A stretch of DNA of 64,000 bases, taken from positions 672,001 through 736,000 of the forward strand of contig CAVPCT010000005.1 in NCBI GenBank assembly GCA_963702475.1, read 5' to 3'. Both the position numbers and the translations under genes were made by a program. Below the pieces are notes generated by a model. The model saw only the letters and a list, made by a program, of their open reading frames with translations, searched no databases and was not told where the DNA came from. Source of the stretch: an uncultured Thermoleophilia bacterium (GTDB lineage Bacteria; Actinomycetota; Thermoleophilia; UBA2241). This document shows positions 1-64,000 of this stretch, in pieces (positions within the stretch are counted from its first letter, which is position 1; each line of letters begins with the position of its first letter).

Positions 1-951
1 TCGACGCGCTCGGCGTACGCCGCGAGGAGCTGGTCGCGCAGGTGCCCCTCCTCTACGCCGGCGCGAAGCCGGCCGGCGCCGCGGCTCAAGCGGGCCGAGG
101 CCGCCGGCGGCTCTTGCCGGGCGCGGAGGGACGGGTGGGGGTCGACGGAGGCTCTGCAGGGCCGCCGTCAGGCAGCCCGAAAGGAGCGGAGCGCCCTCCG
201 GAGACCCCCACCCGGCCCGCAGCGTCCGGCTTCGGCGAGGCCGCCGGCGGCCTCGGCCTCGATCAGCCGCGGCTCGCCCTGGACGAGCAGTTCGCCCCCC
301 TCGCCTTTCTGCCGGACTGGCCGGCGCAGCGGCGCGTCAGCATCGAGCTCGAGCTGCTCGGGCTCAACGTCACCGCCCATCCGCTGCGCTTCGTGCGCGA
401 GCAGGTCAAGGCGCTCGGGGTCACGCCGGTGGCGCGCCTGCCGCAGGTGCCGCACGGGCGGCGGGTGCGCCTGGCCGGCGTGCTCGAGCGCGCCCAGATG
501 CCCTGGATCCGCAGCGGCCACCGCACCATGTTCCTCACCATCGAGGACGAGACCGAGCTTGGGGCAGGTGGTGGTCTTCAACGACGTCTACCTCAGGTAC
601 GGACGCGTGCTCAAGAGCGCCGTCTATCTGTTGATCGAGGGCGAGCTGCAGAACGACGAGGAGCACGGTCTCGCCGTGGTGGCGCACCGCATCATGGACC
701 TCACAGAGGTGCTGGGACGGGGCGGCGTGCTGCCGACGGGGGGGCGCCGCCACGAGCCGGCGGCGGGCGCCGAAGGCGCCGGCGGTACCCCAGCCGCAGA
801 CGGCTTCCCACCCGGGGCCTGGTCGCCGATTGCGACCGCCGGCCCCCACGCGGGAGCTCCGTCTGTCCCCGGCGGTCTCACCTCCCGGCGACCCGACGCC
901 TGGGAGTTGCCTGCGGTGGAGCCGCGCACACGGCCGGGCCGCACGGGCTGA
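1..951 (+). CDS. dnaE2: C-terminal part of a DNA polymerase III alpha-like subunit, probably error-prone DnaE2; starts before the window; 1-nt frameshift near 558-564
   Basis: ELELLGLNVTAHPL and the OB-fold segment VRLAGV..FLTIEDE continue in another frame as GQVVVFNDVY..LLIEGELQ..VVAHRIMDL; the break is at cttgggg. Confidence 0.75.
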   Translation, partial: STRSAYAARSWSRRCPSSTPARSRPAPRLKRAEAAGGSCRARRDGWGSTEALQGRRQAARKERSALRRPPPGPQRPASARPPAASASISRGSPWTSSSPPSPFCRTGRRSGASASSSSCSGSTSPPIRCASCASRSRRSGSRRWRACRRCRTGGGCAWPACSSAPRCPGSAAATAPCSSPSRTRPSLGQVVVFNDVYLRYGRVLKSAVYLLIEGELQNDEEHGLAVVAHRIMDLTEVLGRGGVLPTGGRRHEPAAGAEGAGGTPAADGFPPGAWSPIATAGPHAGAPSVPGGLTSRRPDAWELPAVEPRTRPGRTG

Positions 952-1060
952 GACATCCGACGCCGGACCGCCTGCTGCCAGGGCGCCCAAGGCGAAGGCC
1001 CGCCGCGACGCACGAGAGTGGCGCCGGTGAAGACTCGCCTCGTCGCCGCCGCGCAGCCGC

Positions 1061-1513
1061 TCACCCGCCGCCGGATCCCAGCACGCGCATCACCGCCGTC
1101 CCGCCCAACGCTACAGCCAGAGCAAGGACGGTCGTCCACACCGCTGCCCCCACGCCGAGCCACAACACCAGCCGGCGACGCTGGGCACCGAGAGCGACGC
1201 CGATAGCCGCCGCCAGCCCCGTACCGACAAGAAGCGGGGCGAGCAGGCCCCATCCGATCACACCGTAACGGTCCCACACACGCCGCAGCCGCCCGCCCTC
1301 CCGCACTCCGCCGCGTCTGAAGCGGCGCACGAGCCAGGTGCGGAACCTGTCGCCGGCGAGCACGATCACGGCGATGCCGAGCAGGGCGCCGACCAGAGCG
1401 GCGGCCCAGACGAGCAGGACTGGAAGCCCCATGACCACCCCTGCCGGGACGGCTGCGTAGAACGACACGACGCCGATGCCGACGGTGACCAGGACCTGCA
1501 GGACGACGCTCAC
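1061..1513 (-). CDS. Small multi-pass membrane protein (small multidrug export-like family)
   Basis: About four hydrophobic segments; RYGVIGWGLLAPLLVGT pattern; directly downstream of the kinase gene. Confidence 0.6.
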   Translation of the reverse strand: MSVVLQVLVTVGIGVVSFYAAVPAGVVMGLPVLLVWAAALVGALLGIAVIVLAGDRFRTWLVRRFRRGGVREGGRLRRVWDRYGVIGWGLLAPLLVGTGLAAAIGVALGAQRRRLVLWLGVGAAVWTTVLALAVALGGTAVMRVLGSGGG

Positions 1514-1515
1514 GC

Positions 1516-3447
1516 TCAGAACACCGCCACCTCGATGATCACCTCGTCGCCCTTGCGCAACCGCTCCCCGGCCACCGGGTCCTGCCCGACCACGTCCCCG
1601 GGGTAGTGACCCCAGCCGGCGACGTAGTCCGTCGACACCACGAAGCCTTCACCCTCGAGCACCGCCTTCGCGTCCCCGGAGGTCAGCCCGACCACGTCGG
1701 GCACCGTGACCATGGGCGGCCCGCTGCTCACCCAGTACGTCACCGTGTCCCCGCGGGTCACCGTCGTCCCGCCCTCCGGTTCCTGCCGGTAGACCTTGCC
1801 CTTGGTCGCCGACAGCGTCGCGGACCGGCGCTTGCGCGGAGTGAGCTGGGCCTTCTCGAGTTCCGCTCTGGCCTCTTTCGCGGTGAGGCCGGCGAGCACC
1901 GGCGCGGGGATGTGCAGCGGCCCCTTGCTCACCCACAGGTCGATCTGCACGCCCTCCTCCACCGAACTGCCGGCCTTAGGGCGCTGCCTCGCCACGGCGC
2001 CGGCATCCACGCGATCGCTCCACACGTAGTGGGTCACCGTGGTGAACCCGGCGGAGCGCAGGGAGTCGGCCGCAAGCGCCGCGTCTTCCCCGAGCACGCT
2101 CGGCACCGAGGCGCTGCCGTCCAGCACGTAGGCGTACACGGCCCATCCGGCGCCCCCGGCGGCGGCGAGGAGCAGCACGACGAGGATCCAGCGGAGCGTG
2201 TGCCGTCCGCGCGGCCGGACGGCGGGCTGCACCGCGGCCGGACCGGCGGCGGACGCACGGCGATCCTCCGGGCGCAGCTGACGTGTGCGCGCGTCGGCCG
2301 CGACGGCGGTGGCGGTCTGCACGGCCGGCGCGGAGGACGCGGACGCAGGCCCGGACGCGCGGGCACTCGTACCCGCACCCGGAGCGCCACTCCCGCCGGC
2401 GCCGGTGCCGACGGCCGCCGGCGACGCGGCCGGACCGGCGCCCGTGGCCGTGCCGGCCCCGGCGAAGGCGCCCCTGCCGGGCGCAGAGCCGGGCGCCGGC
2501 GCGACGCGGCTCCCGGTCGCGCCGGCGCCGGTCGAGCCCGTGCCGGTCGTGCCCGCAGAGGCGGTCGCCGCGCCGGCCGCCTGGATGCGGCGCCGGGCGC
2601 CGGCGGCCCTCGCGGCGCGCAGGGCGTCGGCGAACTCGGCGGCGCTCTGGTAGCGGTCCTCCGGACGCTTGCAGAGAGCCCGCATGACCACCGCGGCGTA
2701 CGCCTCGGGCACGCCTTCGGCCACCGAGCGTGGGTTGGGCGGCGCCACCGACACGTGCTGCAGCGCCACGGCCACGTCGTTCTCACCGCGGAAGGGCGGG
2801 CGGCCGGTGAGCATCTGATAGAGGACCACGCCGAGGCTGTACAGGTCGGAGCGCTCGTCGGCCGGCTTGCCCTGCGCCTGCTCGGGCGAGACGTACGACG
2901 TCGTGCCGAGCATCGCCCCGCTGCGGGTGAGAGCCGACTCGCCCACACGGGCGATGCCGAAGTCGGTGACCTTGACGGCGCCGTGCTCGTCGATCAGGAC
3001 GTTCGCCGGCGTGATGTCGCGGTGCACGATGTGCTGCTCGTGGGCGGCGCGCAACGCACTCAAGACGGCCAGTGCCAGGGCCGCCGCCTCGTCCGGCTCG
3101 AGCCGCCCCTCGCGCTTCAAACGCTGCTTGAGACTCTCACCGCCCACGTACTCCATCACGATGTACGGCGATCCGCCGGCGCGACCGCGGTCGTACACGG
3201 CCACGATGGCACGGTGGTTGAGGCTGGCGGCCGCCTGGGCCTCGATGCGGAACCGCTCGACGAACTCCTGGTCGGCGGCCAGGGACGACTTGAGCACCTT
3301 GACGGCGACGAGCCTGCCCAAGCTCTCGTCGCGGGCGAGGTAGACGTCGGCCATGCCGCCGCTGCCGAGGCGTGAGAGCATGCGGTAGCGCCCGTCGAGC
3401 GGCGAAGTCAAGGGAAGCCCGGTGTCACCGTGTGCGTTTTGGTCCAT
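1516..3447 (-). CDS. pknB: PASTA-domain Ser/Thr protein kinase (PknB/Stk1 family)
   Basis: LGSGGMADVY, VAVK, HRDITPANV, DFGIA motifs; Ala/Gly-rich linker; TM helix; three PASTA-like repeats (VPSVLG, APVLAG, VPDVVG). Confidence 0.92.
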   Translation of the reverse strand: MDQNAHGDTGLPLTSPLDGRYRMLSRLGSGGMADVYLARDESLGRLVAVKVLKSSLAADQEFVERFRIEAQAAASLNHRAIVAVYDRGRAGGSPYIVMEYVGGESLKQRLKREGRLEPDEAAALALAVLSALRAAHEQHIVHRDITPANVLIDEHGAVKVTDFGIARVGESALTRSGAMLGTTSYVSPEQAQGKPADERSDLYSLGVVLYQMLTGRPPFRGENDVAVALQHVSVAPPNPRSVAEGVPEAYAAVVMRALCKRPEDRYQSAAEFADALRAARAAGARRRIQAAGAATASAGTTGTGSTGAGATGSRVAPAPGSAPGRGAFAGAGTATGAGPAASPAAVGTGAGGSGAPGAGTSARASGPASASSAPAVQTATAVAADARTRQLRPEDRRASAAGPAAVQPAVRPRGRHTLRWILVVLLLAAAGGAGWAVYAYVLDGSASVPSVLGEDAALAADSLRSAGFTTVTHYVWSDRVDAGAVARQRPKAGSSVEEGVQIDLWVSKGPLHIPAPVLAGLTAKEARAELEKAQLTPRKRRSATLSATKGKVYRQEPEGGTTVTRGDTVTYWVSSGPPMVTVPDVVGLTSGDAKAVLEGEGFVVSTDYVAGWGHYPGDVVGQDPVAGERLRKGDEVIIEVAVF

Positions 3448-3666
3448 CGAGGCGGCCGGCGCGGCGCCCGCCGGGTGGGCCCGAGGCGACGAGCCCGGCC
3501 CGCCAGACCTCCGCCCGGGTCGAGGCGTCGGGACATCCAGTGTAAACGAGCGCCGTGATGGTGTCGTCCCGGCGGCTTGAGCCGCTGTGCAGGGACGCCG
3601 GCGAGGCCCGCGGAGTTCGGTTCGGGCGGGCGCCGGCGGCGACCGTGAGGGCCGGCGCCATCCCGA

Positions 3667-5298
3667 CTACCCGCTCTGCCGCTCGGCCAGGATCTGCAGG
3701 GCCTCCAGCTCGTCACGCTCGAACCAGTAGAGGTCGCAGATGCTGCAGTAGTCCACCTCGACGGCGTGCTCGTAGCTGAAGTGGCGTCGCACCATGGCCC
3801 TGCCGCACCGCGGACAGGGGAGCAGGGCCGTCTGCGGCCGCCCGCGCGCGTGCACGGCGGTCCGCCGCAGTTCGTCGCCGCTGACGGAGAGCAGGTCGGC
3901 CAGCCTCTCCTGGTCGGGAGTGAACGCCGCCTCGCGGCGAGCGAGCATCTTCGCCACCTCGTCCGGCGTCACAAGGCGCCCGCCGCACGAGGGGCACACC
4001 GTGACCCGCAGACCCTCGTAGTCGGCGAGGGCGAGCGGCGCGGCGCAGGAGGGGCAGGACGCCGCGCGCCCGCTCGCTGTGGACGGCGTGCCGCGACCGC
4101 CCCCCGCCGAGGCCGCGCCGAGCGGGGCGGCCACGTGGACCGGCACCAGCGGCGCCACGGGCGGCGCGGGACGCCCTTCGGCCGCCCGCGCCGCCCCGGC
4201 CGCGGCGCGGCCCGCGTCGGCGAGGCTGACATGGCGGCCGGCGCCGCCGGCCGCCGGGGCGGGCGCCCAGTGCTCGCGTGCCCCGAACCTCTCCGAGGCG
4301 GCGTCCACTTGACGGGCGAACTCCTGGGGCGAGGCGGCGGCCAGCGTCAGCAGCGCGTCGACCCGCTCGCTCAGCGGCGGGTGCGTGCTCGTCCAGCCGC
4401 GCGAGCCCCCCTCCACCGTGTCCCGGATGCACAGCGGCGCGAGGCCCTCGGGGATGTAGCCGACGCCACCGGGATGACGGCTGATGATGCGCAGCGCCTC
4501 GGCCAGGCTCAGCGGGTCGCGCGTGTACAAGGCCGCCGCCACGTCGGCTTGCCGCTCGCGCGCGCGGCTCAGGGCGGCCGACATGACGGAGGACGCCAGT
4601 TGCACCACCCAGAGCCAGGCGCGCACGCCGACCGCCCCTATCGCCACCGGCGCGGCACGCGTGCCGGCCGCGCCGACGGCGGTCTGCTCCAGACTCTCAC
4701 CGAGCGTCGAGTAGATGCCGAAGAGCAGGCACGAGACCGTGACCGTGACGTACGTCCCGGAAAGTACATGCGCGAGCTCGTGCGCCACCACTCCCTGGAG
4801 CTGCTGGCGCGACAGCCGCGCGAGCGCGCCCTCGGTGACCCCGATGACGCCCCCGCCGTGCAGGTCGCTGAACGCGAACGCGTTCAGGCCCAGCGTTCTC
4901 ACGGTCACGCACTCGACGCGCGGCGACCCCGTGGCGATGCGCATCTCCTCCACGACGTTGGCGAGCCGCTGGTGATACCGGTCCCCAGGATCGAGCGGCG
5001 CGCAGTGCATGGCCCGCAGCAGGCGGTCTCTGGCCCCCAGCTGAGCCGCGAACCAGTAGAGCATCGAGGCCGCCGCGGAGATCCCGAAGATCAGCCCCAC
5101 ACCCCGCAGCGTGAACACCCAGCTCACGGTGTCGACGAGCGGGAAGCTGACATAGAACGCCACCGTGACGATGAGGCAGAGCACCCACACCGAGGCGAAG
5201 ACCAGCGCCAGCAGCAGCGCGAACAGCAGCCAGATCCGCCAGCGCCTCTCGCGCTCGATGTCGAAGGGAGAGCGCCGCTGCTCCACCGAGGTGCTCAC
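3667..5298 (-). CDS. htpX: M48 (HtpX-like) membrane zinc metalloprotease with C-terminal zinc-ribbon domains
   Basis: NAFA, HELAH, SRARERQAD, THPPLSER; C-terminal CPSC/CPSC and CPRC/CSIC pairs. Confidence 0.85.
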   Translation of the reverse strand: MSTSVEQRRSPFDIERERRWRIWLLFALLLALVFASVWVLCLIVTVAFYVSFPLVDTVSWVFTLRGVGLIFGISAAASMLYWFAAQLGARDRLLRAMHCAPLDPGDRYHQRLANVVEEMRIATGSPRVECVTVRTLGLNAFAFSDLHGGGVIGVTEGALARLSRQQLQGVVAHELAHVLSGTYVTVTVSCLLFGIYSTLGESLEQTAVGAAGTRAAPVAIGAVGVRAWLWVVQLASSVMSAALSRARERQADVAAALYTRDPLSLAEALRIISRHPGGVGYIPEGLAPLCIRDTVEGGSRGWTSTHPPLSERVDALLTLAAASPQEFARQVDAASERFGAREHWAPAPAAGGAGRHVSLADAGRAAAGAARAAEGRPAPPVAPLVPVHVAAPLGAASAGGGRGTPSTASGRAASCPSCAAPLALADYEGLRVTVCPSCGGRLVTPDEVAKMLARREAAFTPDQERLADLLSVSGDELRRTAVHARGRPQTALLPCPRCGRAMVRRHFSYEHAVEVDYCSICDLYWFERDELEALQILAERQSG

Positions 5299-5362
5299 CT
5301 CCGGGCCGTCCGCGGCTTCACGTTCATTAACACTACGGAGATGGTTTCAACTACGTCAGCGA

Positions 5363-5371
5363 TGGTAATAT
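5363..5371 (+). promoter_or_regulatory. Extended -10 promoter (TGnTAATAT) facing the hairpin array
   Basis: tggtaatat in an AT-rich patch, 7 nt before the first stem. Confidence 0.5.
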
Positions 5372-5378
5372 ACCGCCT

Positions 5379-5524
5379 GCGTGGTGGAGTCCCCCTCCAC
5401 ATATCCCTCCACCGCGCTGGTACTCCCAAGTACCACCCCATGGCTCCTTTCACAAGCCCCTCTCCCCGAGGGGCTGCCCGGAAACGGGCGCGGGACGGCG
5501 GCGCGACAGCGCCGCCGTCCCGCG
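5379..5524 (+). ncRNA. Candidate small RNA with several C-rich (UCCC) loop hairpins
   Basis: Five consecutive stems, C-rich loops, a GAAA tetraloop and a G-U pair that works only on the plus strand; opposite orientation to both neighbouring genes. Confidence 0.55.
5489..5524. terminator. 16-bp GC hairpin, probably a terminator
   Basis: cgcgggacggcggcgc-gaca-gcgccgccgtcccgcg is a perfect inverted repeat just after the GATase stop. Confidence 0.65.
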
Positions 5525-5545
5525 TACGGGGCCGTGTCCTGAGGC

Positions 5546-6259
5546 TCAGCCCTTCGGCAGCAGGCCGCAGTGGACGACGAAGTTCTCCGTGATCCTGTGA
5601 CACAGCCGGGCGTTGGCGTCGAGATTGTCCTCCGTGTCCGTGCGCAGCTTCTCGAGCCACGCCGCGTCCACGTGCTTGAGGTTCCTCGCCGCGTCGTCCA
5701 CCCAGTGTGGGGCGATGGCGGCGTCGATCTCCGGATGGAACTGCGTCGCCCAGGCGTTGCCGCCGGCGCGGAAGGCCTGCACGGCGACGTCGCTGCCGGC
5801 CACGAGGTGCGAGGTGGTGGGCACCTTGCACGCGTACTCATGCCAGCTGAAGACCGTGAACGGCGACGAGATGTCGTGCAGCAGCGCGTCGTCGCTCGCC
5901 TTCTCCACCGACACCCAGCCGACCTCAGGCGCCTTGAGCCTGAAGACGTCGCCGCCCGCAGCCTCGCATACGAGTTGCGCTCCCAGGCACACCCCCCACA
6001 CCGCCCCTCCCTCGTGGATGACGTGGCGAAGGAGCCTGACCTCGTCGGCGAGGAAGGGGAACTGGTGCGCTTGATGGGTGTGCATCGCGCCGCCGAGCGA
6101 GATGAGACCGGCGGCCTCACCGGGCCAGGCCGGCAGGGCGTCACCGTCGTAGAGGCGGCGGACTTCGAACGGGACGCCGAGCGCGGTGAGAGCAGTGGCG
6201 ATGCCGGCGGGCGGATCGTTGGCGTCGTGCTGCAAGATGACGAGAGGTTTGGCGCTCAC
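5546..6259 (-). CDS. Type 1 glutamine amidotransferase (GMP-synthase glutaminase-like)
   Basis: SLGG, GVCLGAQL nucleophile elbow, QFHPE; GTG start after aaggag. Confidence 0.85.
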   Translation of the reverse strand: MSAKPLVILQHDANDPPAGIATALTALGVPFEVRRLYDGDALPAWPGEAAGLISLGGAMHTHQAHQFPFLADEVRLLRHVIHEGGAVWGVCLGAQLVCEAAGGDVFRLKAPEVGWVSVEKASDDALLHDISSPFTVFSWHEYACKVPTTSHLVAGSDVAVQAFRAGGNAWATQFHPEIDAAIAPHWVDDAARNLKHVDAAWLEKLRTDTEDNLDANARLCHRITENFVVHCGLLPKG

Positions 6260-6381
6260 GCGAGACTCCTTCTTCCGGTCCTTTGAGTATACCGCGCGCG
6301 CCGGCAGGCGACCTTGCCCCGACGGCCGGACGTCTGCCAGACTCGGCCCATGACCAGACCGCACACCACACGAGTCACTTC

Positions 6382-7236
6382 GTGAGCGCCCCCGCGGCGG
6401 ATGCGCCCGCCGTCGAGGTCGTCTCGGCCGGCAACGAGGTCCTCATCGGCGACGTGCTCGATACGAACACCAACTGGCTGTGCGTGAAGGTCACCGGCCT
6501 CGGCGGCCTCGTGCGGCGCACCGTGATGCTGCGCGACGAAGTGGCGACCATCGCGGCCGAGGTCCGCGGCGCCGTGTCCCGGGGACCTGCCCTGGTGTTC
6601 ACGGTCGGCGGGCTCGGGCCCACGGCCGACGACCGCACCCTCCAGGGCGTGGCGCTCGGTCTCGGGACGACGCTCGTGCTGCACCCGGAGGCCGAGCGGA
6701 TGATCGCCGCAAAATACGGGGAGTTCTACGCCTCGGGTCACGTGCCGTTCCCCGAGATGACCGAGAGCCGCCGCAAGATGGCTCGGCTCCCGGCCGGGGC
6801 GGAGCCGATCGTGAACCCGATCGGCGGGGCCCCGGGCGTGCTCTGCCGCGCCGGCGCCACGTGCGTCGTTTCGCTGCCCGGCGTGCCGGGCGAGCTGAAG
6901 GCGATCGTGGACGGGCCGCTCACGGGGCTGCTCGCCGAGGTGTTCGGCGTGGCGCACTACGAGGAGCGCTCGCTCACGGTCGAGCTTCAGGACGAGTCGG
7001 CGATCGCCGACCTGCTGCGCCACGCCGAAGGCGACCACCCGCGCGTGTACGTGAAGTCGCGCGCCAAGGTCATCGGCAGCGTCCGCGCGCTGCAGATCAC
7101 CGTGAGCGCGCGCGCTACCAGCGCCGGCGAGGTGGACGACCTGCTGGAGGCAGTGACGGAGCAGCTGCTCTCGGGCATCGGCGCGGCCGGCTACGCCGTG
7201 CGCCGCACGCCCGGGAGCCGGACGACTGACCGCTGA
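6382..7236 (+). CDS. CinA N-terminal/molybdopterin-binding domain protein (no C-terminal NMN deamidase domain)
   Basis: GNEVLIGDVLDTNT, GGLGPTADDRT, LPGVPGEL; start uncertain. Confidence 0.8.
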   Translation: MSAPAADAPAVEVVSAGNEVLIGDVLDTNTNWLCVKVTGLGGLVRRTVMLRDEVATIAAEVRGAVSRGPALVFTVGGLGPTADDRTLQGVALGLGTTLVLHPEAERMIAAKYGEFYASGHVPFPEMTESRRKMARLPAGAEPIVNPIGGAPGVLCRAGATCVVSLPGVPGELKAIVDGPLTGLLAEVFGVAHYEERSLTVELQDESAIADLLRHAEGDHPRVYVKSRAKVIGSVRALQITVSARATSAGEVDDLLEAVTEQLLSGIGAAGYAVRRTPGSRTTDR

Positions 7237-7358
7237 AGGCGGCGCAGCCGTCGGAAGCGGGTCACTGTGCGGTGCGCCGTCAGGCACACCACACTGAGCG
7301 CCGCCGCCTGACCGCCGCGCCGGCCCGCGCGAGGCGGCCCGCGCCGCCGCGGCGGCCC

Positions 7359-8699
7359 TCAGCCCAGGTGGTCCTCGATGAAGTGCGTGTTGACGTCCCC
7401 GGCCACGAACAGCGGGTGCTCGAGCACCAGGCGGTGGAAGGGGATCACCGTCTTGATACCCTCGACGATGAACTGCTCGAGCGCCCAGCGCGAGCGCGCC
7501 AGGCACTCCGTCCGGTCGCGGCCCCACACGACGAGCTTGCCGAGCAGGCTGTCGTAGTACGGCGGCACCATGTACCCCTGGTACACGTGGCTGTCGAAGC
7601 GCACCCACGGTCCCCCGGGCGGGTTCCAGCGGTCGACCACGCCCGGCGACGGCATGAAGTTCTCGGCGGGGTCCTCGGCGTTGATGCGGAACTCGATGGC
7701 GTGGCCCTGCACGCGCACGTCATCCTGGCGGATGGGCAGGCCCTCGCCGGCGGCGATGGCGATGCCGGTCTTGACGATGTCGACGCCGGTGACCATCTCG
7801 GTGACGCAGTGCTCGACCTGCACGCGCGTGTTCATCTCCATGAAGTAGAAGCTGCCGTCCTGGTCGAGCAGGAACTCGACCGTGCCGGCGCCCTCGTAGT
7901 GCGCGGCGACGGCGGCGGCCACGGCCGCGCCGCCCATCTGGGCACGCAGCTCGGGGCCCACGGCCGGGGAGGGCGCCTCCTCGATGAGCTTCTGGTGGCG
8001 CCGCTGGATCGAGCAGTCGCGCTCGCCGAGGTGGATGCCGTGACCCTTGCCGTCGGCGAGCACCTGGATCTCGATGTGGCGCGGCGCCCCGATGTACTTC
8101 TCCACGTACACGGCGCCGTTGCCGAACGCCGCCTCAGCCTCGGCCTGCGCCTGGCGCACGGCGGCCGGCAGCTCGTCGGCGGTCTTCACGATGCGGATGC
8201 CCTTGCCGCCGCCGCCGGCGGACGCCTTGACCATCACCGGCAGGCCGATGCGACGCGCGACCTGCTCGGCCTCGGCGGCGTCGTCGATGATGCCCTCGGA
8301 GCCCGGCGTGACGGGCACACCGGCGGCGGTCATGGTGGACCGCGCCGCCGCCTTGTCGCCCATCATGTCGATGGACTCGGGCGACGGCCCGATGAACTTG
8401 ATGCCGTGCTCCCGGCAGAGCGCCGAGAACGCCGCCCGTTCGGCCAGGAACCCGTAGCCGGGATGGATGGCCTGCGCCCCGGTCTGCAGGGCGGCCTGCA
8501 CCAGCGCCGGCATGACCAGGTAGCTCTGCGCGGCCGGCGGCGGACCGATGCACACAGCCTCGTCCGCGTAGCGCACGTGCAGGCACGTGGCGTCGGCCTC
8601 CGAGTACACGGCGACCGTCTGCACGCCGAGCTCCTTGCAGGCGCGGATGACGCGGATGGCGATCTCGCCGCGATTGGCGATGAGGACTTTGGCGAACAT
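7359..8699 (-). CDS. accC: Biotin carboxylase subunit
   Basis: [56 protein letters not shown]. Confidence 0.95.
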
Positions 8700-8826
8700 G
8701 AGTCCCGGGAGTATAGCAGCGCCGCGAGCGGCCGTTCGGAGGCCGCGGAGGCGGCGAAGTTGTCAACTACCGGGGCTCACGGGCCGATAGGCTAGACTAG
8801 CCGGGAAGCCGAGAGGGAGGTCCTCC

Positions 8827-10876
8827 GTGCCCGTCGCACAGCAGAAGAAGACCATGGCCGTCATCGACGACGACGACCTCCTGCGCGACGAGCTGGTCAG
8901 GCACTTCGAGGGGCGCTACGAGGTCAGCCAGGGCAGCGGCGACGCCGGTACGCTCCGTGAGCTGCGCAGACTGCACCCGGAGGTCGTCCTGCTCGACCTG
9001 GACATCGCGGGCCGCGACGCGTTCGAGCTCCTCCGCACCATCACGTCCGACGCGGAGCTCCAGGCCACTCCCGTGGTGACGCTCAGCTCGCACGGCGGCT
9101 TCTCCACGTTCGAACGCGCCCACAGGCTCGGCGCGGCCGAGTTCGTCACCAAGCCCTTCTCGCCGGACGACCTCGCCACCAAGGTGGAGGCGGTCGTCAG
9201 CGGCCGCAAAGCACGATCCGCCGGCCGTCTCAAGCTCGGCGCCATGCTCGTGGCCAGCGGCCTCGTCTCGCAGGCACAGCTCGATTCCGCCCTGGCCAGA
9301 CAGCGCAGCGACGGCGGCCGGCTGGGCGAGCTGCTGGTCAGCGAGGGTCTGCTCTCCGAACAGGACATCGTCAACGCGGTCGCAGGCCAGATGCGCATCG
9401 GCGTCGTCGACCTCGGGCACGCCGCCCCCCAGACCAACGCCCTCGGGATGCTTCCTCGCGACTTCATCATCCGTCACCGCGTCATCCCCCTGAGCATCGA
9501 CGACTCAGGGCGCCCTTACGCTAGCCATGACCAACCCGCTGGACGTCATCACCATCGACGAGGTAGGCATGCGCATCAAGCGGCGCATCATACCGGTCAT
9601 CTGCACCGATAGCGGGTTCGACGACGCCGTGGGGCTGTACTTCACGGCGCGCGGCAAGCTCAGGGACGCGCGCCTCGAGGAGGCCGACGAGACACACACG
9701 GCGGTCGAGGACTTCGACGCCGGCGCCATCGAGATCGTCGACGGCCTGCTCACCGACGCCGTCACCATGGACGCCTCGGACATCCACCTGGAACCGCGCG
9801 AAGACTGCCTGCACGTGCGCTGTCGCATCGACGGTGTGCTGCACGACCTCAGGGAGTTCCCCCTCGACCTGCAGCCGGGCATCATCAGCCGCATCAAGAT
9901 CATGGGCAACGTGAACATCGCCGAGCGGCGCCTCCCGCAGGACGGCCGCACCACCTTCGAGCTGTCCAGCGGCGAGGCCGTCGACCTGCGTCTCGCCACC
10001 ATCCCCAGCCTGTACGGCGAGAACATCACCATACGCATCCTCGAAGTGTCCCCCCTGCCGCCCACGCTCGCTCAACTGGGGCTCACCGGCGATAATCTCG
10101 AGCGCTTCCAGAAAGCGCTCAGGGTCCCCGAGGGCGGTATCTGCATCGTGGGACCCACCGGGTCGGGCAAGTCCACCACGCTCTACACAACGCTCGAGCT
10201 CATCAAGTCGGCCGAGAGCAAGATCTACACGGTGGAGGACCCAGTCGAGCGCAAGATCGACGGGGTCGTCCAGACCGAGATCAGGCCGAGCATCGGCCTC
10301 ACGTTCGCCCAGGTGCTGCGTTCGCTCGTGCGCGCCGACCCGGACGTGATCATGGTCGGCGAGATCCGCGACCTCGAGACCGCCAAGATGGCGGCCGACG
10401 CGGCCATCACCGGCCACCTGGTGTTCAGCACACTGCACACCAACGACGCCTCGGCTGCCGTCAACCGTCTCGTGGAGATGGGCGTGCCCCGGTACCTGGT
10501 GGCGGCGGCCTGGCGCTGCTTCGTGGCGCAGCGGCTGGTGCGCCGCCTCTGCCCCCACTGCCGCACGGCCGTCAGCCTCACGGCCCAGCGCTGGCAGGAG
10601 CTCGGGCTGGGCGCAGCCCCCGGCAAGCGCATGGACATCTTCGAGCCGGTGGGGTGCAGCAAGTGCTTCGGCACCGGCTACCGAGGGCGCCTGGGGCTCT
10701 ACGAGGTCCTCGACGTCGACGACGACCTGCGCGAGATCATCGCGACCGGCGGCACCGTGCTCGACATCCAGCGCCACTCACGCACACGCGGCGTCCGCGG
10801 CCTGCGCGACGACGGCGTGCAGAAGGTGCTCGACGGGTCGACGACCTACCTCGAGCTGCTCCGCGTCACCGTCTGA
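8827..10876 (+). CDS. pilB: Receiver-MshEN-GspE/PilB secretion ATPase fusion, split by an apparent 1-nt insertion near 9508-9510
   Basis: REC (IDDD, LLDLD, KPF); tandem LGxxLVxxGL motifs; removing one g gives SGALTLAMTNPLD; then ASDIHLEP, ERRLPQDGR, GPTGSGKST, EDPVE, GEIRD, TGHLVFSTLHTND and two CxxC. Confidence 0.85.
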
Positions 10877-11010
10877 CGCGGACTTCCCGAGGCGACCGGG
10901 TAACGGTCCCTAGACGGCCGTCCCATACACCGCCGCGCCGCAGCGGCCCATACTGAGCGTCACACGGACCGAGGCGGAGCGGCGGCGAAGGCGCCTGTCG
11001 AGGCTGTTCG

Positions 11011-11055
11011 GGACCGGCGGCGCGGAGCGGGGGCTCGCACCGCCGGTCCTTTGTT
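11011..11055 (+). terminator. Intrinsic terminator-like hairpin with U tract
   Basis: ggaccggcgg...cgccggtcc followed by tttgtt between convergent pilB and paaK. Confidence 0.55.
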
Positions 11056-11121
11056 CGAGCCACCATCATCCAATCGCCGCGCTGCCATCGCCGCCTTGCG
11101 GGCGAGGCCGCGCGACGCGCC

Positions 11122-12420
11122 TCACGTACGCCTGTCGATGACCCTCTTGGCCTTGCCCTCGCTGCGCTGCAGCGTGCCGGGCTCGACGAGCTTCACCTTG
11201 GGACGCACGAGAAGCGCGGAGCGGAGCTCCTCGGTCACGCGACGCTCGAAGGCGCGCAGGTCGTCCATCCAGCCGTCGAACAGTGTCTCCGTGACCTCCA
11301 CCTGCACCTCGAAGGTGTCCTGGCCGTTCACGCGGTCGAGGACGATGAGGTAGAACGGCTCGACCCCTTCGATGGCGAGCAGTACCTGCTCGATGGCCGA
11401 GGGGAACACGTTCACCCCGCTGATGATGAACATGTCGTCGGTGCGGCCGACCACCTTGCCCATGCGGGCAAGGGTACGGCCGCAGGCGCAGGTCACGTAC
11501 GTCACGGTGCTCAGGTCGCGGGTGCGATAGCGGAGCACCGGCGAACACTCGCGCGTGAGCGCCGTGAACACGAGCTCGCCGACCTCGCCGTCGGCCACGG
11601 CCCTGCCGGTGGCCGGGTCGAGGCACTCGACGATGAAGTGGTCCTCCGCGATATGCATGCCGTCACGGCACTCGCACTCGCCGGCGACACCCGGGCCGAT
11701 GATCTCGGTGAGCCCGTAGTTGTCGGTCGCCGTCATGGGCAGGCGCTTCTCGATCTGGGCGCGGAGCTCCTCACTGCACGCCTCCGCGCCGAACAGCCCC
11801 AAGCGCAGCTTGAGGTCCTGCCAGGGCACCCCCATCTTCTCCACCGTCTCACCGATGTACAGGGCGTACGACGGCGTGGAGATGAGCACGGTGGTGCCGA
11901 AGTCGCGCAGGAACTGGATCTGGCGTGCCGTGTTGCCGGCGCTGATGGGGATCACGCTGGCTCCGGCGCGCTGCAGGCCGTAGTGCAGGCCGAAGCCGCC
12001 GGTGAACATGCCGTAGCCGAACGAGATCTGGGCGACGTCGTGCTGCCGCACACCGGCCGCGACGACGAGACGGCACACGAGCTCCGTCCACATGTCGAGA
12101 TCGGCGGCCGTGAAGCCACAGACCACGGGCTTGCCCGTCGTTCCCGAGGACGAGTGGATCTCCACGACGTCGTCGAGCGGCACCGCGAACAGCCCCACGG
12201 GGTACTCGTCGCGGAAGTCGTACTTCTCGGTGAACGGCAGAGCGGCGAGGTCGTCCAGGCTCTTGAGATCGCCGGGCCGGAACCCCGCGTCGTCCAGCCG
12301 CCGTCGATACAAGGGGACCCTCTCGTAGATACGCGCGAGCATGCCCTGCAGGCGCTCCAGCTGCAGCGCCTCGAGGCGCTCGCGGTCGATAGTCTCGTGC
12401 GTGGGGTCCCAGATGGTCAT
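11122..12420 (-). CDS. paaK: Phenylacetate-CoA ligase family adenylate-forming enzyme
   Basis: SSGTTGKP, GYGMFTGGFG, YGLTE, RYRTRD, GRTDDMFII, GKAKRVID. Confidence 0.92.
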   Translation of the reverse strand: MTIWDPTHETIDRERLEALQLERLQGMLARIYERVPLYRRRLDDAGFRPGDLKSLDDLAALPFTEKYDFRDEYPVGLFAVPLDDVVEIHSSSGTTGKPVVCGFTAADLDMWTELVCRLVVAAGVRQHDVAQISFGYGMFTGGFGLHYGLQRAGASVIPISAGNTARQIQFLRDFGTTVLISTPSYALYIGETVEKMGVPWQDLKLRLGLFGAEACSEELRAQIEKRLPMTATDNYGLTEIIGPGVAGECECRDGMHIAEDHFIVECLDPATGRAVADGEVGELVFTALTRECSPVLRYRTRDLSTVTYVTCACGRTLARMGKVVGRTDDMFIISGVNVFPSAIEQVLLAIEGVEPFYLIVLDRVNGQDTFEVQVEVTETLFDGWMDDLRAFERRVTEELRSALLVRPKVKLVEPGTLQRSEGKAKRVIDRRT

Positions 12421-12507
12421 GACGCCTTCCTTCAGCCAGCAACGTGCGCCCGGCCATCATACCGGGAGGGGAGGCTGCGCGCCGCGCCCGCGGACGCCTG
12501 CGGCGCG

Positions 12508-12807
12508 TCAGGAGGGACGCTGCTCGAAGACCCGCTTCGTCTGGCCCAACGACGTCTCGAGGCCGGGGACGGCGACCATGCCCCGCGGGTACTCGCGGCG
12601 GAGGTCGGTCTTCTCCGTGCAAGGCAGCTGCAGGATGTCGCCCCGCGCTTGCACGTCGCCGGGCTCGAAGCCGGCGGCGGCGAACCGGTCGCGGTAGAAC
12701 GGCACCCTCTCCCGCAGGCGCTCAGCCAGCTCGCGCAGGCGCTGCGTCTGGAACGCCTCGAGGCGCTCCCGATCCATGCACTCGCGATCCGCGTCCCGGA
12801 TGGCCAT
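12508..12807 (-). pseudogene. Internally deleted PaaK paralog (N-terminal ~80 aa fused in frame to C-terminal ~18 aa)
   Basis: [41 protein letters not shown] matches the start of the adjacent PaaK; [16 protein letters not shown] matches its end (GTLQRSEGKAKRVIDRR). Confidence 0.75.
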
Positions 12808-12848
12808 GCCCGGTTCGTCTCCCGGAGACCGCGCAGCGTGAGCTGGAA

Positions 12849-12862
12849 TACCCCTACGGGTA
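12849..12862. promoter_or_regulatory. CsoR-type copper operator
   Basis: TACCC-ctac-GGGTA inverted repeat about 105 nt upstream of copA. Confidence 0.75.
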
Positions 12863-12968
12863 CACTTCGAGATGCACACCGAGGTCGTTTGGGCTCGGGA
12901 AGGATGATGATGGACACGAGCGCCGCCGAGCAGGCCCCGGACGGCGGTCACCGCGACGACGACAGACG

Positions 12969-15455
12969 ATGAGCGAGCACGAGACCTCACTGGAGCTGCC
13001 GATCACGGGCATGACCTGCGCCGCCTGCGTGGTGCGTAACGAGAAGGCGTTGCGCAAGCTCGAAGGCGTGGCGGAGGCGAACGTGAACTTCGCCACCGAG
13101 AAGGCCACGGTGAGGTACGACCCCGCCGTGGTCTCGACCGAGGACATCGTCCATAGCGTCGAGGCCGCCGGCTACGGCGTCGTCACCGCCACGGAGACCC
13201 TGCCGATCCTCGGGATGACCTGTGCCAGCTGCGTGACGCGCGTGGAGCGGGCGCTGCGCAGACCGCCGGGCGTGCTGGACGTCAGCGTCAACTTGGCCAC
13301 CGAGAAGGCCACGGTGACGTACCTGCCCGGGCAGGCCTCGCACCGGGACCTGGCCGCGGCCGTCGAGGCGGCCGGCTATCAGGTCGTCGAGCCGGCGGCC
13401 GGCGGCGAAGCGGGCGAGCCGGCCGAGGCCGCCGCGGACGCCGCCGAGGCGGCGCGGGCGGCGGCCTACCGCCGCCTCAAGCGCAAGGTCGTAGCCGGCT
13501 TCGTGCTCAGCATCATCATCTTCGTCGGCACCATGCAGCCGGAGTGGTTCCCCTTCTTGCCGTCGTGGCTGCACAACGGGTACCTGCTGTGGGCCCTGGC
13601 CAGCATCGTCCAGTTCTGGGTGGGCTGGCAGTTCTACACGACCTCCATCAGCGCGCTGCGCCACGGCAGCACCACCATGAACACGCTCGTGGCGATGGGA
13701 TCATCGGCCGCCTACATCTACAGCGTGCTCGGCGTGCTGTTCCCCGACTTCTTCATGGAGCAGGGCCTCGCCATGCCCATGTACTTCGACTCGGCTGCGT
13801 TCATCATCACGCTGATCCTGTTCGGGCGGATGCTCGAAGCGCGCGCCAAAGGCCAGACCGGCGCGGCCATCAAGGCGCTCATCGGCCTGCAGCCGCGCAC
13901 CGCCCGCGTGCTGCGCGACGGCGTCGAGACCGACGTGCCCATCGCCGAGGTCGTCGTGGGCGACGCCGTGCTGGTGCGTCCCGGCGAGAAGGTGCCGGTG
14001 GACGGCGTCGTCACGTCCGGCTCCTCGCCGGTTGATGAGTCCATGCTCACCGGTGAGCCGCTCCCGGTGACCAAGCGTTCCGACGATGAGGTCATCGGCG
14101 CCACCATGAACACCACCGGCTCATTCACCTTCCGAGCCACCAAGGTCGGCGCCGACACCGCTCTCGCGCAGATCATCCGCCTCGTCGAACAGGCGCAGGG
14201 ATCGAAGCCGCCCATCGCGCGGCTCGCCGACGTGATAGCCGCGTACTTCGTCCCGGCCGTCATCGCCATCGCCACGGTCACGCTGGTCGTCTGGCTGATC
14301 TTCGGCCCGTCGCCGGCGCTCAACTACGCGCTGCTCAACTTCGTCGCGGTGCTGGTCATCGCGTGCCCGTGCGCCCTGGGCCTGGCGACGCCCACAGCCA
14401 TCATGGTCGGCACCGGCAAGGGCGCCGAGAACGGCGTGCTCATCCGCGACGGAAGCGCCCTGGAGACTGCCCACAAGCTCGATACCGTGGTGCTGGACAA
14501 AACGGGGACCATCACGGAGGGCAAGCCCAGGGTCACCGACGTGGTGCTGTTCGACGGCGCCGGCGACCTGGACGACGACGGTCTGCTGCGGCTGGTGGCC
14601 GCGGCGGAGCGCGGCAGCGAGCACCCGCTGGCGACGGCGGTGCTGGCAGAGGCCGACGAGCGCGGCCTCGTCCTGCCCGAGGCGAGCGGGTTCGAGGCCG
14701 TCGCCGGCCACGGCATCCGCGCCGTCGTGGACGGCCGCACCGTGGTGGCCGGCAACGAGCGTCTGGCCGGCCTGAGCGGCGACCACAAGACCGGCAGCGA
14801 GGGCGCCGCGGAGGCCGTCGATCGGCTCTCGGGTGAGGGCAAGACGGTGATCACCGTGCAGATCGACGGCGCGGCCGCAGGCGTCATCGCCGTGGCCGAC
14901 ACGGTGAAGCCGGGCTCCGCGGCGGCCGTCAGACGCCTCCGCGACCTCGGTCTCGAGGTCGTCATGCTCACCGGCGACCACCGCCGCACGGCCGATGCCA
15001 TCGCCGCGTCCGTCGGCATCGACCGCGTCGTCGCCGAGGTGCTGCCCGAGCAGAAGGAGGCGCAGGTCGCCGCCCTGCAGGGCGAGGGCAAGAGGGTCGC
15101 CATGGTGGGCGACGGCATCAACGACGCCCCGGCCCTGGCCCGTGCGGACATCGGCATCGCCATCGGCACGGGCACCGACGTGGCCATGGAGGCCGGTGAC
15201 GTCACCCTCATGTCGGGCGACCTCGGCGGAGTCGCCACGGCCATCGGCCTGTCACGGGCCACGATCCGCGTCGTCAAGCAGAACCTCTTCTGGGCCTTCG
15301 CCTACAACGTCGCCCTCATCCCCCTGGCGGCCGGCGTCTTCTATCCGGCCTTCGGCATCCTGCTGAACCCCATCTACGCGGCGGCGGCCATGGGTCTCTC
15401 AAGCGTGACGGTCGTCACCAACAGCCTGCGCCTGCGCCGCTTCAAGGTGGACTGA
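12969..15455 (+). CDS. copA: Copper-translocating P1B-type ATPase
   Basis: Two HMA domains (GMTCAAC, GMTCASC), [25 protein letters not shown] and M..SS Cu(I) ligands. Confidence 0.95.
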
Positions 15456-15646
15456 GGCAGGTCAGGACGGATCGTCAGGGTCGGCCGGGACCGCGGAGGA
15501 GCGCCGGCCGCGACGCTATCCGGCGCGGCCAGACCGTTGGCCGCGCTCCCGGCTGGCATGGTCGAGCGCGAGGTGTACTCCGCCATGTACAACAGGCTCG
15601 TGACAGAACGGCCAAGGCAGCGCCCGGATGTCCAAACTCGCGTCCC

Positions 15647-16351
15647 TTGTCAGCGTCCGACGCGCGGTGGGACGATGGTCTCATGCTGCGACTGCTCGAC
15701 CGTCACACCATCGGCCAGGTTCTCCGCACCAAGGGCGTCGACGCCTGGGGCGTGGCCGGCAACGAGCTGCGGCTGCCACTGGCCCCGGACCTCCCCACCG
15801 CCGTGTCCATGCTCATGCGCATCGACCCTCTGGTGGTGCGCACGCTCGGCGATGGGCCGACCGCGGAGTACGCACGGGAGTACCTGCGGCTCAACGTCGC
15901 GCTCGACGACGCCGCCGGCACCCTGGCGGACGTCCTGCGCGTGCACGGACACGCCGCCGAACCGGTGCGGGCGACCATGTCGGACGGCGACAACGGCCAC
16001 CGGCCGTTTCCGCACAAGACGGCGGCGACGAGCGCCGGGCTGGGATGGATCGGCAAGACGGCGCTGTTCGTGTCGCCCGACTTCGGTCCCGCCGTCAGGC
16101 TGGCGACGGTGTTCACCGACCTCGCCCTTCCGGCCGGCGAGCCCGTGTGCGAGGGCCGCTGCGGCTCCTGCCGCGACTGCGTGGACGCCTGCCCCGCCGG
16201 ATGCGGCCGCGACGTGACCTGGCGCGCCGGCATGGCCAGGGACGAGCTCTTCGACGCATCGGCGTGCCGCCATCAGATGTCGCTGGTCCGCACCGTGGAC
16301 GAGGAGATCTGCGGCATCTGCATCGCCGCCTGCCCGTACTCGCGGCGCTAG
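15647..16351 (+). CDS. Epoxyqueuosine reductase (QueG)-like 4Fe-4S protein
   Basis: HKTAATSAGLGWIGK, FGPAVRL, CGSCRDCVDACP, CGICIAACP; start may be ATG 15683. Confidence 0.75.
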   Translation: MSASDARWDDGLMLRLLDRHTIGQVLRTKGVDAWGVAGNELRLPLAPDLPTAVSMLMRIDPLVVRTLGDGPTAEYAREYLRLNVALDDAAGTLADVLRVHGHAAEPVRATMSDGDNGHRPFPHKTAATSAGLGWIGKTALFVSPDFGPAVRLATVFTDLALPAGEPVCEGRCGSCRDCVDACPAGCGRDVTWRAGMARDELFDASACRHQMSLVRTVDEEICGICIAACPYSRR

Positions 16352-16433
16352 CGAGAGGATCGCGGGCTCACGTGCGCGCGGGAGGCGCGGCCGGGGTCCA
16401 CGGACCTCGCCGCGCCTCTCGCGCGCACCGCGT

Positions 16434-16874
16434 TCACTTGAGGGGAGCCGGCCCCCTGTCCAGGATGAGCCAGGCCGTGTGCACCGGCGCATCCGGGTTG
16501 CTGCGGTCGACCCTGCCATGGACGAGCACGCGGTCACCGACGGCGACGGCGCCGAGGCTGATGACATCGGCCCCGTCGGTCCCGACCTTCATGATCACGG
16601 CCTTGCCGGCGAGCGTGAAGGTGATCTGCTTGCCGACGACTGCCTTCCTGCCCTTGATCACCTTGACCGTGAGCGAGTTCGCTGCGGTGTTGGTGGCCGT
16701 GACCTCGCCCTTGCACACGAACGGCCGCACCTTGACCTTCGCGCCGTCGGCCCTCTTGGCCAGCGCGGGGCCCGCTACCGCTGCCAGCATGAGGGCGGCG
16801 GCCGCAGCGAGCACGAGCAGCGAGGTGGCCGGACGCCGGATGCGGCGTCTGGACCCGGTGCGCTTCGTCATCAT
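16434..16874 (-). CDS. Small secreted beta-rich (OB-fold/DUF5666-like) protein
   Basis: aaggagga RBS; Arg-rich n-region, hydrophobic h-region and ALA cleavage site; GEVTA..LTV..VGDRVLVHG pattern. Confidence 0.6.
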   Translation of the reverse strand: MMTKRTGSRRRIRRPATSLLVLAAAAALMLAAVAGPALAKRADGAKVKVRPFVCKGEVTATNTAANSLTVKVIKGRKAVVGKQITFTLAGKAVIMKVGTDGADVISLGAVAVGDRVLVHGRVDRSNPDAPVHTAWLILDRGPAPLK

Positions 16875-16931
16875 CGTGGTCCTCCTTGTCGATACAGCAG
16901 GTGTGCGATCGCGTCCACAGCGTGGCACCCT

Positions 16932-16961
16932 GAGTAACCCGCAGCACGGCATGAAGGTTAG
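16932..16961 (-). promoter_or_regulatory. ECF-type promoter for the secreted-protein gene
   Basis: CTAACCT-N16-GTTACTC on the minus strand, matching the plus-strand copy. Confidence 0.6.
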
Positions 16962-16988
16962 GGGTCATGAGAACGCCGCCGCCGGACA

Positions 16989-17018
16989 CTAACCTCCGGA
17001 GGCGTACCGGCGTTCCTC
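16989..17018 (+). promoter_or_regulatory. ECF-type autoregulatory promoter
   Basis: CTAACCT-N16-GTTCCTC ending 9 nt before the sigma ATG (near-leaderless). Confidence 0.6.
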
Positions 17019-17027
17019 TGGATAGAC

Positions 17028-19016
17028 ATGGCAGTCAAGCCGCATGACGCACGGATCACGCGAGCGGGCGGCGGTCTCACCGCCGACCGGGAAGGCGTGC
17101 GCCTCCCGCCCCGTGAGGACGCGCGGCTCGTGGACGCGCTCCGCGCCCGTGCGCCCGGCGCGTTCGCGGAGCTCGTGGCCGACTACCAGAACGCCGTCTT
17201 CAGTCTCGCCCTCCGCCTCGTGCGTGACCGTGAGGACGCGCGTGACATCACGCAGGACGTCCTCATCAAGGCGCACGAGAGCATCCCCCGCATCGAGGGC
17301 GAGCTGCACCTCTGGGCGTGGCTGTACCGGGTGACGGTCAACATGTGCTGGGACCACCTGAGGGCGGCCAGCCGGCGGCCGGAACCGGCAGAGGACGCCG
17401 AGCAACTCGCCGCCGCGCGGCCGGCCGACGACGCGGAGCGGGCCGAGGTGGCGCGGCTCTTCTCGCAGAGCCTCGCGGCCCTCCCGCCGCGGCAGCAGGC
17501 CGCGCTCCTGCTCAAGGACGTCCACGGCCTCGGCCACGCGGACATCGCCGAAGCGCTCGGCATCTCGAAGGGGTCCTCCAAGGTCCTGCTCTTCCACGCG
17601 CGTCACTCGTTCCGCCGCGCGTACAAGGCGCTGGTCGCGGACGGCCCGCTGCCTGCGACCTGCCACATGGCCGAGCGGTTCGTGGCAGCCTCGGTCGGCG
17701 GCCGGCTGAGCGCCGCGCAACGGCGGGCGATCCTGCGGCACGCCCGCTCCTGTGCAGACTGCCGCAGTGTCGTGGCCGGGTGGCAGGGCCCGCACGCGGT
17801 CGGGCTGGCTCTGGCCCTGCCAATGGTCGCGGCTCCGCATCTCTTCGCCGCGCCAAGCTCCGCCCCGGGCGCGTTCGGCCCGGCCTTGGCAGGCGCCGGG
17901 GCCTCGGCGGTCGCAGGCGTGTCCGCGGCAGCAGGCGCCGGGGCCTCTGCGGGAGCCACAGCCGGAGCGATAACGGCGGGCGGAGCAGCCGCGGGCGCCA
18001 CGACAGGCGCGACGCTCGGCGCGGCAGGTGGAATCGCGGCCAAGCTCGCCGGCCTCGGCGTGACCAAGGCCGCGGCGGTGGTGCTGGCCGCCGGTTCAGT
18101 CGCGGCGTACGGCGGCGCCGAGGCGTACACCACCGGCGCCGCTCAGCCTCACCGGCCCCAGACAGCGAGTGCCGCGTCGCCGGCGGATGCGCGGCCGCCA
18201 CGAGCGGGGACCCGTTCGCCCCAGACGTTCGCGTCCGCCGTGACCGCCGCCACCCTTGACGGCGCGCACGTTCGGCCTCGCGAAGTCCCGAGCGACAGGA
18301 TCCGGGTGGAGAGGCAGGTCAAGGCGTCGCGCGACTGGCTGAAGCGACACATCGGGGCGTCGCGTGTCTGGCTCACGAGACAGGTCCGGGCGCCGCGCGC
18401 CCGGATTGTCGCCAGAGCCTGGCTGCGCGAGGCACGTCACCCCGGCTTGGACGACCGGCCGCTCCAGGACGTGGCCGCGAAGCCTGCTGGCTTGAGGCCC
18501 GGTGGTTCCCGCGGCCGGCTTCCGACCTCGCCGGCCGTGGCCGTCGCGGATCACGCGAGGCCCCGCGCCACGGCCCGCGCGGAGAAGGTCCGCGTGATCT
18601 GGGCCGCGGCGGCGGCCCACGGCTCCGTGGCAGGCCCTGGGTGGAGGCCGCCGCGACCGGCCGGCAAGGGATACCGCAGCCGGGAGCCCGGACCGGCCAC
18701 GGCGCACCCGGCACGGGTCGTGAACACGCTGGCCGGCACGGGCGGACCCAGGGCGGCCGCTGCGGCTGCCTCACGTCCGGCGAAGCTCCAGGCCCGCGCG
18801 CAGCCGGTCGCCCGTCCGGCGAAGCTCCAAGTCCGCGCCCGACCGTACGCCCGCACGGCTGGGAAGCCGGATGTCCTGGAGCGGGCGGCCGCGCGGCTCT
18901 CCTCGAACGGGCCGCACAGGGGCGCGTCGCCGCGCAAGCAGTCGCAGCCGCAGAAGCCCGTCACGCCGCACGTCGACCGCAAGCAGCCGAAGCCCGTCGA
19001 CACGAGGGGCGCCTGA
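17028..19016 (+). CDS. ECF sigma factor fused to a zinc anti-sigma (ZAS) motif, a TM segment and a long low-complexity tail
   Basis: Sigma2 (DARDITQDVLI, WLYRVTVN), sigma4 (IAEALGISKGSSKVLLFHAR), C..HARSCADC, Ala/Gly-rich hydrophobic stretch. Confidence 0.8.
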   Translation: MAVKPHDARITRAGGGLTADREGVRLPPREDARLVDALRARAPGAFAELVADYQNAVFSLALRLVRDREDARDITQDVLIKAHESIPRIEGELHLWAWLYRVTVNMCWDHLRAASRRPEPAEDAEQLAAARPADDAERAEVARLFSQSLAALPPRQQAALLLKDVHGLGHADIAEALGISKGSSKVLLFHARHSFRRAYKALVADGPLPATCHMAERFVAASVGGRLSAAQRRAILRHARSCADCRSVVAGWQGPHAVGLALALPMVAAPHLFAAPSSAPGAFGPALAGAGASAVAGVSAAAGAGASAGATAGAITAGGAAAGATTGATLGAAGGIAAKLAGLGVTKAAAVVLAAGSVAAYGGAEAYTTGAAQPHRPQTASAASPADARPPRAGTRSPQTFASAVTAATLDGAHVRPREVPSDRIRVERQVKASRDWLKRHIGASRVWLTRQVRAPRARIVARAWLREARHPGLDDRPLQDVAAKPAGLRPGGSRGRLPTSPAVAVADHARPRATARAEKVRVIWAAAAAHGSVAGPGWRPPRPAGKGYRSREPGPATAHPARVVNTLAGTGGPRAAAAAASRPAKLQARAQPVARPAKLQVRARPYARTAGKPDVLERAAARLSSNGPHRGASPRKQSQPQKPVTPHVDRKQPKPVDTRGA

Positions 19017-19097
19017 CGGCCCAGCGCAGGCCGCGACCAGGGCCGGCACCCGGCTTTCGGCACGGCCCCGGAAGCCCCCGAAACGGCGCAGGCGCCG

Positions 19098-19159
19098 TTG
19101 CGGACCTCCTCCCCCGATGCTATGCTGGCCTCACACCTAACTGAAAACGGTTTTCAGTT
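19098..19159 (+). promoter_or_regulatory. Housekeeping promoter with a Zur/Fur-type operator
   Basis: TTGCGG-N17-TATGCT (with TG extension), then the 10-1-10 palindrome aactgaaaac-g-gttttcagtt at 19139-19159. Confidence 0.8.
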
Positions 19160-19179
19160 TCACTCAGGGGAGACTCCTC

Positions 19180-19629
19180 ATGCCGCTCGACGCGGAACAG
19201 CTGGCCAAGGCGCTGAACGAACGCGGGCTCCGCCTCACCCGGCAGCGCAAGGCGGTGCTCGATGCGGTCGTTGCGGCCTCGTCGAGTCTGAGCCCGCTCC
19301 AGGTGTTCGACGCTGCCCGCAAACGCTGCCCCGAGCTGGGACTCACCACCGTTTACCGGACGATGGACGTGCTCAGCGAACTCGGCGCCCTGCGCCGCGT
19401 GCATGGTCCGGACCACTGTGACGCCTTCGTGCCCGCCGGCACCGCTCATGGACACACGGTGGTCTGCAGCGTCTGCGGCAGGGCGACGGAGTTCACAGCC
19501 TGCGACATGCACGGCATCGCCGAAGCGGCCACCAGGGAGACGGGCTACCGCATCACCGACCATTTCCTGCAGCTCACCGGTCTCTGTGCCCAGTGCGCGT
19601 CGCGGCACGACATCAGGAGGGACCGATGA
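19180..19629 (+). CDS. zur: Fur-family zinc uptake regulator
   Basis: GLRLTRQR, LTTVYRT, HGHTVVCSVCG, GLCAQC; leads a metal ABC operon. Confidence 0.85.
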   Translation: MPLDAEQLAKALNERGLRLTRQRKAVLDAVVAASSSLSPLQVFDAARKRCPELGLTTVYRTMDVLSELGALRRVHGPDHCDAFVPAGTAHGHTVVCSVCGRATEFTACDMHGIAEAATRETGYRITDHFLQLTGLCAQCASRHDIRRDR

Positions 19630-20572
19630 GCTCGAGAGCCCGACGGCTTCTCGGCCCGGCGCTCCTCCTGCTCGCTCTGGCAGCGGCGGGCGCCCTGGCG
19701 GCCGCCGGCTGCGGCAACTCGGACGAGAGCGACCAGACGGGCTCGCTCCGTGTGCTCACCACGGCGACGTTCCTCGCCGACATCGCCCAGAACGTCGCCG
19801 GCGAGCGCTTCACCGTGGAGTCCCTGGTGCCGCGCGACGCCGACCTCCACGCGTTCGAGCCCACGCCGCGCGACGTCGCCTCGGTGAGCGATGCCGACCT
19901 CTTCATCCTCAACGGCGCGGGCCTCGAGGAGACGCTCGAGGACACCCTGCGCACCGCGGCCCCCGACACCGCCTTCGTGGTGGCGTCCGAGGGCCTCACC
20001 CCGCGCGAGCCGCAACCGGGCGAGCCGCTGCAGCGACGAACGAGGCCGATCCCCACTTCTGGCTCGACCCCACGCTCGTCGTCGCCTACGTGGAGAACAT
20101 CCGCGACGCGTTCGTCGCCGCCGACCCGGCCGGCGCCGCCGAGTACGAGGCGAACGCCGCGGCCTACATCGCGGAGCTGGATGACCTGGACGCCTGGATC
20201 CGCGAGCAGGTGGCGACTCTGCCCGAGCAGGACCGCCTGCTGGTCATGAACCACGTGAGCCACGGCTACTTCGCCGACCGATACGGCTTTCGCATCGCCG
20301 GCGCCGTCATCCCCAGCGTGGCCACCGGCGAGTCCCCCACCGCCAGGCAGCTCGCCGACCTGACGGAGACCATCCGCTCCGAGGGCGTGCGGGCCATCTT
20401 CGTGGAGCTGGAGGAGAACCCCCAGCTGGCCGACCAGATCGCCGCCGAGACGGGCATCGCCGTCGTCGACGACCTGCGCGACCACTCCCTCAGCGAGCCG
20501 GGCGGAGACGCGTCCACCTACATCGACATGATGAAGTTCGACACGATGCGCATCGTGGAAGCGCTCCAGTGA
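19626..20572 (+). CDS. znuA: Zn/Mn ABC transporter substrate-binding lipoprotein, frameshifted near 20030-20041
   Basis: Lipobox AAGC, DLHAFEPTP and NGAGLE in one frame; DPHFWLDP, HVSHGYFADRYG and Y..MMK in another. Confidence 0.8.
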
Positions 20573-21345
20573 GCGACCACCCCTGCGTGTCGCTCGACCA
20601 CGTCACCGTCGAGTACCACGGCCGGCCCGTCCTCCAGGACGTCTCGATGACCGTGCCGCACGGCGGGCAGGTGGCGGTGGTGGGACCCAACGGAGCGGGC
20701 AAGTCCACGCTCTTCAAGGCGCTCGTGGGGCTCGTGCCCGTGAGGGAAGGGACGATAGGACTGCGCGACCGCGACCCGCACGCGGCGGCCGAGCACGTGG
20801 CCTACGTGCCGCAACGCGAGGAGGTCGATTGGAGCTTTCCCGTCACCGTCGCCGACGTGGTGATGATGGGACGCTACGGACGACTCGGCTGGCTGCGCAG
20901 GCCGCGAGCCGCCGACCGCGAGGTCGTCGCCCGCGCCCTTGAGGAGCTCTCGATCGCCGACCTGGCGTCGCGTCCTGTCGGCGACCTCTCCGGCGGCCAG
21001 CAGCAGCGCGTCTTCCTGGCGCGCGCGCTCGCCCAGGAGCCGCACGTGCTGCTCCTGGACGAGCCCTTCACCGGAGTGGACGTCAACGCCAAAGAGGCCC
21101 TCCTCGAGCTCCTGGAGCGCCTCCGCCGTCTGGGCATCACCGTCCTGGTGAGCACCCACGACATGCAGACCGCCTCGCAACGCTTCGCCCACGTGGCCCT
21201 GCTGAACGGCCGGCTGATCGCCTACGGCGCGCCGGCCGACGTCTTCACGCCGCCCCACATCTCGGCGGCCTTCGGCGGCCACGCCCTGTTCCTGGACGAC
21301 ATGGTCGTGATCGACGACTGCTGCCGCGGCGAGGAGCCGCGATGA
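20569..21345 (+). CDS. znuC: Metal ABC transporter ATP-binding protein
   Basis: GPNGAGKST, YVPQ, LSGGQQQRV, LLDEP, STHD. Confidence 0.9.
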   Translation: MSDHPCVSLDHVTVEYHGRPVLQDVSMTVPHGGQVAVVGPNGAGKSTLFKALVGLVPVREGTIGLRDRDPHAAAEHVAYVPQREEVDWSFPVTVADVVMMGRYGRLGWLRRPRAADREVVARALEELSIADLASRPVGDLSGGQQQRVFLARALAQEPHVLLLDEPFTGVDVNAKEALLELLERLRRLGITVLVSTHDMQTASQRFAHVALLNGRLIAYGAPADVFTPPHISAAFGGHALFLDDMVVIDDCCRGEEPR

Positions 21346-22244
21346 GGGCGCGCGGCCCAGGCGCGGCCGGCAGCCTTGCGGAAGGCCCGGCCGTGATCGC
21401 CTGGCTCACCGAGCCCTTCACGCTCGAGTTCATGCAGCGCGCCCTGGCCGCGTCGCTCATCGTCGGCGTCGTGTGCTCCGTGCTGGGCTGCTTCGTCGTG
21501 CTGCGCGCCATGGCGTTCCTGGGCGACGCCCTGGCCCACGCCATCCTGCCCGGCGTGGCCATCGCCTACCTGCTGGGCGCGAACCTGCTGGCCGGAGCGC
21601 TCGTCGCCGCCGTGCTCGTGGCCGCGTTCATCGGCCTGTTCTCGCGCAAGGGCGCCGTGAAGGAGGACACGGCCATCGGCATCCTCTTCGCCGCGGCGCT
21701 CGCCCTCGGCGTGGTCCTGATCAGCACGGTGCGGTCGTACGCGACCGACCTCACTCACATCCTGTTCGGGAACGTGCTGGGCGTCAGCGCCGGCGACCTG
21801 TGGCTGACCGGCATCCTCGCCGTCGCCGTGATCGCGACCGTCCTGCTGCTGTACAAGGAGCTCCTGCTGGCCTCGTTCGATCCGGTGCTGGCGCACACGC
21901 TGGGGCGCCACCCGGAGCTGCTGCGCTTCGTCATGCTCTTCCTGCTCGCCCTCACCGTGGTCGTCAGCCTGCAGACGGTGGGCGTGGGCCTGGTGGCCGC
22001 CCTGCTGGTCACGCCGGCGGCCACCGCCTACCTGCTCACGCGGCGTCTCGCCGCGATGATGGGCCTGTCGGCCGTGCTGGGCGCGGTGTGCAGCGTCGCC
22101 GGGCTCTACCTGAGCTACTACCTGAACGTGGCCTCCGGCGCGGCCGTGGTGCTGGTGGCGACAGGGCTGTTCCTGGTCGCCTTCGTGGCCGCGCCGAGGC
22201 GTGGGCTGCTCGCGCGCCGCTTCGCACGGCGCGGCGCCGCCTGA
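21342..22244 (+). CDS. znuB: Metal ABC transporter permease (ABC-3 family)
   Basis: FMQRAL, GDALAHAILPG, ILFGNVL, VGVGLVAALLVTP; start may be GTG 21393. Confidence 0.9.
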   Translation: MRARGPGAAGSLAEGPAVIAWLTEPFTLEFMQRALAASLIVGVVCSVLGCFVVLRAMAFLGDALAHAILPGVAIAYLLGANLLAGALVAAVLVAAFIGLFSRKGAVKEDTAIGILFAAALALGVVLISTVRSYATDLTHILFGNVLGVSAGDLWLTGILAVAVIATVLLLYKELLLASFDPVLAHTLGRHPELLRFVMLFLLALTVVVSLQTVGVGLVAALLVTPAATAYLLTRRLAAMMGLSAVLGAVCSVAGLYLSYYLNVASGAAVVLVATGLFLVAFVAAPRRGLLARRFARRGAA

Positions 22245-22349
22245 CTCGCGCGGGCGCGTCCGGGCGCCGATAGACAAGGAGACCGGCGCCCCGTTTCGTC
22301 CGCAGGCACGGCGAGCATAGTGGGCAGTGGAACGACTGGAGGAGGACTG

Positions 22350-22814
22350 ATGGCGGCGACCCTGGTGCTCGGCTACGACGGATCCGACTGCTCGAAGGCC
22401 GCGCTGCAGCGCACCGCCGAGCTTGCGAGCCAGATCGCGGACGCGACCGTGCTGGTCGTGTACGCCTACGAGTTCTCCATCGGCTACGTGCCCACAGGCA
22501 TGGCCGAGTCGCCGCTGCTGATGTCCGCGGAGTTCGACGATCACACCGAACTGGTGCGCGGGTATGCCGACGAGCAGGTCAAGCAGGCCGCCGACGAGCT
22601 CGGCAGGGCCGGCGTGCGCGCCGAGACCAGGGTCGAGGAGGGCCGGCCGGTCGAGGTCCTGCTGCAGGTGGCCAAAGACGCGGGGGCCACGCTCATCGTG
22701 GTCGGCAGCCACGGCGAGGGCGCCATGTCGGCCGCCTTCATGGGCTCGACCCCGCTCAAGCTGCTGCACCACAGCGAGCTGCCCGTGCTGGTGGTGCCCC
22801 GGCACAAGAGCTGA
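22350..22814 (+). CDS. Universal stress protein
   Basis: LVLGYDGS, IVVGSHG..MGS..LLH..PVLVVP; ggagga RBS. Confidence 0.9.
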   Translation: MAATLVLGYDGSDCSKAALQRTAELASQIADATVLVVYAYEFSIGYVPTGMAESPLLMSAEFDDHTELVRGYADEQVKQAADELGRAGVRAETRVEEGRPVEVLLQVAKDAGATLIVVGSHGEGAMSAAFMGSTPLKLLHHSELPVLVVPRHKS

Positions 22815-23090
22815 AGCCGGCCGCTCTCGGTGCGCGAGCGCGCCACGGAGGGCCGGCACGGGGCCGAGCTCGAGCACTACTGGTTCGCGGAGCGCGCGTT
22901 CCAGACGGACCCCTGGCGGGCGCGCACCGCGTCTGTCTGACGGACGGCCGGCCGCCGCGCCGGGCGCTCGTCCGCCGCGCCGGGCGGCCGTACCACTCAG
23001 CGGCTGCGGCCGCTCTGCGCCCCAGCCGCGGCGGACGTAGGATGCGGGCGGTGGAGCATCAGCGGTCCACCGCCGACAGAGGAGGCCACC

Positions 23091-23459
23091 GTGGAGACCG
23101 TCATCAGCAAGCTCGACTTCGTCGCCGTGCCCTCGCGCGACGCCGCTCGCTCGCGCGCGTTCTACGTCGAGACGCTCGGGCTGCGACCCGATGAGCAGTC
23201 GCCGTACGAGTTCTGGGTCGGGCAGACGTGCTGCGCCATCTGGGAGCCCGAGAAGGCCGGGATGCCGTTCGCCCCGCAGACGTGTGCCCACCTCGCCCTG
23301 CACGTGGACGACGTGGCCACGGCGAGGGCAGCTCTCGAGGAGCACGGCGTGAGCTTCCACGGCGACACCTTCGACACCGGCGTCTGCCACATGGCTCTCT
23401 TCAGCGATCCGGACGGCAACAGCCTGATGCTGCACCACCGCTACAAGCCGCGGGCTTGA
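23091..23459 (+). CDS. VOC/glyoxalase family protein
   Basis: RAFYVETLGL, HLALHVDDV, FSDPDGN; ggagg RBS. Confidence 0.85.
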   Translation: METVISKLDFVAVPSRDAARSRAFYVETLGLRPDEQSPYEFWVGQTCCAIWEPEKAGMPFAPQTCAHLALHVDDVATARAALEEHGVSFHGDTFDTGVCHMALFSDPDGNSLMLHHRYKPRA

Positions 23460-23470
23460 GCGACGCGGCG

Positions 23471-23512
23471 GGCGCGGCGGGCGGCCGGACACGTCCGGCC
23501 GCCCGCCGCGCC
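23471..23512. terminator. Long GC hairpin between convergent genes
   Basis: ggcgcggcgggcggccggac / gtccggccgcccgccgcgcc perfect inverted repeat. Confidence 0.65.
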
Positions 23513-23513
23513 G

Positions 23514-24401
23514 TCACTTCTTCTGGACCGTGCGCTCCGGCACCGGCACCACGCCGGCCATGTCGCCGATGACGTTCACCAGTTGCGAGTCGGCCGGCAC
23601 GATGATCTTGGCGTTCTGCCAGAACGCCTTCTCCACGGCCTCCAGCTTGCGCAGCACCTGAGCGTTGCCCACGAAGTACTGCTCCGCCGCCTCATTGACG
23701 AGCTTGATCGCCTGGGCCTCTCCCTCGGCGGCCAGGATCTTGGCCTGCCTGATGCCCTCGGCCTTCTTGATCTCAGCGCGCCGGGCGCCGTCCGCTTGAG
23801 TCTCGGTGGCGGTGGCGTAGTCGATGGCGGCGATCTTCTCGTTCTCCGCTTTGACCACCTTGTTCATGGTCTCCTGCACGTCCTGGGGCGGGTCGATCTC
23901 CTTGAGCTCGGTGCGGAGGATCTCGATGCCCCAGCTGGCGGTCTCGGTCTTCAGGGTGGTGCGCAGCTCCTCATTGATGCGCCCGCGCTCGCTGTTGGCG
24001 GACTTCAACGTCAGCGTGCCGATGATGTTGCGCAGGGTGGTGCGCGCCAGGTTGACGATCTGGTTCTCGTAGTTGGTGACGTTGTACTGCGAGGCCTTGA
24101 CGTCCTCCTCGGTGGCCTTGACCTTGAGGTACACCTGCGCGTCGACCTTGGCGTTGAGGTTGTCGTTGGTGATGATGGTCTGCGGCTGCGCCTCGACGAG
24201 CACCTCGCGGATATCCACCTGGAACATCCTCTCGATGAACGGGATGATGACGTGGAAGCCGGGATCGCAGAAGCGGTTGTACTTGCCCAGTCGCTCCACG
24301 AGGCCGCGGTGCGTGGGGCGGATGATGCGGATGCCCATGGCGACCAGCACGAGCGCCACGACCACGATGACCAGGATGATGATGAGCAGCACGTACCCCA
24401 T
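23514..24401 (-). CDS. SPFH/band 7 (stomatin/QmcA-like) membrane protein
   Basis: N-terminal TM helix, VERLGKY, PGFHVIIPFI, ITNDN, TTLRNIIG, WGIEI, AEG repeats. Confidence 0.9.
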   Translation of the reverse strand: MGYVLLIIILVIVVVALVLVAMGIRIIRPTHRGLVERLGKYNRFCDPGFHVIIPFIERMFQVDIREVLVEAQPQTIITNDNLNAKVDAQVYLKVKATEEDVKASQYNVTNYENQIVNLARTTLRNIIGTLTLKSANSERGRINEELRTTLKTETASWGIEILRTELKEIDPPQDVQETMNKVVKAENEKIAAIDYATATETQADGARRAEIKKAEGIRQAKILAAEGEAQAIKLVNEAAEQYFVGNAQVLRKLEAVEKAFWQNAKIIVPADSQLVNVIGDMAGVVPVPERTVQKK

Positions 24402-24571
24402 GTGACCCCCTTGACGTGGCCGCCCGCGACCGCGCGCGGCGCGGCGACGCCGTTCGTTCGCCTGACTGCGTAGTACCCGGCCGGGAGGCTTTGTAGGCGG
24501 GCGAGGGTCGAGCCGGTCGGGCCGGCGCAGTGACCGCACGCGTCCGGAGCGACCGTCGCCGCGCGGCCGGG

Positions 24572-24745
24572 TCAGAGGCCGAGCAGGCCGGGCACGCCCG
24601 CGATCGAGTCGACGACGTGGTGCGGCGCGCCCGGGGCGGCGGCGAGCGCCGCCTCACGGAACTTGCCGGTGCGTACCAGCACGCCGGTCATGCCGCACGC
24701 CTGCGCAGCAACGACCACGGGGGTCCCTTCGATGAGGTCTGGCAC
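24572..24745 (-). pseudogene. Remnant of a HAD-IIA family hydrolase (mainly the C-terminus)
   Basis: AAQACGMTGVLVRTGKFR..PHHVVDSIA is the typical HAD-IIA C-terminus; catalytic DxD and GD motifs absent; ggaagg RBS before GTG. Confidence 0.55.
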
Positions 24746-24826
24746 GACGATCCTTCCGCCGCCTCGCTCGACAGCTGCACGGCGCGCGCCCGGCGCGGCC
24801 GCCTGGCTCGACGGCCGCTCCGAATG

Positions 24827-24915
24827 TGGTGCCGGAGGCGGGGATCGAACCCGCACGCCGCACGCGCGGCAAGGGATTTTAAGTCCCCGGCGTCTGCCAG
24901 TTCCGCCACTCCGGC
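24827..24915 (-). tRNA. tRNA-Leu(UAA)
   Basis: GCCGGAGTGGCGGAACTGGCAGACG..CTTAAAA..long variable arm..GGTTCGATCCC..CCA; TATACT -10 just upstream. Confidence 0.95.
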
Positions 24916-25020
24916 ACGGGGCGAGTATACGTCAGGGCTCCGGCCGGTTCGTCCGCGGACGCCCGACCGCGTGTCCGTCGCGTCGGGACGGCCGGCCGCC
25001 GACGCGAGTCCCAGGGATGG

Positions 25021-25956
25021 TCAGCCCGGCGCCAGCGTCCCGCCGGCGAGCGCCCGTGCCGCGCCCTCGAGGATGTCGGCCTCGCTCACGCGTACCGCTT
25101 CGAGGCCGAAGGCGAGGCAGGCCTCGCGAGCTATGAGCGCGCCGGCCAGGATCACGTCCTCGCGGCCCTTCTGGATGCCGGTCAGGCGGCCGCGCTCCTC
25201 GTTGGTGAGCGCGGCGAAGAGCACGATGGCCGCGTCGATGTCGGCCAGCGAGAGCACGTGGCCGTGCACGAGGTCCGAGCGGTACTCGCGCAGGCGGAGC
25301 TTGTGGGCCACGAGCGTCGTGTAGGTACCGGCGACGCCGACCATGAGCTTCGTCTCGCGCCGCGTCGCGAGCGGCACGCTCTCCTCGATTGCGCTGCGGA
25401 CGAAGCCGGCCAGCGCCTCAAGCTCCTCCGCCTCCGGCGGGTCGTGCCTCACGAAGCGCTCCGTGAGGCGCACCACGCCGACATCCAGACTGCGCACCAG
25501 GCCGGGCCCGGCGCCGGGAAGGCCGGCGGCGAACTCGGTGCTGCCGCCGCCGATGTCGACGAGGACGACCGGCCCGAGCGCCGGATCGAGGCCGGTCGTA
25601 CCGCCGCGGAACGAGAGCTCGGCCTCCTGCGCTCCGGCGAGCACCCGCGACTCAAGGCCGAAGTCGCGGCGCACGCCGTCGAGAAAGGCGCGGCCGTCCT
25701 CAGCGTCTCGCAGCACGCTGGTGGCGATGAGCAGACGCCGTTCCGGAGCGGACCGTGCGAGCCGTCGGGCGTAACCGGCGAGGCAGTCGCGCGTGCGCGC
25801 GACGGCCTCCGGCGCCAGCCTTCGTGTCCTGTCGACCCCCTGGCCCAGGCGCACGACCGTGGTGACGCGCTCGACGGTCGTCACCGCGGCGGCGCCCACC
25901 TCGGCCACGAAGAGGCGGCACGTGTTCGTGCCGAGGTCGACGATCGCGACCTTCAT
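25021..25956 (-). CDS. ppx: Ppx/GppA family phosphatase
   Basis: AIVDLGTNT, VRLGQGVD, ATSVLRDA, DIGGGSTE, GREDVILAG; conserved eno-ftsB-DUF501-ppx order. Confidence 0.92.
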   Translation of the reverse strand: MKVAIVDLGTNTCRLFVAEVGAAAVTTVERVTTVVRLGQGVDRTRRLAPEAVARTRDCLAGYARRLARSAPERRLLIATSVLRDAEDGRAFLDGVRRDFGLESRVLAGAQEAELSFRGGTTGLDPALGPVVLVDIGGGSTEFAAGLPGAGPGLVRSLDVGVVRLTERFVRHDPPEAEELEALAGFVRSAIEESVPLATRRETKLMVGVAGTYTTLVAHKLRLREYRSDLVHGHVLSLADIDAAIVLFAALTNEERGRLTGIQKGREDVILAGALIAREACLAFGLEAVRVSEADILEGAARALAGGTLAPG

Positions 25957-25981
25957 GCCGGGGCTCCTGGAGCGGGCGCCG

Positions 25982-26525
25982 TCACGCGCCACCCTTCTCG
26001 CGCCCGGTGCCCTCCACCAGCGCGGCGCAGCGCCGGTCGTCGCACCACGGGTCGGCCACCTCGGCGGCCACGGCGCGCCCGAACAGGTACGCCGGATGCG
26101 CCAAGGCGTGCGCGATGTGCGCGTGCAGGCACTTGACGGCCGCCGGGTCGCGCACGCCGGCGACGCCGGTCGCGAGAGACGCCCCGCCGTCGTTCATCGG
26201 CGCGCCGGAGCGCTCCTCCAACAGGCGCCGCCTGCGCCGGGACACCGCGGCGGCCTCGAGCAGCGAGCGCCGCAGTGCCGGGTCCGCTGCGGCCAGCTCC
26301 GTCCAGCGCCGCACGCCACCCGCGCTCTCGAGCCGCGACACGGCCGCCACGAACGTCGGGCACGTGAGGTAGTACAGCGTCGGGAAACGGCGCTCCGTCG
26401 AGGCCGTAGGGCAGGTCCTCGACCGCGGCGGGGAATGCGAACGGACAGCGCGCCACGACCCGGGCGACCGGGTGCGGGTCGCGTCCGAGCTGGGCGGCTA
26501 CGGCAAGCAGGTCGGCCGCGGTCAC
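25982..26525 (-). CDS. DUF501 protein, frameshifted near 26382-26387
   Basis: QLGR..VVARCP..DGAPFP continues in another frame as TLYYLTCP..VSRLES..VKCLHAH. Confidence 0.8.
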
Positions 26526-26563
26526 GCGGCCGCGCCACTGCTCCCGAGACGCAGCGGCCGGCG

Positions 26564-27049
26564 TCAGTTGAGCAGCGTGCGCCACAGGTCGTCGAGGCGG
26601 TCGAACACGGAGATGGACTCCCCCGAGACCGGCTCGGTCCGCCCCGCGACCGGCTCCTCGGCCGCCTCCGGCAGACCCTTGACGACGAACACCTGCGTGT
26701 CCGGGGGGCACCAGCATGGAGTCGGCCCGGGCCAGCTGGGCCACGTAGTCCTTCCTGGTGAGCAGCTCGACCTGGACCTTGTAGGCCTCGTTCTGGACCC
26801 TGGCCGCCGCCAGGGCCTCAGACTCGTGCTGGTAGCGGTCCTGCTGGGTGAAGAACGCCCGCAGCGGCGAGACGTAGAAGGACGCGCCGATGAGGAGAAG
26901 CAGGAGCACGGCGATGCGGCCCAGGTGCAGGCGCGGCGCTCCGTCGCCTCTGCGACGGGTGCTGCGTGCCGGGGGGGCGAGCCGCCTGGGACCGGCCGTT
27001 CGTCGCGCCTCGCCGTCTGTCTCTGCCGCGCCGTGGTCGCGTCCGCCAC
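26564..27049 (-). CDS. ftsB: FtsB/DivIC septum formation initiator, with two compensating homopolymer frameshifts
   Basis: ggaggag RBS; TM helix, coiled coil, YVAQLAR..MLVPP then QVFVVKGLP; breaks at the G runs 26971-26977 and 26703-26708; position after eno. Confidence 0.7.
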   Translation of the reverse strand: MADATTARQRQTARRDERPVPGGSPPRHAAPVAEATERRACTWAASPCSCFSSSARPSTSRRCGRSSPSRTATSTSLRPWRRPGSRTRPTRSRSSCSPGRTTWPSWPGPTPCWCPPDTQVFVVKGLPEAAEEPVAGRTEPVSGESISVFDRLDDLWRTLLN

Positions 27050-27221
27050 CCTGCTCCTCCGTCGTCGGCCGCCCGCTGTACGCGCAGCGGCCACTCAGCC
27101 CTAGGGATTCGCGCCGCGCACCCCCTGTCCCTGCCGGCGACCGGCGGCGGCAAACGCAACGGGCGGCGGCCGGATCTGGTCCGGTCGCCGCCCGTGAAAG
27201 GGTCCGCTCTGCGCTAGGTCG

Positions 27222-27980
27222 TCACAGCGCCTGCAGGCTCTGGTCGGCCGACTTGCCGATCTCCGACGCGGGGTCTATGGCGACCGCCTTGGTGTAGGCC
27301 TCCTTGGCCGCCGCCATGTCGGCCTTGGCGGCCACCTTGTCGCCCTCCGACTCGGCGATGCGCGCCTTGTGCGCGAGGTAGTTGCCCAGGTTGTAGTACG
27401 CGGCCTGGTACTCCGGGAACTCCTTGACGACTTCCTTGATCTGCTGGAGGGCGGAGTCGATGTTGCCGCTGTAGAAGAGCGAGGTGGCGAAGTCGGTCCC
27501 GACGCCCGGGTCGGTCTGCTTCTTCTGCCAGGCGGCGGCGTAGGTCATGGCGGCCGCCTGGAAGAACTCGCCGCCGCCCGTGAAGTCCTGGCTCTGGAAG
27601 GCGGCGTCGCCCTTGTCGTAGAGCTCGTTGGCCTTCTGCACGAGCTCGTCGTAGCTGCCGCTCGTGACGCCCACCGGCATGGCGCCCGTGCTGCTGCCAT
27701 CGGTAGTGGCGGTGGAGCCCTCCGAACCGGAGCTGCCGAACCCGCCGGACAGCATGACCACCACGACGATGACGACCACGGCGACCACGGCGAAGCCGCC
27801 CCAGATGACGGCGGGTGAGAGACCGCGCCCGGCCGGAGGCGCTGAGGCGTGGCCGGCCGCCTCTTCGTTTCCGCCGGTGGTCTTGCCGCGCAGGGCATCC
27901 TGCACGCCGGCGAGGTTGGCGCCGCACTCGGGGCAGAACTTGGCGTCGCCGGCGTCGTTGCCGCACTCGGGACAGTACAT
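27222..27980 (-). CDS. Membrane protein with an N-terminal zinc ribbon and C-terminal TPR-like helices
   Basis: MYCPECG..AKFCPECGA, TM helix, AYYNLGNYL..AYTKAVAIDP. Confidence 0.8.
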   Translation of the reverse strand: MYCPECGNDAGDAKFCPECGANLAGVQDALRGKTTGGNEEAAGHASAPPAGRGLSPAVIWGGFAVVAVVVIVVVVMLSGGFGSSGSEGSTATTDGSSTGAMPVGVTSGSYDELVQKANELYDKGDAAFQSQDFTGGGEFFQAAAMTYAAAWQKKQTDPGVGTDFATSLFYSGNIDSALQQIKEVVKEFPEYQAAYYNLGNYLAHKARIAESEGDKVAAKADMAAAKEAYTKAVAIDPASEIGKSADQSLQAL

Positions 27981-28046
27981 CTTGGCGCTTCCTCCGCGTC
28001 GCTGGACTCAAGGAGACGGGCCGGACCATAAGAGGCCTCCCGAAGC

Positions 28047-28080
28047 AAAAGACGCGGACGGCCTCGCGGCCGTTCGCGCC
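28047..28080 (-). terminator. Intrinsic terminator after eno
   Basis: GGCGCGAACGGCC-GCGA-GGCCGUCCGCGUC followed by UUUU. Confidence 0.75.
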
Positions 28081-28104
28081 CTCCGCAACACCCGTGGGGG
28101 TATT

Positions 28105-30548
<2,444 letters not shown>

Positions 30549-30572
30549 GGCCGGGCCGCGCCTTCCGTCAGA

Positions 30573-31603
30573 TCACGGGGCGGGGCTGGGGGAGCCGGAA
30601 GCGGCCGGGCTGGGCGACGCCGTGAGCAGGGCCGGGTCGAAGCCCTCAGCGTACGCGAGACCGAGCTCGGTCTCGGCGTTCTTGAGCCACTTGTCCCAGT
30701 TCTCGCTGGCCAGCTGGAACTTGAGCGTCTGGATGATGCCGTCCTTGGCCTCTTCGAACGTCTGGTCGCTGCCGGGCGTCTTGCCGGTGACCTCGATGAC
30801 GTGCCAGCCGTACTGTGTCTTCACCGGGACGGAGATCTCGTTGGTCTTGAGGGCGAAGGCAGCGTCGGAGAACGGCTCGACCATGCGCGACCGGTCGAAC
30901 GAGCCGAGGTCGCCGCCGCTGTCCTTGGAGCCCGGATCGGTGGAATACTTCGCGGCGATCTTCTTCCAGCCGGCGTCGGTGTTGTCGGCCTCGAGCAGGG
31001 CCTTGACCTCCTCCGCCTCGGCCTTGGTCTTCACGAGCACGTGGCGCGCCGTGACCTGCTCGGGCACCACGAACTGCGACTCGTTGTCGGGGTCCTCGAA
31101 GTACTTCTTGGCGTCGGCGTCGCTCACCGTGACCTTCTCGTCGACCTTGGCCTTCACGGCCTCCTGGAGCATCTGCGCCTGGAGCTGCTCCTTGAGCTGC
31201 TCCATGGTGACGCCCTGCTCCTTGAGGAGCTTGTCGAGCTTCTTCTGGCCGCCGACCTGCTCGGTGATCTGCTTGACACGAGCGTCCATGTCCTTGGCGC
31301 TCACCGTCACCTTCATCTTGGCGGCTTCCTGCGTGATGAGAGCGTTCTGCACAAGGTAGCTGACGATGCTGGCCTTGAGCTGGTCGTACTCGGCCGTGCC
31401 CTCCTTGGGGAACTCGGGCGCGCCCTCGGTCGCTGCGTACTGGGACTTGGCCTGCGCCCAGATCTCATCGAACTGCTCTTGGGTGACGGTCTGGTCTCCC
31501 ACCACAGCGATCGCGCCCGTCGGCACCGTGGTGCCGCCACACGCACCGGCGAAGCCCGCCAGAGCGACCAGGCCGAGCAGGGCCGCAGCCATGATGATTC
31601 TCT

Positions 31604-31607
<4 letters not shown>
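30573..31607 (-). CDS. prsA: PrsA-like parvulin peptidyl-prolyl isomerase lipoprotein
   Basis: Lipobox [33 protein letters not shown]. Confidence 0.88.
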
Positions 31608-34993
<3,386 letters not shown>

Positions 34994-35117
34994 GTGCTCT
35001 CCGTCGCCGTAAGGGGACGCCGAAAGCCCCGCACGCGGGAGACGCCGGCACGCCGGCGCCGGAGCCCCCCGGTGACGGGGCAGACCGGATTCTACCCGAA
35101 GCGCGACGGGTGGGCGG

Positions 35118-36809
35118 TCAACGGCGCTGCGCCCGGGCCGCCGGCGCGCTCACCTTGAGCACCTGCGCGGAAGGCGACACCTGCTTGTGCCCGGCCACGT
35201 CGTAGGCCCGCCCGACAACCGTGTACGAGCCGGGCGGCAGATCACAACGGAAGCTCCACTCCCGCGACTGGCCCACCTGCACGCCGGGGACACGGGTGCT
35301 CAGCGCCACGACGCCGTGTCCGCTGACCACGGAGAGCGTGACGGTGGCGCTGGTGCTGGAGAAGGCCGGATCGACGACCCGGTAGCGTACGCGCGCCGTG
35401 CCGCCGCGACGCACCGCCGTCGAGCTCACCTTCACGGTAGGGGCCATGAGGTCGCCGGCACCCTCCGCAGCGACGAACGCCTTGAGGCAGACGTCGGCGT
35501 CGGCGAGCCCCGGCAGCCCCGACAGATCGGTCCACTGCACTCCGTCGGGACTGACGAACGACTGGCCCCGCGCGGATGACGGTGCGATGAGGTCGGACGG
35601 CGTCTCGAGGGCGACCGGCTGGTCGCTGCCCGGAGTGGTGAGCCTGACGGCGACCACGAACACCTCCCCTTCCGCGACGTCCGCGGGGGCGGTGAGATCG
35701 ACCGTGTGGTAACCGCCTACCGGGACCGTGCCGCTCACGGCTGGGTCAACGGTGGCGATGCCCTGGACGGACGGCGCCACGCGCACCTCGAACGAGCTGC
35801 CTGCCATCGGCGCGTAGAAGCCGACGGCCCGGACCTGCCCGGTGCCGGCGGCGCGATAGCGGGCCGCGAACCACGCCGTCTCGGCGCCGACCGCGCCGAC
35901 GTGCATGCTGTCACTCCAGCCCAGTGGGTCGTGCTGGTAGATGGCGTCGTAGTCGGTCGGCGCCTCGGCGGCGCAGAAGACCGCCATGTCGCGCCCGAAG
36001 TTGGCGTCGTGGTAGGAGATCCAGAAGTAGCCCTCGTGACCCCAGTCGGTCCCCCAGCTGTTCTTGATGAGGAAAGCGCCGTCGCCTTCCGGCTCATCGC
36101 GGAACGCGGAGGCGGGAAAGCGGTCGTCCCAGCCGACCACGGTGACGTAGTGGTTGAGGAAGAGTCCCGGACTCGTGGAGCGATAGGCCATGGTGCCCGG
36201 GTCGAGGTACTGGTTGTCGAACGCGATGGCGCACGACACGCCACCCACGGTGGACACGGCCCACTTGAGGGCGTCGTTGTCCAGCGGCCCCATGCGCTCG
36301 GGCAGGAACAGCACATCCTGCACGTGGCGCACAGCTCTGAGCCCTTCGGGCGACCTGCCCTTGCGCGGGTACGGGTCGGAGCGCTCGAGCACCGGGCCGT
36401 CCCAGCGCGTGAAATACGCCGCCGCGAGGCGGTTCGTGCCGTGGCCCTCGAAGACGAGCTTCGACGCCATGTGGTTGGCGAGGTTGTTCTCCGAGAAGTC
36501 GTAGACCTGGTCCGGGAGCAGCGAGGACTCCAGCGATGCGATGGCCGCCTGGATCCAGCAGGTGCTGTAGTTCTCCTGCTGGCGTACCGGAGAGACCCTG
36601 CCCGCGTCGCGCAAGTCGAACGACGCCGGGTAGGGGCCGGCGTCACGCCAGGGAGGAGTCTCGGCCGCCGCCACTGAAGAAACGGCGGCGGCGCCGTGGT
36701 CCGTCGCCGCAGACCACGGTGGCGCGGCCCCCACGACGGCACCCCCCGTGAGGGTGCACGCGACCAGCGCGGCCGCGGCCACGAAGAGGCTGCGCGGCCT
36801 CCAGGTCAC
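35118..36809 (-). CDS. Secreted papain-like (C1) cysteine peptidase with C-terminal beta domains
   Basis: Signal peptide, PASFDLR, Q....TCW, FSENNL, NHYVTVVGW, IKNSWG..WG..GYFWISY. Confidence 0.85.
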   Translation of the reverse strand: MTWRPRSLFVAAAALVACTLTGGAVVGAAPPWSAATDHGAAAVSSVAAAETPPWRDAGPYPASFDLRDAGRVSPVRQQENYSTCWIQAAIASLESSLLPDQVYDFSENNLANHMASKLVFEGHGTNRLAAAYFTRWDGPVLERSDPYPRKGRSPEGLRAVRHVQDVLFLPERMGPLDNDALKWAVSTVGGVSCAIAFDNQYLDPGTMAYRSTSPGLFLNHYVTVVGWDDRFPASAFRDEPEGDGAFLIKNSWGTDWGHEGYFWISYHDANFGRDMAVFCAAEAPTDYDAIYQHDPLGWSDSMHVGAVGAETAWFAARYRAAGTGQVRAVGFYAPMAGSSFEVRVAPSVQGIATVDPAVSGTVPVGGYHTVDLTAPADVAEGEVFVVAVRLTTPGSDQPVALETPSDLIAPSSARGQSFVSPDGVQWTDLSGLPGLADADVCLKAFVAAEGAGDLMAPTVKVSSTAVRRGGTARVRYRVVDPAFSSTSATVTLSVVSGHGVVALSTRVPGVQVGQSREWSFRCDLPPGSYTVVGRAYDVAGHKQVSPSAQVLKVSAPAARAQRR

Positions 36810-36977
36810 GCTTCACCCTGTCCGGGCGGATAGGTCATACAGCCACCTTATCCGCGCAGTCCGAGGGCAAGTCAAGCGCCGCCGCTCGCCGGCGCCGCCG
36901 GCCGGACGCCGCGCGAGCGGCTGGTCCGCCGCCCGCGGTGTCGCAGGCGGGCGCCCGCATCGTAGGATGGGTCCACC

Positions 36978-38378
36978 ATGAGAGGTACGAAGGAGACAAG
37001 GCGGCTGCGCCGCCGGCTGCTCGTCGCGCTGCTCGTGGCCGTGGCGGCCGCGGCGGGGGCCGGGCTGCGCCCGGCCGTGGCCGCGGCGGGCGTCGCCGCG
37101 AAGACGCAGGCAATCCTCCAGAAGAACGGCTTCCGCGGCGGCCTCACCGGCGTCGTCATCTGGGACTTCAGCGCCGGCCGCCTCGTCTATGAGCTCAACA
37201 AGGACGTGATGCTGGCGCCGGCGTCCAACATGAAACTGGTCACCACGCTCTCGGCGCTGACCACCTGGGGCCCCGACCACCGCTTCAAGACCGAGCTGTA
37301 CGGCCCGGACGCGGAGGTGTCCAGCGACGGCGTGCTCGTCGGCGACCTGTACCTCAAGGGCTTCGGCGACCCCAGTCTGTCCACGCGCGACTACCAGCGC
37401 CGCGAGCTCGGGTTCAGGACGGCGTCGTTCGAGAACTTCGCCAAGCGCCTCAAGACGCTCAAGGTGCGCAGGCTCAAGGGCCGCGTGCTCGGGGACGAGA
37501 GCTACTTCGACACCGTGCGCGACGGGCCCACCTGGACCCCGAACCTGCAGCTCGAGAGCGGCACGCTCTCGGCGCTCAGCGGCAACGAGAGCGTGGAGGA
37601 CGGTAGACGGGTCCGTGACCCGGCGCTGTACGCGGCCCGGCTGATGACGCAGGCCCTGCGTGCCCGGGGCATCAAGGTCACGGGAGACCCCGGGGTCGGC
37701 ACGGTGCCCGACACGGCGCGGCTGTACAAGCAGCAGTTCTCCGCGCCGCTCGCGACCCTGCTCAAGCGCCTGGACAAGAACAGCGACAACTTCTTCGCCG
37801 AGATCATCACCAAGGGGTTCGGCAAGCAGGTGATGGGTGTGGGCAGCACCCAGGCCGGCCTGGACGTGTCGCGGCGGACGATGGACGCGATGGGCCGCGA
37901 CCCGGCCTCCTTCGTGCTCGTGGACGGGTCGGGGCTGAGCTACCAGAACCGGCTGACGGCCGCCGGCCTCGCAGTGCTCCTCGGCGCCGCCCGCCAGCGC
38001 ACCGATACGGACGTCTTCTACGACGCCCTCGCCATCGCCGGCGAGGACGGCACGCTGGCGTGGCGCATGGACCACACCGCCGCACAGGGCAACGCCCGCG
38101 CCAAAACGGGGACGCTGTCCATCTCCGTATGTCTCTCGGGCTACGTGACCAGCGCCAACGGGCACAAGATCGGCTACGCCATGCTGCTGGGCGGCGACCC
38201 CGTCGACTGGTACCGGGGCGAGGTCGCCCAGGACCAGGTCGTGGTCATGCTGGCGAAGTCACGTCTGCCCGGCCGCAAAGGGGCGCGCATCTCCCCCACC
38301 ACCCGTCAGATCCCGGTGGGGCCGTCAGACCCCGTTAACCCGGTGGGCGGCTTCCTCGAGCCCGTCGTCCAGCCATAG
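36978..38378 (+). CDS. dacB: D-alanyl-D-alanine carboxypeptidase/endopeptidase (S13, PBP4)
   Basis: PASNMK, GFGDP, SDN, DGSGLS, KTGT. Confidence 0.92.
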   Translation: MRGTKETRRLRRRLLVALLVAVAAAAGAGLRPAVAAAGVAAKTQAILQKNGFRGGLTGVVIWDFSAGRLVYELNKDVMLAPASNMKLVTTLSALTTWGPDHRFKTELYGPDAEVSSDGVLVGDLYLKGFGDPSLSTRDYQRRELGFRTASFENFAKRLKTLKVRRLKGRVLGDESYFDTVRDGPTWTPNLQLESGTLSALSGNESVEDGRRVRDPALYAARLMTQALRARGIKVTGDPGVGTVPDTARLYKQQFSAPLATLLKRLDKNSDNFFAEIITKGFGKQVMGVGSTQAGLDVSRRTMDAMGRDPASFVLVDGSGLSYQNRLTAAGLAVLLGAARQRTDTDVFYDALAIAGEDGTLAWRMDHTAAQGNARAKTGTLSISVCLSGYVTSANGHKIGYAMLLGGDPVDWYRGEVAQDQVVVMLAKSRLPGRKGARISPTTRQIPVGPSDPVNPVGGFLEPVVQP

Positions 38379-38918
38379 CTCAACGGCGTCGGCCGCCGCC
38401 GCCGTGAGGGTGTCGACCTCGGCGCGGCTCTCGCGGAAGGGGCTGAGCACGAAGTCGGCCACCACGTCGGGGTCGGTGCTCGGCGGCCGGTTCACCCCCA
38501 CGCGCAGACGTGCGTAGCCGGCGCCGATGAGGCCGGTGATGCTCTTCAGGCCGTTGTGGCCGCCGCTGCCGCCGCCCTCCATGAGCCGCAGGCGGCCGAA
38601 CGGCAGGTCGATGTGGTCGTGAACGACGAGGATGCGGTCGAGCGGCAGCTTGAGGGCGCGCAGCGCTGCGGCCACGCTGCGGCCCGAGTCGTTCATGAAC
38701 GTGGTGGGCTGCAGCAACAGGACGGACCGGCCGCGCACGAGGCCTTCGGCCACGCGGCCGTCGAAGCCCCTTGTGGCGCGGGGGTAGCGGTGCCGCCGCG
38801 CCAGTTCCTCCACGACGCGGTAGCCGATGTTGTGCGGCGTGCCCTCGTACGTCGGCCCGGGATTTCCCAGGCCGACGACGAGGTACTCGATGCCGTGCTG
38901 CGGGCGAAAGAGCGCCAC
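38325..38918 (-). CDS. pth: Peptidyl-tRNA hydrolase
   Basis: VVGLGNPG, HNIG, TFMNDSG, GGHNGLKS. Confidence 0.95.
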   Translation of the reverse strand: MALFRPQHGIEYLVVGLGNPGPTYEGTPHNIGYRVVEELARRHRYPRATRGFDGRVAEGLVRGRSVLLLQPTTFMNDSGRSVAAALRALKLPLDRILVVHDHIDLPFGRLRLMEGGGSGGHNGLKSITGLIGAGYARLRVGVNRPPSTDPDVVADFVLSPFRESRAEVDTLTAAAADAVELWLDDGLEEAAHRVNGV

Positions 38919-38956
38919 GGCGGAGTCGCCTCAGGCGACGCGCCCGAGAGGGCCTC

Positions 38957-39613
38957 TCAGCCCTCGCCCCCCTGAGCCTCGGCGCCCTTGCCGACGATCT
39001 CCGGCTCGGCCGCCGCGGCCTCCTCCTCGCCCTCCTCGCCCTCGACAGCGGCGCCGCGCGGCGGGATGACCGAGCACAGGACCTCGTCCGGGTCGGCGAT
39101 GATCTCGAGGTCCTCGGGCACCCGCAGCTCACTGACCTTGGCGGTCTGGCCCATTGCCAGCTCGGAGATGTCGAGCACGAGGTGATCAGGGATGGCCGTG
39201 ACCTTGCCCTTGACGGTGACTTCGCGGATGGCCTCCTCGAGCATGCCGCCGGCCTTGACGCCGGGGGACTCGCCCTCGAAGCGCACCGACACCGTGGTCT
39301 CGATGGTCTCGTCCAGGCGGATCTCCTGCAGGTCGACGTGGGTCACCGTGCTCTTGACGGCGTCGTGCTGCATCTCCTTGACGATGGCCTTGTGGGCGCG
39401 CTTGTGGCCGGCGATGGTGACGTCGAGCACGGCGTGGCGGCCGGCCTCGGTGCCCAGCGCCAGGCGGAAGTCGTGCGGGTCGATGGCGATGAGCGTGGCG
39501 CTCTTGCCGTGGCCGTAGAGCACGCCGGGGATGAGTCCGGCGTGACGCAGGCGTCGCGCCGAGCGGCTGCCGGTGGTGTCGCGCGGCTGCACGACGAGGC
39601 TGAACTTGTCCAT
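38957..39613 (-). CDS. rplY: 50S ribosomal protein L25/CTC
   Basis: RRLR..GLIPGVLYG, HVDL, GVKAGG, acidic tail. Confidence 0.95.
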   Translation of the reverse strand: MDKFSLVVQPRDTTGSRSARRLRHAGLIPGVLYGHGKSATLIAIDPHDFRLALGTEAGRHAVLDVTIAGHKRAHKAIVKEMQHDAVKSTVTHVDLQEIRLDETIETTVSVRFEGESPGVKAGGMLEEAIREVTVKGKVTAIPDHLVLDISELAMGQTAKVSELRVPEDLEIIADPDEVLCSVIPPRGAAVEGEEGEEEAAAAEPEIVGKGAEAQGGEG

Positions 39614-39623
39614 TGGTCGTCTC

Positions 39624-40625
39624 CTAGAAAAGCTGGTTCTCGCCGGCGAACAGCTCGCTCACCGACTCGTCTTCGAACACGTTCTTGATGGTGCTGGCCA
39701 GGGTGTCGGCCACCGAGAGCACCTTGATCTTGCCGTCGAGGGGGCCGGGGTTCACGGGCACCGTGTCGGTGACCACGACCTCCTTGACGGGCGACTCGCG
39801 CAGTCGCTCGAATGCCGGCGGCGAGAAGACGCCGTGCGTGGCCGTCACGTAGACCTCGCAGGCGCCGTTGTCGTACAGGGTCTGTACGGCGTTCACCACA
39901 GAGCCGCCGGTGTCGATCATGTCGTCCACGACGACGGCGATCTTGTCGCGCACGTCGCCGATGAAGTGCATGGTCTCGGCGCGGTTGTGCTCGGGGCGCA
40001 TCTTCGTGAGGACCGCGAGGCCCGTGCCGGGTAGCCGGTTGATGAACCGCTTGGCGAGCTTGACCCCGCCGGCGTCGGCGGAGACGCCGACGATCTGGCG
40101 GCCGCCGAAGTCCTTGTAGCGGAAGTAGTCGGCGAGCATGGGCACGGCGGTCATGTGATCCACGGGGATGGTGAAGAACCCCTGGATCTGGCCCTGATGC
40201 AGGTCCATGGAGAGCACCCGGTCGGCTCCGGCGGCCTCGAGCAGCGTGGCCATGAGGCGCGCGGTGATCGGTTCGCGCGAGGCGCTCTTCTTGTCCTGCC
40301 GGGAGTACGGGAAATAAGGGATGACGGCGGTGACGCGACGGGCCGAGGCCAGCTTGGCGGCCTGGATCATGATGAGTAGCTCCATGACCTCGTCGTTGAT
40401 GTGGCCCTTGCCGCACGGGGACGTGACGATGAAGAGGTCGGTGCCGCGCACGTTCTCCTCGTAGCGCGCGTAGATCTCGCCGTTGGCGAACGTCTCCAGC
40501 TGCACGCCGCCGAGCTGGATGTCCAGCTTCTCGGCGATCTTCTCCGCGAGAGCCTGGTTGCTGCGCCCCGCGAAGAGCTTGAGGCGCTTCTGTGTGGTGA
40601 TCACGCAGCAGGAGGAATCGGCCAC
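39624..40625 (-). CDS. prs: Ribose-phosphate pyrophosphokinase
   Basis: FANGE, PYSRQDKK, DLHQGQIQGFF, DDMIDTGGS. Confidence 0.96.
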   Translation of the reverse strand: MADSSCCVITTQKRLKLFAGRSNQALAEKIAEKLDIQLGGVQLETFANGEIYARYEENVRGTDLFIVTSPCGKGHINDEVMELLIMIQAAKLASARRVTAVIPYFPYSRQDKKSASREPITARLMATLLEAAGADRVLSMDLHQGQIQGFFTIPVDHMTAVPMLADYFRYKDFGGRQIVGVSADAGGVKLAKRFINRLPGTGLAVLTKMRPEHNRAETMHFIGDVRDKIAVVVDDMIDTGGSVVNAVQTLYDNGACEVYVTATHGVFSPPAFERLRESPVKEVVVTDTVPVNPGPLDGKIKVLSVADTLASTIKNVFEDESVSELFAGENQLF

Positions 40626-40698
40626 CTCGTCCCCTTCCGTGGTCTGACGCCGGCCGAACTGGGATTGTACCAGAGTGAGGACGCCGGGCCCGCGGGCC

Positions 40699-42123
40699 TC
40701 AGGCGTCCTCCCCGCTCTCCTCGAGGAGCCGGCGCGCCGCCCGGCGCTGCGCGTACCCCTCGACGTTCTCCTGCCGGCCGCGCGCCACACCCAGCGCGCC
40801 CGGGGGCACGTCTCGGGTGATCACCGAGCCGGCGGCGGTGAAGGCGCCGTCGCCGAGGGTGACCGGCGCAACCAGCGTGGTGTCGCTGCCGGTGCGCACC
40901 CCGTCGCCGATGGTGGTGGCGTGCTTCTCGAAGCCGTCGTAGTTGGCGGTGATGTTGCCGGCGGCGATGTTGCTGTCGCGGCCGACCACCGCGTCGCCGA
41001 CGTAGCTGAGGTGTGGCACCTTGCTGCCCTCGCCGATGCGGCTGTTCTTGATCTCAACGAACGTGCCCGCCTTGGCGCCCTCGGCGAGCACGGTGTTCGG
41101 GCGGATGAACGCGTAGGGACCGACGCTGCAGTTGGAGCCGATCACGCACTCCGACAGGTTGGAGCTGACCACACGGGCGCAGTCGCCGACGAAGGCGTCG
41201 CGGAGGAAGGCGCCGGGGCCGATCTCGCAGGCGGCGCCGATGGTGGTGCGGCCGAGAAGGTGGGTGCCGGCGCGCACGAGGGTGTCGCGGCCCACCTCCA
41301 CGCCCCAGTCGACGTAGGTGGTGGCGGGGTCCTCGACGGTGACGCCGGCGAGCATGAGGCGCTCGAGCAGACGCCGCCGCATGGCGGCGTTGACGAGCGC
41401 CAGTTCCACGCGCGAGTTGACGCCCATGCACATCTCGGCGTCGTCGCTCTCGTGCGCCACAACGGTGTGCTCGGCGTCGAGGAGCAGGTGCACGACGTCG
41501 GTGAGGTACAGCTCGCCCTGGTCGTTGTCGCCGGTGAGGCGCTGCAGCGCCGGTCGCAGAGCGTCGGACCGAAAGACGTACAGGCCCACGTTGATCTCTT
41601 CGATGGCGCGCTCCGCCGCGTCGGCGTCGCGGTATTCGACGATCCGCGCCACGAGGCCGGCGTCGTCGCGGACCACGCGGCCGTACTGGGCGGGGTCGTC
41701 GAGGCGTACCGTGGTGAGCGTGGCGGCGGCATCGGCCTCGAGGTGCGTGCGCGCGAGAGACTCGACGAAATCCGCGTGCACCAGCGGGACGTCACCGTAG
41801 AGCACCATGACATCGCCTGCGAAGTCGTGCAGGGGCTCGAGCCCGGCGCGCACGGCGTCGCCGGTACCGCGCCGCTCCAGCTGTACCGCGCGTTCGCAGC
41901 CTACCGGCAGGATCTCGGCGATGGCGTCCTGGTCGGGACCGGTGACGACCACGATGCGCGCCGGCGAGACGCGCAGGGTCGCGTCGATGACGTACGACAG
42001 CATGGGCCGCCCGCATACCTGGTGGAGCACCTTGGGGGCCTCGGATTTCATGCGGGTGCCGAGGCCGGCGGCGAGGATGACCACGGCGAGCGGCGGGCGG
42101 CTGGCGGTGGAGTCGTGTGTCAT
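40699..42123 (-). CDS. glmU: Bifunctional UDP-GlcNAc pyrophosphorylase/glucosamine-1-phosphate acetyltransferase
   Basis: LAAGLGTRMKS, GDVP, ELYLTD, hexapeptide repeats, HLSYVGDA, NYDG. Confidence 0.96.
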   Translation of the reverse strand: MTHDSTASRPPLAVVILAAGLGTRMKSEAPKVLHQVCGRPMLSYVIDATLRVSPARIVVVTGPDQDAIAEILPVGCERAVQLERRGTGDAVRAGLEPLHDFAGDVMVLYGDVPLVHADFVESLARTHLEADAAATLTTVRLDDPAQYGRVVRDDAGLVARIVEYRDADAAERAIEEINVGLYVFRSDALRPALQRLTGDNDQGELYLTDVVHLLLDAEHTVVAHESDDAEMCMGVNSRVELALVNAAMRRRLLERLMLAGVTVEDPATTYVDWGVEVGRDTLVRAGTHLLGRTTIGAACEIGPGAFLRDAFVGDCARVVSSNLSECVIGSNCSVGPYAFIRPNTVLAEGAKAGTFVEIKNSRIGEGSKVPHLSYVGDAVVGRDSNIAAGNITANYDGFEKHATTIGDGVRTGSDTTLVAPVTLGDGAFTAAGSVITRDVPPGALGVARGRQENVEGYAQRRAARRLLEESGEDA

Positions 42124-42169
42124 GTGCGTCACCTGACGGCGGTGAAGGCGCGGCTGCGCGTTGTGCTGG

Positions 42170-42244
42170 TGGCTGGGGCGGGAGGATTCGAACCTCCGGA
42201 TGCCGGGACCAAAACCCGGTGCCTTACCACTTGGCTACGCCCCA
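42170..42244 (-). tRNA. tRNA-Gln(UUG)
   Basis: TGGGGCGTAGCCAAGTGGTAAGGCACCGGGTTTTGGTCCCGG..GGTTCGAATCC..CCA; usual actinobacterial position upstream of glmU. Confidence 0.95.
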
Positions 42245-42311
42245 GCGTGATTCGGGGCGCCGCGGGGCGACGGGCGAGGAGCCGGCCGCCGCTCAGCGGC
42301 AGGCTATTGTA

Positions 42312-43427
42312 TCACCGCCTGCCGGCCGCGCCGCCGGGGCCGCCTGGACGACGGCGGCCGGACGCGCCGCCGGGCGCGCCCTTGCCGGGGCCACCCCCTG
42401 CCGGCCGGCGTTGCGCGCCGGCGGACGGCTTGCCGGAGACGGCGCCTCCCGCTTTGCCGGCGCCGCCGGCTGTGCCGCCGCTCCCGCGGCGGGCGCCGGG
42501 TTGCAGGTCGCCGGCGACCCAGGCGCGCGCGGGGGCGACGGCGGCGCGCGCCTCAGCGGCCGCGTCGGCGTCCGCGAAGAGGCCGAACACCGCGGACCCG
42601 CTGCCGGTCATGGCCGCGGCCAGCGCCCCCGCCGCCTCGAGCCGGCGGCACAGCTCCGCGACCTCCGGCTTGCGCGCCGTCACGCTGGCCTGCAGATCGT
42701 TGTGCACGAGCGCCGCCACGTCGGCGGCCGTCCCGGCCGCCTGGATCTGCGCCGACAGCACCCGCGCGCGCAGCGCGAACTCCTTGAGCGCGGGCTGCGC
42801 GTCCTCGTCGCGCCAGCCGTACACGGCCGCCGTGCTGAGCGCGAGCTCCGGCAGCGCGACGACGAACACGAGCTCGGGGAGCGCGACCTCTTTGAGCACC
42901 TGGCCGCGGCCCATGGCCAGCTGGGGACCGGGCCAGAGGAAGAAGGGCACGTCCGAGCCCACCTCGGCCGCCACTTCGTGGCGGACCTTGTCGGAGAGAC
43001 CGAGGGCGAAGAGCTCCTCGAGTGCGGTGAGCGTGGCGGCGGCGTCCGAGCTGCCCCCGCCCAGGCCGCCGCCGTGCGGCACGCGCTTCTCGATCGTCAC
43101 CCTCACCTCGAAGCTCCGCTCCAGGCGCCGCTCCAGCTCCCGGACGAGCTTCGCGGCCAGGTTCTGCTCGCCGGGCGCGACCTCGCACACGACCTCGAGC
43201 CCGCTGCCGGGAGTGCGTTCCACACGCACCCGGTCGGCGAGCGTGATGGGCACCATGACTGAGGCGATCTCGTGGAAGCCGTCGGGGCGCAGCGGCCCGA
43301 CCAGCAGCGCCAGATTGAGCTTCGCCGGCGCCGTGACCTCGACCAGCGCGCGCGTACCGTTCCCGCTCGCTGGGTGGTGCTGCTGCACCGCACCGTTCGC
43401 CGAGCCCGCTTCGTCGCTGCGCGTCAT
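42312..43427 (-). CDS. ispE: 4-diphosphocytidyl-2-C-methyl-D-erythritol kinase
   Basis: APAKLNL, DGFHEI, GGLGGGSSDAA, GSDVPF, MTGSGS. Confidence 0.95.
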   Translation of the reverse strand: MTRSDEAGSANGAVQQHHPASGNGTRALVEVTAPAKLNLALLVGPLRPDGFHEIASVMVPITLADRVRVERTPGSGLEVVCEVAPGEQNLAAKLVRELERRLERSFEVRVTIEKRVPHGGGLGGGSSDAAATLTALEELFALGLSDKVRHEVAAEVGSDVPFFLWPGPQLAMGRGQVLKEVALPELVFVVALPELALSTAAVYGWRDEDAQPALKEFALRARVLSAQIQAAGTAADVAALVHNDLQASVTARKPEVAELCRRLEAAGALAAAMTGSGSAVFGLFADADAAAEARAAVAPARAWVAGDLQPGARRGSGGTAGGAGKAGGAVSGKPSAGAQRRPAGGGPGKGAPGGASGRRRPGGPGGAAGRR

Positions 43428-44413
43428 GCGCCGACCTCCGTGTCCGATGATGGCACGACGTGGCCGGGTGGCGGGACGTCGCCTCCGCCTGGCGCGCTGC
43501 TCCCGGCCGCCGCAGGCAGCCAACCGGTGAGCCGGGCGAACGCCGCCCAGCGGCCCGGTGACAGCTCCTCGGGCCGGGCCGAGGCGGTCAGGCCGAGCTC
43601 CGCGAGGGCGCGACGCACGGCGTCACGCGAGAGCGTGACGCCGCCACGCGCCGCGCCGGCCAGCGTGTTGGTGAGGACCTTGCGGCGCTGCCCGAAAGCG
43701 AGACGGACGAGCCGGTCCACGGCCTCGTACTCGGCCGGCGAGAGAAGGGCGAGGTCACCGAGAGTCCCGTCGCCCGGCTCCGCGGCGCGAGCCGGCCGCC
43801 CGTCGCCCGGCTCTCGCCGCACGAACGTGACGAAGCACGACTCGACGCGCGGCCGCGGACGGAAGGCGGAGGCGGGCACCGCCCGCGTCTCGACCCGGCG
43901 ACAGACGAGCTGCACCAGGACGGAGACGGCCGCGTACGCCTTGGTGGACGGCTCCGCGAAGAGGCGCTCGGCCAGTTCCCGCTGCACCATCACTCCCCAG
44001 CGTCGTACCGAGGGCAGCTCGGCGATGCTGGTCATGATCAGCGGGATGGCGATGTTGTAGGCGAGATTGGCCACGAGCGCCGTGGGCGCCGGGTCGAGGG
44101 CGGTGAGGTCGGCTTTGAGCGCGTCGCCCTCGTGCACGCGCAGGTTGGGGTGCTCGGCCGCGAGGCGCGCGAGGCGCGCGTGATAGCGGCGGTCGATCTC
44201 GAACGCGTGCACCAGCGACGCGCGCTGCAACAGGGGCCGCGTGAGCTGGCCGTCGGCGGCCCCCACCTCGAGCACCACGTCGTCGGGCGCCACCGCGGCC
44301 TGCGCCACGATGGCGGCGAGGATGTTGCGGTCCACAAGGTGGTTCTGGCCGTACCGCCGCAGCGCGTGCGGACGCGGCGGGCGACCGCGATCTGGAGGTG
44401 CGTCCGGCATCAC
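43424..44413 (-). CDS. rsmA: 16S rRNA adenine dimethyltransferase
   Basis: GQNHL, VLEVG, EID, ANLAYNI, MVQRE, FRPRPRVES, QRRK. Confidence 0.92.
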   Translation of the reverse strand: MMPDAPPDRGRPPRPHALRRYGQNHLVDRNILAAIVAQAAVAPDDVVLEVGAADGQLTRPLLQRASLVHAFEIDRRYHARLARLAAEHPNLRVHEGDALKADLTALDPAPTALVANLAYNIAIPLIMTSIAELPSVRRWGVMVQRELAERLFAEPSTKAYAAVSVLVQLVCRRVETRAVPASAFRPRPRVESCFVTFVRREPGDGRPARAAEPGDGTLGDLALLSPAEYEAVDRLVRLAFGQRRKVLTNTLAGAARGGVTLSRDAVRRALAELGLTASARPEELSPGRWAAFARLTGWLPAAAGSSAPGGGDVPPPGHVVPSSDTEVGA

Positions 44414-44527
44414 GACCCGGCTTTCGGCCCGGCCGGCCGCCTCGGGCGCGGCCCCAGCGCGCGCACCACGCGCGGCCGGGCCCCGCCGGGGCAGGCGCCT
44501 TCGCCGGCGCCGGGCCCGCCGGCCACG

Positions 44528-45292
44528 TCAGTCACTCTCCGGCAGGCCGAAGGCGCGCCGCGCGTTCGCCGTGGTCACCTCGGCGAGGCGGGCGGCGTCC
44601 CAGCCGCGGACCTCGGCCACGACCGCCGCGGTGTGCGTCACCCAGGCGGGCACGTTGCTGTTGCCGCGGTTCGGCACCGGCGCCAGGAACGGCGCGTCAG
44701 TCTCCAACAGGAGGCGGTCCTCGCGCACCCGAGCCGCGGCCTCACGCAGCGGCGCCGCGTTCTTGTACGTGACGTTGCCGGCGAAGCTGCTGTAGTAGCC
44801 GCGTGAGTTGCACTCGTCCACGTGCTGCGGCAGCGAGAAGCAGTGCATCACGACTATCAGGCCCTCGGCCTCCTCCGCGAGCTGCGCTATGGCCTCGTCC
44901 CCGGCCTCGCGCACGTGCACGACGAGGGGAAGCCCGGCGCGGCGGGCAAGCGCGATCTGCGCGCTGAAGGCCCGCGCCTGTGCGTCGCGCGGCGAGAGGT
45001 CGCGGTAGAAGTCCAGACCGCACTCGCCGACGGCGACCACGCGCGGGTGGGCGGCGAGCGCTTCCAGCTCGACGAGCAGCGCGCCGTCCAGCGCCGCGGC
45101 ATCGTGCGGGTGCAGGCCCACGGTGGCCCACACGCCATCCAGCTCCTCGGCGAGCGCGATGGCCCTGCGCGTGCTCTCCAGGTCGATGCCGATGGTGACG
45201 ATCGTCCCGACCCCGGCCTCGTGAGCCTCTGCGACCGCGACGGCCGGCCGGTCGATCATCTCGAGGTGGCAGTGCGTGTCGATCAGCGGCAT
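44528..45292 (-). CDS. tatD: TatD family nuclease/hydrolase
   Basis: DTHCH, GLHPH, VGECGLD, HCF, ETDAPFLAP. Confidence 0.93.
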   Translation of the reverse strand: MPLIDTHCHLEMIDRPAVAVAEAHEAGVGTIVTIGIDLESTRRAIALAEELDGVWATVGLHPHDAAALDGALLVELEALAAHPRVVAVGECGLDFYRDLSPRDAQARAFSAQIALARRAGLPLVVHVREAGDEAIAQLAEEAEGLIVVMHCFSLPQHVDECNSRGYYSSFAGNVTYKNAAPLREAAARVREDRLLLETDAPFLAPVPNRGNSNVPAWVTHTAAVVAEVRGWDAARLAEVTTANARRAFGLPESD

Positions 45293-45330
45293 GGCCGACT
45301 CCGGCCGCGGCCCGGGCGGTGCGCCCCGGC

Positions 45331-45490
45331 GCTCAGTGACGTGTGCCCCTGCGGCGCACCCGTCGTCGAGCCCTCTCCCGTCGCTCATTGACGGGTGCCC
45401 TTCGCCGCACCCGTCGTTGAGCCCTCTCCCGTCGCTCATTGACGGGTGCCCTTCGCCGCACCCGTCGTTGAGCCCGCCTCGTCGCTCAAT
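45331..45490. repeat. Tandem array of about 51-nt palindromic units (two identical, one degenerate, one partial)
   Basis: gctcattgacgggtgcccttcgccgcacccgtcgttgagc at 45383-45422 and 45434-45473; degenerate copy at 45331-45371. Confidence 0.85.
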
Positions 45491-47012
45491 CTCTCGCCTC
45501 GATGCGCGGGAACAGCGGCGGCCCGGCGACCACGTCGGCAGGCACCAGCGCGCCCCACTGCGCCTTCTCAAGCAGCAGGTCGGCGTCGCCGTGCGGCTGG
45601 CCGAGGCGACGCAATACCTCCTCGGCCGTGCCCGGCATCACCGGGTACAGCGCCACGGCGACCAGACGCAGGCCGGCGGCGAGCGCGTGCAGCACGGCGT
45701 CGAGCCGCTCCGCCTGCGCCGCGTCCTTGGCGAGCTTCCACGGCGCCTCTTCTTCCACAAGACGGTTGAGGCGCCGCACCAGCTCCCACGCGCTCTCGAT
45801 CGCTCCCGTGACCTCGAGCGCGTCGTACCGCTCGCCGGCTGCCCGCACGGCGGCCTCGCCCTCCTCCGCGAGGCGGGCCAGCGGCCCGCCGTCCACGGCC
45901 GGGATACGCCCGTCGGCGTACTTGCCGATCATGCTCACGCTGCGGCTCACGAGGTTGCCGAGTTCGTTGGCCAGCTCGGTGTTGTAGCGCTGCTCGAAGC
46001 CGTCCATGCCGATGGTGCCGTCCTGACCCAGCATGACCTCGCGCATGAGGTAGTAGCGCAGCGGGTCGATGCCGAACTGCTCCATGACGGCGAACGGATC
46101 GAGCACGTTGCCGCGCGTCTTGCTCATCTTCTCGCCGCCCATGATGAGGTAGCCGTGGATGAGCTCGGCTTCGGGCACGGCGTAGCCGGCGCTCATGAGA
46201 AGGGCCGGCCAGATGACGGCGTGGAACTTGAGGATGTCCTTGGCCATCACGTGCAGCTGGGCCGGCCAGTACTTCTCCAGCAGATCCTCACCGGGACGCG
46301 CGTACGTGAGCGCCGAGACGTAGTTGATGAGCGCGTCGACCCACACGTAGATGGTCTGATCCTCGTCCCACGGCACCGGCACGCCCCAGGTGATGCTGGA
46401 ACGGCTGATGGAGATGTCGTCGAGCCCCTGCTCGATGAACGACAGCGCCTCGTTGTAGCGCGACCTGGGCTTCACGTAGTCGGGGTGCGCACGGAAGAAC
46501 GCGGAGAGGCGATCCTGGTACCTGCTGAGCAGGAAGTAGTAGTTCTCCTCCTCCAGCCAGGTGGGCTTGATGCCGTGCTGCGGGCAGGTGCCGTCGGCCG
46601 CCAGGTCGCGCTCGTACCAGAAGCCCTCGCAGGCGGTGCAGTACAGGCCGCCGTAGGTGCGCTTCTCGATGTCGCCCGACGCCCTCATGCGCTCCACGAA
46701 CTGCTGCACGAACGCCTCGTGCTCGGAGTCGGTGGTACGGATGAAGAAGTCGTTGGAGGCGTTGAGCTGCTTCGCCAGGTCGCGGAAGCGCGGTGCGAGC
46801 TCGTCCACGTGCTGCCGCGGCGTGAGGCCCCGCTCGGCCGCGGCCTGGGCCACCTTGTTGCCGTGCTCGTCCACGCCGGTGAGGAAGAAGACGTCGTCGC
46901 CCTTCTGACGGTGGTACCGCGCGAGCACATCGGTGGCGATGGTGGTGTAGGCGTGCCCCAGGTGCGGGTCGCCGTTGACGTAGTAGATGGGTGTGGTGAT
47001 GTAGAAGCGCAT
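45486..47012 (-). CDS. metG: Methionine-tRNA ligase
   Basis: YITTPIYYVN, HLGH, GVDEHG, YVWVDAL, KMSKT. Confidence 0.97.
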   Translation of the reverse strand: MRFYITTPIYYVNGDPHLGHAYTTIATDVLARYHRQKGDDVFFLTGVDEHGNKVAQAAAERGLTPRQHVDELAPRFRDLAKQLNASNDFFIRTTDSEHEAFVQQFVERMRASGDIEKRTYGGLYCTACEGFWYERDLAADGTCPQHGIKPTWLEEENYYFLLSRYQDRLSAFFRAHPDYVKPRSRYNEALSFIEQGLDDISISRSSITWGVPVPWDEDQTIYVWVDALINYVSALTYARPGEDLLEKYWPAQLHVMAKDILKFHAVIWPALLMSAGYAVPEAELIHGYLIMGGEKMSKTRGNVLDPFAVMEQFGIDPLRYYLMREVMLGQDGTIGMDGFEQRYNTELANELGNLVSRSVSMIGKYADGRIPAVDGGPLARLAEEGEAAVRAAGERYDALEVTGAIESAWELVRRLNRLVEEEAPWKLAKDAAQAERLDAVLHALAAGLRLVAVALYPVMPGTAEEVLRRLGQPHGDADLLLEKAQWGALVPADVVAGPPLFPRIEARD

Positions 47013-47017
47013 CCGTC

Positions 47018-47599
47018 TCAGTCTACTTCTTCTGCGGGTTTGAGGGACTTGGCCGCCTGGCCGTAGCTGCCGAGGCGCTCGCCCAGCGACCAGTATTCCC
47101 CCTCGGCGTAGGCGAAGGCGTCGAGCGCGGCGACCTTGAGCCGGCCGCGCGAGTCCACGACGTCCTCGTCGTACTGCACCGCGACGACTTCGGCGATGAA
47201 GAGGTCGTGGACGCCCAGCAGCAGCTGATGGCGGACGACGCACTCGATGTTCACGGGGCATTCTGTGATGAGCGGCGCCCCGACCTTGGAGGCCGACGCC
47301 GCCGTGAACCCGAGCTCCTTGAACTTGTCGTGGTCCTTGCCGGAGATCACGCCGGCCGCGTCGACCTTGGCGACCTGCCCGGCGCGCGGGATGTTGACGA
47401 CGAACTCGCGCGCCGCGTTCACGAGCCCGTGCGAGTGCCGCGACGGGCGGATGGCCACACTGATCATGGGTGGCTGCGAACAGACGACGCCCACCCAGGC
47501 GAGCGTGATCATGTTGGGCTTCTTGCCCTCGCCGGCGACCGACAGCAGCACGACGGGCGTCGGCAGGAGCGGGGTGGACGGCTTGCGCGTGATCTTCAT
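47018..47599 (-). CDS. Flavin reductase-like FMN-binding protein
   Basis: PTPVVL, PPMISVAIRP.RHS, FVVNIP, SGK..DKF, APLITECP..IEC. Confidence 0.85.
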   Translation of the reverse strand: MKITRKPSTPLLPTPVVLLSVAGEGKKPNMITLAWVGVVCSQPPMISVAIRPSRHSHGLVNAAREFVVNIPRAGQVAKVDAAGVISGKDHDKFKELGFTAASASKVGAPLITECPVNIECVVRHQLLLGVHDLFIAEVVAVQYDEDVVDSRGRLKVAALDAFAYAEGEYWSLGERLGSYGQAAKSLKPAEEVD

Positions 47600-47745
47600 G
47601 CCGGGCTCCCTGGTCGGGTGTTGTGGGGCGGAGGGGGCGGCTGAGACCCGGGACTCCGCCCGCAATCGTATCGCACTCGGTAATTCGCACTGCACTAGCG
47701 CTCGAACAACGACATTCGTAGAATGCAGGGGTCGAAGGGAGCAGC

Positions 47746-48219
47746 ATGCGCAGGCAGGCACTGGACCAGACCGACGTCGCCATCATCGGCCACCTGCAGG
47801 CCGACGGCCGCCGCGCGTTCACCGCGATCGCCAAGGATCTGGGCATCTCGGAGGCGAGCGTGCGCCAGCGGGTCTCGCGGCTCCTGCAGAGCAACGTCAT
47901 CCAGATCGTCGCCGTGAGCAGCCCGCTCGACCTGGGCCTCATGTGGGCCCAGGTGCAGCTGCGGGTGCGCGGCGACCGCGTCGAGGAGGTGGCCGGGGCG
48001 GTGGCAGCGCTGCCGCAGGTGGACTTCGTCAGCGTCTGCGCCGGCGACGTGGACATCATCGCCGGCGTGGTCGCCCACGACCGCGAGGAGCTTTACGACG
48101 TGCTCGTCAACGACATCCGCGGTATCCCCGGCATCGAACAGGCCGACATGGTGCTGCACTTGCGCGTGCTCAAGGACACCTACGAGTGGTCGCCTGGCAG
48201 ACGCACCGAGCGGCCGTGA
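47746..48219 (+). CDS. Lrp/AsnC family transcriptional regulator
   Basis: LDQTD..I..LQADGR..IAKDLGISEASVRQRV; C-terminal RAM-like domain. Confidence 0.9.
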   Translation: MRRQALDQTDVAIIGHLQADGRRAFTAIAKDLGISEASVRQRVSRLLQSNVIQIVAVSSPLDLGLMWAQVQLRVRGDRVEEVAGAVAALPQVDFVSVCAGDVDIIAGVVAHDREELYDVLVNDIRGIPGIEQADMVLHLRVLKDTYEWSPGRRTERP

Positions 48220-48232
48220 GGAGCTGAGAGCC

Positions 48233-49618
48233 ATGGGCGACCAGACACGCCCCCACGTCCACACGCCGCCGCCGGGACCCCGCAGCCAGGCGCTGTTCAA
48301 GAGGGCCGACGACATCATGCTCGGCGTCTCCCTCATCGGGAGCTGGCCGCCGAGCCACTTCGTCGGCCGCTACCGCGACGGCTGGTTCCTCGAGGACGTC
48401 GACGGCAACCGCTACATCGACTGGCTCGCCGGCTGGGCTTCGTCCCCGCTCGGCGGCAACCACCCCGAGCTGGTCGAGGCCGCGCACACGGCCCTCAAGG
48501 AGTACGGCACGGAGTGTCTCTCCTCGCTGACGGTCTGGCACCAGTACGAGCTCGCCGAGCGCCTGGTCGAGATCGCCCCCAGGCCGCTCACCAAGGTCGT
48601 CTACGACACCACCGGCAGCGAGGTCGTGGAGAACGCCGTGCGCATCATGCGCGAAGCCGCCGGGCCGGGCCGCCCCTTCGTCATCACCTTCCTGGGCAGC
48701 TTCCACGGCGGCAACTACGGCACCGGCGCCATGGGCCCGCACAACGCTCACTACAACCACGCCATCGAGCCGTTCATGAGCGGCTGGATCAACGTCCCCT
48801 TCCCCACCTGTTACCGCTGCCCGTTCCACCTCGAGCACCCGGCGTGCGACCTCGCCTGCCTCGAGTTCATCGAGGAGACGATCCTGCGGTACAAGGCGAC
48901 GCCCGAGAGCATCGCAGGCGTCGCCGTCGAGTTCATCCAGGGTGAGAACGGCATCCAGATCCCGCCCCCGGAGTGGCCCAAGCGCCTGTCCGACCTCTGC
49001 AAGAAGTACGGCTGGATCCTCTACAACGACGAGGTCCAGGAGGGCATGGGCCGCTGCGGCGACTGGTTCCTGATCGACCAGTACCCCGGCGTCGAAGCCG
49101 AGCTTCTGTCGCTCGGCAAGGGCACGTCGGGCGGCCTCATCCCCATCTGCTACACGCTCGGGTCCGACCGCATGAGCGAGCCGGCCGGCGAGCTGTACAC
49201 GGGAGGCACGTTCGCCGGCTCGCCCGTGGGCTGCGCCGTGGGCATCAAGCTCATGGAGATCATCAGGCGGGACAACGTGCTGGACAACGTCAAGGAGCTC
49301 GAGCGCATCGCCCGGACGAAGCTCGGCGTCATGAAGGAGAAGTACGAGATCGTCGGCGACGTGCGTGTCAAGGGCTGCTACCAGTGCGTGGAGTTCGTCG
49401 AGGACAAGGAGTCGAAGACGCCGGCGCACGACCTGACGCGTGAGGTGGTGTACGCGATGGAGCGGCGCGGCGTGATCCCGATCTACGAGCCGGCGTTCAA
49501 CTGGTTCAGGCCCACGCCGGCGCTCAACATGCCGCCCGAGCTGTTCGCCCTGGGCTGCGACATCGTGGAAGAATGCGTGGCCGAGGTGAGCAGGGAGCAC
49601 GCCAAGGGCATCGCCTGA
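48233..49618 (+). CDS. Class III PLP aminotransferase (GABA/putrescine-type)
   Basis: DVDGNRYID, GSEVVENA, FHG, EFIQGENG, DEVQEGMGR, GKG, TFAGSP. Confidence 0.9.
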   Translation: MGDQTRPHVHTPPPGPRSQALFKRADDIMLGVSLIGSWPPSHFVGRYRDGWFLEDVDGNRYIDWLAGWASSPLGGNHPELVEAAHTALKEYGTECLSSLTVWHQYELAERLVEIAPRPLTKVVYDTTGSEVVENAVRIMREAAGPGRPFVITFLGSFHGGNYGTGAMGPHNAHYNHAIEPFMSGWINVPFPTCYRCPFHLEHPACDLACLEFIEETILRYKATPESIAGVAVEFIQGENGIQIPPPEWPKRLSDLCKKYGWILYNDEVQEGMGRCGDWFLIDQYPGVEAELLSLGKGTSGGLIPICYTLGSDRMSEPAGELYTGGTFAGSPVGCAVGIKLMEIIRRDNVLDNVKELERIARTKLGVMKEKYEIVGDVRVKGCYQCVEFVEDKESKTPAHDLTREVVYAMERRGVIPIYEPAFNWFRPTPALNMPPELFALGCDIVEECVAEVSREHAKGIA

Positions 49619-49680
49619 GCGTGCGGGCCGCATCCGCAGGCCACGACGACAGACGCGTCACGCGCCAGGAGGCACGACCG

Positions 49681-50640
49681 ATGACGTACCAGGAGCTGCC
49701 GTTCGCCGGCATCGCGACCTTCTTCAAAGCGCCGCACGTGGCGCAGCCCACTCGCGACGAAGCCGATGTGGCGGTGCTCGGCGTCCCCTGGGACCTGGGG
49801 ACGACGAGCCGTTCCGGGGCGCGCATGGGGCCGCGCGCGCTGCGCGAGGCGTCCACGATGTACGCGTTTCGCGACGACCTCGAGCCGCTCTACGACGGCG
49901 AGGCCGGGGTCAAGCTCATGGGCGGCGTACGGTGGGCCGACGCGGGCGATGTCGCACTCGGGCCCATGTGGCTCACCGACCGCTACCACGAGGCCGTGCG
50001 CGAGCGTCTGCTGCCGATCCTGGAGGCGGGCCTCCTTCCCGTCACCCTGGGCGGCGACCATTCGATCACCTACCCGCTCCTCAAGACGCTGTACGAGGCG
50101 CGCGGCGAGCGCCCCTTCCAGCTCGTGCAGTTCGACACGCACATGGACTACTGGGACGAGGAGGGCGGCGAACGCTACTCGCACGCGAGCCCGATCATCC
50201 GCAGTCACGAGGCGGGCTGGCTGACCGGCCTCACCCAGTACGGCATCCGCAGCCTGCACACGGCCGGCGACAACATCGGTCTCGCCCGCCGCCGCGGCGC
50301 CCGCATCTTCTGGGCCGAGCAGGCCAAGGACATGCAGCCGGCCGAGCTGGTCGAACACCTCGAGCCGGGCGTCGACACGTATGTCACGTTCGACATCGAC
50401 GCCCTCGACCCGGCCATCGCGCCCGGCACCGGCACGCCCGAGCCGGGCGGCTTCAGCTACTACGAGGCCAAGGGGATCCTCCTGGCCGTCTGCGCCCGCT
50501 GCAACGTCATCGGCATGGACCTCGTCGAGGTGGCGCCGATGTACGACGGTCCGGGCCAGCTCACGGCGTTGCACGGCGCCCGCCTCATCCTCGACGCCGT
50601 GGGCGCCGTGTTCCGCCGGCGCGCCCAGCTGGCGAGCTGA
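49681..50640 (+). CDS. speB: Agmatinase/ureohydrolase family protein
   Basis: GARMGPRALR, GGDHSIT, FDTHMD, TFDIDALDP..APGTGTP, DLVEVAP. Confidence 0.8.
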   Translation: MTYQELPFAGIATFFKAPHVAQPTRDEADVAVLGVPWDLGTTSRSGARMGPRALREASTMYAFRDDLEPLYDGEAGVKLMGGVRWADAGDVALGPMWLTDRYHEAVRERLLPILEAGLLPVTLGGDHSITYPLLKTLYEARGERPFQLVQFDTHMDYWDEEGGERYSHASPIIRSHEAGWLTGLTQYGIRSLHTAGDNIGLARRRGARIFWAEQAKDMQPAELVEHLEPGVDTYVTFDIDALDPAIAPGTGTPEPGGFSYYEAKGILLAVCARCNVIGMDLVEVAPMYDGPGQLTALHGARLILDAVGAVFRRRAQLAS

Positions 50641-50725
50641 CGCACCGCGAACCGCGCTCGCGCGATGCCGCGCGGACGCCCTCGGCCGCACCGGGGTCTC
50701 GCTCCGGCCGCGCCGCCTCAACGAG

Positions 50726-51238
50726 CTACGTGGCTCGATCCTCCGCGGTGGCGACGCGCAGGCGGCGGCGCGCCGTCCCGAGAAGCTGGGAGACGCGCGA
50801 CTCATGCACGCCCAGGTCGCGCGCTATCTGCTTGTGAGGAACGCCGGCGGCGTGCTGCAGGACCACCCGCCGCAGCCGGCCGCGAAGGCAGGCGATGGCG
50901 GCCAGCAGGTCCAGGTGACCGTCCGGCGCCACGGCGTGGGGGTCGGGGAACGTCTCTGCCATCTTGTCCGGGTCCCACGGCGCCTCGAGGTCCTCCCAGC
51001 GCGTGGTGAACGTGGAGCGGGCGCGACACGCGTCGCGCAGCGCGCCCCTGACGCGCCAGAACGCATAGCCGGCGAAGGGGACGCCGCGCCGCGGGTCGAA
51101 CCGGCGGCCGGCCTCGACCAGGGCCACGGCGCCGACGCCGAGAGCGTCATCGGCGCCGAGAGGCGTCCTCGCATAGCGCGAGGCCATCTTTCGCAGCATC
51201 GGCAGTGCCGCAAGGATCTGCTCGTCACTCGCACCCAT
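50726..51238 (-). CDS. Short sigma-70 factor with FliA/WhiG-like regions 2 and 4 and no region 3
   Basis: RFDPRRGVPFAGYAFWRVRGALRD and IARDLGVHESRVSQL; aggagg RBS before ATG 51238. Confidence 0.75.
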   Translation of the reverse strand: MGASDEQILAALPMLRKMASRYARTPLGADDALGVGAVALVEAGRRFDPRRGVPFAGYAFWRVRGALRDACRARSTFTTRWEDLEAPWDPDKMAETFPDPHAVAPDGHLDLLAAIACLRGRLRRVVLQHAAGVPHKQIARDLGVHESRVSQLLGTARRRLRVATAEDRAT

Positions 51239-51425
51239 CAGGCGTGCCCTCCTGCTCGGGTCCTGCGCGCTCACACTGGAGCGCGACGGTCTCGTCCGGG
51301 CACGGCACGGCCGGCCTCGTGGACGGCACGAGTGCCCGGGTGGTGGAGGTCTTGCTTGACTGCGTGGTGAGTCTGGCGACGTCGTCCTGCGTAGCGGACC
51401 GGGGAACGGACGCCCGGTCCGGGGC

Positions 51426-51454
51426 AGTCTCTTGGCCCCTCAGGACGATGTCAA
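51426..51454 (-). promoter_or_regulatory. Putative promoter for the sigma gene
   Basis: TTGACA-N17-GAGACT. Confidence 0.45.
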
Positions 51455-51518
51455 CCAGACGACGCCCGTACGAGAAACTCAGTCCGACGGCGAGGTCAGA
51501 CGGAGTACGAGGACGAGG

Positions 51519-52973
51519 TCATGCCGGCAACGAGACGCTGAAAGTCGAGCCCTCACCGACGACGCCGGCCACGTCCAGACGGCCGCCGGCCCGCTCCACG
51601 AGACGCTTCACGATGGAGAGTCCGAGGCCGTTGCCCTCGAGCTCTCGCGTCTCGTCGCGCTTCTCGCGGAAGAACTCGTCGAACAGCCGGCCTAGGTTCT
51701 CCTCCCTGATACCGATGCCGGTGTCCGCCACCTCCAGGCGCAGCCAGCCGTCAAGGACCGCCCCTCGCACCGTCACGGAACCGCCGTCGCGGTTGTATTT
51801 CACGGCATTGCCGACGAGGTTGCTGAGCACCAGGCGGAGGTCGTCGGGGCGGATGAGCACGGGAGGCGGATCCGCCGGCAGCTCGACGGTGACGGTCACG
51901 CCGCGTTGCGCGCCGCGCTCGCGCCCGAGCTCGGCGACCTCTTCCACCAACGGGGCGAGCGCCACGAGCTCGGGCTCGTCGCCTTCCGGCGCCTGCTCGC
52001 TGCGCGCGAGCGTGAGCAGGTCACGGATGAGCTCCACGAGGTCGTCGATGCGATGGTCGGCGCGGCCCACGAGCGGCAGGTACGGGTCGAGCTCATCGCC
52101 CAGGCTCTTGTCGATCACCACCTCGAGCAGTCCCTTGATCGAGCCCAGCGGGCTCTTGAGCTCGTGGACCATGGTGCGGATGAACCTCTGCTTCTCCATG
52201 GCGAGTCGCCGGACCTCGCTGATGTCGCTCAGCGTGAGGATGCGTCCGCGCGCCTCGCCGTCCTCGCCCGCGAAGGTGACGATGCTCGCCATCCAGGTCC
52301 GCTCCCCGAGCTCGAGCTGGCGCACGGTGCGGTCCCTGGCCGGCGCCGCCAGCTGCTCGGCCAGCGGCGCCAGGGCGCCGCCCGCGAGCAGCTCCCGCGC
52401 CGGCCGCATGAGCGCGCCCTCCTCCCCCACACCCAGCACCTCGAGCATCGGCGGGTTGGCGAGGACGACGTCGCCGTGGCGGTTGACCACCAGGACGGCG
52501 TCGCGCAGCGAGCTGACCAGGGAGTGCGTCTGGGTCTTCTCCTCGGCCAGGGCGAGCAGGCTCGCCTCGTGTTCGGCGCGCAGGCGCTCGGCTTCCGCCC
52601 GCGCCTGCCTGTGCCGCAGCAGCGTGGCCACGACGCCCTCGAGGTCTTCGGGGCTGAACGGCTTGGGCAGGAAGAAATCGACGCCCTGCCGGGTGGCCGC
52701 CACGGCGGTGTCGATGTTGGCGTAGGCCGTGATCATGCAGACCATGGCGTCGCAGCCGCGCTGCTTCATGGTCCGCAGCAGGCTGAGTCCGTCGGTGTCG
52801 GGCAGGCGGTAGTCGAGCAGGGCGACGTCGTAGTCGCGCTCCTCGAGCGCGGCCAGCGCGGCCGCGCCGTCGCCGGCCTCGCCCACGTCGTAGCCCTCCA
52901 TCTCGAGGATGGTGCGGATGCCGCTGCGCACTCCGTACTCGTCGTCGACGACGAGGATGCTGCCCGCGCTCAT
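51519..52973 (-). CDS. Hybrid receiver-PAS-histidine kinase
   Basis: REC (VVDDE, LLDY, KPF), PAS-like segment, HELKSPL, N-box GNAVKYN, DTGIGI, GNGLGL. Confidence 0.9.
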   Translation of the reverse strand: MSAGSILVVDDEYGVRSGIRTILEMEGYDVGEAGDGAAALAALEERDYDVALLDYRLPDTDGLSLLRTMKQRGCDAMVCMITAYANIDTAVAATRQGVDFFLPKPFSPEDLEGVVATLLRHRQARAEAERLRAEHEASLLALAEEKTQTHSLVSSLRDAVLVVNRHGDVVLANPPMLEVLGVGEEGALMRPARELLAGGALAPLAEQLAAPARDRTVRQLELGERTWMASIVTFAGEDGEARGRILTLSDISEVRRLAMEKQRFIRTMVHELKSPLGSIKGLLEVVIDKSLGDELDPYLPLVGRADHRIDDLVELIRDLLTLARSEQAPEGDEPELVALAPLVEEVAELGRERGAQRGVTVTVELPADPPPVLIRPDDLRLVLSNLVGNAVKYNRDGGSVTVRGAVLDGWLRLEVADTGIGIREENLGRLFDEFFREKRDETRELEGNGLGLSIVKRLVERAGGRLDVAGVVGEGSTFSVSLPA

Positions 52974-53368
52974 GCCGACGCCACTTCCTCGATGACGGCG
53001 AGCACCTGGGCGCCGGTCACCGGCTTGTCCAGGAACCTGGCCAAGCCGGACCAGGCGCGCAGTCCCGCGGCCTCGCCGTCGAACCGCGTGCCCGTCTCGG
53101 CCGCGACCCCGCTCAGCATGACCAGCGGAACGCCGGCGAGCCGCTCGTCCTTGCCGATGCGATAGCCGAGCCGAAAGCCGTCGTCGATGTGCTCCATCAT
53201 CAGGTCGAGGAAGATCACCGCCGGGGTCTCGCCCTCGAGCACCCGCAGGGCGTCGTCGGGGGACTCGGCCGTCAACACGCGGTAGCCGCGCGCCTCCAGG
53301 AACAGGCGCTTGCCGTCCAGGAAGTCCCGGTCGTCGTCCACGAACAGGACGGTGGTCGGCGTCGTCAT
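52970..53368 (-). CDS. Stand-alone response regulator receiver
   Basis: FVDDD, LDLMME, MLSG, DKPV; no output domain. Confidence 0.88.
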   Translation of the reverse strand: MTTPTTVLFVDDDRDFLDGKRLFLEARGYRVLTAESPDDALRVLEGETPAVIFLDLMMEHIDDGFRLGYRIGKDERLAGVPLVMLSGVAAETGTRFDGEAAGLRAWSGLARFLDKPVTGAQVLAVIEEVASA

Positions 53369-53372
53369 GGGG

Positions 53373-55433
53373 TCACGCTCCCTCGTCGTCGATGACCGCG
53401 GGCTGAGCCGCGTGGGTGCGGGGAAGCTCCACGTGGAAGGTGGTGCCGCTCCCCGTCTCGGTGTCGAACCAGATGGTGCCGCTGTGCATCTTCACGATGC
53501 CGTAGCTGATGGGCAGCCCGAGGCCCGTGCCCTTGCCGATGCTCTTGGTGGTGAAGAACGGCTGGAAGACCTTGTCGCGGGCGCTCTGCGGGATGCCGTC
53601 GCCGTCGTCGCTCACGGCGAAGTGGATGCGGTCGCCCTCGGGCACCTCGCAGGCGCTCACGCGCACCGTGCCCTCTTTGCCCTCCATCGCCTCCACGCCG
53701 TTCTTGACGAGGTTCACGAGGACCTGCGTCATCTGGTCCTTGTCGAGGTCCGCCCGCAGGTCCGGAGCGACGTCCACGACGAACCGCACCGGGTGCCGGC
53801 TCGGAGGGGCTGTGGCGGCTGCGGCGTCCACCGCCTGCTGCACGACCTCCCGCACGTCGACGCTGTCGAACTGCACGCGGCTCTGCCGCGCGAAGTCGAG
53901 CAGGTTGCCGACGATCTTCTTGCAGCGATTGCTCTCCTCGGCCACGAGCTTGAGGTCGTGCTCGAGGTCCTCGCGGTCGGAGAGCTTCTTCCCGAGGATG
54001 TGCGTGTACAGGAGGATGGTGCTGAGCGGGTTGTTGAGCTCGTGCGCCACGCCCGCCGCCATCTGGCCCATCGAAGCCAGCTTCTCGGAGTTGATGATGT
54101 GGCGGTGGACCTCGCGCATCTCGCTCCAGGGGACGTTGAGCTCCATGCAGACGCGCTCGGCCTGGTCGATCATGAAGGGAAGGCACATGGCGTCCTCGGC
54201 CATGCCGCCGTGCACCGCGACGGCCTTGGCACGACAGGTCGGGTAGCCGCAGGCCCCGCAGTTGAGCTCGTCCTCAGGGAAGAACTTGTTGGTGCGCGCG
54301 AGGATCTCGCGGATCTCATCCTCGGTGGGCTCGGGCAGCCGCTGGTCGTCGGCGGTGAAGCGGCGGCCGAGGTCGAGGCCGGCGAAGCGGCCCGGCTGCG
54401 CCGGGCCGACCGCGCCGGCCTCCCCGGCGGGCTCAGGGGCGGCCGCGACGCCGGCCACCGTGCGGCACGCCGCCACGTACTCGCTGACCCGGCGCTTGCG
54501 CAGCAGGCCGGGCTCAGGCGAGCTGATGCCGGGCCCGCAGTAGCAGCCGCGACACATGAGCGCCTCGACGAGGAGCGGCCCCTCGCTGTCGACGTCCACG
54601 AGACTGTCCAGGACCTCGACGGTCTCGTCGTGACCGCTCACGACGAGCACCTCCGGGTCCAGCATGCCGCGGTCGAGCCCGGCGCTCTCGAGCAGCCCGC
54701 CGGGCAGCGGGAAGATGCGCGCCCTCCCCGCGGCCGGCGCATCCCAGGCCGCGGGCGCCGCCGATGCCGGGTCGGCGCCGCGCGCCGTGAGCAGCCGGTG
54801 TGCTTCGGGGAGCGTGAGCACCTCGTCGACCACGCCCAGCAGGGCCGGGTCACGCGCCTCCGCCTTCTTCGCCACACACGGCCCGACGAACACGCAGCGC
54901 ACGTCGTCGCCGTACAGGTCCTTGACCGCCAGGGCGGTCGCGACCATCGGCGACACCACGGGCACGAGGCGGTCGACCAGCTCCGGCACGTACTTGCGCA
55001 CGTACTCCGATACGGCCGGGCAGGTGGTCGCGATGTGCACGCCCTCCCCCTGCGCCTCGAGGTGTCGCACGTAGGCGTGACTCACCAGATCGGCGCCCTG
55101 GGCGACCTCGACAACATGGTCGAACCCGGCCGCCTTGAAGGCGCCGACCACCTGGCCGGCGGGCTCCGCGAAGCCCGCCGGAAACGACGGCGCCAGCAGC
55201 GCCGCGACCGGCGCCTGGCCCTCGAGCAGCTTCAGGGCCGTCTCCAGCCCGCTGAGGTAGGTCTTGGCGTTCTGCGAGCAGACGAGCGTGCAATTGCCGC
55301 AGGCGATGCAGCGGGACTCGACCACGAACGCCTGGCCGTCCTCGATACGGATGGCCTGGGCGGGACAGTCGCGCACGCACGTGTAGCAGCGCCGGCAGTT
55401 CTGCTTGATAGTGGTGATGATGGTGCCGCTCAT
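53373..55433 (-). CDS. Sensory [FeFe]-hydrogenase-like domain fused to a histidine kinase (group C1-like)
   Basis: 2x[4Fe-4S] ferredoxin, variant H-cluster motifs TTCPA, GPCVAKKAE, EALMCRGC, extra FeS domain CGACGYPTC..C, HELNNPL, N/G boxes. Confidence 0.85.
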   Translation of the reverse strand: MSGTIITTIKQNCRRCYTCVRDCPAQAIRIEDGQAFVVESRCIACGNCTLVCSQNAKTYLSGLETALKLLEGQAPVAALLAPSFPAGFAEPAGQVVGAFKAAGFDHVVEVAQGADLVSHAYVRHLEAQGEGVHIATTCPAVSEYVRKYVPELVDRLVPVVSPMVATALAVKDLYGDDVRCVFVGPCVAKKAEARDPALLGVVDEVLTLPEAHRLLTARGADPASAAPAAWDAPAAGRARIFPLPGGLLESAGLDRGMLDPEVLVVSGHDETVEVLDSLVDVDSEGPLLVEALMCRGCYCGPGISSPEPGLLRKRRVSEYVAACRTVAGVAAAPEPAGEAGAVGPAQPGRFAGLDLGRRFTADDQRLPEPTEDEIREILARTNKFFPEDELNCGACGYPTCRAKAVAVHGGMAEDAMCLPFMIDQAERVCMELNVPWSEMREVHRHIINSEKLASMGQMAAGVAHELNNPLSTILLYTHILGKKLSDREDLEHDLKLVAEESNRCKKIVGNLLDFARQSRVQFDSVDVREVVQQAVDAAAATAPPSRHPVRFVVDVAPDLRADLDKDQMTQVLVNLVKNGVEAMEGKEGTVRVSACEVPEGDRIHFAVSDDGDGIPQSARDKVFQPFFTTKSIGKGTGLGLPISYGIVKMHSGTIWFDTETGSGTTFHVELPRTHAAQPAVIDDEGA

Positions 55434-55444
55434 GGGGTCCCCCG

Positions 55445-57163
55445 TCAGACCGGCGCCGCCGTACGGCTGCGATCGGTGTACGCGCGGTGCAGAAGACGGT
55501 GCGAGACCTCGCTCAACGGCCGCCCGAGCAGGCCCTCGTAGAGCGCCTTCACGTCCGCGTTCTCGTGGGAGCGCCGGGACGGGGAGCGCCTGTCCACATC
55601 GTACAGGCGCTCCACCCGCCGGCGCACGTCCGCAGCGTCGGCGCCGTAGGGCTGGCCGCCGCCGCCCACACAGCCGCCGGGACAGCTCATCACCTCGACG
55701 AAGTGAAGGCCGGCGGCAGGGTCGACGAGCCCGTCGAGTGACCTCTTCAGGTTGCCGAGGCCGTCGACGACGGCCAGCTCCAGACGGGCGTCCCCGGCCG
55801 TCACCCTGAAGCGGCGCACGCCCTCACAGCCGCGGGCCTCGGCGACCTTGGGGTCGCCGGCATCGCCGGCCGCCCCGGCCAGCGCCGCCGCGGAGCGCAG
55901 CGCCGCCTCCATCACGCCGCCGCTGGCGGCGAAGAGACGGCCGGCGCCTGTCACCTCCGCGAACGGCGGGTCCAGCGGCGCCCGCTCGGTGCTCTGTGCG
56001 AAGTCCACACCGAAACGCCGCCACAGGTGCGCGAGCTCGCGCGTGGTCAGCACGAGATCGACGTCGCGCAGGTCGTCGGCCTCGGCCTTCTTGGCGGTGC
56101 ACGGCATCAGGGACACGACCACCAGCCGCTTGTCCCCCGTCCCCGCGTACGCCGGGTACATCTCGCGGATGAGCGCCCCGGCCATCTGCTGCGGGCTCTT
56201 GCAGGTGGAGAGATGCGGGATCAGCTCCGGATGCTGCGTCTCCACCCATCGCACCCACGCCGGGGAGCAGCTCGTGAACAGCGGCAGCGGGCCGCCGTTC
56301 TGCAGGCGGTCGAGCAGCTCCGCGGTCTCCTCCATCACCGTGAGGTCGGCGGCGAAGCCGGTGTCGAACACAGCGTCGAAGCCCACACGCTTGAGCGCCG
56401 CCGCGAGCCGCTCGAGCGTGGTCCGCACACCCTGGCTGCGGCTGTGCCCCTCCAGGAGCGTGGCCGGCACGGCCGGCGCCACCTGCGCGACCACCACGGT
56501 GTCGGGATCGGCCAGAGCGGCCACGACCTCGTCGACCTGGTCGCGCTCCACGAGCGCCCCGGTGGGGCACACGCGGGCGCACTGGCCACAGGACACGCAC
56601 ACACTCACGTTCAACCCGAGGCTGAACCCCGGCGCCACGCGCGTGGTGAACCCCCGGCCGCTGAAGTCGATCGCCCCCACGCCTTGCACCTCGTGGCACA
56701 TGGTGACGCAGCGCCCGCACAGCACACACTTGTTCGGGTCGCGCCACAGCGCCGGGGAGCTGACGTCCAAAGCGTGCTCCTTGACGGCGCCCACGAAGCG
56801 CCGGCGGCGCACGCCGAGGTCGCCGGCCAGCGCCGCCAGCTCGCAGGTGCCTTCACGCACGCAGGAGAGGCAGTCCTGCGGGTGCGCCGCCACGAGCAGC
56901 TCCAGGATCGCGCGCCGGGCCCTGAGGACACGCGGCGTGTGCGTGCGCACGACCATGCCCTCCTGCGCCTCGAGCGTGCAGCTCGTCACGAGGCGGGGCG
57001 AACCCTCGACCTCCACGACGCACAGCCGGCAGGACGCCGCCGGGCTGGGCGCCCACTCCAGGGAGCACAGGTGCGGGATCTCGATGCCCGCATGGGCCGC
57101 CGCCTTCAGGATGGTCTCGCCCTCCGCCGCTTCGATCGTCGTACCGTTGACGGTGAGTCTCAT
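55445..57163 (-). CDS. hydA: [FeFe]-hydrogenase catalytic subunit (trimeric, bifurcating type)
   Basis: [2Fe-2S], HxxxCxxC, 2x[4Fe-4S]; FTSCSPAW, MPCTAKKAE, EVMSCPGGCVGGGGQP. Confidence 0.93.
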   Translation of the reverse strand: MRLTVNGTTIEAAEGETILKAAAHAGIEIPHLCSLEWAPSPAASCRLCVVEVEGSPRLVTSCTLEAQEGMVVRTHTPRVLRARRAILELLVAAHPQDCLSCVREGTCELAALAGDLGVRRRRFVGAVKEHALDVSSPALWRDPNKCVLCGRCVTMCHEVQGVGAIDFSGRGFTTRVAPGFSLGLNVSVCVSCGQCARVCPTGALVERDQVDEVVAALADPDTVVVAQVAPAVPATLLEGHSRSQGVRTTLERLAAALKRVGFDAVFDTGFAADLTVMEETAELLDRLQNGGPLPLFTSCSPAWVRWVETQHPELIPHLSTCKSPQQMAGALIREMYPAYAGTGDKRLVVVSLMPCTAKKAEADDLRDVDLVLTTRELAHLWRRFGVDFAQSTERAPLDPPFAEVTGAGRLFAASGGVMEAALRSAAALAGAAGDAGDPKVAEARGCEGVRRFRVTAGDARLELAVVDGLGNLKRSLDGLVDPAAGLHFVEVMSCPGGCVGGGGQPYGADAADVRRRVERLYDVDRRSPSRRSHENADVKALYEGLLGRPLSEVSHRLLHRAYTDRSRTAAPV

Positions 57164-57174
57164 GGTCACTCCTC

Positions 57175-59170
57175 TCAGGCCACGGCCAGCACGGCGCGGC
57201 GGGGGCAGGCGTCGGCGCAGGCGCCGCAGCCGGTGCAGCGGTCGACGATGATGGAGTGGGCGAACTTGCGCTTGCCGATGATCGCCTCGCCCGGGCAGTT
57301 GCGCGCACAGAGCGCGCAGCCGTTGCAGAGCTCGGCGTCGATGTCGAACACGCGCAGACCGGTGCAAGCGCCCGCCGGGCATGAGCTCTCCATGATGTGG
57401 GCTTCGTACTCGTCACGGAAGAAGCGCAGCGTGCTCAGGACCGGGTTCGCGGCGGACTGGCCGAGGCCACACAGCGAGGTCTCCTTGACCGTCTCGGCGA
57501 GCTCCTCGAGGTGCAGGATGCCGCGGAAGCGTTCCAGCCGCCGCTGCTCGTCGCCCACGGGACGCTCGGTGAGCTCGGTGAGGATCTCGAGCATGCGTGT
57601 GGTGCCCTCACGGCAGGGCACGCACTTGCCGCAGCTCTCGTTGCGGATGAACTCCATGAAGAACTTGGCCACGTCGACCATACACGAGCGCTCGTCCATC
57701 ACGACCATGCCGCCGGACCCCATCATCGCGCCGAGCTCCTGCAGCGTGCCGTAGTCGATGGGCACGTCAAGCAGGTCGTCCGGGATGCAGCCGCCGCTGG
57801 GCCCGCCGATCTGCACGGCCTTGATGGCGTGCCCCTCCGGGGCTCCGCCGCCGATGTCGTAGACGACCTCGCTCAGGGGCGTGCCGACGGGCACCTCCAC
57901 GAGGCCCGTGTTCCGCACGCGTCCGGAGAGGGCGAAGACCTTGGTACCGGCGGCCTCGTCCAGACCCAGATCGCGGAACCACGCCGCGCCGCGGCCGATC
58001 ACCGCCGGCACGTTGGCGAGCGTCTCGACGTTGTTCAGCACGGTCGGCCGCCCGTGCAGGCCGGCCACGGCGGGATAGGGCGGGCGAGGACGCGGCATGC
58101 CGCGCCCGCCCTCGATGCTCGCCAGGATGGCCGTCTCCTCGCCGCACACGAAGGCGCCGGCGCCCTTCTTGATGGTGATGTCGAAGTCCACGAGGCTGCC
58201 CAGGATGTCGCGCCCGAGCAGTCCGGCGAGCCGGCACTGGTGGATGGCCTCCGCGAGCCGCTCGATGGCGAGCGGGTACTCGGCGCGGCAGTACACGTAG
58301 CCTCTGGTGGCGCCGATGGCGTAGGCCGCGATGAGCATGCCCTCGATCACGCGAAAGGGGTCGCTCTCGAGGACGGCCCGGTCCATGAACGCGCCCGGGT
58401 CGCCCTCATCGGCGTTGCAGATGAGGTACTTCTGGGCGCGCGGCTGTTCCAGGGCCACCTTCCACTTGCGCCCCGTCGGGAAGCCGGCGCCGCCGCGGCC
58501 GCGCAGACCGGAGTCAATGACCTCGTCGCAGACCTCCTCGGGCGTCATGCCGGTGAGCGCCTCGGCGGCGGCGCGAAAAGCACCGGCCGCCAGAGCCGCG
58601 TCGAGGCTGGCGGGGTCGACGACGCCGCAGCTCTCCAGCACCACCCGGGTCTGGCGCGCAAAGAACGGCGTATCGCGCAGAAGCGGCACGTCAGGGAACA
58701 GGTCCTCGGGATCGTCGTACTTGCCCAGCAGAAAGCGGTTGCGAAGATCGCCGCGCGCGAACACGGCGTCGAGGAGCTCGGTGACGTTGCCCGGTGCCGA
58801 GGTCGCAGTAGCTCAGCCGCACGCCGTCGGCCGTGACCAGGTCCACGAACACCTCGCGCTGACAGAAGCCGACACAACCGGTCTCGAGGATGCGCACCGG
58901 CAGCAGGCGGCTCTCGACGTAGTCGGTGATCTGCGCGATCACGTCGAGGGCGCCGTTGGCGCGCCCGCAGGTCCCGGCGCCCACGTACAACGCGAGTCCG
59001 CCGCCCCCGCGCGCGACGCGCGCGAGCCGGGCGGCGCGCTCCTCCCGGCAGACGTCGTCGTCGTGGCACAGCGGCCCGCGCGTCAGGCAGTCGATCACGT
59101 CAACGCACGGCGACGACGGCGTGTGCCTGCAGCGCGGACAGCACGGCTTCATGAGGAGGTTCTCGTTCAT
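57175..59170 (-). CDS. hydB: NuoF-like FMN/NAD-binding diaphorase subunit, frameshifted near 58790
   Basis: Thioredoxin-like FeS domain (GTCG..GCVGFC), SGLRGRGGAGFPTG, NADEGDPGAFMDR, GAGAFVCGEET, ESCGKCVPC, C-terminal 2x[4Fe-4S]. Confidence 0.88.
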
Positions 59171-59227
59171 CGACGTCTCGTTTCTCCGTGGTGCGGTGTC
59201 AGGCCCGGGGAGGGCGCCGGATGGCCG

Positions 59228-59761
59228 TCAGGCCGCGGCCGCGGCGCCGGTCTCGATCTCGTCCAGCAGGGCGTCCAGCTTGTCGGTGGTCAGGTGGCCG
59301 TAGAACTCGCCGTCGAGCTTGATCACGGGCGCGATCGAGCAAGCGCCCAGGCAGGCCACGCTGATGACCGTGAAGCGACCGTCGGCCGAGTTGCCGTCGG
59401 GGCGCAGCTTCAGGCGCCGCTGCAGGTGACGTGCGAGCTCGAGGCTCTGCTTCACGTGGCAGGCCGTACCGCGGCACAACTCGACGACGTGTTCGCCCAG
59501 TGGCGCGAAGCGGAACTGGTTGTAGAACGTGGCCACGCCGTACACGCGGCTCACCGGCGTGTCCAGCGCCTCGGCCACCAGCGTCATGGCCTCGGCCGAC
59601 ACGAACCCCTCGGCCTCCTGGATCTCCTGCAGAAGGGGGATCAGGTGGTCGCGGTCCAGGCTGGGCCCGCGCTCCTCGATCACGGCCGCGGCGGGAGTCA
59701 CCCGCGCCGCCTCGGCGCCGGCCTCGGCTGCGGGGCTTGGCGGCGCCTTGACAAGCGCCAC
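59228..59761 (-). CDS. hydC: NuoE-like [2Fe-2S] subunit
   Basis: LIPLLQEIQ, YGVATFY, CRGTACH, CLGAC. Confidence 0.92.
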   Translation of the reverse strand: MALVKAPPSPAAEAGAEAARVTPAAAVIEERGPSLDRDHLIPLLQEIQEAEGFVSAEAMTLVAEALDTPVSRVYGVATFYNQFRFAPLGEHVVELCRGTACHVKQSLELARHLQRRLKLRPDGNSADGRFTVISVACLGACSIAPVIKLDGEFYGHLTTDKLDALLDEIETGAAAAA

Positions 59762-59762
59762 G

Positions 59763-60182
59763 TCACACCTCCGCGGCCGCCGCGGGCTCCTCCGCGAGCA
59801 GCTCTGCGATGGCGTCGGCCAACACTGCCAGCTTGACCGGCTTCTCGAAGAACTTCGCCGCCGGCCATTCGCGGTACATCATCGGCTCGAAGATGTGCGT
59901 CTTGGTGTCGAGTTCCTTCGTGAACCCGCTCATGATGATGACGGGGATGGCCTTGGTGCGCTCGTCCTCGCGCAGGTTGTGGGCCAGATTGAAGCCCTCT
60001 GTGTCGTAATCCATCATGATGTCGAGCACCGCCAGATCCGGCAGGCGCTCGTCCAGCCGTTCGCGGGCCTCGACGCCACTGTGGGCCGTGTCCACCTCGT
60101 AGCCGCGCGCCTCCAGGTAGGTCCGCACCGACAGCACCAGGTCACGGTCGTCGTCGACCAGCAGGATCCTCTTCGCCTTCAT
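59763..60182 (-). CDS. Stand-alone response regulator receiver, first gene of the hyd operon
   Basis: LVDDD, LDIMMD, IMSG, EKPV; aaggaggag RBS. Confidence 0.88.
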   Translation of the reverse strand: MKAKRILLVDDDRDLVLSVRTYLEARGYEVDTAHSGVEARERLDERLPDLAVLDIMMDYDTEGFNLAHNLREDERTKAIPVIIMSGFTKELDTKTHIFEPMMYREWPAAKFFEKPVKLAVLADAIAELLAEEPAAAAEV

Positions 60183-60249
60183 CTCGCTCCTCCTTCGGGA
60201 GAGGGACCGCCGGCTACGTCCGGCACAGGTCCCATAGTTACCGCGTTCA

Positions 60250-60267
60250 CAGTGAATGAGTTCACAG
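60250..60267. promoter_or_regulatory. Rex operator upstream of the hyd operon
   Basis: cagtgaa-tgag-ttcacag fits TTGTGAA-N4-TTCACAA; a further ttcaca half-site is adjacent. Confidence 0.7.
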
Positions 60268-60312
60268 TAGACTCGAAAAAAACGCCCTCCTTTCTCCTCC
60301 AGATGCCAGCGC

Positions 60313-61041
60313 TCACCCCGCGCCTCCGTCCGCCGGCGCCCGGTTCGGCGCCCCCGACGACCGCACCAGGAATGACAGCAGCTCGAGCCTGGCCGTGATG
60401 TCGGTATGCTCGACAAAACAGCCGGCGGGCGCCTTGACGAACTTGGGCACGAAGTTCAGGAGCGCCCGCACTCCGCTGCCGGAGATGCGATCGACCAGCG
60501 CCTGCAGGCCCTCAGTCCGCGTGGCGAGCACGGCCATGCGCACCTCGAACTCCCGCAGCACGGTCTCAAGCTCGTTGACGTGGTAGCACCGCCGGCCGGC
60601 GAACACCCGGCCGACCTTGGCGGGATCGACGTCGAAGGCCACGGCGATGTGGAATCCGCGCTCCTCGAAGCCCCGGTACGAGAGCAGGGCGCGCCCTAGA
60701 TCCCCGACCCCGAACAGCGCCACGGGCTGTGTCTCGTTGGTGCCGAGGATCCGCCCTATCGTGCGGCTCATCTCATAGACGTTGTAGCCGCGGGCGATGT
60801 TGCCGAAGGTGCCGAAACTGGAGAGGTCGCGGCGAAGCTGTGCGGGCGTCACACTGACAAGGTCGGCGAGCTGCTGTGAGTGGACGTACTCGACCCCGTC
60901 GCGATCCAGTTCCTCGAGCGCCTTGCGGTACACGCTGAGGCGCTCGACGGTCTGCAGGGAGACATGCTTCTCGGGCCGGGGGCGTACCACACCGGCCACG
61001 GGATCAACCGCGCCAATCTGTGCTTCATCGTGCTCGTCCAC
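60313..61041 (-). CDS. rex: Redox-sensing transcriptional repressor
   Basis: RLSVYR, SQQLA, QLRRDLSSFG..G..GY, GVGDLGRAL, AFDVDP.KVG, LNFVP. Confidence 0.92.
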   Translation of the reverse strand: MDEHDEAQIGAVDPVAGVVRPRPEKHVSLQTVERLSVYRKALEELDRDGVEYVHSQQLADLVSVTPAQLRRDLSSFGTFGNIARGYNVYEMSRTIGRILGTNETQPVALFGVGDLGRALLSYRGFEERGFHIAVAFDVDPAKVGRVFAGRRCYHVNELETVLREFEVRMAVLATRTEGLQALVDRISGSGVRALLNFVPKFVKAPAGCFVEHTDITARLELLSFLVRSSGAPNRAPADGGAG

Positions 61042-61063
61042 CGTTCCCTCCGGCTCCAGTCAG

Positions 61064-61098
61064 CTGTGATTCTATTCACAGAAGGGCGCGCCAGTCAA
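61064..61098 (-). promoter_or_regulatory. rex promoter overlapped by a Rex operator (autoregulation)
   Basis: TTGACT-N18-TAGAAT on the minus strand; ctgtgat-tcta-ttcacag at 61064-61081 covers the -10. Confidence 0.75.
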
Positions 61099-61204
61099 GT
61101 GACGGGTGTCGCGGCAACGCCGGGGAACTCATGTGCGGAGGAGCGTGGGGCCGTCACGCATGCCTCGCAGGCGGGCAGCGACGGACGGCGGCCGTTGCTG
61201 CGGA

Positions 61205-62089
61205 TCAGCGGCCCAGCGCCGCCGCCAGCGCCGCGATCGATTCCGGCGGCGTCCCGCAGCAGCCGCCGACGATCACGGCGCCGAGGACGGGGAAGCGCGA
61301 GACGACGGCGGCGAAGTGCTCCGGCGTCTCACCGTACACCGTCCTGCCCGCCTCCAGGCGCGGCTGGCCGGCATTGGGCTGCGCGATGGTGCGCCCCCCG
61401 TTGAGCTCGGCGAGCAGCGGCACGAGCTCCTCCATGGGCTCGGCCGAGATCTCGCAGTTGCAGCCCACGAGCGCCGCGCCGGCGTCGCGCAGAGCGGCTA
61501 CCGCGGTGGCCGGGTCCACGCCCATCATGGTGCGGAAACCCCTGGGCGACGGCTTGAATGCCAGGCTGGCCAGCACCGGCCGCCCATCGGCCGCGGAGAC
61601 GGCGGCCTCAACGGCCATGCGCGCCTCGGTGAGGTCGAACATGGTCTCGATGTTCAGCAGGTCGGCACCGCCGCGCAGCAGGGCCTGCGCCTGCTCGAAG
61701 TAGGACACGCGCACGGCCTCGGGATCGGTGTCGCCCATGGGCCTGAGCATCTTGCCGCTGGGGCCCATGTCGCCGGCGACCCAGCGGCCGGGGAACTCGC
61801 GGTCGCGCACGCCGGCCGCCAGACGCGCGCCGGCCTCGTTGAGCTCGACGGCGCGGTCCTGCAGACCGTGCGCCTCGAGCCGCAGCGACGATCCGCCGAA
61901 GGTGTTGGTGTTCACCACGTCCGAACCGGCAGCGTAGAAGCTGCGGTGGATGTCCTCCACCTCCGCCGGGTGCGACACGTTCCACTCCTCGGGGCACTCC
62001 CCCGCGGCGAAGCCGCGCTGCATCAGGGCGAGGCCGAGGCCACCGTCCAGAAGGAGCGTGCGTGTGGCTGTGAGAGCGTCGAGATCCAC
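61205..62089 (-). CDS. Homocysteine S-methyltransferase domain protein (MetH N-terminal-like)
   Basis: LDGGLG, NTNTFG, GDMGP, IETM, GCNC, PNAG, GGCCGT. Confidence 0.88.
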   Translation of the reverse strand: MDLDALTATRTLLLDGGLGLALMQRGFAAGECPEEWNVSHPAEVEDIHRSFYAAGSDVVNTNTFGGSSLRLEAHGLQDRAVELNEAGARLAAGVRDREFPGRWVAGDMGPSGKMLRPMGDTDPEAVRVSYFEQAQALLRGGADLLNIETMFDLTEARMAVEAAVSAADGRPVLASLAFKPSPRGFRTMMGVDPATAVAALRDAGAALVGCNCEISAEPMEELVPLLAELNGGRTIAQPNAGQPRLEAGRTVYGETPEHFAAVVSRFPVLGAVIVGGCCGTPPESIAALAAALGR

Positions 62090-62108
62090 GCTGCGAGTGT
62101 AGCAGGCC

Positions 62109-62963
62109 TCAGCCCGCGGCCGCGATCTCGCGCACGAGCCTGTCGGCCTCGCGACGGGGCACGCCGAGACAGAGGTGCAGGGCCGCTGCGGCGTCGCGCC
62201 GCGACAGGCCGCGGCCGAGCAGCGCCTCGGCCGCCGCGCGCGCCTGCGGCCGCGCGGCCGCCGCCTCGTCGATGGCCGGCCCCAGGTCGAGGACGAGCGC
62301 GATCTCCCCACGGACCGTCCCCAGCCGACCCATCTCAGGACCGGGGACGGAGTAGTGCTCGCTCAGCTCCTGAAGGGTGCCGCGCACGACCTCCTCGTGG
62401 ACCTTGGTGAGCTCGCGACACACGGCGGCGCGCGCCTGCGGCAGCGCCGACGCCAGCGCCTGGAGACTGTGGCTCAGACGCACGGCCGTGTCGAAGGCCA
62501 CCACCAGGCCGCCGCAGCGCCGCCACTCCTGCAGCGCCGCCTTCACGTCGCGCGGGCGGCGCGGCAGGTAGCCCACAAAGCGGAATCCCTCACCATCGAA
62601 CGCCGCCGCGACGAGCGCCGTGAGCACCGCGGACGGCCCGGGCAGCACCGTGAACGGCAGATCCTCGGCGGCCACGCGGGCGATCAGCCGCAGGCCGGGG
62701 TCCTGCACGCCAGGCATCCCGGCGTCGGTGACGAGGGCGACGTCGCGGCCGTCGCGCAACGCCTGGAGCACGTCCTCTGTCTTGCGCGCCTCGTTGTGCT
62801 CGAACAGGCTCGTCAACGGCACGTGGATGTCGAAGTGGCTGAGCAGCTTGCGGGTGCGCCGCGTGTCCTCGGCCGCGACCAGGTCGACCGCGCGCAGCGC
62901 ATCGAGGACGCGGGGCGTGATGTCGCCGAGGTTGCCGATCGGCGTCGCGCACACGTACAGCAT
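62109..62963 (-). CDS. rsmI: 16S rRNA C1402 2'-O-methyltransferase
   Basis: LYVCATPIGNLGDIT, EDTRRT, DAGMP..DPG, PGPSA, RELTKVHEE. Confidence 0.95.
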   Translation of the reverse strand: MLYVCATPIGNLGDITPRVLDALRAVDLVAAEDTRRTRKLLSHFDIHVPLTSLFEHNEARKTEDVLQALRDGRDVALVTDAGMPGVQDPGLRLIARVAAEDLPFTVLPGPSAVLTALVAAAFDGEGFRFVGYLPRRPRDVKAALQEWRRCGGLVVAFDTAVRLSHSLQALASALPQARAAVCRELTKVHEEVVRGTLQELSEHYSVPGPEMGRLGTVRGEIALVLDLGPAIDEAAAARPQARAAAEALLGRGLSRRDAAAALHLCLGVPRREADRLVREIAAAG

Positions 62964-63062
62964 CCGGAACACCTCCCTACCGCGTTCACCCCATTCTGTC
63001 AGCGCCGGCGCGTCGGCACGACCCGTTTGCGGAATGCTCTGGGTGACGGAAGAGGGGGGACC

Positions 63063-63263
63063 ATGGTGCTCGAACTGATGACCTGTCGGGAGTGCGGCGC
63101 CGAGCTCGGGGCCGACCTCTTCTCGGAGGACCCCAGCGAGTCGATCGTCTGCCCGCTGTGCGGGACGATCGTGCTCGACGCCACCCCCGTCGAGGACAGG
63201 GCGCTCCACATCCACGCCCTCACCGGGCAGGCTCCGCCTGACCAGCGGCGGTCGACCGCCTGA
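63063..63263 (+). CDS. Small zinc-ribbon protein (66 aa)
   Basis: CRECG..CPLCG; gaggggg RBS; GC3-rich codons. Confidence 0.6.
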   Translation: MVLELMTCRECGAELGADLFSEDPSESIVCPLCGTIVLDATPVEDRALHIHALTGQAPPDQRRSTA

Positions 63264-63283
63264 GACCGCGGGCGTGGAACGAA

Positions 63284-63310
63284 GGCCGGGGCGCCCGCGG
63301 CGCCCCGGCC
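63284..63310. terminator. 12-bp GC hairpin
   Basis: ggccggggcgcc-cgc-ggcgccccggcc after the zinc-ribbon gene. Confidence 0.45.
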
Positions 63311-63337
63311 ATTGGCGTGCGGCTGTATGCTGAGGTC

Positions 63338-63778
63338 ATGCACGCGCCGACCTATCGTGTGCGCACGGCCACACCCACCGACGCCGACGCGCTCGCCGAC
63401 CTCAGCACCCAGTTGGGGTACCCGTCCGACGAGGCCCAGGTGCGCGACCGGCTGCGCCTTCTGGACGGCCTCGAGCGCACGCTGCTCGTGGCGGAGGTGG
63501 AGGGTGAGGTCGCCGGCTTCATCGACGTCCACGTACAGCGCACGGTGGAGGAGGATGCCTACGGCGAGGTGGGCGGCCTCGCCGTGGCCCAGGGACACCG
63601 CGCCTCGGGTCTCGGCAGATCCCTGATCGAGGCCGCGGCGGCGTGGTCGCGCGAGCGCGGCCTGGCGCGCCTGTGGATCCGCGCCAACCTCGCGCGTGGG
63701 ACTGCCGCGCACGGCTTCTACGAGCACGTCGGCTGCCGCGCCGTGAAGGACCAGCGCGTGTACGAGCTCCCGCTGTGA
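63338..63778 (+). CDS. GNAT family N-acetyltransferase
   Basis: QLGYP, LAV...RASGLGRSL, AHGFYE. Confidence 0.85.
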   Translation: MHAPTYRVRTATPTDADALADLSTQLGYPSDEAQVRDRLRLLDGLERTLLVAEVEGEVAGFIDVHVQRTVEEDAYGEVGGLAVAQGHRASGLGRSLIEAAAAWSRERGLARLWIRANLARGTAAHGFYEHVGCRAVKDQRVYELPL

Positions 63779-64000
63779 AGCGGATCGTGCTCGGCGACAA
63801 CCTCGACGTGCTGCGCGCGCTGCCGGACGGCCTCGCGCGCCTCATCTACATCGACCCGCCGTTCAACACGGGCCGCGCGCAGCGCCGCACACGCTCGCGC
63901 ACTGTGCGGGACGACGGCGGCGACCGGCGGGGCTTCGGCGGGCGGCGCTATCGCACTGAGGTGCTCGGCAGCCTCGCCTGGAGCGACGACTTCGACGACT
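63775..64000 (+). CDS. Site-specific DNA methyltransferase (N6/N4, beta class), truncated by the window end
   Basis: GTG overlapping the GNAT stop; VLGDNLDVL..LIYIDPPFNTG. Confidence 0.85.
   Translation, partial: MKRIVLGDNLDVLRALPDGLARLIYIDPPFNTGRAQRRTRSRTVRDDGGDRRGFGGRRYRTEVLGSLAWSDDFDD

Follow-up and report, generated by a model that had tools for sequence, protein, structure and literature searches.

The window, a 64,000-nt stretch of the genome of an uncultured Thermoleophilia bacterium, contains an intergenic gap (5299–5545) between two minus-strand genes, one for an M48 peptidase and the other for a class-I glutamine amidotransferase (GATase). On the plus strand, this gap holds what is almost certainly a real, structured RNA gene, referred to here as the sRNA. 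A preliminary description of the locus had proposed a stand-alone RNA gene running opposite to both of its neighbours. The analysis bears this out, as the sRNA has a conserved promoter of its own and both neighbours lie on the minus strand. The features of the locus, including five consecutive hairpins (H1–H5) and a single-stranded linker between H2 and H3, are listed in Table 1.

Table 1. Features of the sRNA locus and its neighbouring genes, with positions in the window.
Feature	Position	Strand	Basis
Divergent neighbour, M48 peptidase with zinc ribbons	3667..5298	-	Pfam Peptidase_M48, 72.8 bits
Upstream box TAACACT	5328..5334	+	near-identical in the 30 same-genus loci reaching there; one locus shorter
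-35-region block GGTTTCAAC (GTTTACAC in other genera)	5343..5351	+	conserved, variable spacer after it
Extended -10 element TGGTAATAT	5363..5371	+	conserved across loci
Predicted sRNA, ~150 nt	5379..5529	+	fold z = -9.68; model R1 178.7 bits
H1, 11-bp stem, 17-nt loop UCCCCCUCCACAUAUCC with CCUCC	5379..5417 (5379-5389/5407-5417)	+	RNAfold; covariation
H2, UGGUACU-CCCA-AGUACCA; GGUAC(C/U) stem, C-rich loop	5418..5435	+	family-wide core
Single-stranded linker CCCCAUGGCUCCUUUCACA, carrying CUCCUUUC at 5444-5451	5436..5454	+	invariant, unpaired
H3, 8-bp G-C-rich stem, loop UCCCC	5455..5475	+	covariation
H4, GCCCG-GAAA-CGGGC	5476..5489	+	genus-specific; compensatory changes
H5, 15-bp GC-rich terminal hairpin, loop GACA, no U-tail	5490..5523	+	covariation
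3' tail GCGUACGG, overlapping the end of H5	5522..5529	+	conserved
Convergent neighbour, class-I glutamine amidotransferase	5546..6364	-	Pfam GATase, 58.4 bits
Next plus-strand gene, MoCF_biosynth-domain protein (CinA-N-like)	6283..7236	+	Pfam MoCF_biosynth, 90.3 bits

The gene order around the sRNA is fixed across the family: a kinase gene and the M48 peptidase gene, both divergent, are followed by the sRNA, the convergent GATase gene and a MoCF_biosynth gene on the sRNA strand. Synteny was counted over 80 loci from other genera and from metagenomes; 3 of 83 had failed the motif locator, and many of the contigs end early. Of the 80 loci, 63 have the M48 gene upstream on the strand opposite to the sRNA, 68 have the GATase gene downstream and convergent, and 63 have the MoCF_biosynth gene downstream on the sRNA strand. 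The sRNA is still present where a kinase gene stands in place of the M48 gene. Seven loci are missing the GATase gene (L062, L064, L109, L111, L117, L137 and L150), and here the MoCF_biosynth gene follows the sRNA on the same strand, directly or behind a small membrane ORF, at a distance of ~190–650 nt from the linker motif. The sRNA is single-copy per species and syntenic.

RNAfold predicted exactly five hairpins for the plus strand of 5372–5530, with a minimum free energy (MFE) of -99.4 kcal/mol. Shuffled versions of the same stretch had a mean of -62.0 (z = -9.68), and none of the 200 shuffles folded as well. The preliminary description had located the five hairpins, their loops, the extended -10 element TGGTAATAT (5363–5371) and the 8-mer CUCCUUUC, all of them correctly when checked against the sequence; it had given the terminal hairpin 16 bp, for which the MFE structure has 15 pairs. 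One U-G pair (5382–5414) is present in H1. The loop of H1 is predicted to be fully accessible (probability of being unpaired, 1.0), and the probability averages 0.88 across the linker and 0.94 across the 8-mer within it, with the linker and loops together ranging from 0.88 to 1.0.

The fold is maintained by compensatory substitutions. When the five-hairpin structure was laid over 31 same-genus copies, 94.4% of the cells paired, compared with 39.9–50.5% after sliding the partners by 1–3 columns. Changes on both sides were found at 18 of the 45 pairs (87 cells), and none of 500 column shuffles did as well as the real alignment in pairing, in cell count or in covariation score. RNAalifold recovered 39 pairs, 16 of which showed compensatory changes. 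In H1, the helix is 97.1% paired and 5 of 10 scored pairs changed on both sides; its lower stem exchanges G-C for A-U in 7 rows and C-G for U-A in 8. One H3 pair is U-A in 20 rows and C-G in 11, H4 shows C-G replaced by A-U and G-C by U-A (3 rows each), and 7 of the 8 outer pairs of H5 changed on both sides. The same result for H3 was obtained with 63 independent metagenome copies, which were aligned to the model and are hence biased towards it: one pair occurs as UA (18), AU (17), CG (6) and GC (2), another as CG (28) and GC (14). The GGUA/UACC pairs of H2, in contrast, showed no variation in 46/46 and 45/45 distinct rows, and only its innermost pair varies (C-G in 34 rows, U-A in 2). The support for H2 therefore comes from conservation, not from covariation. 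Covariation had been set as a check on the proposed stems, and H1, H3, H4 and H5 pass it while H2 shows almost none.

Judged from the alignments, the family-wide core consists of H2, the linker and H3, with H4 and H5 as genus-specific additions. In this core, H2 reads GGUACC, a run of Cs, A and again GGUACC; the linker reads (C)CCCAUGGCUCCUUUCACA; and H3, with a G-C-rich stem and a C-rich loop, is followed by UGCC. A U-tract (UUUUUUC) comes after the UGCC in genera g22, g23, g29 and part of g30; 10 of 46 distinct sequences in one set and 18 of 45 in another have a U-tract 3' of H3. H3 and the U-tract thus make up an ordinary intrinsic terminator in those genera. The genus of the window has CGGAAAC at the position of UUUUUUC, so that H4 forms there, and it carries H5 as an addition. 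H1 is common to this genus and g30, and is replaced in g22, g23, g24 and g29 by a different hairpin, again with a C-rich loop (CCUCCCC). The array of five hairpins proposed earlier is therefore complete in the window but only partly ancestral, since the whole family shares no more than H2, the linker and H3.

Upstream of the sRNA, the order of -35 block, variable spacer and GTGGTAATA holds across genera. GTGGTAATA itself is near-invariant in the 31 same-genus loci and is also found in most other genera. The distance between the -35 block and the -10 hexamer is only 15–17 nt, depending on the choice of hexamer, a point that speaks against this promoter and the plus strand. Of the promoter and terminator originally claimed for the sRNA, the promoter stands by its conservation, although a sigma-70 scan with a 16–18 nt spacer rule found no promoter at the locus; the terminator fared less well, as H5, which ends without a U-tail, was not flagged by a terminator scan. 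H5 is a possible terminator that would be shared with the convergent GATase gene. In the genome of the window, the combined promoter pattern occurs at two sRNA loci only, and therefore no shared regulon is indicated. Further upstream, the TAACACT box, which was not conserved in the cross-genus alignment, may be an operator or an UP-like element, or may belong to the divergent promoter of the M48 gene. We infer the start of the sRNA from its spacing to the -10 element, and its 3' end is predicted at ~5529. Most of the 31 same-genus copies contain TGCGTACGG; as a general terminator tail this sequence was ruled out, since its 19 sites genome-wide amount to no enrichment.

Conservation in relatives, which the preliminary description had named as a check, was found with several methods. 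Among 60 relatives searched with a BLAST-type method, 32 of the 36 genomes of the same genus contained full-length matches (best E <= 2e-16); in the 24 genomes from other families, nothing but the GC-rich terminal hairpin was matched. Two covariance models were then used, a full-length model (R1) and a core model (R2, 72 positions). R1 matched 73 of 89 same-family genomes at E<=0.01 (67 at E<=1e-5), covering 9 of 11 genera; it had no match in genera g31 (0/3) and g27 (0/1) or in some members of the window's own genus. In two near-complete small genomes of that genus, G032 and G078 (98% complete), the sRNA was not found. R2 matched 18 of 25 sampled family genomes, none of 125 genomes that represent ten further families of the class, and none in a phylum-wide sample of 150 genomes. 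When metagenome contigs were scanned for an exact pattern, 63 were retrieved, all of them R2-positive at 53.6–101.9 bits; linker invariance in this set is forced by the search pattern and was not counted as evidence. The sRNA is a conserved RNA gene known only from one uncultured Actinomycetota family.

Across the 31 same-genus loci, the sRNA is 75–90% identical at the DNA level and the neighbouring proteins are 45–84% identical; the sRNA is better conserved than its protein-coding neighbours. The alignment of the 31 sequences has 63 invariant positions out of 160, including loop bases of H1 and H3. A run of 14 linker bases, AUGGCUCCUUUCAC, is invariant in 31/31 same-genus copies and near-invariant across genera, where 14–22 single-stranded bases are frozen and the linker measures 19–22 nt. 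The C-rich and anti-Shine-Dalgarno (anti-SD)-like single-stranded parts are the most conserved bases, both in the same-genus alignment and in other genera.

A search of the whole window against Rfam 15 in gathering mode returned two tRNAs only, both located elsewhere. In E-value mode over 5250–5600, the best match was symR, which is confined to H5 and whose 27.8 bits fall short of its gathering score of 61, and Scr3202 scored 18 against 52. These sub-threshold matches are hairpin-level, terminator-like chance matches. The earlier statement that the sRNA could not be assigned to a known family thus agrees with Rfam, which gave no match at gathering score. Literature searches found neither a regulatory RNA of this uncultured lineage nor the sequence motifs of the sRNA.

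6C RNA (B11/ncRv13660c, scr3558) comes from the same phylum, Actinomycetota, and is likewise short, with hairpin loops that consist of C runs. According to PMC6486639, these loops pair with the G-rich ribosome-binding sites (RBSs) of many mRNAs without Hfq or another chaperone. There are two further points of likeness: its last hairpin doubles as a terminator, and it is a strongly promoted stand-alone gene. The 6C model has 75 positions, the core model R2 has 72. However, the 6C hairpins abut (seven loci), whereas H2 and H3 of the sRNA are separated by the invariant linker of 19–22 nt with CUCCUUUC, and 6C RNA is without the extra hairpins H1, H4 and H5. The 6C model (RF01066; cut-off 47 bits) gave no match at E<=10 in 5250–5600 or in the genome of the window. 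It exceeded its cut-off in 6 of 151 genomes of a phylum sample and in 0 of 151 genomes of a class sample, in a search that is not fully sensitive, as the control Corynebacterium glutamicum stays below the cut-off. Conversely, R2 was run with filters off on seven true or near-threshold 6C loci, using the 6C positions of L095–L098, and scored 7.5–9.8 bits (E 0.86–2.8), which is background. Membership of the 6C family was therefore rejected, given the missing RF01066 match, the missing reciprocal R2 score and the linker between the hairpins. As 6C RNA reached its cut-off in none of the sampled genomes of the class, the sRNA may be its functional counterpart there.

Cuckoo/CcsR RNAs (the RSs0680 family) resemble the sRNA in their adjacent hairpins with an anti-SD-like C-rich motif and in their conserved neighbourhood. 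PMC4615179 describes an anti-SD-like C-rich motif, CCUCCUCCC, in each loop of 2–4 adjacent hairpins, with freely covarying stems, conserved loops and a conserved genomic neighbourhood. Cuckoo RNAs belong to the Alphaproteobacteria, a different phylum, and repeat the same 9-mer in every loop, whereas the loops differ from one another here and the longest conserved element is the linker and not a loop. Membership was rejected: CCUCCUCCC is absent, the loops read UCCCCCUCCACAUAUCC, CCCA, UCCCC, GAAA and GACA, and Rfam, whose cuckoo families were among those searched, gave no match at gathering score. RsaE and RoxS carry unpaired C-rich motifs that pair with SD sequences and block translation. Staphylococcal RNAIII has a UCCC motif (PMC4615179). 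These RNAs of the Firmicutes share unpaired C-rich motifs with the sRNA but are unrelated to it in lineage and sequence, and again there was no Rfam match. Since the sRNA is no member of the 6C or cuckoo families yet shares their C-rich, anti-SD logic, we regard it as a new family of a known kind. By analogy, it most likely works like the 6C, cuckoo and RsaE RNAs without belonging to those families.

The preliminary description had also pointed to an unpaired stretch at 5444–5451 resembling the 3' end of 16S rRNA, and the likeness proved to be exact. The 16S rRNA of the same genome ends in ...GGAUCACCUCCUUUCUAGG (tail CACCUCCUUUCU), and its anti-SD tail contains the 8-mer CUCCUUUC without a mismatch. 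The flanks differ (GG-CUCCUUUC-ACAAG in the sRNA, CAC-CUCCUUUC-UAGG in 16S rRNA), and the sRNA has a small gene of its own rather than being a piece of rRNA. Further CUCC/CCUCC motifs are exposed in the loops of H1, H2 and H3. GAAAGGAG, the complement of the linker 8-mer, is a genuine Shine-Dalgarno sequence in this genome: 23 of its 84 sites lie 3–10 nt before a plausible start codon, compared with 1 of 84 for its reverse complement. Searches of the genome (93.8% complete) found no Hfq gene and no CsrA gene (PF02599), and control genomes gave matches for both.

The most likely function, to which we assign a probability of roughly 0.55, is that of a trans-acting, Hfq-independent sRNA that blocks RBSs. 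Its extended -10 promoter would drive transcription of the sRNA in the direction opposite to that of the two flanking genes. The exposed anti-SD-like linker and loops would pair with the G-rich RBSs (GAAAGGAG, GGAGG) of several mRNAs, and this pairing would prevent binding of the 30S subunit, as has been demonstrated for the actinobacterial 6C RNA. RBS occlusion was rated highest because the 6C and cuckoo RNAs work by the same logic. The sequence analysis shows that the sRNA is conserved and structured, on which strand it lies, that it has a promoter, that its linker and loops are predicted to be accessible and that complementary SD sites exist; transcription, transcript ends, mRNA pairing and repression are what we infer here for the sRNA. 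A conserved promoter, a terminator made of H3 and the U-tract in other genera, an intergenic position, frame-breaking indels and an invariant, unpaired linker give it the profile of a generic trans-encoded base-pairing sRNA. It is well suited for testing how sRNAs pair through G-C pairs without a chaperone, and possibly for testing anti-SD mimicry.

Generic SD pairing brings little specificity, which counts against the RBS-blocking reading. An 11-mer-based scan of the genome found no complement run of more than 12 contiguous nt outside the two sRNA genes. In a duplex scan of 48,566 GGAG sites, the top matches were mostly internal to coding sequences and of the form GGAGCC(A/G)UGG. The best match in a 5' UTR lies before a 528-aa ORF (G000:C3:982980-984563), which we take, judging by its sequence, to be a putative 4-hydroxybutyryl-CoA dehydratase/HpaB-like gene. 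This candidate target was dropped, because a comparison of 26 orthologous loci showed no conservation of the site and placed the actual start 87 nt farther downstream. The 23 TIRs with GAAAGGAG have no obvious common function, as judged by eye from the N-termini.

The invariant H2 and the 19–22 frozen linker bases exceed what a seed needs, and could mark a contact with a protein or the ribosome.

Instead of pairing with particular mRNAs, the sRNA might serve as a decoy or sponge, in which a protein (such as a factor whose usual contact is the 16S 3' end) or the 30S subunit binds the GGUACC hairpin and the 16S-tail-like linker and is thereby titrated. We consider this unlikely. The stem of H2 that never covaries, the single-stranded bases frozen across genera together with the exact 16S-tail 8-mer, and the lack of a specific mRNA target in our searches are what such a decoy would explain. 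However, many simultaneous mRNA targets could equally account for the invariance, and RBS-pairing sRNAs are classically recognised by C-rich loops such as those displayed here by three hairpins (PMC6486639, PMC4615179). Moreover, no partner protein came to light: neither CsrA nor Hfq was found in this genome. In a more specific form, which is in our view quite unlikely, the linker, the GGUACC hairpin and the CCUCC loops would make the sRNA a purpose-built imitation of the 16S 3' tail and thus a global competitor or decoy. If true, such a mimic would soak up SD-led mRNAs wholesale and retune translation initiation, or alternatively draw away a nuclease or other factor that binds the anti-SD tail specifically. 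Control would then work by ribosome mimicry and not by gene-specific antisense pairing.

The conserved gene order raises the question whether the RNA might act in cis, as a leader or attenuator of the MoCF_biosynth gene, with an original arrangement of promoter, RNA, H3 with U-tract and gene into which the GATase gene was inserted later. The same-strand position of the MoCF_biosynth gene in 63 of the 80 loci fits this idea, and so does its proximity to the sRNA in the seven loci without GATase gene. Yet in 68 of the 80 loci the convergent GATase gene of ~800 nt intervenes and the RNA is equally conserved, which favours a function in trans. The genus of the window has H4 and H5 instead of the U-tract, no alternative anti-terminator pairing was evident, and Rfam returned no riboswitch match. 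A cis-acting role is thus very unlikely, though more conceivable for the lineages without the GATase gene, and we retain RBS blocking in trans as the preferred reading.

The plus strand was assigned because of the conserved promoter, the U-tract terminators in other genera and the balance of wobble pairs: the paired columns contain 75 G-U cells and 16 A-C cells. This assignment upholds the strand originally proposed, although the cues cited for it were weaker, as the G-U pair in H1 occurs in 1 of 31 copies and the GNRA loop is genus-specific. Read on the minus strand, the element could be the 5' UTR of the M48 peptidase gene, or an RNA whose GGA loops (GGGGA/GGAGG) sequester a CsrA-like protein. 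Of the 31 copies, 25 indeed have the lower MFE when folded as the minus strand (mean -91.0 vs -87.8 kcal/mol), and the minus-strand fold of 5299–5545 has z = -3.47. The lower MFE was attributed to the extra G-U options of the G-rich strand, and MFE was judged an unreliable discriminator. The pair that closes H4 is G-U in 24/31 rows (that of H3 in 7/31) and would become A-C on the other strand, promoter and U-tracts are oriented for the plus strand, and the sRNA is kept where a kinase gene replaces the M48 gene. The GGA motifs of a CsrB/RsmY-type sponge occur only on this disfavoured strand, and PF02599 was not found in the genome. The CsrA-sponge alternative raised in the preliminary description was thus rejected, and any minus-strand reading is extremely unlikely.

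A small protein gene is just as implausible: a 53-codon plus-strand frame (5381–5542) and a 48-codon minus-strand frame, which starts at an AUG complementary to the linker, are open, but the loops of H1 and H2 differ between close relatives by frame-shifting indels (1, 2 and 3 nt long), stem substitutions are compensatory, and runs of 14–22 consecutive bases are invariant without third-position variation, so that a coding reading was excluded.

Relatives of the sRNA are also present in RNA libraries, and the sRNA supplies a covariance model for the annotation of soil, sediment and wetland metagenomes. Among 21 listed runs, 12 are recorded as RNA, with 17–39% of the sampled words. Four Logan contigs from RNA libraries, assembled at a depth of 2–10 and with 4–19 differences, originate from sediment, rice paddy, soil and wetland metagenomes (four studies). 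Uncovered flanks in these contigs are uninformative because the flanks are not conserved. One contig (X3) begins at 5373, near the predicted start, two extend into the promoter (X1 and X8) and one runs past H5 (X4). Those that run beyond the predicted ends fit either DNA carry-over or longer transcripts, and the RNA-library contigs are compatible with transcription of the predicted sRNA.

The assembly from which the window derives (G000) carries the sRNA twice. At the second locus (L002; see table) the whole block is present, comprising the genes for the M48 peptidase, the sRNA, the GATase and the MoCF_biosynth protein. The sRNA at this locus is 80% identical to that of the window, and the flanking proteins of the two blocks share 54–80% identity. 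The contamination estimate of the assembly is 6.5%, and the two blocks probably reflect a bin of two species of the same genus, rather than a paralogue within one genome. Two sRNA copies were also found in several further genomes, for example G006, G012 and G016.

Upstream of the −35 region of the sRNA promoter lies a TAACACT box (window 5328–5334), which is kept throughout the genus, even where a kinase gene replaces that of the M48 peptidase; no conservation of the box was seen in the other genera compared. Possible roles for the box are those of an operator or of the −10 element in the divergent promoter. On the other side of the sRNA, the annotated starts of the GATase (minus strand) and MoCF_biosynth (plus strand) ORFs overlap by ~80 nt (window 6283–6364). 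Because the alignment with relatives begins only at residue ~20 of the GATase and residue 50 of the MoCF protein, the true starts of both ORFs probably lie further in than annotated.

In g30, another genus of the same family, four loci (L050, L056, L057 and L058) carry the unit GCUGCCCGAAAYCAGGUCGCCCCCACGGCCYUUCGGGCUGCCC twice in tandem, 3′ of hairpin H3, which suggests that the terminator region was duplicated locally.

Second sRNA locus and candidate RNA loci in the own genome and in a same-genus genome
Feature	Location	Strand	Remarks
Second sRNA locus (L002)	G000:C2:405525-405719	minus	
6C-like match (L094)	G079:C150:13624-13697	minus	below threshold; same-genus genome
GC-rich 5′ leader (L165/L166)	G000:C3:984564-984760	minus	~150-200 nt; orthologues L167-L195

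The 6C-like match scores 35.3 bits with the 6C model (gathering score 47) and lies at a locus different from that of the sRNA. Two hairpins with C-rich loops are followed by AUUUCUGCGUACGG, which includes a UGCGUACGG tail common to the region after H5 of the window sRNA. Neither a match in Rfam nor a homologue in the own genome was found for this locus, which may encode a second sRNA.

The GC-rich leader is preceded by a promoter (TTGAC-N17-TATAGT) and followed by a 528-aa ORF, taken from its sequence alone as a 4-hydroxybutyryl-CoA dehydratase/HpaB-like gene. The leader had no match in Rfam; it is kept in ~25 same-genus genomes and is a candidate cis-regulatory RNA.
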